Positions 1-64,000 of a stretch of DNA of 64,000 nt are shown piece after piece (position 1 is the first letter of the stretch; each line of letters starts with the position of its first letter). This DNA comes from Rhynchobatus australiae. Lineage: Eukaryota. The notes under the pieces are model-generated. The model was not told where the DNA came from. It saw only the letters and a program-made list of their open reading frames with translations, and did not search any database. The stretch is from the NCBI GenBank assembly GCA_034780895.1, contig JAUZTB010000107.1:86425995-86489994 (forward strand). Reading direction: 5' to 3'. The position numbers and the translations under genes were made by a program.

Positions 1-125
1 ACAACATCTTTTCAAATTTATCACCAGTGTTCAAGAGATCAAACTCTGAAATATTAGCAACTTTTGCAATTCAAATATTTGATGTTAATATTGATTGATC
101 ATACTCTGAAAAAGTTTAAACTTAC

Positions 126-242
126 TGGCCCTCTTCCAATCTGTTGTCGTCCTATTTGTGCGAAGGACGGAGTGAAGTCTGGTCCACAGTTCATACTAGT
201 CAGTCTACTTGGATCAAGAGGACGAAGTGGAGTCTTGTTTGC
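126..242 (-). CDS. EIF4G1: eIF4G1 coding exon 12: [39 protein letters not shown]
   Basis: 117 nt, phase 0/0. Acceptor tatacag| at 243-244, donor CCA|GTAAGT. Confidence 0.95.
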
Positions 243-2629
243 CTGTATAATAAAATACCAAATACTCATCAATTGTTAATAAAGTAGACCATAATTTAAA
301 TCACCTATACAAAGCCAAGATCAGTTACCTGCAGATAACCCAGTACTTTACATCACAGATGTTGCTACTTAAAACATCACTGCAAGAAATCAAAATCAAA
401 AAATTCAAACATTCTGGCTTTACCAAGGACAAGGGAAGTTTACACATACAACCCAGAGATGCCCAAACTTGTTTGGAGGACTATTTTCATGTCAAGGCAG
501 CTGGCTTGCTACCAGCATTTCTATACACATTGATCATGCATGGTATGTGTTCATGTTCTTGCCACAAAATGGCATACAACAATGGTTTGACTTCACATGA
601 ACAAAATTCTAACATACATGAGGGCTGCTGCTGGGGAATCTGGCAACCATCTTCCTCCTCTAACTTTCAACCTTCACTGATCATCTGCCCCTTTTGTTCC
701 TGGAAAACTATACCCCCCAACCCGTCCCACAGCCCTGATCATATGCCCTGCTTCACACCTCTCTCAATCCTACCTATCCAACTATCTGCCCTGCGTCTCT
801 AGTGCCCAAACATAAGCTGGATGCCTCTGTATTAGCCACCTTTTAGCTTTCTTAAAACAGGGAATAAATCAATAATTGGAGAATGGAGCAGTTACACTTT
901 AAAGTGTTATCATGCTTTTTTTATTTTATAAATAAAGCACGATAAACTTGATACTCTTTCAAATTAACCTAGAGACATAGGTAAAAGACCCTCAGCTTAT
1001 TTGGATGTGGAGGTTGAAAGAAAAATGGAGGAATGAACCATTACTCACCACAGGCAGAGTATTCCTCATTCTTTGAGAGAAGCTCAACCTCCACATACAA
1101 AGATCCTTTCCTGTCTACTGCTCATTCTCCTTCTGACCTGGAGTGGTTTAGAACCATATTATTGTGCTGTTTTAACTTTGCTTGTCAATACCTTTCTTGC
1201 TACAATATTATTGCATCTCAATTCATTAACCTTCAAAAAAAATGTAACCCAAGAAAAAAATGTAATTTACAGTATATCTAAGTAAGATCAAAAGATTTCT
1301 TCCACACAAAAAACAAATATGAGAATGTGTTCCTGTATTGAATACCTAGCACATCAATTAGAATGTCCTAGCGGATTACCTTTTTAATATTGAAAATGGA
1401 CAATTAAACAGTGGGACAAATTAGGGTCAAAAAAGTGAAATTATCTTGGAAAGCACATAGCACCACTAAGGTACTGGTCAATTATTAGGCACTTTCAAGA
1501 AAACTGCAAAATTGAAGAAAGGAATGGGATAATGAGATATTGGATTGAAAAACAGTTGATAGCTGGTATCAGCATTACAATCTGTAGCCTGAGCCAAACA
1601 CACATGTACCATAGCAACTAAACAATGTAGACCACATCTGACTCCAGTTACTCTGAATGGAATGGAAATTTGAAAGCAGGGCACAACACGGACCCAATTT
1701 CCATACTACAGGCTCCAGTTTGAAACAGGCTGTTAATGGAAGAAGGGATAGGGACCTCAAAAACTGACCTTCAATCCTCCAAGGAACCTCAAATGATGCC
1801 ATGACAGATTAAATGCAAATGCTGCATTTCTATTCATAAAGGCAGAGGCGGTAAACCTGGTAATTGCAGGCCATTATTATTGGTGGAGAGTCCTTAAGAA
1901 CAGAATTAATCTTTACTTGAAAAAGCATGGTCAATCAGGGCCAGCTTATTAAAAGATCTAGTTTTTTTAAGGCAGGATGGTATATATACAAGATTTTCAA
2001 TAACTTTCGATTGGCAATTTCCTGAAAGGAAAACAGTATGCAGCGGTATTCAGACAGGATCATTAGTTGGGCAAAAAAAAGAGGAACTGGCAGAACAGTA
2101 CCTCAATATTCTATAACTTTGGAAACAGGGAACACGAATTTGAAATTACTATTTCATACCACGCTAAAGTTCACAGGGAGGACAACAGCAGATGATGAGG
2201 ACAGACAATAGTGAAATGGAAAGCATTTGGGCAAAACCAATACAGAAAGCTAGTATAACTTAGATGGTTTAGTTAAATTAAACAAATGTATCAGAGATGA
2301 AACAAGACCAGAAGGAACTCAGGATGCATATTCACAAACTCTTAAAATGGCAGAGCAAGAAAGAAATATTATGGTGCACAACAGTCCATCAGGATCCTTT
2401 GAAAATGGAGCCATGACATGCTAAGAGTAGCTTCTTAGGAAAATAGTAGGGATTATTTATGTTGAGAAATCCAAATCATTTACTAAAAAGGTGAGCAGGT
2501 ATTGAAAATGGAGGATGAGAGGAATTTGGCAGGTGGACTAATAATTAGCTTTAAAATAATGGAAGTGAAGAGATCAGTTCATACGGTGGCCATGATGATC
2601 TACTTAAATGAATTGTAGCTTCAGAGTCA

Positions 2630-2735
2630 AAAATACGTGCTAAAAATGCTCAGCAGGTCAGGCAGCATCTGTGGAGAGAGAAAGTTAATGTTTCAGGCAA
2701 TGACTTTTTTCTCTAATATTTTCTAGTTCTGACAA
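2630..2735. mobile_element. Penelope-like terminal-repeat fragment
   Basis: atgctcagcaggtcaggcagcatctgtggagagaga...aatgtttcagg, shared with the copies at 50.1 and 59.4 kb. Confidence 0.65.
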
Positions 2736-4775
2736 GAGTTATTATTGTGAAGAAAAAGGCAGACAAAAGTCGTCTGTTAAAAGGGGAAGGGACTGAAAGA
2801 CAAAATGATGGTGCACTTTGAAGAGGTGGTTAAAAACTAGTGAAGAAGAAATGGAATATCTGACAGAGGTCTAATGGGTATGAGGAATGAAATATGAAAT
2901 TATCACAATGGAAAAATGATGAATAATGAAAGCTAAATACAAGGCTGTAAAGGCTGATGATCTTAAGTCATTCAAATCAAGATCAAGTGCAGAAGGCTGT
3001 GATGTGCCTGGTCATAGTCACACAGCCAGGAAACAAGTTCTTTGGCCCACTGAATCTACACAAATCATCACCCATTTATTACTCTGACTCCATCGGAAGA
3101 GGCAATGCTATTCATTGGCTTACAATGGAAAAGTGTACAGATTCCATGGGACTTTGGTGTACCATAAGTTCCATTTGAATAAAAGTAATTTACGGATTAT
3201 TAGGAAAAACTGTAAAGTGGGTGCAAGGAGAACAGCTCAAAGAGCAGGCTGTATAGCAAGATCCAATAATTAAACAATCAGAAGCTCACCACTACCCAAC
3301 TATTCATTGTACCACTCTTAACTCTATGGTTTCTAGAAACATACTGAACTCTAAGCTTGATGACATCTATTAAGTCACCTTCTGTATTCTCTCTGCAGAA
3401 GAGGGAAAAAAAGTCTTAGCCTGAACTTTTTTTAGTCTTAGTTCTGGTATTACAGTCTGATTTGAGTCACCCAAAAGAAAGAAATACAAATTCAGCCTCA
3501 CTCAAAGCATGCCTTCAATGTTTCTTTAGTTAATCAACTTCTGAATTCCTTTCCCATAGAACTGAAATACTGGAAATTGATATGCAGAAATCAAAAATGA
3601 GAAGGCAGAGAAACCTGGATTCAAAGGAACTCCAATGATAAAAATCCAGAATAAATGACAGGGCACAGCAACTTCTAAAGATCTTTCTGCCAAAACACTC
3701 ATTATTTCGAGAAAGCAGAATCCAATTGTTTCAGCTGATTGGAGTGGCCAACCCATCAACAACTAGAAGATTTATTGTTCATCTATGTTCAGAGATGTGG
3801 AATTAAAATCAACCTAATAGCTAATGGGAAACTCTCACAATGTATGTAAAGTTTAAGGGCAACTATTCCACAGATTTAGTTAGATCATATGGCAGTAACA
3901 TAATGATTAAAGTAACACGAACACTTATTTAGCTTCCACCGCATCAAAAGCTCCTTTTAAAACAACAGGACTCTGGAAAACAAGATTTTACTAAGCAAGA
4001 GCAGTGGCTGGCTCTAGATTGATTTTGAGAACCAGGCCAAAGAGGATTGCAACTCCAGATCACTGCATCTGTCCTAATATAGAAGTTGTAGTGCTCCTTT
4101 CAGAGCTACTCATTGGTGCAATCCTTGCTCATTTTTCCACTTCTCTGGTTTGAGAGGATGTATCTTAAGGAAACCATAGCTATCTTTACAAGTCTGGAGA
4201 TAATTCAGAGATTTTTTGACTGAATGAGGAAATCATCGATGTTTCTATAAATGTTATCAGGTGACTATATTGGCATCTGTGATGCAGCTTTAAAATATGT
4301 TCCACTTTAGTTCAGAATACCATTAACATGGGGAAATTCTGCCTCTGATTACATCCCAGAAAACAGAAAACTCCTCAAACTGCCACATATACAAAAAGTC
4401 CTTGAAGATGGAGCAGAAAACAACCATGACATGAAGGTAGCAGCTTTAAAAGGGAATTAAATGGAAATGGTTACACACCTAACCAGAAAAAGAACCACAA
4501 CTTGTTTATTCATCACCCACCACATGGAAATGGGAACTAAAATTTCAAAATCAAATTTTGTGGTGCACTCCATTCATCCATTCACCCAAATGTTTTAATC
4601 TCAAGGTGCTACAAGGCCAAAGCAAATTGCATGGGGATATCTGCGCCCATTAGTTAGCATTGACAACATAAATTTACATCAAAGTCAACAGACTATTTAC
4701 ATAAACATTACATTCAGTTTGTTATTTCAAAATGCTTAACAGTGAAGCAACTAACTGATCGAGTTTACTGCGTAC

Positions 4776-4909
4776 CTTATCCAACACAACATCGCTAATT
4801 GCTGGTAGACCTTCAGGTTTCTGCATACTAGCAAAGATGAACTGGAATCCCAAGAGAAATTCACGGTCATATTTCTTCTTATCCTCAGGATTAAGTGGCT
4901 TCCAATTTT
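4776..4909 (-). CDS. EIF4G1: eIF4G1 coding exon 11 with the canonical eIF4E-binding motif YDREFLL (4851-4871): (E)[44 protein letters not shown]
   Basis: 134 nt, phase 1/0. Acceptor ccattag|, donor AAG|GTACGC. Contains the YxxxxL-hydrophobic motif. Confidence 0.97.
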
Positions 4910-5489
4910 CTAATGGGGTGGAATTAGAATAGTTAAAATTGAAAATAGTAATATTTCAGCTTTATATAACATTGCAACCATCTTCCACTCCTCCATCCCT
5001 GTTCCCAAAAGTCATACGGCAGCCTGCTCTCTGGTTCTTTTCAAAAGGAGCCTGCCTAGTCCACAGCCCTCAGTTCTACCTCCATGAGACAAAGTAGTAA
5101 AAGCACAAAAAAAATCTAAGTTTTGCCGGATTGAAGAACCCAGGAAGCCTAGAAAAGCCTCTGTTGCAAAGGCCAAATCTTCAGTGGGGTTAATATTTTA
5201 ACATATTAAAAAAATTGTACTTTAATTCTCAGGACTTTAGAGACAATATAAATCCATTACGGAGAGCACCAAAGGAAATTTGGTACAAAATTAGACAAGT
5301 GATGTACATATTAACTATATAAATTCATTTATCTGGAAATTACACCAGAGGAGTAAAGCTCATTAACAGAACTGAAATCCCAGCAGTAGGACCACTGACC
5401 AACCACCAGAACATAATAATTCCCAATATACCTCAATTTGGTATCAAAATCAAAGTATTGAAGACAAAATTTATGGAAAATCAAAAAAC

Positions 5490-6500
5490 TGAATTATAGA
5501 AATCTGAAACAATATCAGAAAGTCTTGGAAACACTTAACAGGTCAGGAAAGAGAAACGGGGATTGACATTTTAGGTCAAAAACCGTTCAAAACTAGAAAA
5601 GAGCAAAACAATTTAGTTTTAACTAAAGAGGGTAGGGAGGAATAGCTAATTCAAAGGGAATATCTGATAAGTGAAAAGTAGGGTTGCTTAGAGACACCGT
5701 TAATGAATCCAAATGTTTGATTGTAAAGCCTTTAACTTACAAGTCAGAGCTGTAGAGAAAGCACAGCAGATCAAGCAGCATCCGTGACAAAAAAATAAAT
5801 TACTTGTCCTCCCTAGTATCAAATATCAAGCCAGATCAGCAACATAGGGATCCAGCAACATTTAAGTGTTATCTATTCATAACAATGGCAGATGATATTC
5901 TCTACCCAGATCCACTGCTTTTCAATAGGCATAAATAACCCCAAGGCACTACTTCAAAGTCATACAAATTTATCTTGACATTCTTGATGGTATTTGTAAA
6001 TGATCTGGTTGTAATAGGATGTCATTTGTGGGAGCCTGGAACATGCAAATTTGACTGCCATATTTCCCAAAACACAACAGCAACAGTTCAAAAGTTCTCA
6101 CTGGCTGTAAGAGAGCCTGAAAGGGCCAAATCCAGCACTGTTGATGCACATCCCCTCCACTTATATAGAGAATGATCCTTCTATTCCATTTACACCATTT
6201 TTAGAATCAACACTTTTGTCGTGAAACTATCCTTATAATTGCATGATCCTTTCATCAATCTTTTGTCTATCAGACTACCTGTTTTTACACTTTCCTCGCC
6301 CATTTTCTCTGCATCTTAAAACTTTCAAACCTCTTCTAGCTCTGATTAAAGGCCATCGATTTGTAACATTAATTCTGTTGCTCTCCACAGGTGCTGCCTG
6401 ACTTGATGTATTTCACTGTGTTTCGATGTACGTGACTAATAAAGATATCTTATTTCATATTGCTTCTTGAGCCTTTATTTCATATTTCCAGCATCATAGT
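5490..6500. mobile_element. Degraded Penelope-like inverted-repeat pair (arms ~5490-5600 and ~6330-6500) with a nested DeuSINE-like remnant (~5900-6160) and a SINE 3' tail (~6410-6455)
   Basis: aacaggtcagg... faces gctgcctgac.... The inner segment resembles 61740-62010, and gtgactaataaagat matches the tail of the SINE at 53.25 kb. Confidence 0.55.
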
Positions 6501-8040
6501 GTTTTTGTAATAATGACAATTATGGGTGGATCCAGTCATAATGCATGGCACTTAACCCAGGAGTGCAAAATGCAGGACATTTTAACTATTCTAATTCCAC
6601 CCCATTAGAAAATTGGTTTCACTCCTCTCCTGGAAAGCTTCAATTTTGGTGATCAATTGAATGAGATACTAATGCTGGCAGGGAGGATGGGACTAAAATA
6701 AAACCAAGAATAGGGTAAATAATATTGCTCAAGGGTAAATAGATGTTTTATGATTCTCAAAATGGGGGCTTTGGAGATTGGAATCAAATGGGACTAGACT
6801 TGACTGAGCAAATAGTCAAAACAAAAATGGAACCTGAGCACAAGTAGTAAGCTTCTGTTGGAATTAAATGGATAACCTTGCAAAAGATTACAGCTCTATG
6901 ACCATTCTAAAATTCAACAGGATAGCATCCATGCAAGAGAGGTCACGGAGCAAAAGTTCTACAATTGAACAATGAAGTCTTTACTGCCAATTTCCTATTT
7001 CGACTTGGGTTTGGTGTACACTGGTGGTGATATGGTGATGAGGAAAACACAAGATTTATTTCAAATCCACAAAAGTACTTGAGAAGGCTTTAAGGCCTTC
7101 ATGGAAGAAGTTAACGCAAATGTAGATGGTTACATATCTGGTTCCAAGAATCCTTACTAAATATTACACTCAAGTTGACTGGACTTGCTCTGATGGTAAG
7201 GGCAACAAACTGAAATGGTGATGGAAAACAAAAAACTGCAAGAAAAAGAATGAAACCAAAACTGCATAGTAAATTGTTCTGGAAACAAAAAATTTAGCTG
7301 TAAACACATCATTAAAACAATCAAATATTTCTTGCATTAGCAGTATAGAAGAATAGGGCAAATCATTGATTCCAAAACAGCTAACAATCTTATGGCATTA
7401 ATGTCATGGCTACTTTCACAGGGGAATCACTTTTCCTCCATTTTACACACACCTCCCAAACCCAAATGAAAAGAATGGATTCCTTATTTGTACTTGGAAA
7501 TAAATTAAATGAACATGCATTTTGTTTTGGCTCAATGTTCAGTGCAATGNNNNNNNNNNNNNNNNNNNNNNNNNNNNNNNNNNNNNNNNNNNNNNNNNNN
7601 NNNNNNNNNNNNNNNNNNNNNNNNNNNNNNNNNNNNNNNNNNNNNNNNNNNNNNNNNNNNNNNNNNNNNNNNNNNNNNNNNNNNNNNNNNNNNNNNNNNN
7701 NNNNNNNNNNNNNNNNNNNNNNNNNNNNNNNNTGGCAGTTTGCACTTGTGTTCAAAAATACCATAGTACTAATCAAATCATGGAGACATAATAAATTAGA
7801 AAGTAGTAAAAAGGGTGGTTAACTAAATAATACAATTACAATAGCCAAATATTTTGTGCCCTAATTTCTATTTTGTTTTTAATAATGCTCTGTTTCATTA
7901 AGCAGTGTCTGAGGGGAAAAAACCTATTTTGTAATCACTTTTAAGATAAACACTTTCCATTCAGCAAGATAAAGGTACAATTCCATAACCAAGATTCATA
8001 TTTTAGTTTTGATTGTTTTAAACAAAAACTGTGAACTCAC

Positions 8041-8233
8041 CTTCTTTATATTGATATTTTTGATCCAACAACTTAATTCCATCTGGCTTGACATTTTCTA
8101 CATCTTGTTTATCTTCCTTCTCCTCCCAAGTTTCCTCTGGTTCATCACGAGTTGGAGCAATTGCTTCTGTCACTTCAACAGATACAGCTGCAGGCTGGGC
8201 AGCAGATTCAGCTGCAGGCTCTTTCACTTGAGA
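8041..8233 (-). CDS. EIF4G1: eIF4G1 coding exon 10: SQVKEPAAES...PEETWEEKEDK...DQKYQYKE
   Basis: 193 nt, phase 0/1. Acceptor ttttctgcag|, donor AAG|GTGAGT. Lies within the provided ORF 8018..8326. Confidence 0.94.
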
Positions 8234-8362
8234 CTGCAGAAAAATAATTTGAGCATGAAAGTTGTGTTTCAGTAACTGCTGAGATAATTTAAAGAGGCAT
8301 ATCCCAAACACTAGATTGGATTTCATAATGCTAACTATTTTCCTGCCTTANNNNNNNNNNNN

Positions 8363-9280
8363 TCAATTCCTTTAATATCCAGAAAATGTTCAACCTCCAC
8401 AACCCTATGGGGTAAAGAATTCCAAAGATGCATCACACTAAACAAATATCTTTTGTCCTAAAGGGACTATCCTTTTTACTGAGTGCATCCCTGGTTCTAT
8501 ATCCCTTAACCAGGGGAGATATCCTCCCTGCAGCCTGCCCATTAGGCTCTGCCAATCTCTCCTTACACAAGACCTACTATTCCAGGAAAGATGGAGGCAA
8601 ATTTTTGCTCTATAGCAAGTAGACCCTTTTATGTAGGTATAAAAAGAGATCAAATTGTTTTCAACATATCCACAATATCCAGGTGTGGTCTCAGCATGGC
8701 CATATACAACTATAGCAAGACATTGTTGCTCCTGTAGTCAAATCCTATTTCAATAAAAGCCAACATGCAATTTGCTTTTCTAACTGTCTGCTGGATATTA
8801 GCATTCAGTAACATGTACAATAACACCGATACCTTTGAATATCAACTTTTTCCCCTAAGTATCAGCAACTACTTTTCCACCAATTTAGAAAAAAAATTGC
8901 CACGCTTTTGCCCACCCACTCAGCTCATCTACAACCCCACAAAGCCTCTTTGGACTAACTAGCAATTCCACTGTCCACTACTTGCAATCCCACTTAGTTT
9001 TGTGCAATCAGGAAACTTGGAAATTTTTGTCAGTTCAGTCAAATCTGAGACTAGGGCCCAAGCACTGATCCCTGCCAATCTGAGACAGACCCTTTCATTC
9101 CTCTTTACCAGTTCTCTACTACTATAATCTTGTTCATCAAACCACGAGCGCCTTCAATAAATTCAAATACACAAAATCCACTGGTTCCTACTTATCAACT
9201 CAACAAGATTCATCCTTAAACTCCAGATTTCAGTATTTTCTCTACTACTGACATCAGGCTGACAGGTTGGTAGTTTCCCT
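8363..9280 (-). mobile_element. Degraded CR1-type LINE 3' fragment
   Basis: Reverse-complement CR1 hallmarks: tccaggtgtggtctc (RPHLE), ccaacatgcaatttgcttt, ggcccaagcactgatccctg (QGSVLGP). Confidence 0.7.
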
Positions 9281-10394
9281 TTTATTTTGATGTAAAAATC
9301 TGTGTCCCACAAAGGTTCTTCATACAGCAACTCATTCTCACTTAATAATTTTGTTACAAAATCTGCACATGAAAAATACTAAATGATTTAAGAGTTCTAT
9401 TAAATAGCACTACTTTTAACTTCACTCATTGAATCAAAGCCAAAATAACACCATCTGCCTCACAGCAATCTTCATGTGCAGAGTAAACCTCAGATGGATT
9501 AGTATTCCATCAAACTGTAGACTCCGAGGTGAGGTGGAGAATTTACTGCCATCAAATCCGGATGGCCACAGGTTAACTGCCCTTACCCAGGTGGTAGACA
9601 CCACAATTAGTAGGTGTTATCATTCAGATCAGCATTTGATTTAAATCTTGATGTAGAAAGCAATGTCAAACTTCTCAGCATCAGTTACAACGAATAAAAC
9701 AAAAAACTTCAGCATACACATATTTTGAGGAAAGAAAGATATATGTGCTTAATCTTTTAAGCACATTATAGCCACTGCACTCCAGCTACCATGTGGGTTC
9801 AGAATGACATCTTGGCCCAATGGCAAGGAGGTCCAAGATAGCTGAAGACCAGACAATATTGTATGGACTTGTGTGCACACATACTCACTGACCAGAGAAA
9901 TGGACACCAACCACATTCTCTTGCTCACACCCTCTTTCACTTCTGTTCCTCCCCACCCCTCAAGATCCTCCCCTTTCCCCAATTACCCCACCCTGAGACC
10001 CCCTTTCGTAACTGCCTCTTTTCTTCAGTTCCATTCCCTTTCAACTCTCCCTCAAAGCAAGTGTCAGCATTCACATCAGGAAACACAAACAATCTTACCA
10101 GAGGTCAGAAATGCAAAAGGATCTTATAGAATNNNNNNNNNNNNNNNNNNNNNNNNNNNNNNNNNNNNNNNNNNNNNNNNNNNNNNNNNNNNNNGTGATG
10201 TTAATTACTCCATACCTTAGCAGATGTGCTATATAGACACTGACAGTCTGGATCCTGTACCAAATAAATTCAGTGTAGTTTTTAAAAAAAAATGCACAAG
10301 TTAATGCCAAATGACCCTGCCAATGGCCATGTTTTGCAATCTACAGTAATTAGTATTTCTAACTTGTTTTTGCTTTATGTTTAAGCACAAATAC

Positions 10395-10486
10395 CTCTTT
10401 GAAAGCATCAAGTAGATCTCCAACTGCTTCTTTTTTGTTTAATTCCTTCATTTTCCTCTTCTTCTTTGGCACAGATACAGCTGCAG
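10395..10486 (-). CDS. EIF4G1: eIF4G1 coding exon 9: (A)[30 protein letters not shown]
   Basis: 92 nt, phase 1/0. Acceptor cttttcttttag|, donor GAG|GTATTT. Confidence 0.95.
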
Positions 10487-11097
10487 CTAAAAGAAAAGAG
10501 AAATATTTTCAGTGAACTGACAACATGCAGAAACTACGAGTCAAGAAATACCACCATTCTATAAATTAGTACAGGTAAAGTCCATTAAGGATCAGCATGA
10601 CTATCTTAAATGTTACTGTAAACTGAGAATTCCACATTAGAACAATTAAAGGTTGGTTCATGAACTAGTTTAAAAACCCATAAATAACACAATACAAAAA
10701 AAAGTAGGCCACTTGGCCTCTCAATCTTTTGCACCATTCAATGACAATTTTACCCCCCCCCCCCCCAACTCCTCTTCTGTGNNNNNNNNNNNNNNNNNNN
10801 NNNNNNNNNNNNNNNNNNNNNNNNNNNNNNNNNNNNNNNNNNNNNNNNNNNNNNNNNNNNNNNNNNNNNNNNNNNNNNNNNGTGTAAGTTAGGTCAAGAA
10901 TCCTAGGGCACACTGTTGCCACAACCAGCTACAAGCAAGAGTTTTCTTCACTCGAACACTGAGGAGAGATTCAGCAGCAATTCCTGGGTTAGGCAATTAC
11001 TTATTTTTTAAGGTTCTTCTGGTGGGATCAGGTCAGCAGCAGATTTTCATTCTTGGTTCCTTCCCTACCCCACCACTGACTGTTACTTGTACAAATT

Positions 11098-11143
11098 GTA
11101 GACTTCTCTGGATTATGCATGTAGACTTCTCTGGATTATGCAT
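11098..11143 (+). repeat. Perfect 23-bp tandem duplication
   Basis: gtagacttctctggattatgcat, two adjacent copies. Confidence 0.95.
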
Positions 11144-11234
11144 GGTATTCTGTAATCTTCTCTGCCCTTGTAAATAAGAGGCAGAAAAGCACAAGATAGA
11201 TCAGGACAGAGACAGGCTCAATTTGAGTGCACTC

Positions 11235-11358
11235 AAACACACTCGCACACAAACACACACATCAGACACACACACGCACAACTGACACAACAGACTCACT
11301 TACTCATGCATATACATACACAACACACGCTCACACACACAAAACACACACAAATACA
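11235..11358. repeat. Imperfect (CA)n microsatellite
   Basis: Direct observation. Confidence 0.85.
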
Positions 11359-11359
11359 G

Positions 11360-13240
11360 GAAATTAGCAGTAGGATTGGGCCATCTAGCTCCTCTAGCCT
11401 GCCCCACCATTCAATATAATCATGTCTGATCCACCCCAAGTTTCAACTCCTCCACTGTGCCAGTTTCCCACAACCCTCAGTTCACTGAATTTACTTATAT
11501 CCTCTTTAAATACATCCAGTGATCTAGTCTCCACAACTCTCCTGGGTAGAGTATTCCAAAAAACCATGCTCTAAAAGAAGAAATACCTATATTTTAAATG
11601 ACTGCCCACTTATTTTATTCTGTTTCCTCATTTGACTATCCCACTCGTCAACATTTACCTTGTTACACCTCCTTAGAATTTTGTAGGTTTCAGTAAGATC
11701 ACCCCTCATTTTAAACTTCAAGGAAAACTGGTCTAATTTTATTTACTCACTAGAGAACAATGCTGTCATCCTAAGAATTGGCCTACTGGACTGACTCCAA
11801 TATTCATCGATACTTTCTTATGGGAACTAAAGCTGTGCACAGTACTTTAGGCATGGCCTCACCACTATCCCATAAAAGTGTAACAATACTAGTGACCCCC
11901 AGAGGATCGCCGTTCAAGTAACGACAATTTGGCCTTAAAGAATTCTCAAATTTTTGGGTAATGATTTATGATGTGAAATAAAATTTGCTTGTATAGAATG
12001 TGTGAAAGAAAAAAAACTTACAACTCTCATTTCTTGATGCATGTATCAATGACAGAGATTCATGTTATGGAAAAACCATGAGCTGGACTGTTTTCTAGGA
12101 ATGCAACCCACCTAGAACCCAGGGGCTGCCTGTACTTCTATTTTTCAACTCCAACCCTTAACAATGAAGTCCAATGTACCATTTGCCTTCCTAATTACTG
12201 CTGGACTTAAAATGTTAACTGTGTGTTTTATGCAGGACATCTCTTGGATTTCTCTGTGCTCCAATTCACTTATCTGTCTCTATTCAGAAAATACCCTGCC
12301 TTTTGATTCCTCCCACCAAACTGCACAAATTTACAATTTCCTACATTAAATTTCATTTGCCAAGTTTTTGCCCACTTATTCAACCCATCAATATCCTGAT
12401 GTAGAATCCAAATATCCTTTTTGTACCATGCCCTCCCACCTATTTGCATCATTAGCAAACTTGGAGGAGGGGACAGAGTGCAAAGTATCCAAGCCGTTAA
12501 GCATTTCTGAATGACTTTTCTTCCTTGATTATAGACTCTAGCATCTTCCTAACAGAAGTCAACTGCACTATGGTTTTTTTGCTTTGTGCCTCTCCCTTCA
12601 TGAACAAGGAAGTCACATTTGAGGTTTCCCAATCCTCTGACCTTTGAAAAACTTCAACCAATGGGTATACCATCTCTGCACCCACTTTTTTAAAAAACTC
12701 GAGTGCACACCATTTGTCTTGGTGACTTTCTGCCTTTAGGCCCATTAGTTTCCCCCCTCCCCCCAATACTTTGGCCCTTCTGATTGGGACTACTACAAGT
12801 TCTTCCCTAATATTTGAAACTCACTGATCTGCTATCTTTGAAATGTTTGCAGCTTTCTACTGTGAAGACTGATGTCAAGTATTAGTTTAAATTAATTCTT
12901 TACTTCCTAGTATTAATTTCCCAGTCTCAATCGACAGGTATCCTATATTTACCTTGCTTAGCATCTTCCTTTTTATATACCCATGAAGATCTTGCTGCTT
13001 GTTTTGACATCATATGCCAGTTTAACTTGAATTTTTTGCTACTTTATTAGCTATTTAGGTCTTCTACTGCTGTTTCCTGAAAAATTCATTGTCCTCTAAT
13101 CTACCATTAGATGTTGCTACTTTGCATACTTTAGCTTTAGATTTAATGTCTTCCTTGATCTCATCAACCCTGGATGGTTTCTCTTTCTGATTGTGATATT
13201 TACTGAGCTTTATGAAATAGTACCTTAAATATCTGCCACA
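11360..13240 (-). mobile_element. Degraded CR1-type LINE (RT region to 3' end)
   Basis: ORF remnants QDIDGLNKWAKTWQMKFNVGNCK and EDWETSNVTSLFMKG; CR1 3' end near 11360-11450. Confidence 0.85.
11887..12134. mobile_element. Tc1/Tigger-like MITE inserted at a TA in the CR1 remnant
   Basis: Right end ggggctgcctgTA (reverse complement TAcaggcagcccc), decayed left end TActagtgacccc. It interrupts contiguous CR1 sequence. Confidence 0.55.
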
Positions 13241-13579
13241 ATGGAGTGCAATTCAAACATGGCATTTAATAGTAAACTGGATAAGTAAACAAAAAGAAAC
13301 ATGCATAGGTAAGGGGAGAGGAAGTGGCTGAATTGTTCTAGTCAAGGACTCAATAGGTCAAATGGCCTCCTTCTGTGCTGTGAAACTTCTAAGATCCTGT
13401 GAACTCATTACCGTCAAAGTAGTTCACTTCAAGAGCACCTAGGCTCAGTATCTACTATATACTGAGAAGTTTTGGTGCACTGCATCAACATACCACCAAT
13501 AACATCATTACTTTTCTAGCATATCCCTACCATATTACTGTGAAAGACGAGACTAGCAATATTTGAATAATACCAATCA

Positions 13580-14170
13580 TCTCACTTGAAAGCCATAAAC
13601 TCTCTCCATCCCACTCTAATTCCTCTGTGACCTTCTGCACCCCTTCCACCATAGCTCCATGCAAGCTCAAGGAACAGCAGCTCATCTTTCAACTTGGCAC
13701 ATAGTTGCCTTCCGGGTACAAAACAGAATTCAACAATTTCAGATAACCAGCAATTCCAGTTCTCTATCTCATTTCCAACATTGCCTCTTTCTCCTTTTCC
13801 AGTAATATGAAATGACAGATAAACTTTAAAATTAATATCTCCTTTTGTTTTTCACTGGCCTTCATTCAGCCAGCTCCATCAACAGTTTCATCCATCACAT
13901 TCAGACTTTCCTTGTAGTTTTCTCCAACCCACCCCATTCTGCAATTAAGATATTTTAATTTGATTTTGATTAATGAAATATGAGAGATTAATGGCCTTTC
14001 ATCTCCATAAACACATGATTTGCTTAGTATTTCCTGCAATTTCTATTACATAAACCATTACTAGCCTTCCCAAGTTCTGACAAAGGGTGTTAAACCTGAA
14101 ACATTAATAGTTCCAAAGAAGCTGCCTGACCTGTTGAGCTTTTCCAGCAGCTGCGATTTTTCTGATTGTC
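13580..14170 (+). mobile_element. Penelope-like element 3' end: GIY-YIG endonuclease C-terminal remnant plus terminal repeat with a hammerhead-like core (14077-14105)
   Basis: aagctcaaggaacagcagctcatctttcaacttggcaca encodes KLKEQQLIFQLGT, then ...EFNNFR*. This is followed by ctgacaa-agggt..aacct-gaaac and gctgcctgacctg. Confidence 0.7.
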
Positions 14171-15121
14171 ATTTACTGCTCTTCCATTAATGACTGTAAA
14201 TCGTTAGCCATTCTACCACAACTGCAGCTCGAAGGCCTTCACCTAGATTCTTTGTGCAACTAAGCAATGAATGCANNNNNNNNNNNNNNNNNNNNNNNNN
14301 NNNNNNNNNNNNNNNNNNNNNNNNNNNNNNNNNNNNNNNNNNNNNNNNNNNNNNNNNNNNNNNNNNNNNNNNNNNNNNNNNNNNNNNNNNNNNNNNNNNN
14401 NNNNNNNNNNNNNNNNNNNNNNNNNNNNNNNNNNNNNNNNNNNNNNNNNNNNNNNNNNNNNNNNNNNNNNNNNNNNNNNNNNNNNNNNNNNNNNNNNNNN
14501 NNNNNNNNNNNNNNNNNNNNNNNNNNNNNNNNNNNNNNNNNNNNNNNNNNNNNNNNNNNNNNNNNNNNNNNNNNNNNNNNNNNNNNNNNNNNNNNNNNNN
14601 NNNNNNNNNNNNNNNNNNNNNNNNNNNNNNNNNNNNNNNNNNNNNNNNNNNNNNNNNNNNNNNNNNNNNNNNNNNNNNNNNNNNNNNNNNNNNNNNNNNN
14701 NNNNNNNNNNNNNNNNNNNNNNNNNNNNNNNNNNNNNNNNNNNNNNNNNNNNNNNNNNNNNNNNNNNNNNNNNNNNNNNNNNNNNNNNNNNNNNNNNNNN
14801 NNNNNNNNNNNNNNNNNNNNNNNNNNNNNNNNNNNNNNNNNNNNNNNNNNNNNNNNNNNNNTGCTAATGTCCAGATATGAAACACAACAAGCAGGCAGCA
14901 TTATTTGTCAAGCCACCTGCAAAACCACAAAACTTGTTACTTTTCATTCCATGACAGAGCGAAATTAAGGAATTTAAAGAATAGCACTGAACTTCAACTC
15001 AACTGTTTCCACCTACATCCCTACAGAACGCAAGTGAGATTAAGTTGACATCAACACATATACTTTTCACAAGACTTTCTCTGCAATGCTGTACAAAACT
15101 CTCAACATCTATTACTAATAC

Positions 15122-15874
15122 CTTGCATAGAATTGTCATTAGTCTGTGATAAAGCAGCTGCTGATGGCAAGGCATCCTGTGTTTGGACTTCTACAATGTC
15201 CTCCTCTTCCTCCTCCTCCTTTTCCTTTTCTTCTTTTTCCTTTTCCTCCTTCTCCTCAGGTGCTAAGTCTACTTCATTCTCTTCAAATTTCGGTGCTTCA
15301 GGCTCAGAAATGGGACTGATGTGAGATTCCTGCCGAGCTTCTGAAACTTCCAAATCCTGCTCTGTTGAAAGCTCCAGTCCATTTGTCAACTTCGGTTCTT
15401 CAGGTTGTGCAATGGGCGAATCCATTACAGGTTCAAGCGGGGTTTCAAGTGGAGGCTCGGGTACTTGACTCGGCTCAACTTCCTGTGTTGGCATAAAACC
15501 ATTACTTTCCACTGTCAAGTCTTTTGAGCTAGATTCATCTGGAATTGCCTCTTCTTTCTGTAGCTCTTGTACCTCTGTTTCACTTTTCTGCATTTCTTTA
15601 GCTACCTGTGGCAAAGAAATAGGTTCTGCCAAAGGGTTCATTTCATCATCATCACCATCAGGTGGCACAGAATCTGTCACAGTCACATCACAAGGGATTG
15701 CAATGTTTGTAGTGTCCTCTGGCTCTGTGATTGGAGTTTCCTGGACTTCTTCAGAGTCTGTTTCTTTAGTGTTATTTTCAGATTTGCTTTCTACAATTTC
15801 AGGTGAAATAGATTTCTCAAGTTGGTTCAGTTCTTCTACTGGTTTAGATATCACTGCAGGAGACTTGGGCTTAT
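15122..15874 (-). CDS. EIF4G1: eIF4G1 coding exon 8, large acidic/Pro-rich low-complexity exon: (D)KPKSPAVIS...TNDNSMQ
   Basis: 753 nt, phase 1/1. Acceptor attttcatag|, donor CAAG|GTATTA. Lies within ORF 15102..15887 and includes the PIAQPEE motif and a Glu-rich tract. Confidence 0.93.
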
Positions 15875-16650
15875 CTATGAAAATCAAAAAAGATTACTTA
15901 ATACCAGGAACATCACGTACAACTCAAAACTGACAATGAGCTTTTGGGAGAGATAACAACATGGTGAAGTTGATAATTGTCTAGACAAGTCCTAAACCAT
16001 AGGTCAAGGCAGTACTGAGGCAGTTTGCATCCAACTGTATGACATTATGAGTATATGACTTGTGGATTTTCTCCAATATGTTGTTTAAAGCTTCAGCAGC
16101 CACCCTGTGCCTCTGAGGAATATCTAATATAAACGTTTTAATCAAGTTTGGGCTCCAGCCAATGAACATTTACCGAATTTCAAACAGATTTTGCAGTTCA
16201 ATAGACAGATGTCTAATCAGTACAAGGAAATAACTTAAAACTCCATTAAAATATAGGAAAATGGTATCACTCCTGGAGGAGCTAATCCAATTGCACTTGT
16301 TTTCAGTAAGCTACCACACTATAACTGAAGAAATTGGCACAAGCGTCAAAATGGTAAATAACTAAATTTGGTACTAATAAATTAATCAAGGTCCAAGCAA
16401 TGTAAACTTCGAGTTTAGGGTACAAGTTTGTAAATGATTTGGATACAGTTTCTTGGAAGAATTCTCCCAAAACTTGAATATATTAAAAAAAATCACTAGT
16501 TACAAAAATATGCTTGGAACCATATCTCAATAAAATTGTGCAGTTTGGTTAATGACCATCCATACTAAAAAATACCATCAATTTTTGTTGTGCAGAATTA
16601 AATTGTTGCCTCATTCTAATATTGGACTGAGCAGCTGAGCTTTAACTTAC

Positions 16651-16732
16651 CTGGCCGGATGACAACTGGTACCGGATGAGGACTTTCTCCATTTGCCTGT
16701 ACAGCACCACCTCCTTCTAAACTTCCTGCAGA
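16651..16732 (-). CDS. EIF4G1: eIF4G1 coding exon 7: SAGSLEGGGAVQANGESPHPVPVVIRP
   Basis: 82 nt, phase 0/1. Acceptor tataacag|, donor CAG|GTAAGT. QANGE..P...V.RP motif. Confidence 0.92.
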
Positions 16733-17239
16733 CTGTTATACAAGAAAGGACAGAAGACTGATAAATTTGTAATTAACATCCAATGTTTAGATTCCCGCCA
16801 AATAATTTGACACCCATTTAAAATTTCAATCAAAGATAGTAGCTGTTCTTAGGAGATTTGAAGCAGATTTCGACTGCAAAAAGTACACTAATAAAAACCT
16901 CTGTCATCCCCACAGAAATTGCTAAATAGCCAAAGATGAAGTATCAGTAACACCATTTAAATTTTGGTAGAAGAATCATTTCTGGCAGCACAGGTAATGG
17001 CAGGGGAGTGGGAATAATGTAGGATTAGGTGCAAATGAGTGGTTGACGGTCAGCACCTCAGTGGGCCAGAGCCTGTTCCTATATAGTATCTTTGCTGTAT
17101 ACACTTGCACACTTCATATGCAAACATTTACTTAAGTTAATATTACTCAGTATTCACAGAAGTTCTCAATGGTTGAAAAAAAATTCAGTCCCTGCTTTCC
17201 ATACAATCCAGAAAATTTGCAACACAAATGGAGACTATT

Positions 17240-18365
17240 CAGCTAATTGGATCCATGTTGAACAAAAAGCCAGCCAGCCTTAAACCTATCTTCCAGCCTT
17301 AGCCCTGTCTTATCCTTAGCCCTGCAGATCACATCCCTTCAAGTACTTTTAAATGTGACAGTTTTCACCTCCAACAGACATTCAGGTTACAGTACCAGAC
17401 CCTTTCTCACCTTCTGGGTTAAAAACAATTCCTCATTCCCCAATAATCCTTCTACCCGTTATTTTAAATCACTGACATTTGATCCATCTGCTAAGGGAAA
17501 TAGTTTCTTCCTATTCACTCCATATACATGTTATAACTTATGCAATCACCTCTTACCCCTCCGTTCCAAAGCAACCACCTCAGTCTATTCATAACGTTTC
17601 TTTACAGCTAATAATTTTCCATTTCAGTAGCATCCTTGTGCACCCCACTCTCTATTGCAATCCCATCTTACAGTTCCCTCTCCGAGATATGAATGCCCAA
17701 CTTGCAGACACACCATACACACAATCAAGTTTTGGGAGACTGCCGGGATGGATTTGTAGGCTGCTATGGGGCTGCATCATCTTCTGCTGGGTGGGAAGAG
17801 GTCATTTCCACATGCCTTCTCCTCCTCCCCCACCCAGACGAGCAGAGCTGGGAGCTCAGAGACAAGAGTCAGTCACTCTTCCCACATCTGCTTGCTCTCC
17901 TGTTGCAGATATTTACGTGATCCTCTCCCACGGTTTTTATTTCTGACTTAAGAACAGTTCAGGTTAGAAACAGTTCTCAGGAATGGAACCCTATTATAAC
18001 CTGGGAGCTGCCTGTATTTGTAATGTGGTGACTAGAAAAGTACACAAACTGTAGTCTAATTATTATAGCACAACTTCCTCTGCACTTGTAATCCTAAAGA
18101 ATAGCTCAAAGGAAACAATTCCATGTACTTTAATATTTATTGACCTTCCAGCTCAGCATTCCATTTACTTTTGCCCCCAAAACTGCATTAAGGACAACTT
18201 CATTATCTATGACTAATGACTCCATTCCTCCACAACTCTTGCTATCCTCCAAATTTATTGTGTGTTCACTTGCCTTGCTGCGCCTTTCCAAATGCATTAC
18301 CTCATTCCTCTGGATTAAACTGTATGCACCAATTTTTCTGCCTAATGGACTAGGCCATCTATAGG
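17240..18365 (-). mobile_element. Degraded CR1-type LINE fragment with a nested MITE
   Basis: ORF remnant NEVMHLERRSK...AKVNGML (CR1 KCEVMHFG...KANGML), plus CR1 3' end features. Confidence 0.7.
17669..18016. mobile_element. Tc1/Tigger-like MITE, same family as 11887-12134
   Basis: Shared right terminus aggaatg.aaccc...aacc.ggg.gctgcctgTA; TA-flanked. Confidence 0.55.
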
Positions 18366-19469
18366 AGACAAAAGACTGCACATGCTGTAACATGGAGCAA
18401 AAAACAAGCTACTAGAGAAACTCAGCAGGTCAGGCAGTATGCGTGAAGGCGAAGAGATAATCAATGTTTTGGATGGAAATCCTACTGGACCATCTTGGAA
18501 TCATGTCTGTTCACCCAACTAGAAATACCCTTTGTTGCTCTCTTGACCTTTCTCCTTGTACAACATCATCCNNNNNNNNNNTAGTGCTTTGGTCTCAACT
18601 CGGGCTACATTCCTCAAGTAACCGGCAGTGTTCTTTATTAAAAATGCAATTGGATAGAACTGGAATCTTAATTAGCTAAAGAGTTTATAGGAACAAAGGG
18701 TGATTGTTTAGCAGCATTTTATATTTTTTTTAGTTTTGTCAGTTAAATTCAACATCTGAATAATATGTAGCCATATTCCCAAACACCAAGATTATGGAGC
18801 TTGACAAGACAGCGTTTCAATAACGTTAAACTAACACTGAACAATTTGAAAACATGCAGAGAACTAATTTTACCACCCTATCTACAGGCGATACTGCTAG
18901 TCATATAGTTACCAACCTAACATTGTCAAGTAATGAAAAAGTATTAATCTCACTTTAGCATTACCACCTACAATTTTTCCTACCAGTTACCTTAAATCTA
19001 CGTCCCATAGTTATGGCGAATTCTGCTAAAGGAAATCGGTCCTTCCTATCCATTCTAGACCTTTCAATTTTATAAACCGATTATATCTCATCAGCCTCCT
19101 CTTTTCCAAAGAAAATAGCTACGGCTGTTGAGCAATTAAAAAAAATAGTTTTAATTGCACTGTTAAAAACATACCAATATATCAATTATTTACGTTCTGA
19201 ATTTACTGTTTAAACATTTAAATATTTCAATGGTTTAAGTGTTTCATTAATTTCATTTAAATCTAAATAAATCTAATGAAACAATTAAGTTTTTGACAGC
19301 TTTGAAAGCTAGTTACTAAGCTGTCTTTTTCTTCCACTGCATGTAGGGCTTGTTCTTGTTGAAAGTCCAGCTAGAATCTATGTGAATATCAAATACCTCA
19401 TCTATCCTTCTCAAAAAATGTAATCTAGTTAATCAAACCTTCATTAATTGCTAACAACACCTGAACAAA

Positions 19470-20280
19470 ATGGTTGCACGTTGAGTTGGTCATAAAGGAG
19501 GCAAATGCAATGTTAGCATTCATTTCAAGAGGACTAGAATATAAAAGCAAGAATGTAATGCTGAGGCTTTATAAGNNNNNNNNNNNNNNNNNNNNNNNNN
19601 NNNNNNNNNNNNNNNNNNNNNNNNNNNNNNNNNNNNNNNNNNNNNNNNNNNNNNNNNNNNNNNNNNNNNNNNNNNATGTAATGCTGAGGCTTTATAAGCC
19701 ATTGGTCAGACCACATTTGGAATATTGAGAGCAGTTTTGGCCCCATATCCAAAAGGATATGCGGGGATAGGACAGAGTCCAGAGGAGGTTTATAAGAATG
19801 ATCCTGGGAATGAAGGGGTTAATACGCGAGGAGGGTTTGATGGTTCTGGGCCTGTGCTTGCTGCAAAAGAAGGACCGGGGGTGGGGGGGTGGAAATCTCA
19901 TTGAAAACCAACCGAATATTTTAAGGTCTGGAGAGAATGGACGTGGAGAGGATGGTTTCCAGCAGTGGGAGAGTCTAGGACCAGAGGGCACAGCCTCAGA
20001 AAAGAATGACGTCTCTTTAGAACAGAGTTGAGGAGGAATTTATTTAGCCAGAGGTGGTGAATCTGTGAAATTCATTGCTACAGACAGTTGTGGAGGTCAA
20101 GTCATTGGGTATACTTAAAGCAGAGGTTGATAGGTTCTTGATTAGTAAGGGCGTCAGAAGTTATGGGGAGAAGGCAGGAGAATGGAGTTGAGAGGGAAAA
20201 ATAAATCAGCCATGACTGAATGATGGAGCAGACTCAATGGGCCAAATGGCCTAATTCTGTTCCTATGTCTTATGGTCTAA
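19470..20280 (+). mobile_element. Well-preserved CR1-type LINE 3' fragment
   Basis: KEANAMLAFISRGLEYKSKNVMLRLYK...LVRPHLEY; ends atgggccaaatggcct...cctatgtcttatggtct. Confidence 0.92.
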
Positions 20281-21279
20281 AATTATATAATTCTTCTGAA
20301 TAGCAGAATCGAGTAATTCCGAGACAAGAGGTTAGCAATGAGTTAATTAAGACTATGGTCAGAAAAACATTTCAGAACTTACTTCTTTCAGATCAAAGCC
20401 GTGATTCTTTTGCTACAAAATGAACTTTGGTACCAAAATGCTTGTAACAACAGAATGTAATTACAATCAAATACTACTTTTGGAGTGCAAGTCACTTCAG
20501 AGAATTCCATAGTCGTAAAAAGCACTTAAATACTTTGACAAAGTGAATGACCCATTCAAACAGATTTGAGGAACACCAACTCTGGACTGCAACATAGTGA
20601 ATACAATACCAGGATGACATCCAGTATTGATGGAACTAAGATGGGGTAAAAGGCGCCACACAAGACCAAACCTCCAATGTCAAAAGGAACAGAAAGCAAA
20701 GATGAAGTGCTATGTAACAGCCTTTGCTGCAGAAGATGGCAGCATAGAATTATACTGGAAATGGGGGAAAAATGTGATGATCTGCAGTGAAGTTGCTTTT
20801 TGCATCATATGGGACAGTAAATAATGGCCTGTTTTGCCTTCAAGTTCTTCCCAGCTCCCAAACACCCACCTGAATGCATCAGCCCTGAATTTGCTGGCTG
20901 CAATCTTCTCAAGTCTAAGTGACTTTGGAAGCCTCCAAGCATCTGATTGCATACTGTGGCATCTTGCTCAATTATTTGAATGGTGATGATTCAAGGTAAA
21001 ATATGGTTTTAAATAACTAAAATGTTACAAAAATTTTATAATTAAGCATGTGGATGTGTTTTAGGCTATTTGCATTTTAAAATTTAATTCAAGCCACTGG
21101 ATATTTCCAATTATAAATACTGTATTTAGTCACAATGTGGTCCTCTTTACACAGAAGAAATCCATTACTCAGTGGATGATGCTTTGCAGAACACCTCCGT
21201 TCAGCATGCAATAGCAACCAAACTTCCAGTTGTATGGCACTTGAATTGTCAACTCTCTCACTCAAGACTTTAGGTTTTA

Positions 21280-21580
21280 GCCCCCAACAACGATTCAACT
21301 AAACTTAACACAGACTCAAGGAACAGCATATCATCTTTTGACTGGGCACTTTCAACCTTCTGATTTCAACAGATTTAACAATTTCAGGTAAATAGGTAGC
21401 AACTTCTCCATACACACCCCCCACAACCATTTTGAAAATTTCAGATGTGTTTATCTCCTCCTAATGGTAACTTCAAGTCATCTCCTGTTAATCACTAAGC
21501 TTTACCATCACCCCTCAACCATATCACTTGTATTAGTCACTCACCCCATCTCCAAATGTCACAGACCTTCTGTTTTGTTC
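21280..21580 (+). mobile_element. Penelope-like endonuclease C-terminal remnant
   Basis: agactcaaggaacagcatatcatcttttgactgggcact (RLKEQHIIF*LGT)...aacaatttcaggtaa, paralogous to the 13.66 kb copy. Confidence 0.6.
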
Positions 21581-21681
21581 TNNNNNNNNNNNNNNNNNNN
21601 NNNNNNNNNNNNNNNNNNNNNNNNNNNNNNNNNNNNNNNNNNNNNNNNNNNNNNNNNNNNNNNNNNNNNNNNNNNNNNNNN

Positions 21682-22063
21682 CTTGGAGCGCAGAAGAATG
21701 AGGGGAGATTTGATAGAGGTTTACAAAATTATGAGGGGTATAGACAGAGTTAATGCAAATAGGCTCTTTCCACCTAGATTATGAGAGATAAGTACAAGAG
21801 GACATGGCTTTAGGGTGAAAGGGGAAAGGTTTAGGGGGAGCTTCTTCACTCAGAGAGCGGTGGGAGTGTGGAACGGGCTGCCATCTGATGTCGTAAATGC
21901 AGGTTCACTCTTGAGTTTTAAGAATAAATTGGATAGATACATGGACGGGAGCAGTCTGGAGGGTTATGGACTGGATGCAGGTAAATGGGACTAGCTGAAT
22001 AATATTTCGGCACAGACTAGAAGGGCCGAATGGCCTGCTTTCTGTGCTGTGTTCTATGGTTCT
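21682..22063 (+). mobile_element. Well-preserved CR1-type LINE 3' end
   Basis: LERRRMRGDLIEVYKIMRGIDRVN...RGHG; ends gggccgaatggcctg...ttctatggttcta. Confidence 0.92.
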
Positions 22064-22609
22064 AACTTAATATTGGTCTGGTCATTAAAAACCACTGAAG
22101 CAAAGATGAGAACACATATCAAACAAATCCTTGGCATAACTATGCAACCCTAAAAATTAAATCTATGTTGGGAATTCAATGGAAGGCAGGAGGAACATTT
22201 TACAGATGTGGGGGAGTTGGGAAGTGGTTTGCAGCTTTGGATCAGTTTTTAAGGAATCTGAAATGTCAACATGCATGCAAGAGAAAGCAACTCTATGTTA
22301 CGATCAGCCCACATTATTTGTATTACAGGAATGAATGAGCAGGGGAAAGAAGGTCACAATGGAGGCATCCACAAAATCTTATTTAAATGTATCAGGAAAT
22401 GACTAAAACACGGTTTTTCAGACAGAAAGCAGGGAAAAACAAAGAACTAACTTTGCTTGGTTCTCCACCTTTGTGCAACTACAGCTCACGTTTATAAAGT
22501 ACACTTAACGTTGCAAAACATTTCTTGGCACTTCACAAGACAACATCCAAACATAATTTGATACCAAGCCACAAATGGACTGGTCTGGTCAGAGTTAGCT
22601 TTTAAGTTT

Positions 22610-22770
22610 TAGAACATAGAACATAGAAAAACTACAGCACAATTCAGGCCCTACGGCCCACAAAGCTGGGCCGAACATATCCCTAATCTAGAAATTACCA
22701 GACCTACCCATAGCCCTCTATTTTATTCAGCTCCATGTACCTATCTAACAATCTCTTGAAAGACCCTATA
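22610..22770 (-). mobile_element. Short CR1-type 3' end
   Basis: (agaacat)n tail followed by tacagcacaattcaggccctacggccca. Confidence 0.75.
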
Positions 22771-23298
22771 ATTTGTTAACCATTTTTCTTCACAGATGCT
22801 GACAGAAGACTCCATTTCCAGCAACTTCTGTATTTAATTTGGAGGGTACAGAGCACAGTTCAAAAAATATTAGAAGTTCTGCATATTGGTATCTATAGTT
22901 TAATCGGTGACAGATGAAAAATACTATTAAAGTCCGAATTGACAGATCTACCAAAAGCAGCTGTAACACTGCAAATGTAGCAAAATCAAGTGAAATTTTA
23001 GAAAGCAAAGCCCTGAGAATGATCAACAGTATGCACAAAATTAATCTGCAACAAAAGAGGTAAAGATTTTTCAAAAATGAGATGATGTCTCATTTGAAAA
23101 ATAAAACCTGGCCTGCATATTTCCTACACAACCTAACACAGTGTACAATACCAATACATAATTGCCAATTATGTCTGTTTTTAAATGTTTCATTTATAAA
23201 ACTAAGGTAAAGCTGTATCAGGAAAGTGAAAAGCATAAGCCACACCCAGATTCTACAAGCAGGACAGTAGGAACCAGCACCCAGCATATATTACTTGC

Positions 23299-23391
23299 CT
23301 GTGGTGGTGTTGGTGTAGAACCTGATCTTCCTCCAGACATAATCTCTTCTGTGATGTCTTTTCCACCCTGGTTTGGATCCCTAATCCGGAT
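23299..23391 (-). CDS. EIF4G1: eIF4G1 coding exon 6 (PABP-binding region): [31 protein letters not shown]
   Basis: 93 nt, phase 0/0. Acceptor acttaatag|, non-canonical donor CAG|GCAAGT. Confidence 0.94.
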
Positions 23392-26300
23392 CTATTAAGT
23401 AAAATATCCAGAAAATAAACACATCAAGGAATCTTCCTGCTCATAAAAGTTGTCAACAAGAGAAGAATCTATTAATTCAAGACTTCACTTTGTTTTGATC
23501 TTTCCTCTACAGAAGTAGGCTTCATGTTAACAAAGACTACCAACTCATGGCAGGAAAGAATAGGAGAAAAGGAAAATCTAACATCTCCGCAATACAATTT
23601 GAAATGAAATTGAAGGGATTCTAAATGTACAGTGAATTTTCAAAGCATGAAAGCTATGACATAATTGTCATTCTTCTCTAACCAACAACAAAAAAGGCAC
23701 CACAAAATAGATATTGTACAAGAAACTGACAAGGTCAATTTAAAAAACAAACACCAACTTTGTGGTAAGTACTTCCATGTATTAATGGACACTACTTTAT
23801 GTAGCTACCTTTAAGTTTAAGATGACCAAATTGAAAAGCCTTCTTACACAGGAGAATGCATGCACAAAGCAAAATTTGATGTCATCAGTGTCACTATATT
23901 TCCAACTCAAAACTATTCCAATTAAGATAGGTATACCTCTACACTCACTTTCAAAGATTTAAAATTTAACTTCTTCACTCAGAGGGCAGTGAATCTTTGG
24001 AATTCTCTACCCAAGGCAGCTCTGGAAGCTCATTTGCTGAGTAAAATCAAGACAAATGGATGGATAGATTTTTTTTTACATATTGAGAAAAATAAGGGGA
24101 TTTGTGCTAGTGCAGGAGGTAAAATGATCTTACTATGCTGAATGGCCTACTCTTTTTTTAATGTTCTTATCCACAATTTTCAGTGGAAACCTAGAAAGTA
24201 CAAAACATGGAAATAATGGCAGATTGCTAGATGAAACTCTAGACATCCAACAAACAATAAAGAGAGCAAGACCAAACACCAACTAGGTGCTCTCTAGTTT
24301 AAATGTGATCAGATCAGCACTATGACAGTAAGCACTTCGGTTACAAAGGCCAACACTCTTCATTGCCAAATAGCAGTGTGGCAAGCTCTATAGGGGAAAG
24401 AAAATAAAAGCAAAAAATATGAAAGTATCGAGGAAATGAGGATCATTATAGGGCTCACATCAGCCCAAACAGGAAGCCTAGCTATATTATGCAGAATTCA
24501 ATTCTACTTCAGTTGCTATCACTTAACTTCAAGAACATCAAGAGGATGACTTATTGGTAACGAGAATCAAAATCATTGGATCAAAACTCATTACAGGGAA
24601 ATCCAAAGTGTAACACTGAGGAGTGGTTCGGCAGGTCAGTAACTGATGAGGTAGTCTTTTAGTCCAGCCATTTATCAGAGTCCCTATCTGTTCAAGCAGA
24701 TAAACAGGATTGCATGGAACTGCAGCTATGTTCTCTGCCAGTTTTTCAAAGAGGAAATACATTGACTGAGTATTCGATGGGCAAATAAAATGAAGTTAAA
24801 TGCACATGATGCTTTTAAAAACTAAGTAATTCATACCAATGAAAATAAATGCTATGAGTTGCAAAACACCAACATTATGATTGTGTGCAGTTTACCATAT
24901 GACTCAAAAGGCCAGAACTCACAACCAACCAAATCATGAAGTTTACTGGTTTTTTTCTCCTCTACTAAAAAGTCAAACTTACTGCAGAAAGGTAGACTAC
25001 ATTTACCAATGTAAGAATCCTTTCAAATGACTGGATTTATACTTTTGCAATGTTTCTCAGTCTTCCCACCTCGAAGAAAATGAGCCCCTCTTAATCTGCA
25101 GCAGTAAATTGTTTATGGTTTTTTGTTTACAAAATTACATATTTCAAATTATTTACTTTTCTTTCTCACTCTCACCAATCCAATCTTGCCTTTTACTCAT
25201 CCTGCATCTTATTTAATTCAACATTTCACATCCATTTTCTCACCATAAAAAATTAATTGGTTATAGAAATAAACTACTGATTCTTAATGCACTTGCATTT
25301 CCAGCAAATCCATTCCAAGCAATTTGAATTAAGGTTATGAGTCTAACTCAACATACACCATTATATTCTGGGCCACTAACAGAAGAATTATCGTGGAATA
25401 ATATGCATATAATTACAGCTTTTTCTGCCTATACAAGTGGCAGCCCTTCAGAACCATGCGCTCAAGTTCTGAAAGATGCTACACAAATTCCAGCTATTTA
25501 CTACCTTTAGAGGCCAGATGACTGCTAGAAGTTCAGCAGGAAACTCTTCTCAATCTTAAAGCAATTCACAGCATTATACCAAGCTAAGCAAAAATAAAGA
25601 CTGTCAAATAATTAAATTCATTGCAAGTAATGGCAACATTTTTCAAATTACACTTTAAATTTCACATCACTCCATAGGTTTGCCTCTCCATATTCCTTGT
25701 AAGCTCTTCCCATCCTACAAAACTTACAGATCCTTGTTCCTCTGCATTCCATCCTCCCAATGTCTTTCATCCCTTCTATCAGCAACAACAGGTTGATTAT
25801 CAAATGGCTTGGTTATTCCCCTCAAACTTAAGAGGAGCTATTTTGGAATACGTTACAGCAAGACATCCAACACTTGTGAAAGTCGATTCTGAGAGAAGGA
25901 TAAGCAGCAGAACTTTGCATAATAAAGTGATAATTTTATGTACATCAATTTATCAGAATTTAACACAGATCCAGAATCAACAGTGCAATTTTAAAGCTCT
26001 AGTGAATGGGGGAGGGGAGAGAGGATGACACTATAAAAGAAACCAGTGTACAGACTAGGCAGGGCCTGTAAAAACCCCAATGACAGCAGGACAAACACCT
26101 CTAGGTCCCTACCCGCACCTGTTAACTGCAGTCCTTACTGCTGGGACAATCATCTCCAGCTGGAGAGCAATTACCATATTGTGGTTTTCATTCATAAACT
26201 GTTATCGCTGTTGCGATTCTAGGTACAGCTACACCTCAGGTGTAACATGAAGAATGGGGCAACCAGATCAACAAGTAAATGGGATGTTGCTGGCAGACTG

Positions 26301-26950
26301 CTTTCACCCCGAAGGTAAAGAATTGACATTTGGGCTCTGGGCAAACCACAAATTTGAGATTGGGACATCAACAAGTCTTTCATCCTAATGCAGTACAATC
26401 CTAATGCAACACACATTGGCAAACTGGCTGGCTCCATCCAAACCCATTGCCTGTGCCAGACTGCAGATCACAAATGCAAGGACTGCACTGCTTCTTTCAA
26501 AACCCACATGGGCAGTATTTAAAGTACCTATTTCATTTTAAATAAACACATTAAGTAATTTGCATTTTTAATTAAGTATGCTGAAGACAATGAGTACCCT
26601 AAAAGCACTATTGCTGGTAAACATCAATGTTTCTTTGAAATGCTTTTCCAAGTTTGAAGGGCTTCAAAGTTCTGCCGTCAAAATAAAATTGATATTGTAA
26701 ATTATATTTTGTCAGGAAATACAGTGCATTAGAGCAAGAACTTTCACATCAATTCCAGCATCAACTACACTAGAGTATAACAGCAGCTGATTTAGAAGCA
26801 CGAAAGGCAGTTAATTTTCAGTAGAAACATCTCACTGAATATTTACCCAATTTACCTATAGTTTAAGTTTGAGAATAATGAGAAGAATTCAATATTGGCA
26901 AAAAATTGAAATAACCAACCCAAGAGAATGGCAGTTTAGCAAAGACCTAC

Positions 26951-27066
26951 CTGTTTACGTTCTCTTTTTGGAGGCATTTGTGGCTGTGTTGGATTTATCA
27001 TAACAGTGGCAGGTGCCACTGGCGCAGAATATGGTTGCACTCCCTGTGTTGCTGGATAATAGGTTC
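26951..27066 (-). CDS. EIF4G1: eIF4G1 coding exon 5: (G)TYYPATQGVQPYSAPVAPATVMINPTQPQMPPKRERKQ
   Basis: 116 nt, phase 1/0. Acceptor tgtctcttcag|, donor CAG|GTAGGT. Confidence 0.94.
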
Positions 27067-27789
27067 CTGAAGAGACAAAGTTTCAACAATTTTAATAGCC
27101 CATCCTTTAACGGTCAACATCTGATGTTTCCTTTTTTAGAAAAAAAATCTACTTTAGGATTATCATTCATAATGTAAAGTTTGTAGGAAACCAAATGAAT
27201 GCTAAAAACTTAAATAGATAAAAATTATTGGCTCCTCTGACCTAAGAAATTACAAAAAGACCAAAATGAAAAACATTGGTCACCAACTACCTAGAATCCA
27301 AAACTCGAGTATATACATTAGAATACATATTGAAGGTTCGGGGTATAATAGCAAAGAAAAAATGCAGTCTCAACTTCCCTCTTCTCAACAATCTAACATC
27401 CAGATTACAAATGCCTTCCTTCAAATGCTTATTGGCTGGAAGACATTCATAGCAGCAATCTGGAGAAATACTTAGGAGTCACAATACAAACAATTATTTT
27501 TCAAACATAGGAGCTAAACCTGGATGGATGGACAAGTCTTCCCTTTGAAATTTACATTAATTGCTTTAGAGTTTTGGACAAATTTTCATTGCTTCATTAA
27601 CCCACTTTTAGTTTTCATAGTTGAATGCTAAATTCTGGCTGCATCATGAGCGCACACTAATGTAAGCACAAAAACTAGAGTACTTCCTTTTCCAATTTTC
27701 TTACCGCACTGTGGCATCTTTGATTTCTTGCTAGTTTACTGCTTCATAGATGGGCAACAATCTCCAGTAGTTTAACCATTATATGCAGG

Positions 27790-28215
27790 TCATGCTTACA
27801 CTGGGAGAGGCTATAGAGATTTAGCAGAACACTGCCTGGAATGGAATGTTTCAATTATAAGGGAGAGACTAGATAAGCTAAATTTTTCCTTGAAAAGGAG
27901 GCTGCCAAGGAGAACCTAAGAGCAGATATACAAAATTATGGGAAGCATAGATAGGTGGATAGTAAGAATCTCTTCCCCATAGCAGAGGAATATAAAATGA
28001 GTAACAGGGTTAGAAGGGATCAGAGGAAATATGTTTTCACCCATTCTGGAACACACTCAGCAGGGTGGAGGAGGAGGCAGGTACTCTCAGAACATTTGAG
28101 GAGCACCTGAATTTCCAACCCATTGAAGGCTACAGACCAAATGCTGGTAAATGTGTTTAGTTTGGTCAGCATGAACATGGTGGGCCAAAGACCTATTTAT
28201 GCTGTAGTACTATGA
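27790..28215 (+). mobile_element. Degraded CR1-type LINE 3' end
   Basis: Similar to 21682-22063 (tacaaaattatg...atagataggtggat; tgggccaaag...tgctgta). Confidence 0.7.
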
Positions 28216-28949
28216 CACTTCATCTAAAAATCATAATTCATATACAAAAACTCCGAAAATCCAATAAACACCATCAACAGAACATCATTCTATACTACAA
28301 GTGCATTACAACAACTTTCAGTATTACAAGTCCTTGACAATTTATATTACAAAAATTCTCAGCATACACTGGAGTAGGAACTTGGACCTTACTGACCTAT
28401 AAGCCACAGATACTCAATTAATATAACCAAACTTGCACTACCCTTTTCAACTTTGATTTTGCTTTTAATATCTCATGAACTGCCTTTAATACACAAAGTC
28501 TTTAACAAACATATTGGAGTGTATCAGCCTCCACTTTTCAACGTGTACGTGTTCTACTACTACATCCATTTTCGAAGGCCACTCCACACAAGATATTGGA
28601 GCAGATAACCAAAACGATCTTATGTAACCTTAAAACAAGACTTAGAATTCCAGAGTTTAGCATCTTAAGTCATTGAAGGCAAAGACACTAATGGTGTGGC
28701 ATAGTAAAACTGGGCATAAACTGCACAAAAGCACATCTTATCCATGCTCTTACACGAGCACAAGGATTTCAAAAACTGAAAACTGCAAAATCTAAAGAAA
28801 ATTGCAGTTCAAAACAAATTATTCCCAACTTGTGGATACACAAATATCTGATGATGCATCACATGTGAGATCTCAATCTAGAAGTACCCCATCTCAGAAG
28901 GAAGTTCAAAGAAAATAGAGTAAAAGTCAGATTTAAAGACCCTCACATC

Positions 28950-29009
28950 ATTCACTGATTTACCACAATAGTTAGGAAGCCAATTAACTATTGTGGCAAA
29001 TCAGTGAAT
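28950..29009. repeat. 25-bp inverted repeat with a 10-nt loop
   Basis: attcactgatttaccacaatagtta - ggaagccaat - taactattgtggcaaatcagtgaat; one mismatch. Confidence 0.9.
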
Positions 29010-32000
29010 TGTATTTGGCATGCATCTTCTAAAAATATTAATACTAAATCTGAAAACTAATTTTGGTTTCAACTTTGTATGCAGAGACNNNNNNNNNCCA
29101 TGTACATTTTAACCATTATGAATAACTTTGAAGCAAAAAAACTTCAAATTCTACAGTAAATCCAATCACCAAAAACAGTCTACCAATGACTTACACTGGT
29201 CCAGCAAATTTTCAGCTAGGAAATCCATCAGGACCATCAACTACCTTTAAAAATAAATGCAAAAGGAACTTACTGGCACTTGCAAACTACCTCAACAAAC
29301 TGTGAAAGCAAACATTTGAAAAATGAAATGGGCTGTTCCTCTTTCTAATATTTCATGTTGAAATGTTTACATGTCCATTTGACTACATGGAAAGCACTTG
29401 ACCAAAAATTTAAACATCACAAGTGAAAAACTTCAACCACTGATCAAACTGCCATACAGAAAATGTGCAAGTGAATTTATTTTCCCTTCCATTTAACTTG
29501 TTGTTTTTAAAACTGCAGTGGTCATTGAAACATGAAATAAAGATCTTGCACTCAGATAACTGCATTATTGACTTTAAAAGGAGCTCAGACTATATTTAGA
29601 TTCCAACATCAAGAACAGCCACAAAAAAAAACACAAGATCCCAACGCCAGACTACCGAATTTAGCATTAACACTGTTGAAAATGTTTACACCCTTAAAAT
29701 TAGCTGAGGCTAGAGCACTTAGTTTTCCAACTTCAAATGTGGAAGTGTACAGTATAAAGTCTAAACCACTTCAAATGGTCCTCGTTAAAGATTAACTGCT
29801 GATTCCAGCAAAGCACAATACATGCAGAAGTGTACTAACAGTGGAAAAAATATGGTCAGCATTGTAAACATAATGCAAACTATTCTGCTCAATCCAACTT
29901 TAAAAGCAATAGTAAGCACTTCCAAATTCACTGACAAACGCATAGCAAATTGACAAATTGTCCATGTATGGTCACATTTCATAATGTAATTGATAAAACC
30001 TCCCATTGCATCGTAAAAGGCTGCTCAAAAGAGTGTTTTTTTTAAAAAAACATGTTTACTAATCGTTTCTTTGTAATCAAGATAAAAAAGCACTTATCTT
30101 CAGAACTTCTAAGATACCACACAAAGTATTTGAGTTTATTTTGGTGGTGTGAAGGGGGTTCAAAGAGAAGAATGGGAAGAAGCAAACTTTAAAGCATTTA
30201 TAAAATATTGGTTAGAGAACAGAAAATAATAGGTATAAACAAATAGAGGTTGACAGCATCATTCGGATCAACACTGCACTTCCAGCTATTCACAATTCTG
30301 TCCTGAAAAAAATACAATGCACTGACTTTAAATTCAACAATGATACATGCCAAGAGTGCTGAGTCATGTGTACTGAAGTAAATAAGAATGTAAAGCAAGC
30401 AATACTGCAGCAGGTATGGAGTACATAGTCTTGCTAAAATTGTAGAGAGCTTTGGCAAAACCTTATCTGCAGCACTAAACTGGTTTAAAAGTAATCAAGG
30501 CAGTGAGATAATTCCTGGAAGAAAGGAATATCCTTTGAAGAGAGATGGAGCAGGGATTTATCTAAACTCAATACAGTTGGAAGAATTAGGGACTACTACT
30601 TTTGAAAGAGGCTTTCATGGGATTATTGCCATTTAAGGGTTTACCCTTTAGGAAAGGAACATACGGTAATTTCTTTGTGCGGAGGGTGTGAGATCTTTGG
30701 AACTCTCTATTGTAGGACTACACTGAAGACATAGGATTATGTTTTTTTGGAACACTAAGAGAAACGGAAGATAATTCACAGAACAAAAATGAACTTGAGA
30801 CAGAATGAGCCTTGACCTTACTGAATGGCAGAGCAGACTCAAGGGACGTTATGGCTGGCTCTGGCTATCATTTGTTTTCAATCATTTTGACAACCACTTC
30901 TAGTCATAGGCTTTTAGGGTGCTGCTTTATAATGTTAATTGCCTTTTTACAAAAAAAATTCAGTTGAACAATACCAGTATCATTTGCAAAAGCCTTTAGA
31001 AACAAAGGATCTGAAAATAAGGCATCTTTGGTTTTGCAGTTTCCCCTCAGAATAACAAAGCAATCCAAGTTGAATCTTCACTTCAAAAAGGAGAATAAAA
31101 TGAGTGGCTGGTCTATGAATATTCAAACACATCAATAAACCCTTTCATTTACTTTGCTCTCTTTACTCTGAAGAGATACTCTCATATTGGGCCATGGTAC
31201 TACAAGCATAAATGTTCAAGTTAGCATTCTCTTAAATGGATATACTTGCTGCATGAGCAGAGGGCTACTTGATTTTGTACAGGTCACAACTCAACCCAGT
31301 ACATTGACTCAAACATTCCTCTTCAAGTACTGCTAGGTAGCAACCAGTAACAAGTTAGCTTTTCCCTTATACAAGTGATACAAATGCTACAGCCATTGTA
31401 ATTGAGATATTCAGAACAGTCATCAGACCGGATTTCTTAAACACGATTCAAACTAACCAACTAATGATCTCATTCAAGATTTTTCAAATAACTAAGTTAA
31501 AATATCCAATGAGTAAAAGCTCCTGCTAACAGCATTAGGAAATGCCAACTTCTTAATATATATGGCACTGGAGAACTTGAATCTATCTACTCATTTTCAG
31601 TAAGGTAGACATTTAGACAACAACCACTTGTTTTGGATGCATGAATCAGAGGCAATTACCAAGAGAATTTTTAAAAAGCCAGAAAAACATTTCCTTCCTC
31701 TTGATGCTAATACAAACTGGATCAAAGCCAATTGTTACTAATAATCAATAAATCTAAAATCCAATCAACTTTATTCAGGATTTCTGCAAACATTAGAGAA
31801 ATGCCCAAAGCACTGAATTTGCTGTAATTTACAAAAACTCACTGGTTTCAAACTTCTGCAATACCAATTGATACCAAACAAGTTTTAAAAATAAAAAAAG
31901 CCAGGGGCTAAAATATTTGCTGCCATCAACATTCACTGGTAAATTTGAAATCTCAGTTCTTGATGCAACTATCAGCTAAAATTCCTGTCGTCTGAAGATG

Positions 32001-32819
32001 GGGGTGTTTTCCAATACCTAAATTCAGATACAGTGTACTAATATCATTGGGGAACATTACATTGCATTGAGTGTCAGATGTGACTGCCCCTACCACCTTT
32101 TCATCTTACACTAATATTGATCCACCCAATGGAAGGAGCAAGAGTGACTCAGATCCCTTCGATTTTTCAGCCCCTTTACACTTATGGACCTTCTTACAGA
32201 CAAGTAATCCACTAATTCAGCAACTATCCCATCCTATGCCATCATTTTTACAGTTCACTAGTTGTTGCCTGCAGAGTTTTCTATTTCTTATCAATTGTTT
32301 GAGAAATTGAGCAGACTATGAATTCACGAGTGAATTAACAACATTGTCTTCAATGAATGAAGCTTTATTGTAATGCTCAATTCTAAATTCTGAGTTTCTC
32401 AACTATGTCTGCTTTTGGACTTTGTCAGACTCCAAGTCTACTTGGTCATTCTCTGATTGCATTCAAGAAAGAAGTATTCGAGGCAAATATTTTCTGCTAC
32501 GATGCCTTTTGTGTACTTTTTGCTGTCAAGGGTCAAAAAGCTGAATCATCCTGTCACTTCAGTAAGCAGGATTCCACATTCATGGATAAATTAGAAGTCT
32601 TGTCACGTTCAAAGCCTGATTTGATATGGAAAGCTAAGAATTTATGTGGGTGGAATTTTCATTTTGAATGATTTCTCCAATGTATTCATTTTCTTGCTGC
32701 AGTGCTTTGTGTAACCTTGTGGGTGAGGATCTGAACCCAGTCACACAACAAAAGCTGCACTACATCATGACTATTTATTCCTAGAACATCTCCAACTGTT
32801 TTGGGAAGTCTCTACTGAC

Positions 32820-33114
32820 AAGTGTTGCTCTTTGGTATTGAGGATGACTTTCTTCCTCACTGGTTCTGAGGTGGCTATTGAGCTAATGTGGGAACCACAG
32901 GTGGAACAGAAGATGGCTGGGTGGATGGGATGGTGCTGCATACTCAAGGCTTCTGTCTGCTCCCAGTGCATGGCCTCGAGGTTCTCAATACCATGTCAAA
33001 TGCTCCTTCTCCACTTTGAGTGGTTGTGGGCCAAATGTTCCCAGGAGTCATCAGATATATTGTTTCATCCAAGAGGTTTCAAGCATATCCTGAATCTTTT
33101 CCTCTGTTTGTCTG
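32820..33114 (-). mobile_element. RTE-type LINE 3' remnant
   Basis: Minus-strand RQRKRF..LK, QGIENLE and a Cys/His remnant (CSTCGSHIS). Confidence 0.55.
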
Positions 33115-34839
33115 NNNNNNNNNNNNNNNNNNNNNNNNNNNNNNNNNNNNNNNNNNNNNNNNNNNNNNNNNNNNNNNNNNNNNNNNNNNNNNNNNNNNNN
33201 NNNNNNNNNNNNNNTTGATGCATGAAAATAACAATGAAAATCCATAATTCATAAATTATGGAGAAAGCAGGACTGACTATATTAGTGCAGTCTATGAAAA
33301 TACTTCAAGTTGGTCTGATGCATAAAAAAAACCCTTGCAGTGATAGCAAATCTACAACCTTGCAGAAACGAGGAGGAACTTACCATGTCATGAAATTGAA
33401 CATAAATCTGTGCTCTGCCATTCCATGGTGCAGGAGACTGAAACACCACTATTTTCCTTGGCCAACCAACAGTGTGGTTTTAAAAGCAATTTTCTATCAT
33501 GTGCAATTGTAGGCATTAGCCCAAAACAGCAATCCTAATCTTCATATCTAGTTTAATATATCTACCTTTGCAAAACAGTTGCACCATTATGACAAACCAC
33601 ATGACACTGAATGTTAACTGGCACTAAACCATGCGTTAGGTCTGGCATCTGAAAACAGCATTTCTGTTTTTACTGGGAACAAAAAGCACAACTAATTTTT
33701 TTGCATCAGTATTACAATCTCCCCAATGAAATCTGATCAGGTATAAATATGCCATTTGCTGGGCTCTAGCAGAATTCATTGATGTAATGCTATAATAAGA
33801 TTTGAAAATGAACCTCAACTACCCTCTCCCTGATAATTTTTAGATGGCTAGAAGCATGATTGAAATCTAAGTGTTAGTATATACTTCAAAGACATTTCAA
33901 AAAGCTGTTAGATAGACTAGAAAAATCCAGTAGAATGGTACAGATGGACCCATAAAATAACAATGGAGCCTTNNNNNNNNNNNNNNNNNNNNNNNNNNNN
34001 NNNNNNNNNNNNNNNNNNNNNNNNNNNNNNNNNNNNNNNNNNNNNNNNNNNNNNNNNNNNNNNNNNNNNNNNNNNNNNNNNNNNNNNNNNNNNNNNNNNN
34101 NNNNNNNNNNNNNNNNNNNNNNNNNNNNNNNNNNNNNNNNNNNNNNNNNNNNNNNNNNNNNNNNNNNNNNNNNNNNNNNNNNNNNNNNNNNNNNNNNNNN
34201 NNNNNNNNNNNNNNNNNNNNNNNNNNNNNNNNNNNNNNNNNNNNNNNNNNNNNNNNNNNNNNNNNNNNNNNNNNNNNNNNNNNNNNNNNNNNNNNNNNNN
34301 NNNNNNNNNNNNNNNNNNNNNNNNNNNNNNNNNNNNNNNNNNNNNNNNNNNNNNNNNNNNNNNNNNNNNNNNNNNNNNNNNNNNNNNNNNNNNNNNNNNN
34401 NNNNNNNNNNNNNNNNNNNNNNNNNNNNNNNNNNNNNNNNNNNNNNNNNNNNNNNNNNNNNNNNNNNNNNNNNNNNNNNNNNNNNNNNNNNNNNNNNNNN
34501 NNNNNNNNNNNNNNNNNNNNNNNNNNNNNNNNNNNNNNNNNNNNNNNNNNNNNNNNNNNNNNNNNNNNNNNNNNNNNNNNNNNNNNNNNNNNNNNNNNNN
34601 NNNNNNNNNNNNNNNNNNNNNNNNNNNNNNNNNNNNNNNNNNNNNNNNNNNNNNNNNNNNNNNNNNNNNNNNNNNNNNNNNGGATTAATGCCTGTTTCTG
34701 TGCTGCTTCTCTTTATGACGTGACTAATTGAATGATTAGGACTATAAGGTTTGAAACTAATGGGAGAGAGTTGATTGAAGGTTTCTGTTGAGGGAAAATT
34801 TAGAAAGTTCACAGAAAAGACAAGGCAATATTGAAATTT

Positions 34840-35500
34840 AAATATGGGACTGCAGGACAAAAAATCCCCAGGGTCTGATTACCTACATTTTAAGGGTTTG
34901 GAAATGATAGGTGCACCGGATGTCATCTTCCTAAATTTCAGAATGGTTCCTAGAGATGGGGCAATAGCAAATGTGACTCCAGTGGTTTAAGAAATAAGGA
35001 TCAAACAAAACAAGACACCATATACCAGTTAGAAAATACCAGTATAACATGGAAGTGATAGCAGGGAACTTGGAAAGCAAAGGATTAGGCAGAGTCAAAA
35101 TGGCTGCTTAACATTAGCTGTTTACTGACTTGGGTTGAGGGAATAAAGTATAACATAGTTTGCCAATTATGTAAACCCAAGTGGCAATGTGGACAGTCAG
35201 GAGGGTTCACAGGGGCACAGGTGGAAAAATGAGAGGTCATCCACTTTGAAAAGCAGTGAATATTTCAAATGGTGAGCAACTGAAAGATGAGTGTTCAGAG
35301 TAAACAAACCACATACTTAACATGCAGATACACAAACAACTGAAGACAAATATTGGTCTTTGTTAACAAGATGATGGATACAAGTGTAGATGTATTTTGC
35401 TCCAAGTATATTGTTCCCTGGTTATTTTGCATCTAGATTATGGTCCTCATATTAATGAAAGGATATACTTGCAACAGAGGGATTACAGAGGAGGATTGAG
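34840..35500 (+). mobile_element. Highly degraded CR1-type ORF2 remnant
   Basis: gacaaaaaatcccagggtctgat (DKSPGPD-like), atagcaaatgtgactcca (IANVTP). Confidence 0.6.
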
Positions 35501-35783
35501 TCAAATCATTGCAAATTTTATGGATTCAAGACCATTAGAAACAGTTGATGGACAAGCACATTTACAATGCAGGCAGTTTCAACTATGTTGGTTTGGGCTA
35601 AATTTGAATTCAGATTACAATGAAAAGGCACATGTTTTAATGCTAATATCAGCCAGCTCTCCTACAGGAATATTAATAGCATTTTGTTAATGGTGGTACA
35701 AAATTTTCTAATTCTTTTCTCAATTCAAACAATGTCTTGAACAGCCTACAAGTGAGACCACTAGACAGTTACAAATATCTTAC

Positions 35784-35877
35784 CATAAGGGTATTCCCCA
35801 GGATTTGGATTTGAATAAAATCCAGTTCCAGGTGGAACAGGATACTGCTGAGTTGGCTGTACGAATGAAGAACGAAA
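35784..35877 (-). CDS. EIF4G1: eIF4G1 coding exon 4: FRSSFVQPTQQYPVPPGTGFYSNPNPGEYPY
   Basis: 94 nt, phase 0/1. Acceptor ttttacag|, donor ATG|GTAAGA. Confidence 0.93.
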
Positions 35878-37264
35878 CTGTAAAACAAAACCAAAGTTAA
35901 CCTTAACATTNNNNNNNNNNNNNNNNNNNNNNNNNNNNNNNNNNNNNNNNNNNNNNNNNNNNNNNNNNNNNNNNNNNNNNNNNNNNNNNNNNNNNNNNNN
36001 NNNNNNNNNNNNNNNNNNNAAAACTGCATTATACCAAGCAAATCTCAACAGACTTTCAATCTCAATGAGAAACGAAGTAAAAACAATTACCACTTACTGT
36101 CTCAGTGACCACTTTAAAAAAAGGTAACAATTTAATGAAGCAACTATTTTTGAGAAGCTCACGCTAGATCAACCTGGTAAAACTTCAGCCCTTTGTACAC
36201 ATGAAATATAGGTTAAAAGAACAGCTGCTTGCATTCATTTGGAAGAAAGTTGCAGAATGCTTTGCTTTTTAACAAAAACATAGTCCTGCAGATCCAATTA
36301 GAACTTAAATTCTCCATTTACTCAACTTATCCTGACAAGGGTACAAATCTGCAAACTATGAGAAATTAGAATTGGGAACAAGTAGATACTCAAGAAATAC
36401 AAAGTGTGCAGCAACACAGAAAAATATCAGAAATCAATCTAACATTGTTAAACAGTTTTGAAGATAACTTGGAGCCTCTGAGAAAAGATTGCTGGTGGAA
36501 AATGCTACAAGTATGGAAAATTGAATTACAGGCCTCGAGGAAAGAGAAGGACAACTATCCTGATTTGGTCCGAGTAACTTTGGGCCATTTCCATATCAAC
36601 AATATATTAGGATTCCCTCTTAAAGAATATCAGAACTATGGAAAAAATATAACGTAGATTCAATGAGTTGACAAAGGACACCATAGCTTGATTCAATGGA
36701 ACACATGGTTAAGGGATTTATGCAAGATACATTTGTAATTATGGATTAGTTTGAGAATAAACAATGAAAAAAAAACACTTGAATCATGAAAAGGAAATAA
36801 AGTGCAGAAATAGTCCAAGGGCAAATTTAGGCAGAATTAGGCATAGAAGGATCCACAAGGAAACTGCTTTATTGTATTACTTCAGAATTCAGGAGCCTGA
36901 CAAAATTAAAAATTATGAAATAAGCAATTGTGGCAATTTCATGCAGTTCAGGCTACTCATTAATGGGATTAGCAAGGACNNNNNNNNNNAGGACTTGTCT
37001 GGGTAAAACTAGCAGCTTACCCAATAATAAAATGTCTTTCATTTGTACATTTACCTCAAAATTGAACACTGGATTGATGGATAAATGCATTCTTAATGGA
37101 AATTTACAATAAAATTTTATTTTCTTAACAGGACAGGGTTTCAACTATGATTGTAAGCATTATTTTTGCTACAACTATTAATTAGATGACAGTCAAAGTA
37201 AAGTTTCTGAAAACTGTCTGTATCCCAAAAGATTAAAATATGCCAATTTAGAGAATGTTCTTGC

Positions 37265-37447
37265 CTGGCTTGGAACATAATAAGGTCCTTGTGACTGATA
37301 TGCAGGTATCTGTTGTGTTGTCATCATCATAATAGTCTGTGAGCCAGGTTGGTAGACATGGGTAGCGGAGGCCACAGGTCGAGTCGCTGTACTACTCTGA
37401 ACCCTGGAAGCACTATTCTGTTGCTGGCCTCTGTTTGCGTAGAATTG
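37265..37447 (-). CDS. EIF4G1: eIF4G1 coding exon 3: QFYANRGQQQNSASRVQSS...HVYQPGSQTIMMMTTQQIPAYQSQGPYYVPSQ
   Basis: 183 nt, phase 0/0. Acceptor ttttctgtag|, non-canonical donor CAG|GCAAGA. Confidence 0.92.
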
Positions 37448-38429
37448 CTACAGAAAATAAACCACAGTATTAGCAAGCAGCATGCATATTAGAACCAACA
37501 GTAGAATTGTTTAGTTCCATTCAGGTGTATAGGCATCTGTTCTGTAAATCTATGAGGTAAAACAATACATTTTACACCAATGATTTATATTGCCTATAAT
37601 GCAGGTCTTATTCTGAAGATAAATTACGTAAAAAAGCTCCAGACTTTATGCCAACTTCTGTAACTTCCAATAAAATATAATGGGCCTAGAATTTCTGCTT
37701 TTGAATATAACAAAAACTCTACTAAATTTGAACTTTTCTGTTGTTCAAGCTTCTGCCCCAGCTCATTGCTACATAAAGATCTTCCAACTATCAGAAATTG
37801 GACTGTATTTTACTCTTTTAAAGTTTGCATTAACATATTGTAACATGCTTTAAGTGTGGAAACTTGGAAAAGTTTCTTAAAATCAGTTTAATTACAGTAA
37901 AAGAGACACTTTTAATGAATGCCTGACCTATATCCAGCAACAAACCCAAATGTTATATATGTGTACGTGATTAAAAACTAGAACTTCTAGACAAATTAAA
38001 TTTTAAAAGCTTTTGGTACATTTAGATGATTATCACAAAAATTATAAACTTGACCTGTGGATGCAACTTATTTGCTGGGTAAACCTATTACTTAGATTCT
38101 TCTTGAATCAGTTCGAGAAAACAGATGCTCAAATCTACATATAAAAAGTGTAATTAATACTCTGACTTTCTTTTTTGCACTGTTTCCCTGATATTAGATG
38201 AACTTCTCTGAAACAGCAGATACATCTTAGCAGAAATTCTAGCCTAATTTAAAGGCAACAAGTGGACAGGGTATCATTATGCACTCAGGAATAACATTAT
38301 TTCACATATATTACAGAGTGCAATCGGAAGGAAAAGAGTACATTTAGCAGTTAATGCTCAACAAACAAATTTAAAGAAAAAGTTAAAATTAAATGGTACT
38401 TTATTTGAATACATCAAACAATTGTAGCA

Positions 38430-40640
38430 AGTGGGGTGGGTGAATAAATTCAAAATAAATCAGTTTAATCTTAAAAGCCAACCCTAATGCAGTTCAGAGA
38501 CCTGGCTACATACAGTGAAGGATGGGAATTAAATATTCTGAATACTTTATACTTCAAAGTGTTAGAAAAATGGTGCAAAGTAGTCTCAACAATTAAAGAT
38601 AACAGTTAGATAGTGAAGAAAGATCTTAACAGCAAGTAGAATCAACATGGGTAGACAAGAGAAACTAACCACTAGCTGTAGTGGCATTGTATACACCGAA
38701 CAGTTGCAATACTGTTAGAAAGCATTAGTCACTGTCTGATCAAATCAATCCTTCCACAGACCATCCAATCAAACTGGCAAAAGTAGCTTGAGAACAAGTT
38801 CATAGAAAGTACTGCAACAGCTTCCTGAAGCAATACATTATAGAAACAACTGGGAATCAGGTAATTTTGGCTCATCTTTTGCAGTGAGACAGGATTCCTT
38901 AGTAACCTTAATAAGGCTAACACATGCAGAAGGGTAATCATAAAATGAATTTAACATCATTCAAAATATGACTCAAACCCAATTTTTAAAAAAGAATGCA
39001 AATTCAATTACACGAGAGGAACAGACCTAACAAAGGCAATATTCATTTAAGAAATGTAAAAGAACAAGAACTTTTGCAAGCACTTAAAAAAAATAACAAG
39101 TATTTGAGAGTCCAGGGGCTCTGACAATATACATGGAAAATATGAGTTTGGATGTTACATATTTTGATCTGTCTTCACAGGATAACACAAATTTAGTCGA
39201 ATTAAGTGGAAAACCAAAAGGACCAATAAGGGATGGGAACTAAAAAAAAGTAAACATTAACAATGAAAAAGTATTGATGAAATGCAAGGTTGACAAATCA
39301 CCTGGACCTGATGGGATGCATTCTGAGAGGTTGTTCGAGAGATAGCAGAGAACATTGGTGAAAAGACTCTGCTGTTTCCTGGAGTCTGGAACAATTCCAA
39401 TGGATTGGAAAGTATCAAATGTAACAACATTATTTCAGAAGGGATAGGAAGTATAGAAAAGAATGCCTCTGGAAAAGTTCTGGAAGTCTATCAAGAACAC
39501 GACATGGAAAATGGAAATCCACAAGATAATGAGTAAGAAAGCCAATAATCAATTGTAGAAGCTACAGAGCTTCACTTTTTGAAAGAAAAACTGAATTTTA
39601 CCATTTTATTTTGCAATGGAGCTCTGCTTTGGTTACCAAAAGGCAACTAGGAAAAGGTGCAATATCTTTCAGTAGTAACAAAGGCAGAGGCAGGTGATGG
39701 GAGAGAGAGAGAGATGGGCATTAGTGAAAAGGATAAAAAGCTAGAGGAATAAATCAGAGTCTCAAGTTAGCAACCTCTTACCTCTGCTGCTTTATGATCA
39801 TGACCAAGATGAAAGGCCATCTGTAATAATATACATAGGGGGGCTATGGCAATGTTGCAGGTTCTGCAAAGGGGCAAGTGAGAAAGCAAGGAAGCACCAG
39901 ATAGTGCATATAATGGGGAGTGGCAATAAATAAATGGTGTCCTCTGGTATCTGGGTGTTTGAAAGGAAAACAATATGACAGCTTTTATTCCAAGAAGAGT
40001 GGAATAAAAGATTCAGAGAAATTGTGAGGCTACACACGAGTCCTTTCCTCCAAGAAAGGATATGTAGTGCAAAGTAGGCTCAATAAATGCCCAGCGAGAG
40101 GATTTTCCAATGGAGAAGGATTATGATTGGCCAATACTCTCAAGTTCAGAAAAAGAGGATCTCATTTAAGATTAAGGGGAGTTGACAGGATAACAATTCC
40201 TCTGGCATGCTCAGGAATTGTAGCAGACTAGCAAATTTTCTCAACTATCAGATGTCATTCTATTAATGGTTTTACAAACTGTCTTTTTTTTAAAAATAAT
40301 GTTAAACAGTAGAATGAATTTTCCAGTGAACCTCGCAAGATGCCAAATCAGAGATTTCTAAATAATCAAATAGTAGATCCGATTTTTACTCCTCCTAAAT
40401 GGAAAGATTATAACAAGCCAAGGATAATATTTAGGTTTGAGATGAGGAGTTCCCTCACTCTTGTGGAATCATACTCCTGTAGGTTGGATAATTCTGAAAA
40501 GTGCTCAGTTGATGTACATTCAAAATTTAGGCTGATAATTCAGTTTGCATTAAAAAAACTGAAGAATGTGGGAATCAGACAAGAAACTGGACTTAGTTAT
40601 GGGATAGTCATTATTGTGTAGCAGTTCTGGGACCAGATGG
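38430..40640 (+). mobile_element. Highly degraded long CR1-type remnant (endonuclease to 3' end)
   Basis: cagagacctggcta (ETWL), gacaaatcacctggacctgatggg (DKSPGPDG), gattggaaagtatcaaatgtaacaacattattt (DWKVSNVTTLF). Confidence 0.65.
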
Positions 40641-42174
40641 CCTGTATTTCTATGGAGGTTTACCACAAATTTCACTGTAAATACTGAAAAACTGTTTTTA
40701 GAATTCATGAGCACAGTCCAAGGTATTACAATCTGATAGCATGTTCCAATTCATTTCCAATTCAGCTTTCAGTATAACTTTGCTGTGACATACCACAATG
40801 CACAATATTGAACTTCATCAGCAAACGTTTTTCCATGGTTGCTGAACATTAGAAAATACTTTTGTGACTACTTTCCTAGCATCAGATCTGTGCACCAAAA
40901 GTATATCAAGATTCAGAACTACAAGTATAACTCAGAATTTTCAAACCTTCTAGAACATTTGCATGTCTACATTTGTTTAGTGCTATTTCATTTATTGTAA
41001 TTTAAGATATATTGCTATGAAAACACAAGCAACACTTCAGGAAATCTCAGTGGTCTCTTAAGCCTTTGCCTCTGTTCAAAAACAGCACCAAATAGTCCTC
41101 AAAAATCACTCGAGGAAATGTCATATTCACCATCATACTATAATCACCAGGCAATACTTAATATGCTTAAAGCAGACATTTTATTTACTCTTTTACAGAA
41201 TTATTTTAAAACTTTCAATTCTGCTTTAATGATTACAATGGAACAAAATGTTTTTCTGTGTAATTTTTAATCTACTGGAAATAGTGGGATCTTCAATAAT
41301 GTCATGAAGGGCGCTGAGTGCTGCAGTTATCATTGATATTAAGGAAGCTTGAACTACAAAACTACATTGCAAAATCTTTGGATGTGCCATATCCTGCAAT
41401 TGGGAGGAATGGTCTTAAAGAACATAGGACCCATTTGGTTGCATTCATTTTTTTAGTTACTCCCTTGTATCTCATTTTTTGATAAAGAAATCATCTGCTT
41501 GTCCTAATCTAATTTGTAAGAATGCAATCTGGAGCAGTTCACTATGTGCAATAAATCTTGTGGATTCCTAATTTCAATGTAATTTTACATCTAAAGTCTG
41601 TTNNNNNNNNNNNNNNNNNNNNNNNNNNNNNNNNNNNNNNNNNNNNNNNNNNNNNNNNNNNNNNNNNNNNNNNNNNNNNNNNNNNNNNNNNNNNNNNNNN
41701 NNNNNNNNNNNNNNNNNNNNNNNNNNNNNNNNNNNNNNNNNNNNNNNNNNNNNNNNNNNNNNNNNNNNNNNNNNNNNNNNNNNNNNNNNNNNNNNNNNNN
41801 NNNNNNNNNNNNNNNNNNNNNNNNNNACCAAAGATTAATTTTTTTCAAAACAGCAGGTTTGCAAGTATTCTGAAGGAATGACAATCCACATAATTCAGAA
41901 ATGAAATTTCATCCATGCCTTTATTTCTAGCAGTTAAATCTATCCAAAAGTTGCTCCTTCTGTCCTAGGCTGTGCAGAAGTGTCAGCCAATAGGAATATA
42001 CTTCTTCAGCTCTTATTTAAATAGCATTCTCCACACATTAATCACCTCTCGTTTAACTGTTAAATCAAGAATTCAGTAGTTTCAGTAAAGTCTTTTAAGT
42101 TAGCAACAACCAGGATAATTTTGGGAAGGTGGTTTCACTTTGCATTGGTAAGGGATTGAAGTATATTACTTTAC

Positions 42175-42204
42175 TTAAGCTGGTCTAGTGCTGTTGAATC
42201 CTCC
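42175..42204 (-). other. Candidate neural eIF4G microexon homologue, GGFNSTRPA-stop
   Basis: ttggag|GGA GGA TTC AAC AGC ACT AGA CCA GCT TAA|GTAAAG, phase 0/0, in the intron between ...PRQ and QFY.... Upstream TGC and TGCATG motifs. Confidence 0.55.
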
Positions 42205-43464
42205 CTCCAATGTTTCAGTCAAAGCATCAACTGCTAATTTTAAAATCTGTAGACAGTCCAACAAGGCAGATGAAAAAAAAAGTCATTGGGAGGCAGGGTT
42301 CTTGAGAGTTGCCATGCAGCAGTGCACTTATTATTTGATCCATCTTTCCATGCAATTTTAAGAGCAGAAGCCTTAAAACTGGTTTACTGTCAAAAAAACT
42401 GAAGCCTATGAAGGCAGACAAAATGAACAGCTCAAGCATTGTTTGTACCGAAGTGCTTACTGGTAGCTCCTCAGAAATAAAGTGATGAAGGAAGGATTAA
42501 GAAACATGAAACGATGTATGCATATCAGAATTTTTATATCTATACAAGAATATTAACTTAAACAATTCAAATCAGCTATAAGACACCTCAGTAACCTGTT
42601 ATTTTGCAAATTTGAGATTCTAGGTCATTTGGGTGAAGCTTTTGAATCCAAACATTATTGGTCAACACCTTCAATATAGGTAGGAAAAGAAAATTGGTAG
42701 TAAATGGAAGCAAAATTGTTGCATATTTGCCAGCTTCAGAATTGCCAATAAAATTATCCAGTAATGCAAGTTATCTAGGTAACTTGCAAACTACAACTAG
42801 AAAATTGAATCTCGGGATATAATGTGACTAATATGGATTTAACCGTTGGGTACGATCTCAAACATGAAAATCAAAGAACAGCTAAATAGTGTCACAATGG
42901 CCAAGCATACTGCAAGGGAATTAAATTTTGACAATTCCAACAAAAGTAACTTGGCCTCAGTACATAACACTTTATAATATTAATCTTCAATTTCAAAAGC
43001 CCTTGGGTGGCTGTCTTGAATATTCATAACATCCAGTTATAGTACAAGTGCTTCAAGGAAATGGTGCAGTTTTGCCATTGAGGAAGAGTGGCTTGTAATA
43101 TCAAACTATAAGACAGTCACATTGCTCTTTTAATCGACAAGAAACTTCAAAAACCAAACTGGCAAAATGACAAGCAATCTAATGTAATGTTTCAAATGCT
43201 ACACATCTCCCAATAACATGCAAGGCCCTTGGCAAGTTCTTTATTGGACAACCAAATTTAGAAAGACAGGATTCAGAGCTCCAGCCCTAACAATGGCACC
43301 AGCTTGCTACTATGTTGTTAGTGGCACAATATACCTGTACAGTAAGATAGTTAAATATTGTCAACAACAGAAATATGGTAATTATTTAATACAGAGCGAT
43401 CAACTTCATACAGTTGTACAATTGCTCAAAAATAATTCTAACTTTCCATTCAGAAATTCCTTAC

Positions 43465-43554
43465 CTGCCGTGGTTGTGGTTGAGTGTTCATTTGTGGAGA
43501 TTGCTGTGGTGCAAAAACTACTGTAGCAGTTGTCTGGCCAGAGGGATAGGCAGT
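43465..43554 (-). CDS. EIF4G1: eIF4G1 coding exon 2: TAYPSGQTTATVVFAPQQSPQMNTQPQPRQ
   Basis: 90 nt, phase 0/0. Acceptor cattgtttag|, donor CAG|GTAAGG. Internal Met46 (MNTQ) at 43489-43491. Confidence 0.93.
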
Positions 43555-43643
43555 CTAAACAATGAAATTTTTCTTTTTTGGTGATTGATAGCTTAAAAAA
43601 AACAAATCATACATTTGGAAATTAAAATCCAGTGTTAAATTAC

Positions 43644-43715
43644 CTGGGTTATTCCAGAAGGGGAGGGATGTGGGGCAGATGGAGGTCCTCCAATAGGTTG
43701 GGGTCCTTTGTTCAT
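43644..43715 (-). CDS. EIF4G1: eIF4G1 first coding segment MNKGPQPIGGPPSAPHPSPSGITQ (exon probably begins at 43757)
   Basis: ATG at 43713-43715, donor CAG|GTAATT, then an 89-nt intron. Upstream acceptor tgactgtag| at 43758-43759; an alternative AG lies at 43742-43743. Confidence 0.92.
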
Positions 43716-43732
43716 TTCATGTGGCACAGCAT
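43712..43732 (-). promoter_or_regulatory. uORF MLCHMK* whose TGA overlaps the main ATG (ATGA)
   Basis: ATG CTG TGC CAC ATG AAA TGA AC, read directly from the sequence. Confidence 0.85.
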
Positions 43733-46700
43733 GTGGACGCCCTACTTGTTGTGAAATCTACAGTCAATGACAAATCAGAACTGTAATATAGATTAACATT
43801 TAGTTGGTGTTACAGTTTAAAACCGAAGAATTTGATTAATTCTAACAATTGGTTCAAATTGCAGACAAAAGGTTCAAAATCTTGCTGCTAAAACGATCAC
43901 TGAAAATACAAACCTTAAACAGTATTCAAGGTTTGAGTTTCAAGTTCCTTTCATTTTTATGGAACTTCAAATTGAGTTATACAAGTCAAAGTTAAAGGCA
44001 TCAAAAATTCAAAGACAGTCAGGAAATCAATATGCAATAGTGACCTTGCTCTAAAGAATTCCCCACAACAGTGACCCTATTTTAAACTTGTGATTAATGA
44101 AGTTAATAACTTAATAGGCAAAGCAATACCAGAGAGAATAAAAGGCATTTTTCAGACTAATGAAGCACATTCAATTTGATGACAATCTTACAAAAACAAA
44201 AACAAAGAGGTTCACCTCAGAAGGGTTCGAATCTTACTCTTTGCTTGCTACCATTGCTATTCATACTTTTAAACCCAGTTTTGCTTGACGGAGGTAATAT
44301 CTATTAAACCAATTAATGGCATTTTCATCCAAGTTATTCAAAAAGTGACAACCATTCCACATTAACTTGGGCAATATACATCAAAGAAATCTAATTTAAA
44401 ATTACATTGAAAGAGTCAGGTGGGGAAGTGGTGGGAAAAAAGGGAGACTGGCAGGGAAGGCAGGTCGGGGTGGGGTGGGAACCAGTAAAGAGAAAACTAA
44501 TAACCAGCATATACTGCTAAATGACAACTAAGCACACTGAAATGTCTTCATTCAACCCAAATCTGATTCAGAGGCTAAAAATCACAATTCAACCTTTCTC
44601 CACCACCCACACCCCCCAATCATCACTATTCAGAATGGAACACTACAGGAACTGAAAGCACTTTACATCAATACCCAGAACCTTAACCTTAATCCATTCA
44701 AAATGGAAGTGAATGTACTGTTCAGTGTGGAACTTACCCACACAGACCAAAAGTTCCCATCCCTGATCTGTNNNNNNNNNNNNNNNNNNNNNNNNNNNNN
44801 NNNNNNNNNNNNNNNNNNNNNNNNNNNNNNNNNNNNNNNNNNNNNNNNNNNNNNNNNNNNNNNNNNNNNNNNNNNNNNNNNNNNNNNNNNNNNNNNNNNN
44901 NNNNNNNNNNNNNNNNNNNNNNNNNNNNNNNNNNNNNNNNNNNNNNNNNNNNNNNNNNNNNNNNNNNNNNNNNNNNNNNNNNNNNNNNNNNNNNNNNNNN
45001 NNNNNNNNNNNNNNNNNNNNNNNNNNNNNNNNNNNNNNNNNNNNNNNNNNNNNNNNNNNNNNNNNNNNNNNNNNNNNNNNNNNNNNNNNNNNNNNNNNNN
45101 NNNNNNNNNNNNNNNNNNNNNNNNNNNNNNNNNNNNNNNNNNNNNNNNNNNNNNNNNNNNNNNNNNNNNNNNNNNNNNNNNNNNNNNNNNNNNNNNNNNN
45201 NNNNNNNNNNNNNNNNNNNNNNNNNNNNNNNNNNNNNNNNNNNNNNNNNNNNNNNNNNNNNNNNNNNNNNNNNNNNNNNNNNNNNNNNNNNNNNNNNNNN
45301 NNNNNNNNNNNNNNNNNNNNNNNNNNNNNNNNNNNNNNNNNNNNNNNNNNNNNNNNNNNNNNNNNNNNNNNNNNNNNNNNNNNNNNNNNNNNNNNNNNNN
45401 NNNNNNNNNNNNAATACATTCTTGTTGAAAATAATGGACACTCTAAATTTAATGCTTACTGTCTTCAAAAGGATAATACTTAAAAATAGTGCATCAGCAT
45501 TCCTTTGCATGCAACATTCAGTTTTACTGCACATGACAAATGACATTGGAGGGCTATGGTGAACTGGCAGAAGAGGAGCTGAGGGAAGATCCACCCTTGA
45601 TCATATTAAATCATGGGGCAGAAGATAGGCCTGCTCCTATCTTCTTATACTCCTGTAACAGGGCACTGCTTCCCAACATGGACAAGTTATGCATTGAGCA
45701 GTTGTTTCTGTTACAGCAGAACTGCAGTTTATTGATGATTAGCTTTCACCCAATTATGGAATTCATTCATCCCCAAAATAAAAGGGCCAAATATGGTAGA
45801 GTTAAATACAATAATTCCAAAAACAAAAAGTATCTCAACTGCAAATATCCATGAGTTTTTGGAAATGGGGAATTTGCAATTATGGGGAAATCAAGATTCT
45901 ATAAAAGGATTACTATCTTATCATTAAAACTTTATTTCTAACATCTTGCTTTTGCCTCTACGATGCATACATTGTTGCATTATTTCTTTCAACTGTTAAC
46001 TAAAACATTCTCATGTGCCATGGATGGCTTGTCAGACCTCCAGTAAAACCAAAACAGCTGGGGTTCTGGATGACTCAGCATTCCTCTCCAAGAAAGAAGC
46101 CACCACCTCCTGACTGGATACCAAAAGCAATATTGTTACCAAGATCAAGAATAAGCAAGAGAATCAGATTATAAGAACAACTCCACTGATATATTGCCAT
46201 GTTTATAACTAGATCCAAATATTTTGCTTTACATGACAAATTTAATCTGCAAGAATCAAAACGGTGAAGATACAAAACTATTCAGAATACCTCAAAAGCA
46301 TAAAACTGTACATACTGTGCTGAAAGGTCCAGAGGCTGTACTGTGCTTGATGCTAGTCTTCCGTCAATTTCTGTCAAACCAACAGTAAAAGGAAAAATCT
46401 TACATTTCAAGATAAATACATCAAATACACCATTTATAGCAATGAATTATCAACGTATAGTAGTTTGTGAATACTAAAATTGCCAAACTGAAAAGGCTAA
46501 CATCCCTTTCAAGTATTTGTTCTCTTACAGAGAAGTAACAATTTTTCAACTACACACCCTTTAGTTGCAATAGTGCCTGAATTCCCTGTATAATTACACA
46601 AGGACAATCTAAGCACATTACATGCATGGCTTAAATGTAGCATCTTCATCTTAGGAGTCACTAAGTTGTGGTTCCAAGTACCAGTCAATAGACTGGAGCT

Positions 46701-49700
46701 CAATCTGGGGCAGTTCTTTGGTAGAGTGAAGGTGTAATCTTTATAAAGGGATAAACTGAGGTCCCAACACACCTCTCGCTATGATGCGAACATACAGACA
46801 ATATTTATTCCATAACTATCAAAAATCCTGATTATTTGTTGTTTCTTACAATAGTAAATGCACTTCACAAGTACTTCAACTGTGCTAGGCTCCACATAAA
46901 TGAAGCATCTTAATTGATGAACTTTTTTTTTAAAAAACATGGAATTCTAGGGAGAACTGCATCATGTGCACAAGGCTAACAAATGTTCTAACAATCCTTC
47001 CACCTGCATATAATTGCTTCCAAGCACAGCGAATGCATTCACTGAGCCATTGCTGCTCTTTATTCTATCCAGGTCTATGCCAGATTCTATTTAATTAATA
47101 AGGTCTAGTTGTCCAACTCAATACTAAGCATTTATTTACTTTTCTCTGATATAGTCTCCATTCGGCAAATGCTAACAGTTGCATAATGCAAACCAGAAAC
47201 TCATTTCCCTCTTCCCCCCCCCCCCCCTCAAGTGGGGTTACTGTTTGCATGGGCAGTATTTTCCATTACTATTTGCACCCTTAAACTCATAGCATATTTT
47301 ATGGCTGTGTAAACAGCTTCACAAAATTCCCTTAGATTCCAAAAAATTGATATGATAATTATTTAAGTGCTCTCATATTTATCCAAAAATTACTTTAAAT
47401 GTTACTTAAAACATTAATAAACTAGTATCAGCACAGGAATGACCCAATTTTGATCAGGTTTGCAGCTATTATAGCCACTGGACTACAGCATTAAAGTATC
47501 GGTAAATAATTGGGGTTGAGAGAAAATCAGGGCTGTATCCTACCTAGCACTTTACCAAGGGCAAGGAGCAGCTCCTCCATGGATTGACAGACCACCTGGA
47601 TCTCAAGGTCTCTCTCACCACTTTGTCATAAGTGCTGGAAGCTGTTGTCAATCTATCTCCTTTCTTGGCTGCATGGCTCTCCCAAGATTGGAGACTTTTC
47701 TCAATGGAAGGAACTCAATGGTCAGCAACAATGAGCTTGCTACCATTATTCCAGCTTGGAGAGACAGCAGCTTCCATCACATCTAACTAGAGGCGATGCG
47801 TGACAAGATTCAAGGTTCCTGTCAACACGAAGCAGCTGCTGTTAGTCTCCAGCCACAGCCCAGAATAACTGTGCCTTCTAGGTTGCACCCAAACCCACAC
47901 CTTAACCCATCTAGCATCAGCGCTCAATGGTAGCACATTGCCTCAACGGTTCAGTCCACAGTGAAATCAGTGATTTCATTGCTGCAGGAGTGCCAGGTTC
48001 CCAGTGCAGCAGCAAGCAGGTGCCTTTTCTAAAAAAAAGTATGACTGTTAAGTCCAGGACCATGAGTGTTATCTATAACAATCTTGACCATTTTGCCATC
48101 CATTTTAGATGTATACATTCTCGGCACTGATTGCATGGAATTTTGCCAGATGTACCAGCTCCCTTCCACATCATAAAGACGTGCTGGTAGATTAATTGGC
48201 TACTGTAAATTATTTGTTATGTAGTCCATTGGCAAAAGAACCAAATAGCATGGGGGAGAGAGAACAAGTTGAAGGCCAAGGGAAAAGGTAATGGGAATCG
48301 GAGTGATGCAATTACTCTGCTAGAACTAATATGGATCCAAAAGGGCTAAATAGCTTCCTTCTGTTCATTACATGTATTAATATCATCTGGTTTGATTCTG
48401 GCTCAAAATTCAAACAAGGGCAATTGGGTTTTAGAGGTTTGGGAATTACTGCAGTAACCATATGGGAATATTCAGAAGACAGGAATTCAAATTCCACAGT
48501 AGCTGGAGAATTTGAAATCACATGATTTTAAAAACTATAACCAATGGCCATCATTGAATTCCAGATGTTTTTGAACAATCCAAACAGAGCTAAATACAAC
48601 TCTAGATTTGCTTTCAACCATATTTCAAAATAGTGGCTTGCCAAGCAACTTGTTTGAATCAAAAGCAATTAAGCACAATGGGAAGAACCTTTGCTGTCTA
48701 TATTTCAGTGGGTCATGAACTTCTCAGGGCAATTAGTTGGGCCATAAATGTGCCCTTGTGTGTGACACACACCTTCTATGCATGAATTTAAAAAAAACTG
48801 GTTTTAGTATAGCTTATATTATTCAAAGTGGACAGCTAGTTTTGGGTTTAGGCAAGAATACCAAGTAAAAATAAATTTTTACCTTCCTTCAAATAGTTTA
48901 AATCTTTAAAGGAATTGAAGAAAGAACCATTTCTGCACTTGCCACAACCAAATTTTTACTAAACGTACCTACATCATATAGTTTTAGGGTTCAGCCTGTT
49001 TCAAAGTACCACTGAAATAGCCACTTAGGCAAGGTAACAAGGGGTTATTAGACCAACCCCTCCCAAAAGAAGAGGACCCTCTTGAAAAGGTCTGGGCATT
49101 GGTTTCTGGAACTTGGATTGCTGTATCAAAACATATTTCAAACTACGTCTTTTTTTTCCCCTCCTTGCCCAAGTTGACAGAAACTGTAGCCTGGAACACA
49201 CTGCATAAAGAAGAATACCTCTCAAATCTACTGCAAAAGACTAACTTGTTGAGATTAATAGATTAAATTAAAAACAGCATTGTGACAATCTTGCACACAT
49301 TGAGCTTCTGCACAATTTGAAACTGCCAACATTAAGTTCCACCCTGGTTTCGTTCAATTTTGCTGCTGACCCAACTCCAGTCACAACATCTTGAGATCAA
49401 ATAATGCACCTGACTGATCTTCCTCAGGCTTTGGCAGGAAGGCTTAAGAGATATGTCACACCAATGACTCAATTTTACTCAGTCTACGTACTTATATACA
49501 TCTATCAGATTTTGTTCCAGATTTTAAATTGGGTATTACAGCACAGGAGCTGGAATAAATTCTCAAGATACTTCACTTTTACCTGCACATTACTTGGGAA
49601 GTGGCCGAAACAATGCCAAGGTTAGTTTTAACTTCATCTTCTTCCCAAGCCCAGACAGCAAACTTCAACAAAAACATCAGCATGAATATCCAATTGAACT

Positions 49701-50120
49701 GAGATCAGTATTAGTTATTCAGTTTACTTTTGATTTTACACCATCCTAAAGGACTTGAGACATCAAAACAGCCTCCTCTAGTCTAGAAAAAAGCTATTAG
49801 CCTTTCTGATACAAGTCATTAAGGTACACAAATGGATATGTCCTTGGTGGAGAAAGTTGAATTTCATACCCAGCAAAAGCTTCATGCATAAAAAATAGTC
49901 TGCTTTTCTGCAATGCCTTTGATATTTTGCCCAAAGATCCCAGCCAATTTACAGTACAAGGTCCCATAACTGAAAACAATCCTGTTAATCATTCATTTAT
50001 GTTGGTTAAGGTTAGCCACGATTCCCCGATTACCTTTAAAATATGCAGGATGGGTACAGATTTATTTCAGGGCCTCAGTTTAATGTCTCTCCAACAGACC
50101 TGCACTCTTCCTACACTATA

Positions 50121-50575
50121 AAACACAAAATGCTTAAGGAACTCAGCAGGTCAGGTAGCATCTATGGAGGGAAATAAACAGTCGACGGTTCGGGTCGAGA
50201 CCCTTCATCATGACTGGAAGGGAAGAGGGCAGAAGCCAGAATAAGAAGGTTAGNNNNNNNNNNNNNNNNNNNNNNNNNNNNNNNNNNNNNNNNNNNNNNN
50301 NNNNNNNNNNNNNNNNNNNNNNNNNNNNNNNNNNNNNNNNNNNNNNNNNNNNNNNNNNNNNCTTCCCCCATCACCTGAACTCACCTACCTGCATGTACTC
50401 TTCCCGCTCCCCTGACCTTCTTATTCTGCCTTCTACCCTCTTCCTTTCCAGACCTGATGAAGGGTCTCGACCCAAAATGTCATCTGTTTATTTCCTTCCA
50501 TAGATGCTGCCTGACCTGCTGAGTTCCTCCAGCATTTTATGTGTTGCTCCAGATACCAGCATCTGCAGAATCTCG
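50121..50575. mobile_element. Penelope-derived element with ~128-bp inverted arms (50123-50250 / 50416-50545), each with a hammerhead-like motif
   Basis: The arms are near-perfect reverse complements and share the tgatgaagggtctcgaccc core. The centre is partly an N gap. Confidence 0.85.
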
Positions 50576-53249
50576 TGCTTCCTTCTATAGTATAATGCAT
50601 CATCTCTAATCTAGATCTTAAACTCAAAATGTACAAGGAGATAAAAGCACTAAAAAAAGTATAAAATCAAGAAAGTTTTTCCACAGGTTCTCTAAATCTC
50701 TCCAATAGTGCAACATGCCAAAATATGGCAAGATGTACTTTTACAGTTTCCCTATACTTGCAATAGATTTCCTCAATCATCTCAACTCATGACTTTAACT
50801 TCAAAAGTAGTGTGATCAAATGGCCAAGTGCCTCAAGAGATTGTTTCCATATTTTAGGTTCTTAAGCAATTCCTATGGCAACAAGAAATTATAGATAATT
50901 CACCTATTTTCAGTTGAAGCACACTGGAAAATGTGTTTTTCCAATTGCTAATTCATAAGAGGATTTCCCCAAGCATCTAAAAAAAAGTTCAGCAACCAGA
51001 AGTGATCACAGGCTAGATGTTTCAAAACAACTAGAAATAACGAAAAACAATGGAGACATTAACTTAAATAACAGGCATAAGATCACTCCAGGGGCCAACT
51101 ACAATCATCCCAATTTCTAAACGGAATTACATTCCAGGTATACAGTGACAAAGTGACAATTCTCAAATCAAAATGCTGCTCCCCAAATTTTGCGGGAAGC
51201 ATGTCAAAACATATCTTCTCCCAGGACAAGATCCTAATTTACAATTAAAAAGGTCTAAAGTTAGGTGGAGTTCAAATGTTACTGCAAATTCTGTGCAGTA
51301 AGCAGTCTGGTGAAACAGGTTCTTTCTCTCCAGATGCTGCCGAAACTGCACTGTACATCCATTGTTTTTTCATTCCATCTCCAATGTTTACAGCAATTTT
51401 TTTTTAAATTTGTTACCACCACTGGTTGCATTAGTGTGCCAAGCTACAAAAGGCAACAACTAACTGGTTGACTTCTTGAAGTAAAACAGGAACTTTTCTA
51501 CCTAGAATGGGGCTGGTTTGTACCCATGCAAACAAATGTTTAAAATCTGTGCTAATGATTTGGAATGATCCTTAATTAGAAGGGGAGGCTACAAATAGGA
51601 TGACACTGAGCACGACAGATTTCAGAGAAACATAAGAGTTGAATGGATGAAACAAACAAATTACACTGTGGGCAGCAAAGAGGAGTTTGTGGGAAAGAAT
51701 TCTTTTTAGAGTCAAAAAACAAAGCATCTTCACGTGGTGACTATATTGATACTCCATTGATTGCTGCCCAAGATGGGCATATGTTACTGCAAATTTCACA
51801 CAAATTTCACTTTTTCATCTTACTGATTGGTCAGGTACAAGAATTATGCCCACATACAATCATTTCACCCAGGCTGTGTGAATTATTGATGAATAAGATT
51901 CACCACGCATGAACTAACACTGGCCAAGAAGCTCCAAGTGTAAGTGCAACTGCAAGAAAGATTATACTGTAGGCAATAACATTGGGTTTACCTATACTCC
52001 ATTGGAGTCCAATTTTTAATGAAATTTACATGTACCACACTTAAGTAAATACAAAAAATAACATTTAAATTAATACAATGATATGACTAATACTTACATC
52101 AGATAATTCAATAATGGATCAGCTGCAAAGCTGGGCCAAACGTGTTCCCTATAAAGCAGCAATTCCGATCTATACCGTTCCTACAAGCCAGCAGTCTTTC
52201 CATTAGAAGTCATGAGGAATTAATCCGCAGCTGAGCAAATGTTCCTATTAAACAAACATTTCTATTAACACAGTGCAGTTAACTGAGGTGCACTGGCTTT
52301 GTGGCCATATATTTCTTACGATATCTGACTAAAATTCATCTGGAAAGTCTTTCAAAGGCCGCATTTTCAATTCTTGAGAGCACACTAACCTAATTTTAGA
52401 CATTACAATGCTAAACCTGTAAAAATGTGATCCTTTGTATTCTTTTCCCCCAATACTGCCAAATAGACAAATAGCAGATGAACAATTACCACTGTCAAAG
52501 CCTTTATTTTGAATATGAGCATGGTAAGTGCAGCTGTGTACGCCAACCCACCTGCAATTTGACATTTTCCTCAGTGGCACGTGGACCAATTAATAGATGT
52601 GATCGACTTGCTGGCTCACAGTTTAAAATGAAGACAGCTCTTAATTCAACATATCCTGTTTTTATAAGTGTGCTTACAATTATACAAGATTTTTAATAAA
52701 AAGTACTCAATTCTTTTGAAATGAACATGCTAATTTGTTAAACCCCAATAACAATCAATTAAAATGTTTAGGAATATGGCCCAACATTCCAGTGATAATA
52801 TAAACAGGAATAATAACTTGCAAAACTCCTACAATTATTTTAGGTTTTGTTTTGATTGTTTTGTTCTGAACAAGAGACCTAGTTTTCATGACTGAATATT
52901 AATCCCAACATGCAATATTACCTGTATACTTACTATACAACTCACTTATTTCTGAAAACCAATTTGGATAGGAGTTTAAATTCACTTGAAAGTTGAACAA
53001 GTAACAAGAAGTTGATTATAGAGATCAGAACATCCATGACCCTAAGTGACTATGGAAGTGTTTTTGGTTGAGGCATTATATGAACAGAACATGCCACATA
53101 TCATGACTCAAAATTGCACCTCAAATTTAGTATTCCTTGAAAGAAAAAGGTTCTGGGTGAATAATCCTTCCAACATTTCTACAAGGGGCCAGATCTTACT
53201 CAACTCACCCATGCTACCTCTGCAACCACACAGCTCCTTTCTCAGGTAA

Positions 53250-53445
53250 GGTATCTTTATTAGTCACTTGTACATCAAAACACATAGTGAAATGCATCTT
53301 TTGCGTAGAATGTTCTGGGGGCAACCCACAAGTGGCGCCACGCTTCCAGCGCCAACATAGCATGCCCACAACTTCCTAACCCGTAGGTCTTTTGAAATGT
53401 GGGAAGAAACTGGAGCACCCAGAGGAAACCCACACAGACATGCTA
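53250..53445 (-). mobile_element. V-SINE-like element, 5' truncated
   Basis: Minus strand GTGTGGGTTTCCTCTGGGTGCTCCAGTTTCTTCCCACA (V-domain), with tail gtgactaataaag. Confidence 0.8.
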
Positions 53446-55380
53446 CCCCAGTCATTCTGCAAGGCAGAAACTAGGAGAAGCTAAGTCCCTACCCACAGAA
53501 AGACCCAGAGCTTTTGCAACAACTTGAAGGTATTAAAAGTCCTACTCTGTGTTTTCAATCTTTTCTAAATATCAATGTTCAGTGACACATGAACTAGGGC
53601 TTCTCACCCTTGGATTCAATATTGTAAACTACTGAGGGTTTAGATACACTTATCTGGTGCCTCAACTGTACCCTAATCATGGCTGATGTATCTAGTGCAG
53701 CATTATTCAGTTGGCTGGGCTTGCCACACCTTTATTTTTAAAGATGAGCAAATTCTTATTAAAACAATTAAACCCGCTAAGACCAAGGCTGATCTGACCT
53801 TTGGCCTCAACTCAATTTTCCTAGCCAATTCCCATAGCCCTTCAAATTTTCCTGTAGTCCACAAATTGCCGTCTCAAACATGCTTAATGACATTTCCACA
53901 GTTCACTGCAATAATTAATCCACAGATTCATAATAAGAAATTACCCCTCTGCTCAGTCTCATGCAATCACACCCTGTTGTCCATCAATGCTTTATACATC
54001 AAGAAAATCTGGCAGATGTTGGGAATTCCACAGTGTAAGTGCTTTTTTTTCCTGCCTACTGCTTAGTGCATAAATCCACTTCTGTGCTGTCACATGACAA
54101 CAGATCAGAATATCCTCACCTAATTTCACTTAATTAGCCACCCTTGGTCAGGGCATAATACTGGCATAAATGTCCTTTGGAGGATACAATAGAAAGGAAC
54201 AGACTCCCCATATCACCAGTGACCAAGATGACAAAGTTCAAATATTTGGATTCAGATTGAGGAAGGATCAGCAACACTGCAAACTGATTATCTTGCTTAA
54301 ATAGTACTGTCTGGGTTTGCACACAAAAATTATGTTAATAGAAGAATGCCAAATACTTTTTATTGAAGCTCAGCAACTTCACTGTCAAACTAAATTAGAA
54401 ACTATCTTTGCACTTTCACTACACCACGTTATGACAAAGTAGATCCACCATTCTTCTAAGTTGACTTTCAGTATTTTTAGCAGTAAAATTAAAACAAACT
54501 TCAGANNNNNNNNNNNNNNNNNNNNNNNNNNNNNNNNNNNNNNNNNNNNNNNNNNNNNNNNNNNNNNNNNNNNNNNNNNNNNNNNNNNNNNNNNNNNNNN
54601 NNNNNGTAAAATTAAAACAAACTTCAGACAAACTTCAACTACAGCCACTAGATGGAGCACTTTAACTGAAAGAAAACTACAGGTCCATTACAAATTGGTA
54701 AATCTTGTTGGCAGTTCATCAACACTTGCAGCACAACTATGGGATACAACTCTGGTCAGATGAAACCACATTTACACTGAGAAAAAATGGATTTGTGAAA
54801 AGGACTTCTCTGCCACAAATAAAAACAGTCCAGGTCAAGTCAAATTTAACTTTTCCTTTGAAAAAGTCTGAAACTACAGAACCAGCACATCCATACCCAC
54901 CAGTAAGCAAAACTGGAAGAGTCAATCAATTACAAATTTTACACCACCCAAGTGGGTGCAGTACAATCATTATTGCCTCAACTGTAGTATTTGTATAATT
55001 AAGGGTACTCCATTTAGGTGCATGTGTCACAATTGTTGAAGGCAACAGAGAGAACTCATGAGGACCAGAGCAGATGAGGGACTTCAATAATGCAGAAAAG
55101 TTGAAGTAAATTAAAAAATTAATCACTAAGATCGTCATTGGATGGCATAAATTGAGATATTCAAAGTTAAACAGAATTGCGGTATTTTCTCTTTGCCAGT
55201 TACATTCTCTTTTCAAGCGAGTCACTAACTATATGTCACAGGTTTAGAACAATCTAAAGAATCAAAGGGAATTATCTCGAAAGGTAATTGATCTGGAATG
55301 CAATATTGGAAAGAGTGATAGCAGCAGGTTCCAGAGAAACATCCAAAAAGCAGCTGGACACTTACTAAAATGCATGGTTA

Positions 55381-55524
55381 AGGGGGGGAGGGGGGGGGGG
55401 GGAAGAGAGAGAGAGNNNNNNNNNNNNNNNNNNNNNNNNNNNNNNNNNNNNNNNNNNNNNNNNNNNNNNNNNNNNNNNNNNNNNNNNNNNNNNNNNNNNN
55501 NNNNNNNNNNNNNNNAGAGAGAGA
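55381..55524 (+). repeat. poly-G/(GA)n microsatellite spanning an assembly gap
   Basis: Direct observation. Confidence 0.8.
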
Positions 55525-58500
55525 AACTGGGCTTGGAATTAAACTAGCCAACTACTTCTAAGAGCCAGGCATGGATAGGGCAAATTATCTTCTCGTCCCA
55601 TAAGATTCAATGATGTACTAATGGGAATAAACTGATTTGTGATCAGACTTTTACTTTTCATTTATCAAATCTCAAAGCCTAAAAAAAGCCCACCTTTAAA
55701 AGCATTACCACTAAGTACAGAACAGGTCTAATTCACGAACAATGCTTAATCTGAGAACACAAATTTCAAAATTCTAGTTCTTTGAAGTCAACTCAGCCTC
55801 AGTTGTTATTAGTGGATCTTAACTCAAAAATGCTAAAAGAGCTTGCTTCTCAGACAAAAACTAAATCTTGCACATTAATCATGGAGGTGTAGATTACATG
55901 AAATTTATTGCATTATTATAAATGCACAATGGATTAAATTAAACGTATCCCTTGGTACTTAACTTTTCCTAAATCTAAAAACAAATTTAGAAGCCACACT
56001 GTCAACATTTAGAACTTCATGAAGGTTACTTTTAAACACTACTAACTACACCTTGCCAACCAATTTGGCAACCATGATTGCATCATATAACCTTTCGTCA
56101 GCAAAGTACCACAAGACCTCTTACATGATTAGCCTACGCTGCTGACAAGTAAACCAAATAAACTCCACTATAACTTATGATAGACATAAAATATATTTCT
56201 TAATAACCCCCTGAAATGGAATAGAATGTTATATGTTAAAGCATCGAGACAAATATTCAGTGATATAATATCTGCAAACAGGACACAAAACTTGTTCAAA
56301 CTTTAGCCACTCTGACAACATACTGTATGCTAACCAACAAAACAAGATACATTTAAAACAGATGGCTTGCTTCAATCTTGCCATCCTTTCATAAACTCAC
56401 CTAGTGTACCAAAGTAATGAATAACAGCTGAACATCAGATACACTTAACTTTTGTTTTTTTAAAACACTGCACATAATTAGTAGCATTTAATCACCCAAC
56501 TGCATTTTTCAACTGCCACATTAAGAAAATTCAGATTTCATGCAAGAGGCTGCCGTACACTGATTACCTCACTGCAGAATATTTGATACTCAAGTATTAA
56601 ACCTTTTAAATTCACGGGTTTATTTCTTCCAAAATACAAGGTCACATTAAATGCATTTCCTTACATATTTCATGGTCACTGATTAACCATTTTGGAGTAT
56701 CTAGACTACTTTTCAAAACAACCATTCCCAAAATTGCTAATAATTTTACATACAAGAAGGTGCCTGTTGTTTGACTAAAAATCATAATCTAAAAACTATG
56801 TCATTGTTCAGAGTCGGAGAATATAGATATGGTGCTCGACCATTAGACCTTAGTCTGTTACTGCAGTGCAGAGGCCTACAAATTGTAATGACACCAAAAC
56901 CACACCCACTGCCAGGAAGCAGTACCGAGCGCCCATGTGGAACTTGCTGATAAAAGTTAGCAGGCCTCCTATATACATGCAGAGAGATTTATCGCATGCT
57001 TCAATTCATTTAATTTTATAATACGAGAACTGCATTTCGGGTCTTCCAACGTTCGCGCATATTTCCTTGTGTAAAAGTAAACATCAAACCAAGCAGAACA
57101 TTAACTTCAAGCAAAATTCATGAGCACAAATCGAAACAAGTACGCCTTCAGTCTGACCCCCATAACTTTAATTTCTTTCTAATGACTGTCACTTTAATTA
57201 TATTCCGGCAAATTTAACACTGAGTTGGCTTTAGTGCCAGGTTCAAATTGGCCCCAAAAAGTACTTGTAAATCGACGGGCCGAATTCAAACGGGATAATG
57301 AGACCAAGCATTTATCACCGCCTTGGGGGTAACCTTCACATCAATACACGATGTCATGCAACTTTAAATCAGTAATTATGTAACATCATCTTGAGAGCGG
57401 TAAATGTGCATTTCCGGTCACGATATTTATGTCGAAATTTCAACATCTTCTCACTTCACCACCTCCCGCCCCTCACCCAATAATAAATTGAAAAGTGACT
57501 CAGAAGATGTGCATCTTTTTTTAAAGAAAACAGCAAATTCACTCTTCACAATATAAAAACTCTATCAACAAATTGCTCTTGCATGTTCCAGGCAATGCAG
57601 CATTGCGCCACTGCTCAAGGTTGCTCCTACTTGTCCCAATGCTTGCTAAATATATTTCCCAAAGATGGTTAAAACTTTATTACACTTCCGTTTTAAAACC
57701 AAGCCCCCCGCATTTTAAAAAATGATCACATGGTTAACGTTTCGCCCGGTGCTGCATCCATTTCTATATATAGATAAAGACGAAGTCAGAGTCTCTCATT
57801 TAATATCAGCAGTTGAGTGTGCCGGGTTTTCTGCAGTGTGAGCCTGCAGCTGTGTGTTTGTGGGGAGGTGACACCGACTCATCAAGTGAGCTGCGCCATG
57901 CTCGGACCTAACCATCAGCCGCACATGGTTCTTGCCGGCGTTTCTTCCCCCTCCAGCACTAACGTGTCAGTTCAGGCTCACGCAGCAAACGCAACATCTC
58001 TCGACAGCAGTTCCCCCCCACTACACACACAACATCGGAGTGATGAAACATTAATTGCTTTTTCTACATTAGTGTCAATGAGGAATAAAAAATGACTGCG
58101 CTCCCCCTCCCTCAGATCGGGTGGGTTACATTCCACTGTACCCAACTCCCATATGGTGGCAGAGGCCTCGGCGCAAGCCTCGGACCCATCCGCTGAAATC
58201 CCGCGTCCCAACCCGTCTCCCGCAAATAAAACTAAGGGATCGGGGTTTTTCGGGAAATTGAGGGCACCCCTTCCCACATCACCACTCCCCCCGCCCTGTG
58301 TAACAGGGGAGGGAAGGGGGCCCCAACGCGAGGGGCCTGTTCTCAGTCACGCCTGCCGGGGCCTGGCCCGGGTGTGCAAGCAGGGCCTGGGCCCGGCACC
58401 CAGCTCCTCGGCAGGCTCCCGTGGAAAGGCCGGCAGCCACATGAGGCCCCTGCCGGCAGGCATGAAGCCAGCCGGCGTTTAAAGGCACCTTCTCCCGGCG

Positions 58501-58660
58501 GGAGGGGAGAGGAGGCACCGCCCGGGCTTCCCCACCCACCCCAGTGACCGAGCTGGGTTACAAAGGATCCAGGGGGGCAAGATCCTTCTTGCAGCGGCTA
58601 CTGCCCGCCGGGGCCCGGCTCTCCGCTCCGGTAATCACAAACACGTCAGGGCGTCCTTAC

Positions 58661-58716
58661 CCGGGAAGGACTCGCTCCTCCTCTGCCTGAAGGCGTTGGA
58701 TTTTCCTTCTTCTGCC
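58661..58716 (-). other. EIF4G1: Putative non-coding exon 2 of EIF4G1 (56 nt)
   Basis: Acceptor ttatttttatgattcgcag|, donor CGG|GTAAGG, inside the CpG island. Confidence 0.7.
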
Positions 58717-58854
58717 CTGCGAATCATAAAAATAACAGAGTCAAGCCGTAGCTGAGAGGGCAGGGCGGCCGGCGCCGGACATGGCGACACGATGCTGAGG
58801 TGTTCACGCCGAGGATGGAGGTGGATAGTGGGACACGGGGCGATAATGGCGTAC

Positions 58855-58912
58855 CTTCCTCCTCAGTCCGCAAAGCCGGACGATCGGCTACTTTCGGGGA
58901 TTTCCGCTTCTA
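58855..58912 (-). other. EIF4G1: Putative non-coding exon 1 of EIF4G1 (5' end approximate)
   Basis: Ends GCGGACTGAGGAGGAAG|GTACGC and is separated from exon 2 by a 138-nt intron. The TSS cannot be fixed from sequence alone. Confidence 0.65.
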
Positions 58913-59404
58913 GCGCTCCGGAGAGGAAGGCAGGGCCACGTGACACCGCCTGGGCCAGCGGAGCCGCCGCTTGCTCCTGCCAACAAATGGTTATTCCTGT
59001 TACAGTAACGCGTCTGTTCCATCGCAAACATTAATAAGCCCCTGCCAACAACAGTCACCTAAATGTGCACCGTTTCTTTTTTGGCATTGGACAGTAACAA
59101 ATGCTTTATTACTTCTTCAGTGCAGCAAGATAAAAAGAAAACGCTTAGCAGGTTCCAGGCGGCATCTGAGGAGAAAAACAACAAAAATTCCAGATCATTG
59201 ATCTGTCATCAGGAGAGTAGCATCAGTAGCCTGGACACTGTCCCAGAGAATAAGAAAATTAAGAACATTACGTCTGTTTTTCCATTAACTCACCAGAGTT
59301 TAAACACCTCATCCAAATGCCATCCGAGTTTAGCTGCTAAAAGTTGTGAATCCACAGATGGAAGTGTTCTCAAATAAGCGAAGCTGAGTTAAACAGATTG
59401 GTCA

Positions 59405-59630
59405 AAAATGTAAACAGAAAATGCTGGAGATACTCAGCAGGTCAGGCAGCATGTGTGTAAGGAGAAACAGAGTTAACATTTCAAGAATGAGATGTTTTGT
59501 CAGAATGTTCTGACAAAGGTTCTCGGACCTGAAACATCAACTCTGTTTTTCTTTCCACACATGCTGACCAACCTGAATGTTTCCAGTATTTTCTATTTTG
59601 ATTTCAGATTTCCAGCATTTGCATTTTTTG
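59405..59630. mobile_element. Penelope-derived palindromic element with a hammerhead-like core at 59510-59538
   Basis: Arms meet at tttgtcagaa-tg-ttctgacaaa. Same family as the 2.6, 14.1 and 50.1 kb copies. Confidence 0.8.
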
Positions 59631-60942
59631 ATTATGTAAGTAGTATGCCAAAACTCAAATCCTAAATGAAGATAAAATACCCTCTACACGTGCACACATT
59701 AATGTGTTGTCTGAAGCTCTGTCTAAGCGCATTGTTTTGGGGACATGCACTATTTATGAGTTATGTTCCTTGGAATTGTTCAAATCAAAAAGTTTTGATT
59801 TTTCTTCCTTCCCTGTGGATTGAGAATTCTCTCAATCTGCCTTTTCCCTAATGATACAGATGGAAATAGGAACTGGACATGTAAGGATTTGTAGGTGTGA
59901 ATCTATATCCTCATGTTCTATAAAACAACTTATTTTAGTAGATTTGCATTACATTTGCACTATATAGTAATGTAGAACATAGCATGTTAGAAGATATTTT
60001 CCTTTACAATCCTGTATTTTGGACAACTTTGTAGCAAAGCCTACATGTCACAAATTGGTCATTACAAGACATACAATAGTATCATACAAGCAAAGAGACA
60101 ACTTATAAAGATACCAAAAGCTAGTAATTTATGATTAATATCTCTGTGAAGGGAGCATAATCACTGTACAATATCCAGGTACTACGCCAAGTAGCTACCA
60201 TCTCTATTCACAGTGTGCAGTTAGTTTATTCAAAGAGAAAGTTCAAATTGCCAAGAAAAAGCTTGCTGGTTTTAGGAATTTGCAGTTCGCCTTCATTGTA
60301 TGAACCCACAACTGATGTCAGGTTATTCTACTTCTAAAGGACAGTCTTCCCACAGGGGAATTCAACAGAACACACCATAATAATGTTCTAAATGATACAA
60401 GATTATAATATAGGTTCATTAGGTGCCTGATATCTCACTCTTTTCCATCACAGTCTGTACTTTGGAACTGAAAAAGGTCTTCCTGAGAAGAGGAATGGTT
60501 TGTTCTCAACAAGAATTTGGTCTCATTAAACAAATTGGGAGTATTTACATATTTACATTATTTACAAGTTTCAATGTGAAAATATTTTTAATTATGTCAC
60601 AATTTACTGATTTGATGTCAACAGCTTTCTCATGACATCATAAAGCAGCTTAACTGCCTGCAGAATTTAAATTTTAAGTACTTAATAGTTTTAAAATTAT
60701 GTACATTTATGTTCAAAGAATATATAACTAAAATTCAAAATACACTTTAGAATCAACACAACCAACTTCTAATATCACGAGTATTGATGTAATTCTCAGG
60801 TGAAGAATATGGATGGAGCAGAAGGCATGGATGACTACGGCATGGTGAATATCACCACAAGTGAATCAGATTAGAGAATCACCATCAGTGGGATATAATC
60901 ACTCTTGTGCTTTTTGGGGGGCAGGGAGTTTATCATTCTTTA

Positions 60943-61170
60943 CTTTCTTCTTCTCCCTTCTTCTTCTTCTTCTTCTTCTTTGGCTGTCCCACAGAATCGA
61001 GGATAATTTGCTTTCTTCCCAGTTTTGTGGGTTCTGAGGGGCTAACAACGCCAATTGGGAAGCAAAGGCTCTTCCAAGGATAGGGCAGGAGGTGGGTTAT
61101 GGTGCAGGTGGTGTTACACTCCTTGCACAGTTTACAAAGGGCTCTGTGTGTTCTGATGCATGGTCTTTCA
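60943..61170 (-). mobile_element. RTE-type LINE 3' end with a (GAA)n tail
   Basis: (ctt)n run abutting sequence similar to 32820-32940 (gaggat...ggttctgagg.ggcta). Confidence 0.55.
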
Positions 61171-61319
61171 GCTTATCATTACACAATGCTGTCTATTGTG
61201 TGTTCTACTATATAACAATTGTAGAATATTTTCAACTAAAATTTTTTTGTGATGCAATTTGATACTCTCATGTCATTACAACAAAATAAGAGTATACATC
61301 TATGTTCTTCGCCATGTAA

Positions 61320-61600
61320 ATATATTGGTATTGGTTTATTATGTTACTTGTACCAAGGTACAGTGAAAAACTTGTCTTGCAAACCGATCATACAGGTCAA
61401 TTCATTACACAGTGCAGTTACANNNNNNNNNNNNNNNNNNNNNNNNNNNNNNNNNNNNNNNNNNNNNNNNNNNNNNNNNNNNNNNNNNNNNNNNNNNNNN
61501 NNNNNNNNNNNNNNNNNNNNNNGTATCATCTGCAAACTTGTAGATGGAGTTAGAGCAGAATCTGGCCACACAGTCATGAGTGTATAGGGAGTAGAGTATC
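61320..61600 (-). mobile_element. Rex1/Babar-type LINE pieces on either side of a gap
   Basis: Minus-strand LYSLYTHDCVARFCSNSIYKFADD (RT catalytic FADD). Confidence 0.8.
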
Positions 61601-61739
61601 TTCACTCTCTTTGGAATCTGTATGGATTCTAATGGCAGAGGCTGCTTTAGCTGAGATTCCCTGTCAAGGTCTAGGCTGTCTTGGTCAGGACTGAACAGTT
61701 GAAAGTAAGGTTTTTCAATTGAGATATCAAACCAATGTC

Positions 61740-62010
61740 TCATCTACTCCTTCAGGCAAATGGTAAAGATTCCTTTCTAATATTTGATGAAAGAGCAGTT
61801 GGGATTATCCTGCTCAATATTTATTCCTCATCAAAATATTGTCAAAAAAAGGAGACTATCTAGTCATTTTAATATTTCTGTTTATAGGAAATTGCAATTT
61901 TCCAAATGGTCTTTTTGCTGTTTTACAAGAGTGACAGCATTTCAAAAGTACTTCAGTGGCAACAAAGCACTTTGAGATGTCATGAAAGGTGCCAGTCTTC
62001 TTTCATTCTT
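61740..62010 (+). mobile_element. DeuSINE-like remnant (further copies at ~5.9-6.16 kb, ~46.7-46.9 kb and ~20.45 kb minus)
   Basis: caatatttattcctca...ctatctagtcatt...ttcaaaagtacttcagtggc...aaagcactttgagatgtc resembles the shark DeuSINE consensus as I recall it. Confidence 0.6.
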
Positions 62011-63270
62011 TAACAGAGGGTATGTCAGGGAGTAACAACATTAATAAACATCACCACAATTTTTTAAAATTTGGTCAAATTTTATTTCATGATACTGCTT
62101 TGAGGTATCTTGAGGCATTTTGCTATGTTTAAGGTGCTCTATAAATGCAATATTTTGGTTGCTGCTTGACAGTCAAAAGAATAAAATCTGCTTCATTAGT
62201 TAGCCAGGCCAAATTTTGTTTTGATGTTTGGGTTTTCTTTCACCTAAACAAATTCATTTTAATAACTTAGTAAATGTTAACTGAGTTCCTTATTAAACCC
62301 AGAATAATTTAAATAGAATTATTATATTATGTTTCCATTGTAATTTAGTACTAGTGTGAATGGTTTATTTCAATAGATATTTCTGTAAACAAACACATTT
62401 ACAATATATCTGTTTGTTAGGAATTTGCAATGGATGTCAAATTTAGCCAATGAGTATCTGAACCTTAAAGTACTGAAGGTTAGGAATGCAATCACCACTC
62501 TGTGCAGAATTGACTGATTTGAGCAGGTGGTGGTAGTGGAGGAAGTTGCTATCAGCCTCAATATCCCAAACGAAATTTAACAAGATGCCTGTTCCTTCTC
62601 TTTTTTGAAAGATCCCAGCTCACCAGCCCGACCCTTGAAAATGACTTACAGAGTCATGCTGGCTGCAGCCAGTGTCCAAAGGGAGCAGCGATTTCCATGC
62701 TACCAAGCACCAGATGTATACATACTGTCTGAGAGTCCAGGGCTCACTGAGAAATGGGCGCCACTGCATATGATGCTCCACTCCATCATTTCCCATATTA
62801 TACTGGAAATCACCCATCAATACCACAACAGTCAAGTTTAGCAGAGTGGGGAGTCCCCTATTCATTTCAATTGGGATTCTTGGCCAGGAGAAAGTAAGAG
62901 AATTTTTTTAAGTTTAATTGAACTACTTAATGCTTTAAGTAAATAAAGTTTAAATCACTTAAGTATTTTATTAGCAATAAACAAGCTGTTGGAAGAATTC
63001 AGCAGGTCAACCAACACTTTGGGTCAANNNNNNNNNNNNNNNNNNNNNNNNNNNNNNNNNNNNNNNNNNNNNNNNNNNNNNNNNNNNNNNNNNNNNNNNN
63101 NNNNNNNNNNNNNNNNNNNNNNNNNNNNNNNNNNNNNNNNNNNNNNNNNNNNNNNNNNNNNNNNNNNNNNNNNNNNNNNNNNNNNNNNNNNNNNNNNNNN
63201 NNNNNNNNNNNNNNNNNNNNNNNNNNNNNNNNNNNNNNNNNNNNNNNNNNNNNNNNNNNNNNNNNNNNNN

Positions 63271-63808
63271 ATAACAGTACAGAGTAAAGTGTCACAGCTA
63301 CAGAGAAAGTGCAGTGCAATAAGGTGCAAGGTCACACCAAGGTAGATTGTGAGGTCATAGTCCATCTCATTGTATAAGGGAACCGGTCAATAGTCTTATC
63401 ACAGTGGGATAGAAGCTGTCCTTAAGTCTGGTGGTATGTGCCCCAGGCTCCTGTATCTTCTACCTGATGGAACAGGAGAGAAGAGAGAATGACTCGGGTG
63501 GGTGGGGTCTTCGATTATGCTGGCTGCTTCACCAAGGCAGCGAAAGGTAAAGAAAGAGTCCAAGGAGGGGAGGTTGGTGTTGGTGATGCACTGGGCTGTG
63601 TCCACAACCCTCTGCAGTTTCTTGCAGTTCCGTGCAGAGCAGTTTCCATACCAAGCTGTGATACATCCAGGTAGGATGCCTTCTACAATGCATTGATAAA
63701 AATTGATAAGAGTCAAAGGGGACATGCCAAATTTCTTTAGCCTCCTGAGGGAGTAGAGGCGCTGGTGAGGTTTCTTGGCCATGGCATCTACATGATTTGA
63801 CCAGGCTG
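63271..63808 (-). mobile_element. Rex1/Babar-type LINE, 5'-truncated, C-terminal ORF still open
   Basis: WSNHVDAMAKKPHQRLYSLRRLKKFGMS...ITAWYGNCS...KKLQRVV...DPTHPSHSLFSPVPSGRRYRS. Confidence 0.9.
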
Positions 63809-64000
63809 TTGGTATATGAAGATTGAAGTCAGTCATGATTAATGCACTACTCCTTTTAAATGTCCCCATTATTTCTGGATTTATACTCCTTCCCACAGTG
63901 TGGCTTCTGTTTGCAGGACTATATGTTACTCCCATCATTGCCTTCTTTCCTTTGCTTTTTTTTACCTGCACCCATATGAATTCTACATCTTCGGAGCCAA
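63809..64000 (-). mobile_element. CR1-type AP-endonuclease remnant
   Basis: MGVTYSPAN...LIMTDFNLH matches the GVxYRPP...GDFN motifs. Confidence 0.75.

Follow-up and report, generated by a model that had tools for sequence, protein, structure and literature searches.

Introduction

Conservation from shark to mammals has been described for neural microexons. Such neuronal exons in eIF4G1 and eIF4G3 were presented by Gonatopoulos-Pournatzis et al. 2020, as given by the review PMC10551640, according to which mice with a deletion of the eIF4G1 microexon show altered social behaviour and altered inhibitory transmission. The mouse Eif4g3 microexon is listed in the supplement of PMC12626420 with 21 nt and the peptide GGFRPIQ, which is the same peptide as that of the EIF4G3 exon of the ray studied here. 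In bioRxiv 2024.09.17.613571 it is reported that donors of microexons are stronger and that their inclusion is strongly dependent on 5' splice site strength, that SRRM4-driven inclusion tracks donor strength more than the AG-exclusion length, the latter being weakly correlated, and that a UGC is present in 74-79% of SRRM3/4-type microexons.

The window, i.e. the whole stretch of 64,000 nucleotides of Rhynchobatus australiae DNA that was analysed, contains the 5' part of EIF4G1 on its minus strand. A short segment in this gene shares with the neuronal microexons of eIF4G1 and eIF4G3 the same intron, phase 0, the first three codons and a TGC-bearing acceptor. Unlike these exons, it is 30 or 35 nt long instead of 21, contains an in-frame TAA, has no CAG/GT donor (a slash marks the splice junction throughout) and carries AGs in the acceptor zone. 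The segment is very probably derived from an eIF4G microexon, but because of its length, its reading frame and its donor it is not a member of that class. It also resembles the neural NMD microexon of Bak1, as portrayed in PMC10551640, in being short and in that it would bring in a stop if included; inclusion and function of the Bak1 exon were shown in mice, whereas the donor of the ray segment is far below normal and its inclusion is hypothetical. The main new point of this contribution is an apparent lineage-wide loss of the well-studied GGF microexon of EIF4G1 in cartilaginous fishes. We found no report in the literature on the loss of eIF4G microexons in cartilaginous fishes; VastDB, supplements and the alignment of the primary paper may record such a loss.

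Results

The EIF4G1 locus

The exons of the window were assigned by alignment with chondrichthyan EIF4G1 proteins. The best match was the EIF4G1 of Pristis pectinata with 665 identical residues out of 709 aligned (93.8%), and eight other chondrichthyan EIF4G1 proteins showed 80-87% identity, which probably places the organism among the rhinopristiform rays. The exons ending with ...PRQ and starting with QFY... both match these proteins, and the identification of the gene as EIF4G1 and the placement of the intron by the sequence-only reading were correct. The features of this region are as follows.

43644..43715, minus strand: first coding segment of EIF4G1 (MNKGPQ...GITQ), donor CAG/GTAATT; 23/24 residues identical to the Pristis protein P0029 (tblastn)
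43465..43554, minus strand: EIF4G1 exon ending ...MNTQPQPRQ, phase 0, donor CAG/GTAAGG; 30/30 residues identical to P0029
43218..43232, minus strand: possible remnant of a FAAGPRALHQ(Q) microexon, 15 nt coding for PRALH (exact run of 5 residues), GT directly after
42313..42354, minus strand: TGCATG present twice, 5' of the candidate segment by 150 and 114 nt
42247..42290, minus strand: predicted upstream in-frame acceptor with T-tract, TGC at -22 and ctacag, which would give a 72-nt form
42195..42229, minus strand: block probably homologous to the EIF4G3 GGF microexon, acceptor -25..-1 and first 10 exon bases, 28/35 bases identical
42175..42204, minus strand: candidate remnant of the GGF microexon, 30 nt, GGFNSTRPA and stop, TAA at 42177-42175; same in the X1 and X2 contigs
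42164..42174, minus strand: two weak candidate donors by position weight matrix, TAA/GTAAAG (GT at 42174) and AAA/GTAATA (GT at 42169)
41603..41826, no strand: assembly gap of 224 N, 3' of the candidate in transcript direction
37265..37447, minus strand: EIF4G1 exon QFYANRG...YYVPSQ, 183 nt, with MMM at 37330-37322 and a GC donor

The intron between the ...PRQ and QFY... exons extends from 43464 to 37448 on the minus strand, and at least nine further exon junctions are present within the window 3' of the candidate stop. Contigs of a second organism (organism B, see below) enter the gap at 41603-41826 by 82 and 12 letters, of which 30 and 12 are shown, and about 130 bases of the gap lie outside every contig compared.

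The candidate segment and its stop codon

Re-reading of the sequence confirmed that GGFNSTRPA and a stop are encoded in the PRQ/QFY intron, with ttggag preceding 42204-42175 and GTAAAG coming after. The 72-nt form (42246-42175) is open as far as the same TAA, and the motifs listed by the sequence-only reading are all present, namely a TGC near the acceptor that starts 22 nt upstream of the candidate, TGCATG at 42354-42349 and 42318-42313, GCATG at 41918-41914 and the MMM at 37330-37322. Inclusion would indeed end the reading frame after 63 codons, the stop being codon 64. Eight of eight acceptor/donor pairs that were tried end at this TAA, with the stop at codon 64 or 78; the exon would be 30 or 35 nt long depending on the donor, and no form is 21 nt long, frame-keeping and free of stops.

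A base error at 42177 had been named as one explanation of the stop. The candidate stretch is present in two public sequencing runs, X1 and X2. The X1 contig spans 41879-42422 and has 0 differences from the window (X1 is possibly the source of the assembly), and the X2 contig, which comes from organism B and is ≈2.4% divergent in this intron, shows no difference within 42149-42272. Because both contigs carry the TAA, the stop is real and common to two organisms, and the assumption of a base error is refuted. The 124 bp around the candidate that are unchanged in organism B correspond to P ≈0.05 (post hoc), and the 83-bp element alone to P = 0.14. In the comparison with organism B, which has no power as a test of constraint, equal or longer runs (124 and 178 bp) occur elsewhere in the same intron, and the live EIF4G3 microexon lies in an invariant run of only ≈72 bp among the differences listed. 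The candidate region is single-copy in the genome.

Splice sites and regulatory motifs

Donors were scored with a small, home-made position weight matrix derived from 25 real EIF4G1/EIF4G3 donors, which is not equivalent to MaxEntScan. Real donors reached a leave-one-out minimum of 4.0 and a median of 8.0 (n = 25), and the donor of the EIF4G3 GGF microexon scored 9.4. The donor TAA/GTAAAG, proposed by the sequence-only reading, scored -2.4 and was thereby weaker than every one of the 25 real donors; among the 296 GTs of the intron, 124 are as good, and the strength of this site had been overstated. The second site, AAA/GTAATA, scored 4.5, above 3/25 real donors and equalled by 15/296 intronic GTs. 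Both candidate donors miss the G at -1 as well as the G at +5, a combination seen in none of the 25 real donors, and neither represents a strong 5' splice site in comparison with the median.

At the 42204 acceptor, AGs are present at -44, -31 and -28 and the region -45..-20 consists of 44% pyrimidine, compared with 84% pyrimidine and no AG nearer than -56 for the EIF4G3 GGF acceptor. A distal pyrimidine tract combined with an AG-free zone is present only at the acceptor of the form that starts at 42246; this site at 42247, 42 nt upstream, looks normal with 76% pyrimidine at -45..-20 and no other AG nearer than -56. Its derivation from a former FAAG acceptor was considered and rejected, as no similarity was found (P = 0.7). 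A UGC between branch point and AG is represented by the TGC at -22, which is a common trinucleotide. Regulation of the mammalian eIF4G1 microexon by RBFOX was put forward by the sequence-only reading. The RBFOX-type signal that had been read from the TGCATG hexamers was overstated, since this motif is not enriched in the intron (5 observed vs 3.1 expected, P = 0.20).

Relationship to the EIF4G3 microexon

The EIF4G3 paralog of the same genome is located at G000:C72, and both of its microexons are intact in the 200 kb examined.

G000:C72:8468269-8468249, minus strand: EIF4G3 GGFRPIQ microexon, 21 nt
G000:C72:8484186-8484154, minus strand: EIF4G3 FAAGPRAAHHQ microexon, 33 nt

With the GGFRPIQ microexon and 30 nt of its upstream flank as query, the best match in the EIF4G1 intron was found at 42229-42195 with a score of 35, which was reached by 0/500 shuffles and by 0/30 other 5.8-kb segments. 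A query with a 60-nt flank gave the same match, more weakly (equalled in 22/500 shuffles and 4/30 segments), and the EIF4G3 upstream flank by itself matched other places and did not recover the candidate site. The pattern AG/GGNGGNTTY arose by chance in 27/2000 intron shuffles (1.4%) and the exact 12-nt match in 1/2000. Because the segment is the best intron match to the intact EIF4G3 GGFRPIQ exon, it is very probably a homolog of the GGF microexon, and the sequence-only reading holds in this respect. The likeness is confined to the 5' half; the 3' half of the candidate is lengthened and can be aligned only with gaps, for which reason a single change from CAA to TAA is only one reading among several. 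No homology to EIF4G3 was found farther upstream of the block (P = 0.36). Homology downstream of the candidate was discounted, as it rests partly on a 17-nt EIF4G3 stretch that is missing in organism B. These 17 nt (L010:6228-6244) lie just 3' of the EIF4G3 GGF donor, within an apparent short duplication.

Beside the 28/35 bases, the candidate and the EIF4G3 exon of the same genome have upstream TGCATG motifs and an in-frame upstream acceptor in common. In contrast to EIF4G1, where neither microexon is intact, EIF4G3 has both in intact form and with good splice sites, and their inclusion is annotated in rays and sharks. The in-frame acceptor of EIF4G3 is located 54 nt 5' of the GGF microexon (G000:C72:8468323-8468249, minus strand) and opens an 18-residue hydrophobic extension, the equivalent of which is present in five listed EIF4G3 models of Chiloscyllium punctatum.

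A genome-wide search with a GGF-exon pattern yielded 11 matches, one of which is EIF4G3 while the other 10 belong to a repeat-like motif. None of them is on the EIF4G1 contig, in agreement with the statement that there is no other GGF-type candidate. The ten near-identical 25-nt matches are distributed over several contigs (L026, L027, L029-L036) and suggest a family of repeats resembling the GGF-exon pattern. A pattern scan of metagenomes for orthologous genomic DNA gave 0 matches, and a search of 50%-representative proteins gave one match, a chimaera gene model that apparently reads into the intron.

The FAAG microexon

In the gap-free region 43464-42247 no intact copy of the FAAG microexon was found, only the 15 nt coding for PRALH, and a FAAG-type pattern had 0 matches genome-wide. 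None of 1000 shuffles of 43464-42247 yields an exact run of five residues of this kind, a statistic that was picked after the match had been seen, and a profile scan with the whole FAAG exon did not place the PRALH site among its top 5. The possible FAAG remnant is located 5' of the GGF remnant, which is the expected order since FAAG must precede GGF. FAAG is present in the EIF4G1 of 6/7 sharks and of chimaera and in 0/18 junction-spanning batoid EIF4G1 proteins (7 named species). The insert comprises 10 residues in Heterodontus and carpet sharks (P0004, P0066, P0230) and 11 residues in catsharks, sawshark and chimaera (P0005, P0044, P0012). Two EIF4G1 models of Esox lucius (P0104, P0105) show a tandem pair of FAAG-like exons.

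Census of related proteins

We retrieved 76 chondrichthyan EIF4G1 records, some of them redundant, of which 56 from 15 named species span the junction. GGF was found in 0/56 and FAAG in 24/56 of these junction-spanning proteins. Eighteen of 21 batoid records span the junction, and neither insert is present in any of them. Among the 128 chondrichthyan EIF4G3 records listed, in which large clusters are represented by some of their members (e.g. 15 of 47 and 15 of 78), 97 span the junction and 37 of these contain GGFRPIQ. The EIF4G3 insert is itself missing from listed members of several species, and such catalogues depend on the tissues sequenced. In bony fishes, a second microexon (GGFRSLQ or GGYRALQ) is present in 24/39 EIF4G1 proteins; the first, FAAGPRALHQQ, is present in 39/39, but the query contained it. 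GGFRSLQ occurs in the EIF4G1 of sturgeon, bowfin, gar, tarpon and eel, and GGYRALQ replaces it in many teleosts (P0081-P0103).

GGF is found in the EIF4G3 of five species, Mobula hypostoma, Hemitrygon akajei, two species of Scyliorhinus and Chiloscyllium punctatum, and in the EIF4G1 of 0/5 of them. Judging from these protein sequences, the coding GGF exon seems to be missing from EIF4G1 across cartilaginous fishes, because none of the 56 EIF4G1 proteins contains it although EIF4G3 shows it in five species. The census cannot separate a dead exon from a poison exon, since an exon degraded by NMD leaves no protein isoform.

Isoforms with a downstream start

Start-proximal stops can evade decay through re-initiation, and mammalian eIF4G1 uses downstream AUGs. 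In six shark species (P0035, P0045, P0047, P0229, P0231, P0236), an EIF4G1 isoform starts with MATHPLN, unchanged in all of them and followed directly by the QYY exon, and one EIF4G1 isoform of S. torazame starts at MMM. Proteins with the MATHPLN start include XP_067898420.1, XP_072330347.1 and XP_048397940.2, and the MMM start is that of XP_072330348.1. None of the 21 batoid EIF4G1 records has an MMM or a MATHPLN start, and re-initiation at the MMM, as envisaged by the sequence-only reading, thus finds no counterpart among the predicted batoid isoforms.

The 20 nt that separate the homologous block from the 42174 donor can be aligned with back-translated MATHPLN with no gap inside the match. 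The shark start might map to the candidate exon, but the evidence is weak. The match ranks 12-15 of 294 intronic GTs, and its log-odds lie close to zero (-0.8 to +1.3 bits); an unanchored scan of the intron was not significant, and the genome-wide pattern gave 0 exact matches. Placements of MATHPLN at an ATG near 42315 or near 39929 were not significant and were rejected. MATHPLN is present in Heterodontus, where EIF4G3 GGF was not seen, and missing in S. canicula, where it was; as MATHPLN does not track the inclusion of EIF4G3 GGF, an alternative first exon fits it better.

Discussion

We assume that the segment at 42204-42175 is probably a decayed and skipped remnant of the 21-nt neuronal GGF microexon. 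Position, anatomy and census are observed, and from these we infer its skipping. The exon ending with ...PRQ would be joined straight to the QFY... exon in all tissues. Cartilaginous fishes presumably ceased to use the coding GGF exon, prior to the split of sharks and rays if the annotations are complete, and the FAAG microexon would subsequently have been lost in batoids, too. Indels and the stop may have accumulated neutrally in the remnant, and the GGF-containing eIF4G isoform in neurons would be supplied by EIF4G3 alone. A dead exon had been mentioned by the sequence-only reading as a fallback, and it is this version that fits best with the weak donor, the interrupted acceptor and the lack of GGF in all 56 chondrichthyan EIF4G1 proteins. 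The version favoured there, in which a poison exon arises from a functional microexon by one base change (CAA to TAA), does not agree with a 3' half that cannot be aligned ungapped, an abnormal donor and an acceptor without pyrimidine tract or AG-free zone. Some findings speak against a dead remnant: the second donor (4.5) beats 3/25 real donors, the 42247 acceptor looks usable, AG-exclusion length shows only a weak correlation with inclusion, the 124 bp around the candidate are unchanged in organism B (P ≈0.05, post hoc), and 28/35 identical bases between paralogs are more than one would expect an element dead for so long to keep (with 0.42 substitutions per site P = 0.02-0.08, with 0.27 P = 0.14-0.45), both distances being based on assumed rates and the identity inflated by local alignment.

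A rival reading is a working poison or start-switch exon, which we regard as unlikely. Either acceptor would be spliced in some cells and the frame would end after 63 or 77 codons; the mRNA would then decay or re-initiate at MMM, and the eIF4G1 made in this way would lack the N-terminal 93 residues but keep the downstream RERK/IRIRDP and YDREFLL segments. That all eight acceptor/donor pairs end at a TAA common to two organisms is in line with this, as are the acceptor side, which has retained more than the 3' half and more than long neutral decay predicts (P = 0.02-0.45, depending on the assumed rates), the analogous upstream in-frame acceptor used by C. punctatum EIF4G3 models, and the MATHPLN-QYY start of six sharks and MMM start of S. 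torazame. MATHPLN also lines up with the 20 nt before the 42174 donor (rank 12-15 of 294), and the stop-carrying neural microexon of Bak1, as described in PMC10551640, provides a precedent. However, the donor is very weak (-2.4), neither start is found in 21 batoid proteins, the log-odds for MATHPLN are near zero with no significant unanchored scan and no exact genome match, the distribution of MATHPLN among species is not that of EIF4G3 GGF inclusion, and RBFOX motifs are not enriched. Of the features of a poison exon, solely a premature stop with exon junctions 3' of it was found. A more specific version, somewhat less likely still, is that the GGF microexon of cartilaginous fishes was converted to a frame-breaking switch exon, with its own AUG (MATHPLN) in sharks and a stop in this ray. 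If this were true, the lengthened shark exon would swap off the N-terminus of eIF4G1, and inclusion of the ray exon would lead either to decay or to re-initiation at MMM; a spliced segment would mean that a coding neural microexon had taken on a new role, that of a start-site or dosage switch of a core translation factor.

It is improbable that the segment is a chance look-alike, i.e. a piece of ordinary intron sequence beginning with AG/GGAGGATTCA, with the true microexon deleted without trace. AG/GGNGGNTTY does arise in 1.4% of shuffles, the longer query is matched in 22/500 and the upstream flank alone goes elsewhere, homology is lacking farther upstream (P = 0.36) and downstream depends partly on the 17 nt missing in organism B; but no shuffle out of 500 reached the score with the 30-nt flank and exon, the 12-nt exact match occurred in 1/2000, and the segment lies in the correct intron, on the correct strand and 3' of the possible FAAG remnant. 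Very improbable is an intact GGF exon that is hidden in the gap of 224 N or was missed in the annotation of sharks, in which case the loss would be recent or only apparent. The ≈130 gap bases outside the contigs compared would leave room for it, and protein catalogues are tissue-dependent and lack the EIF4G3 GGF insert for listed members of several species as well. Yet no insert is present in Pristis, the closest annotated relative (93.8%), or in six other batoids, five species have GGF in EIF4G3 without GGF in EIF4G1, and the pattern search gave no further exon of the GGF type on this contig.

As a dead remnant, the segment would have no function of its own. The loss of GGF from EIF4G1 with GGF kept in EIF4G3, if true, amounts to a natural knockout in a whole class of jawed vertebrates. 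In rays FAAG is missing as well. Such a knockout would offer a test of compensation by the paralog and a view of how a microexon decays.

Other features of the locus

Two EIF4G1 exons have apparent GC donors according to the protein alignment (CAG/GCAAGA at 37265 and CAG/GCAAGT at 23299, minus strand). No retrocopy of the downstream exon of EIF4G1 (37265..37447) was found in the genome. An EIF4G1 isoform of Leucoraja erinacea (P0017) omits the entire QYY...PSQ exon and keeps the frame. Open stretches are present in the window at 63998-63402 (minus strand) and 21680-21991 (plus strand); by eye they resemble fragments of LINE-type retroelements.
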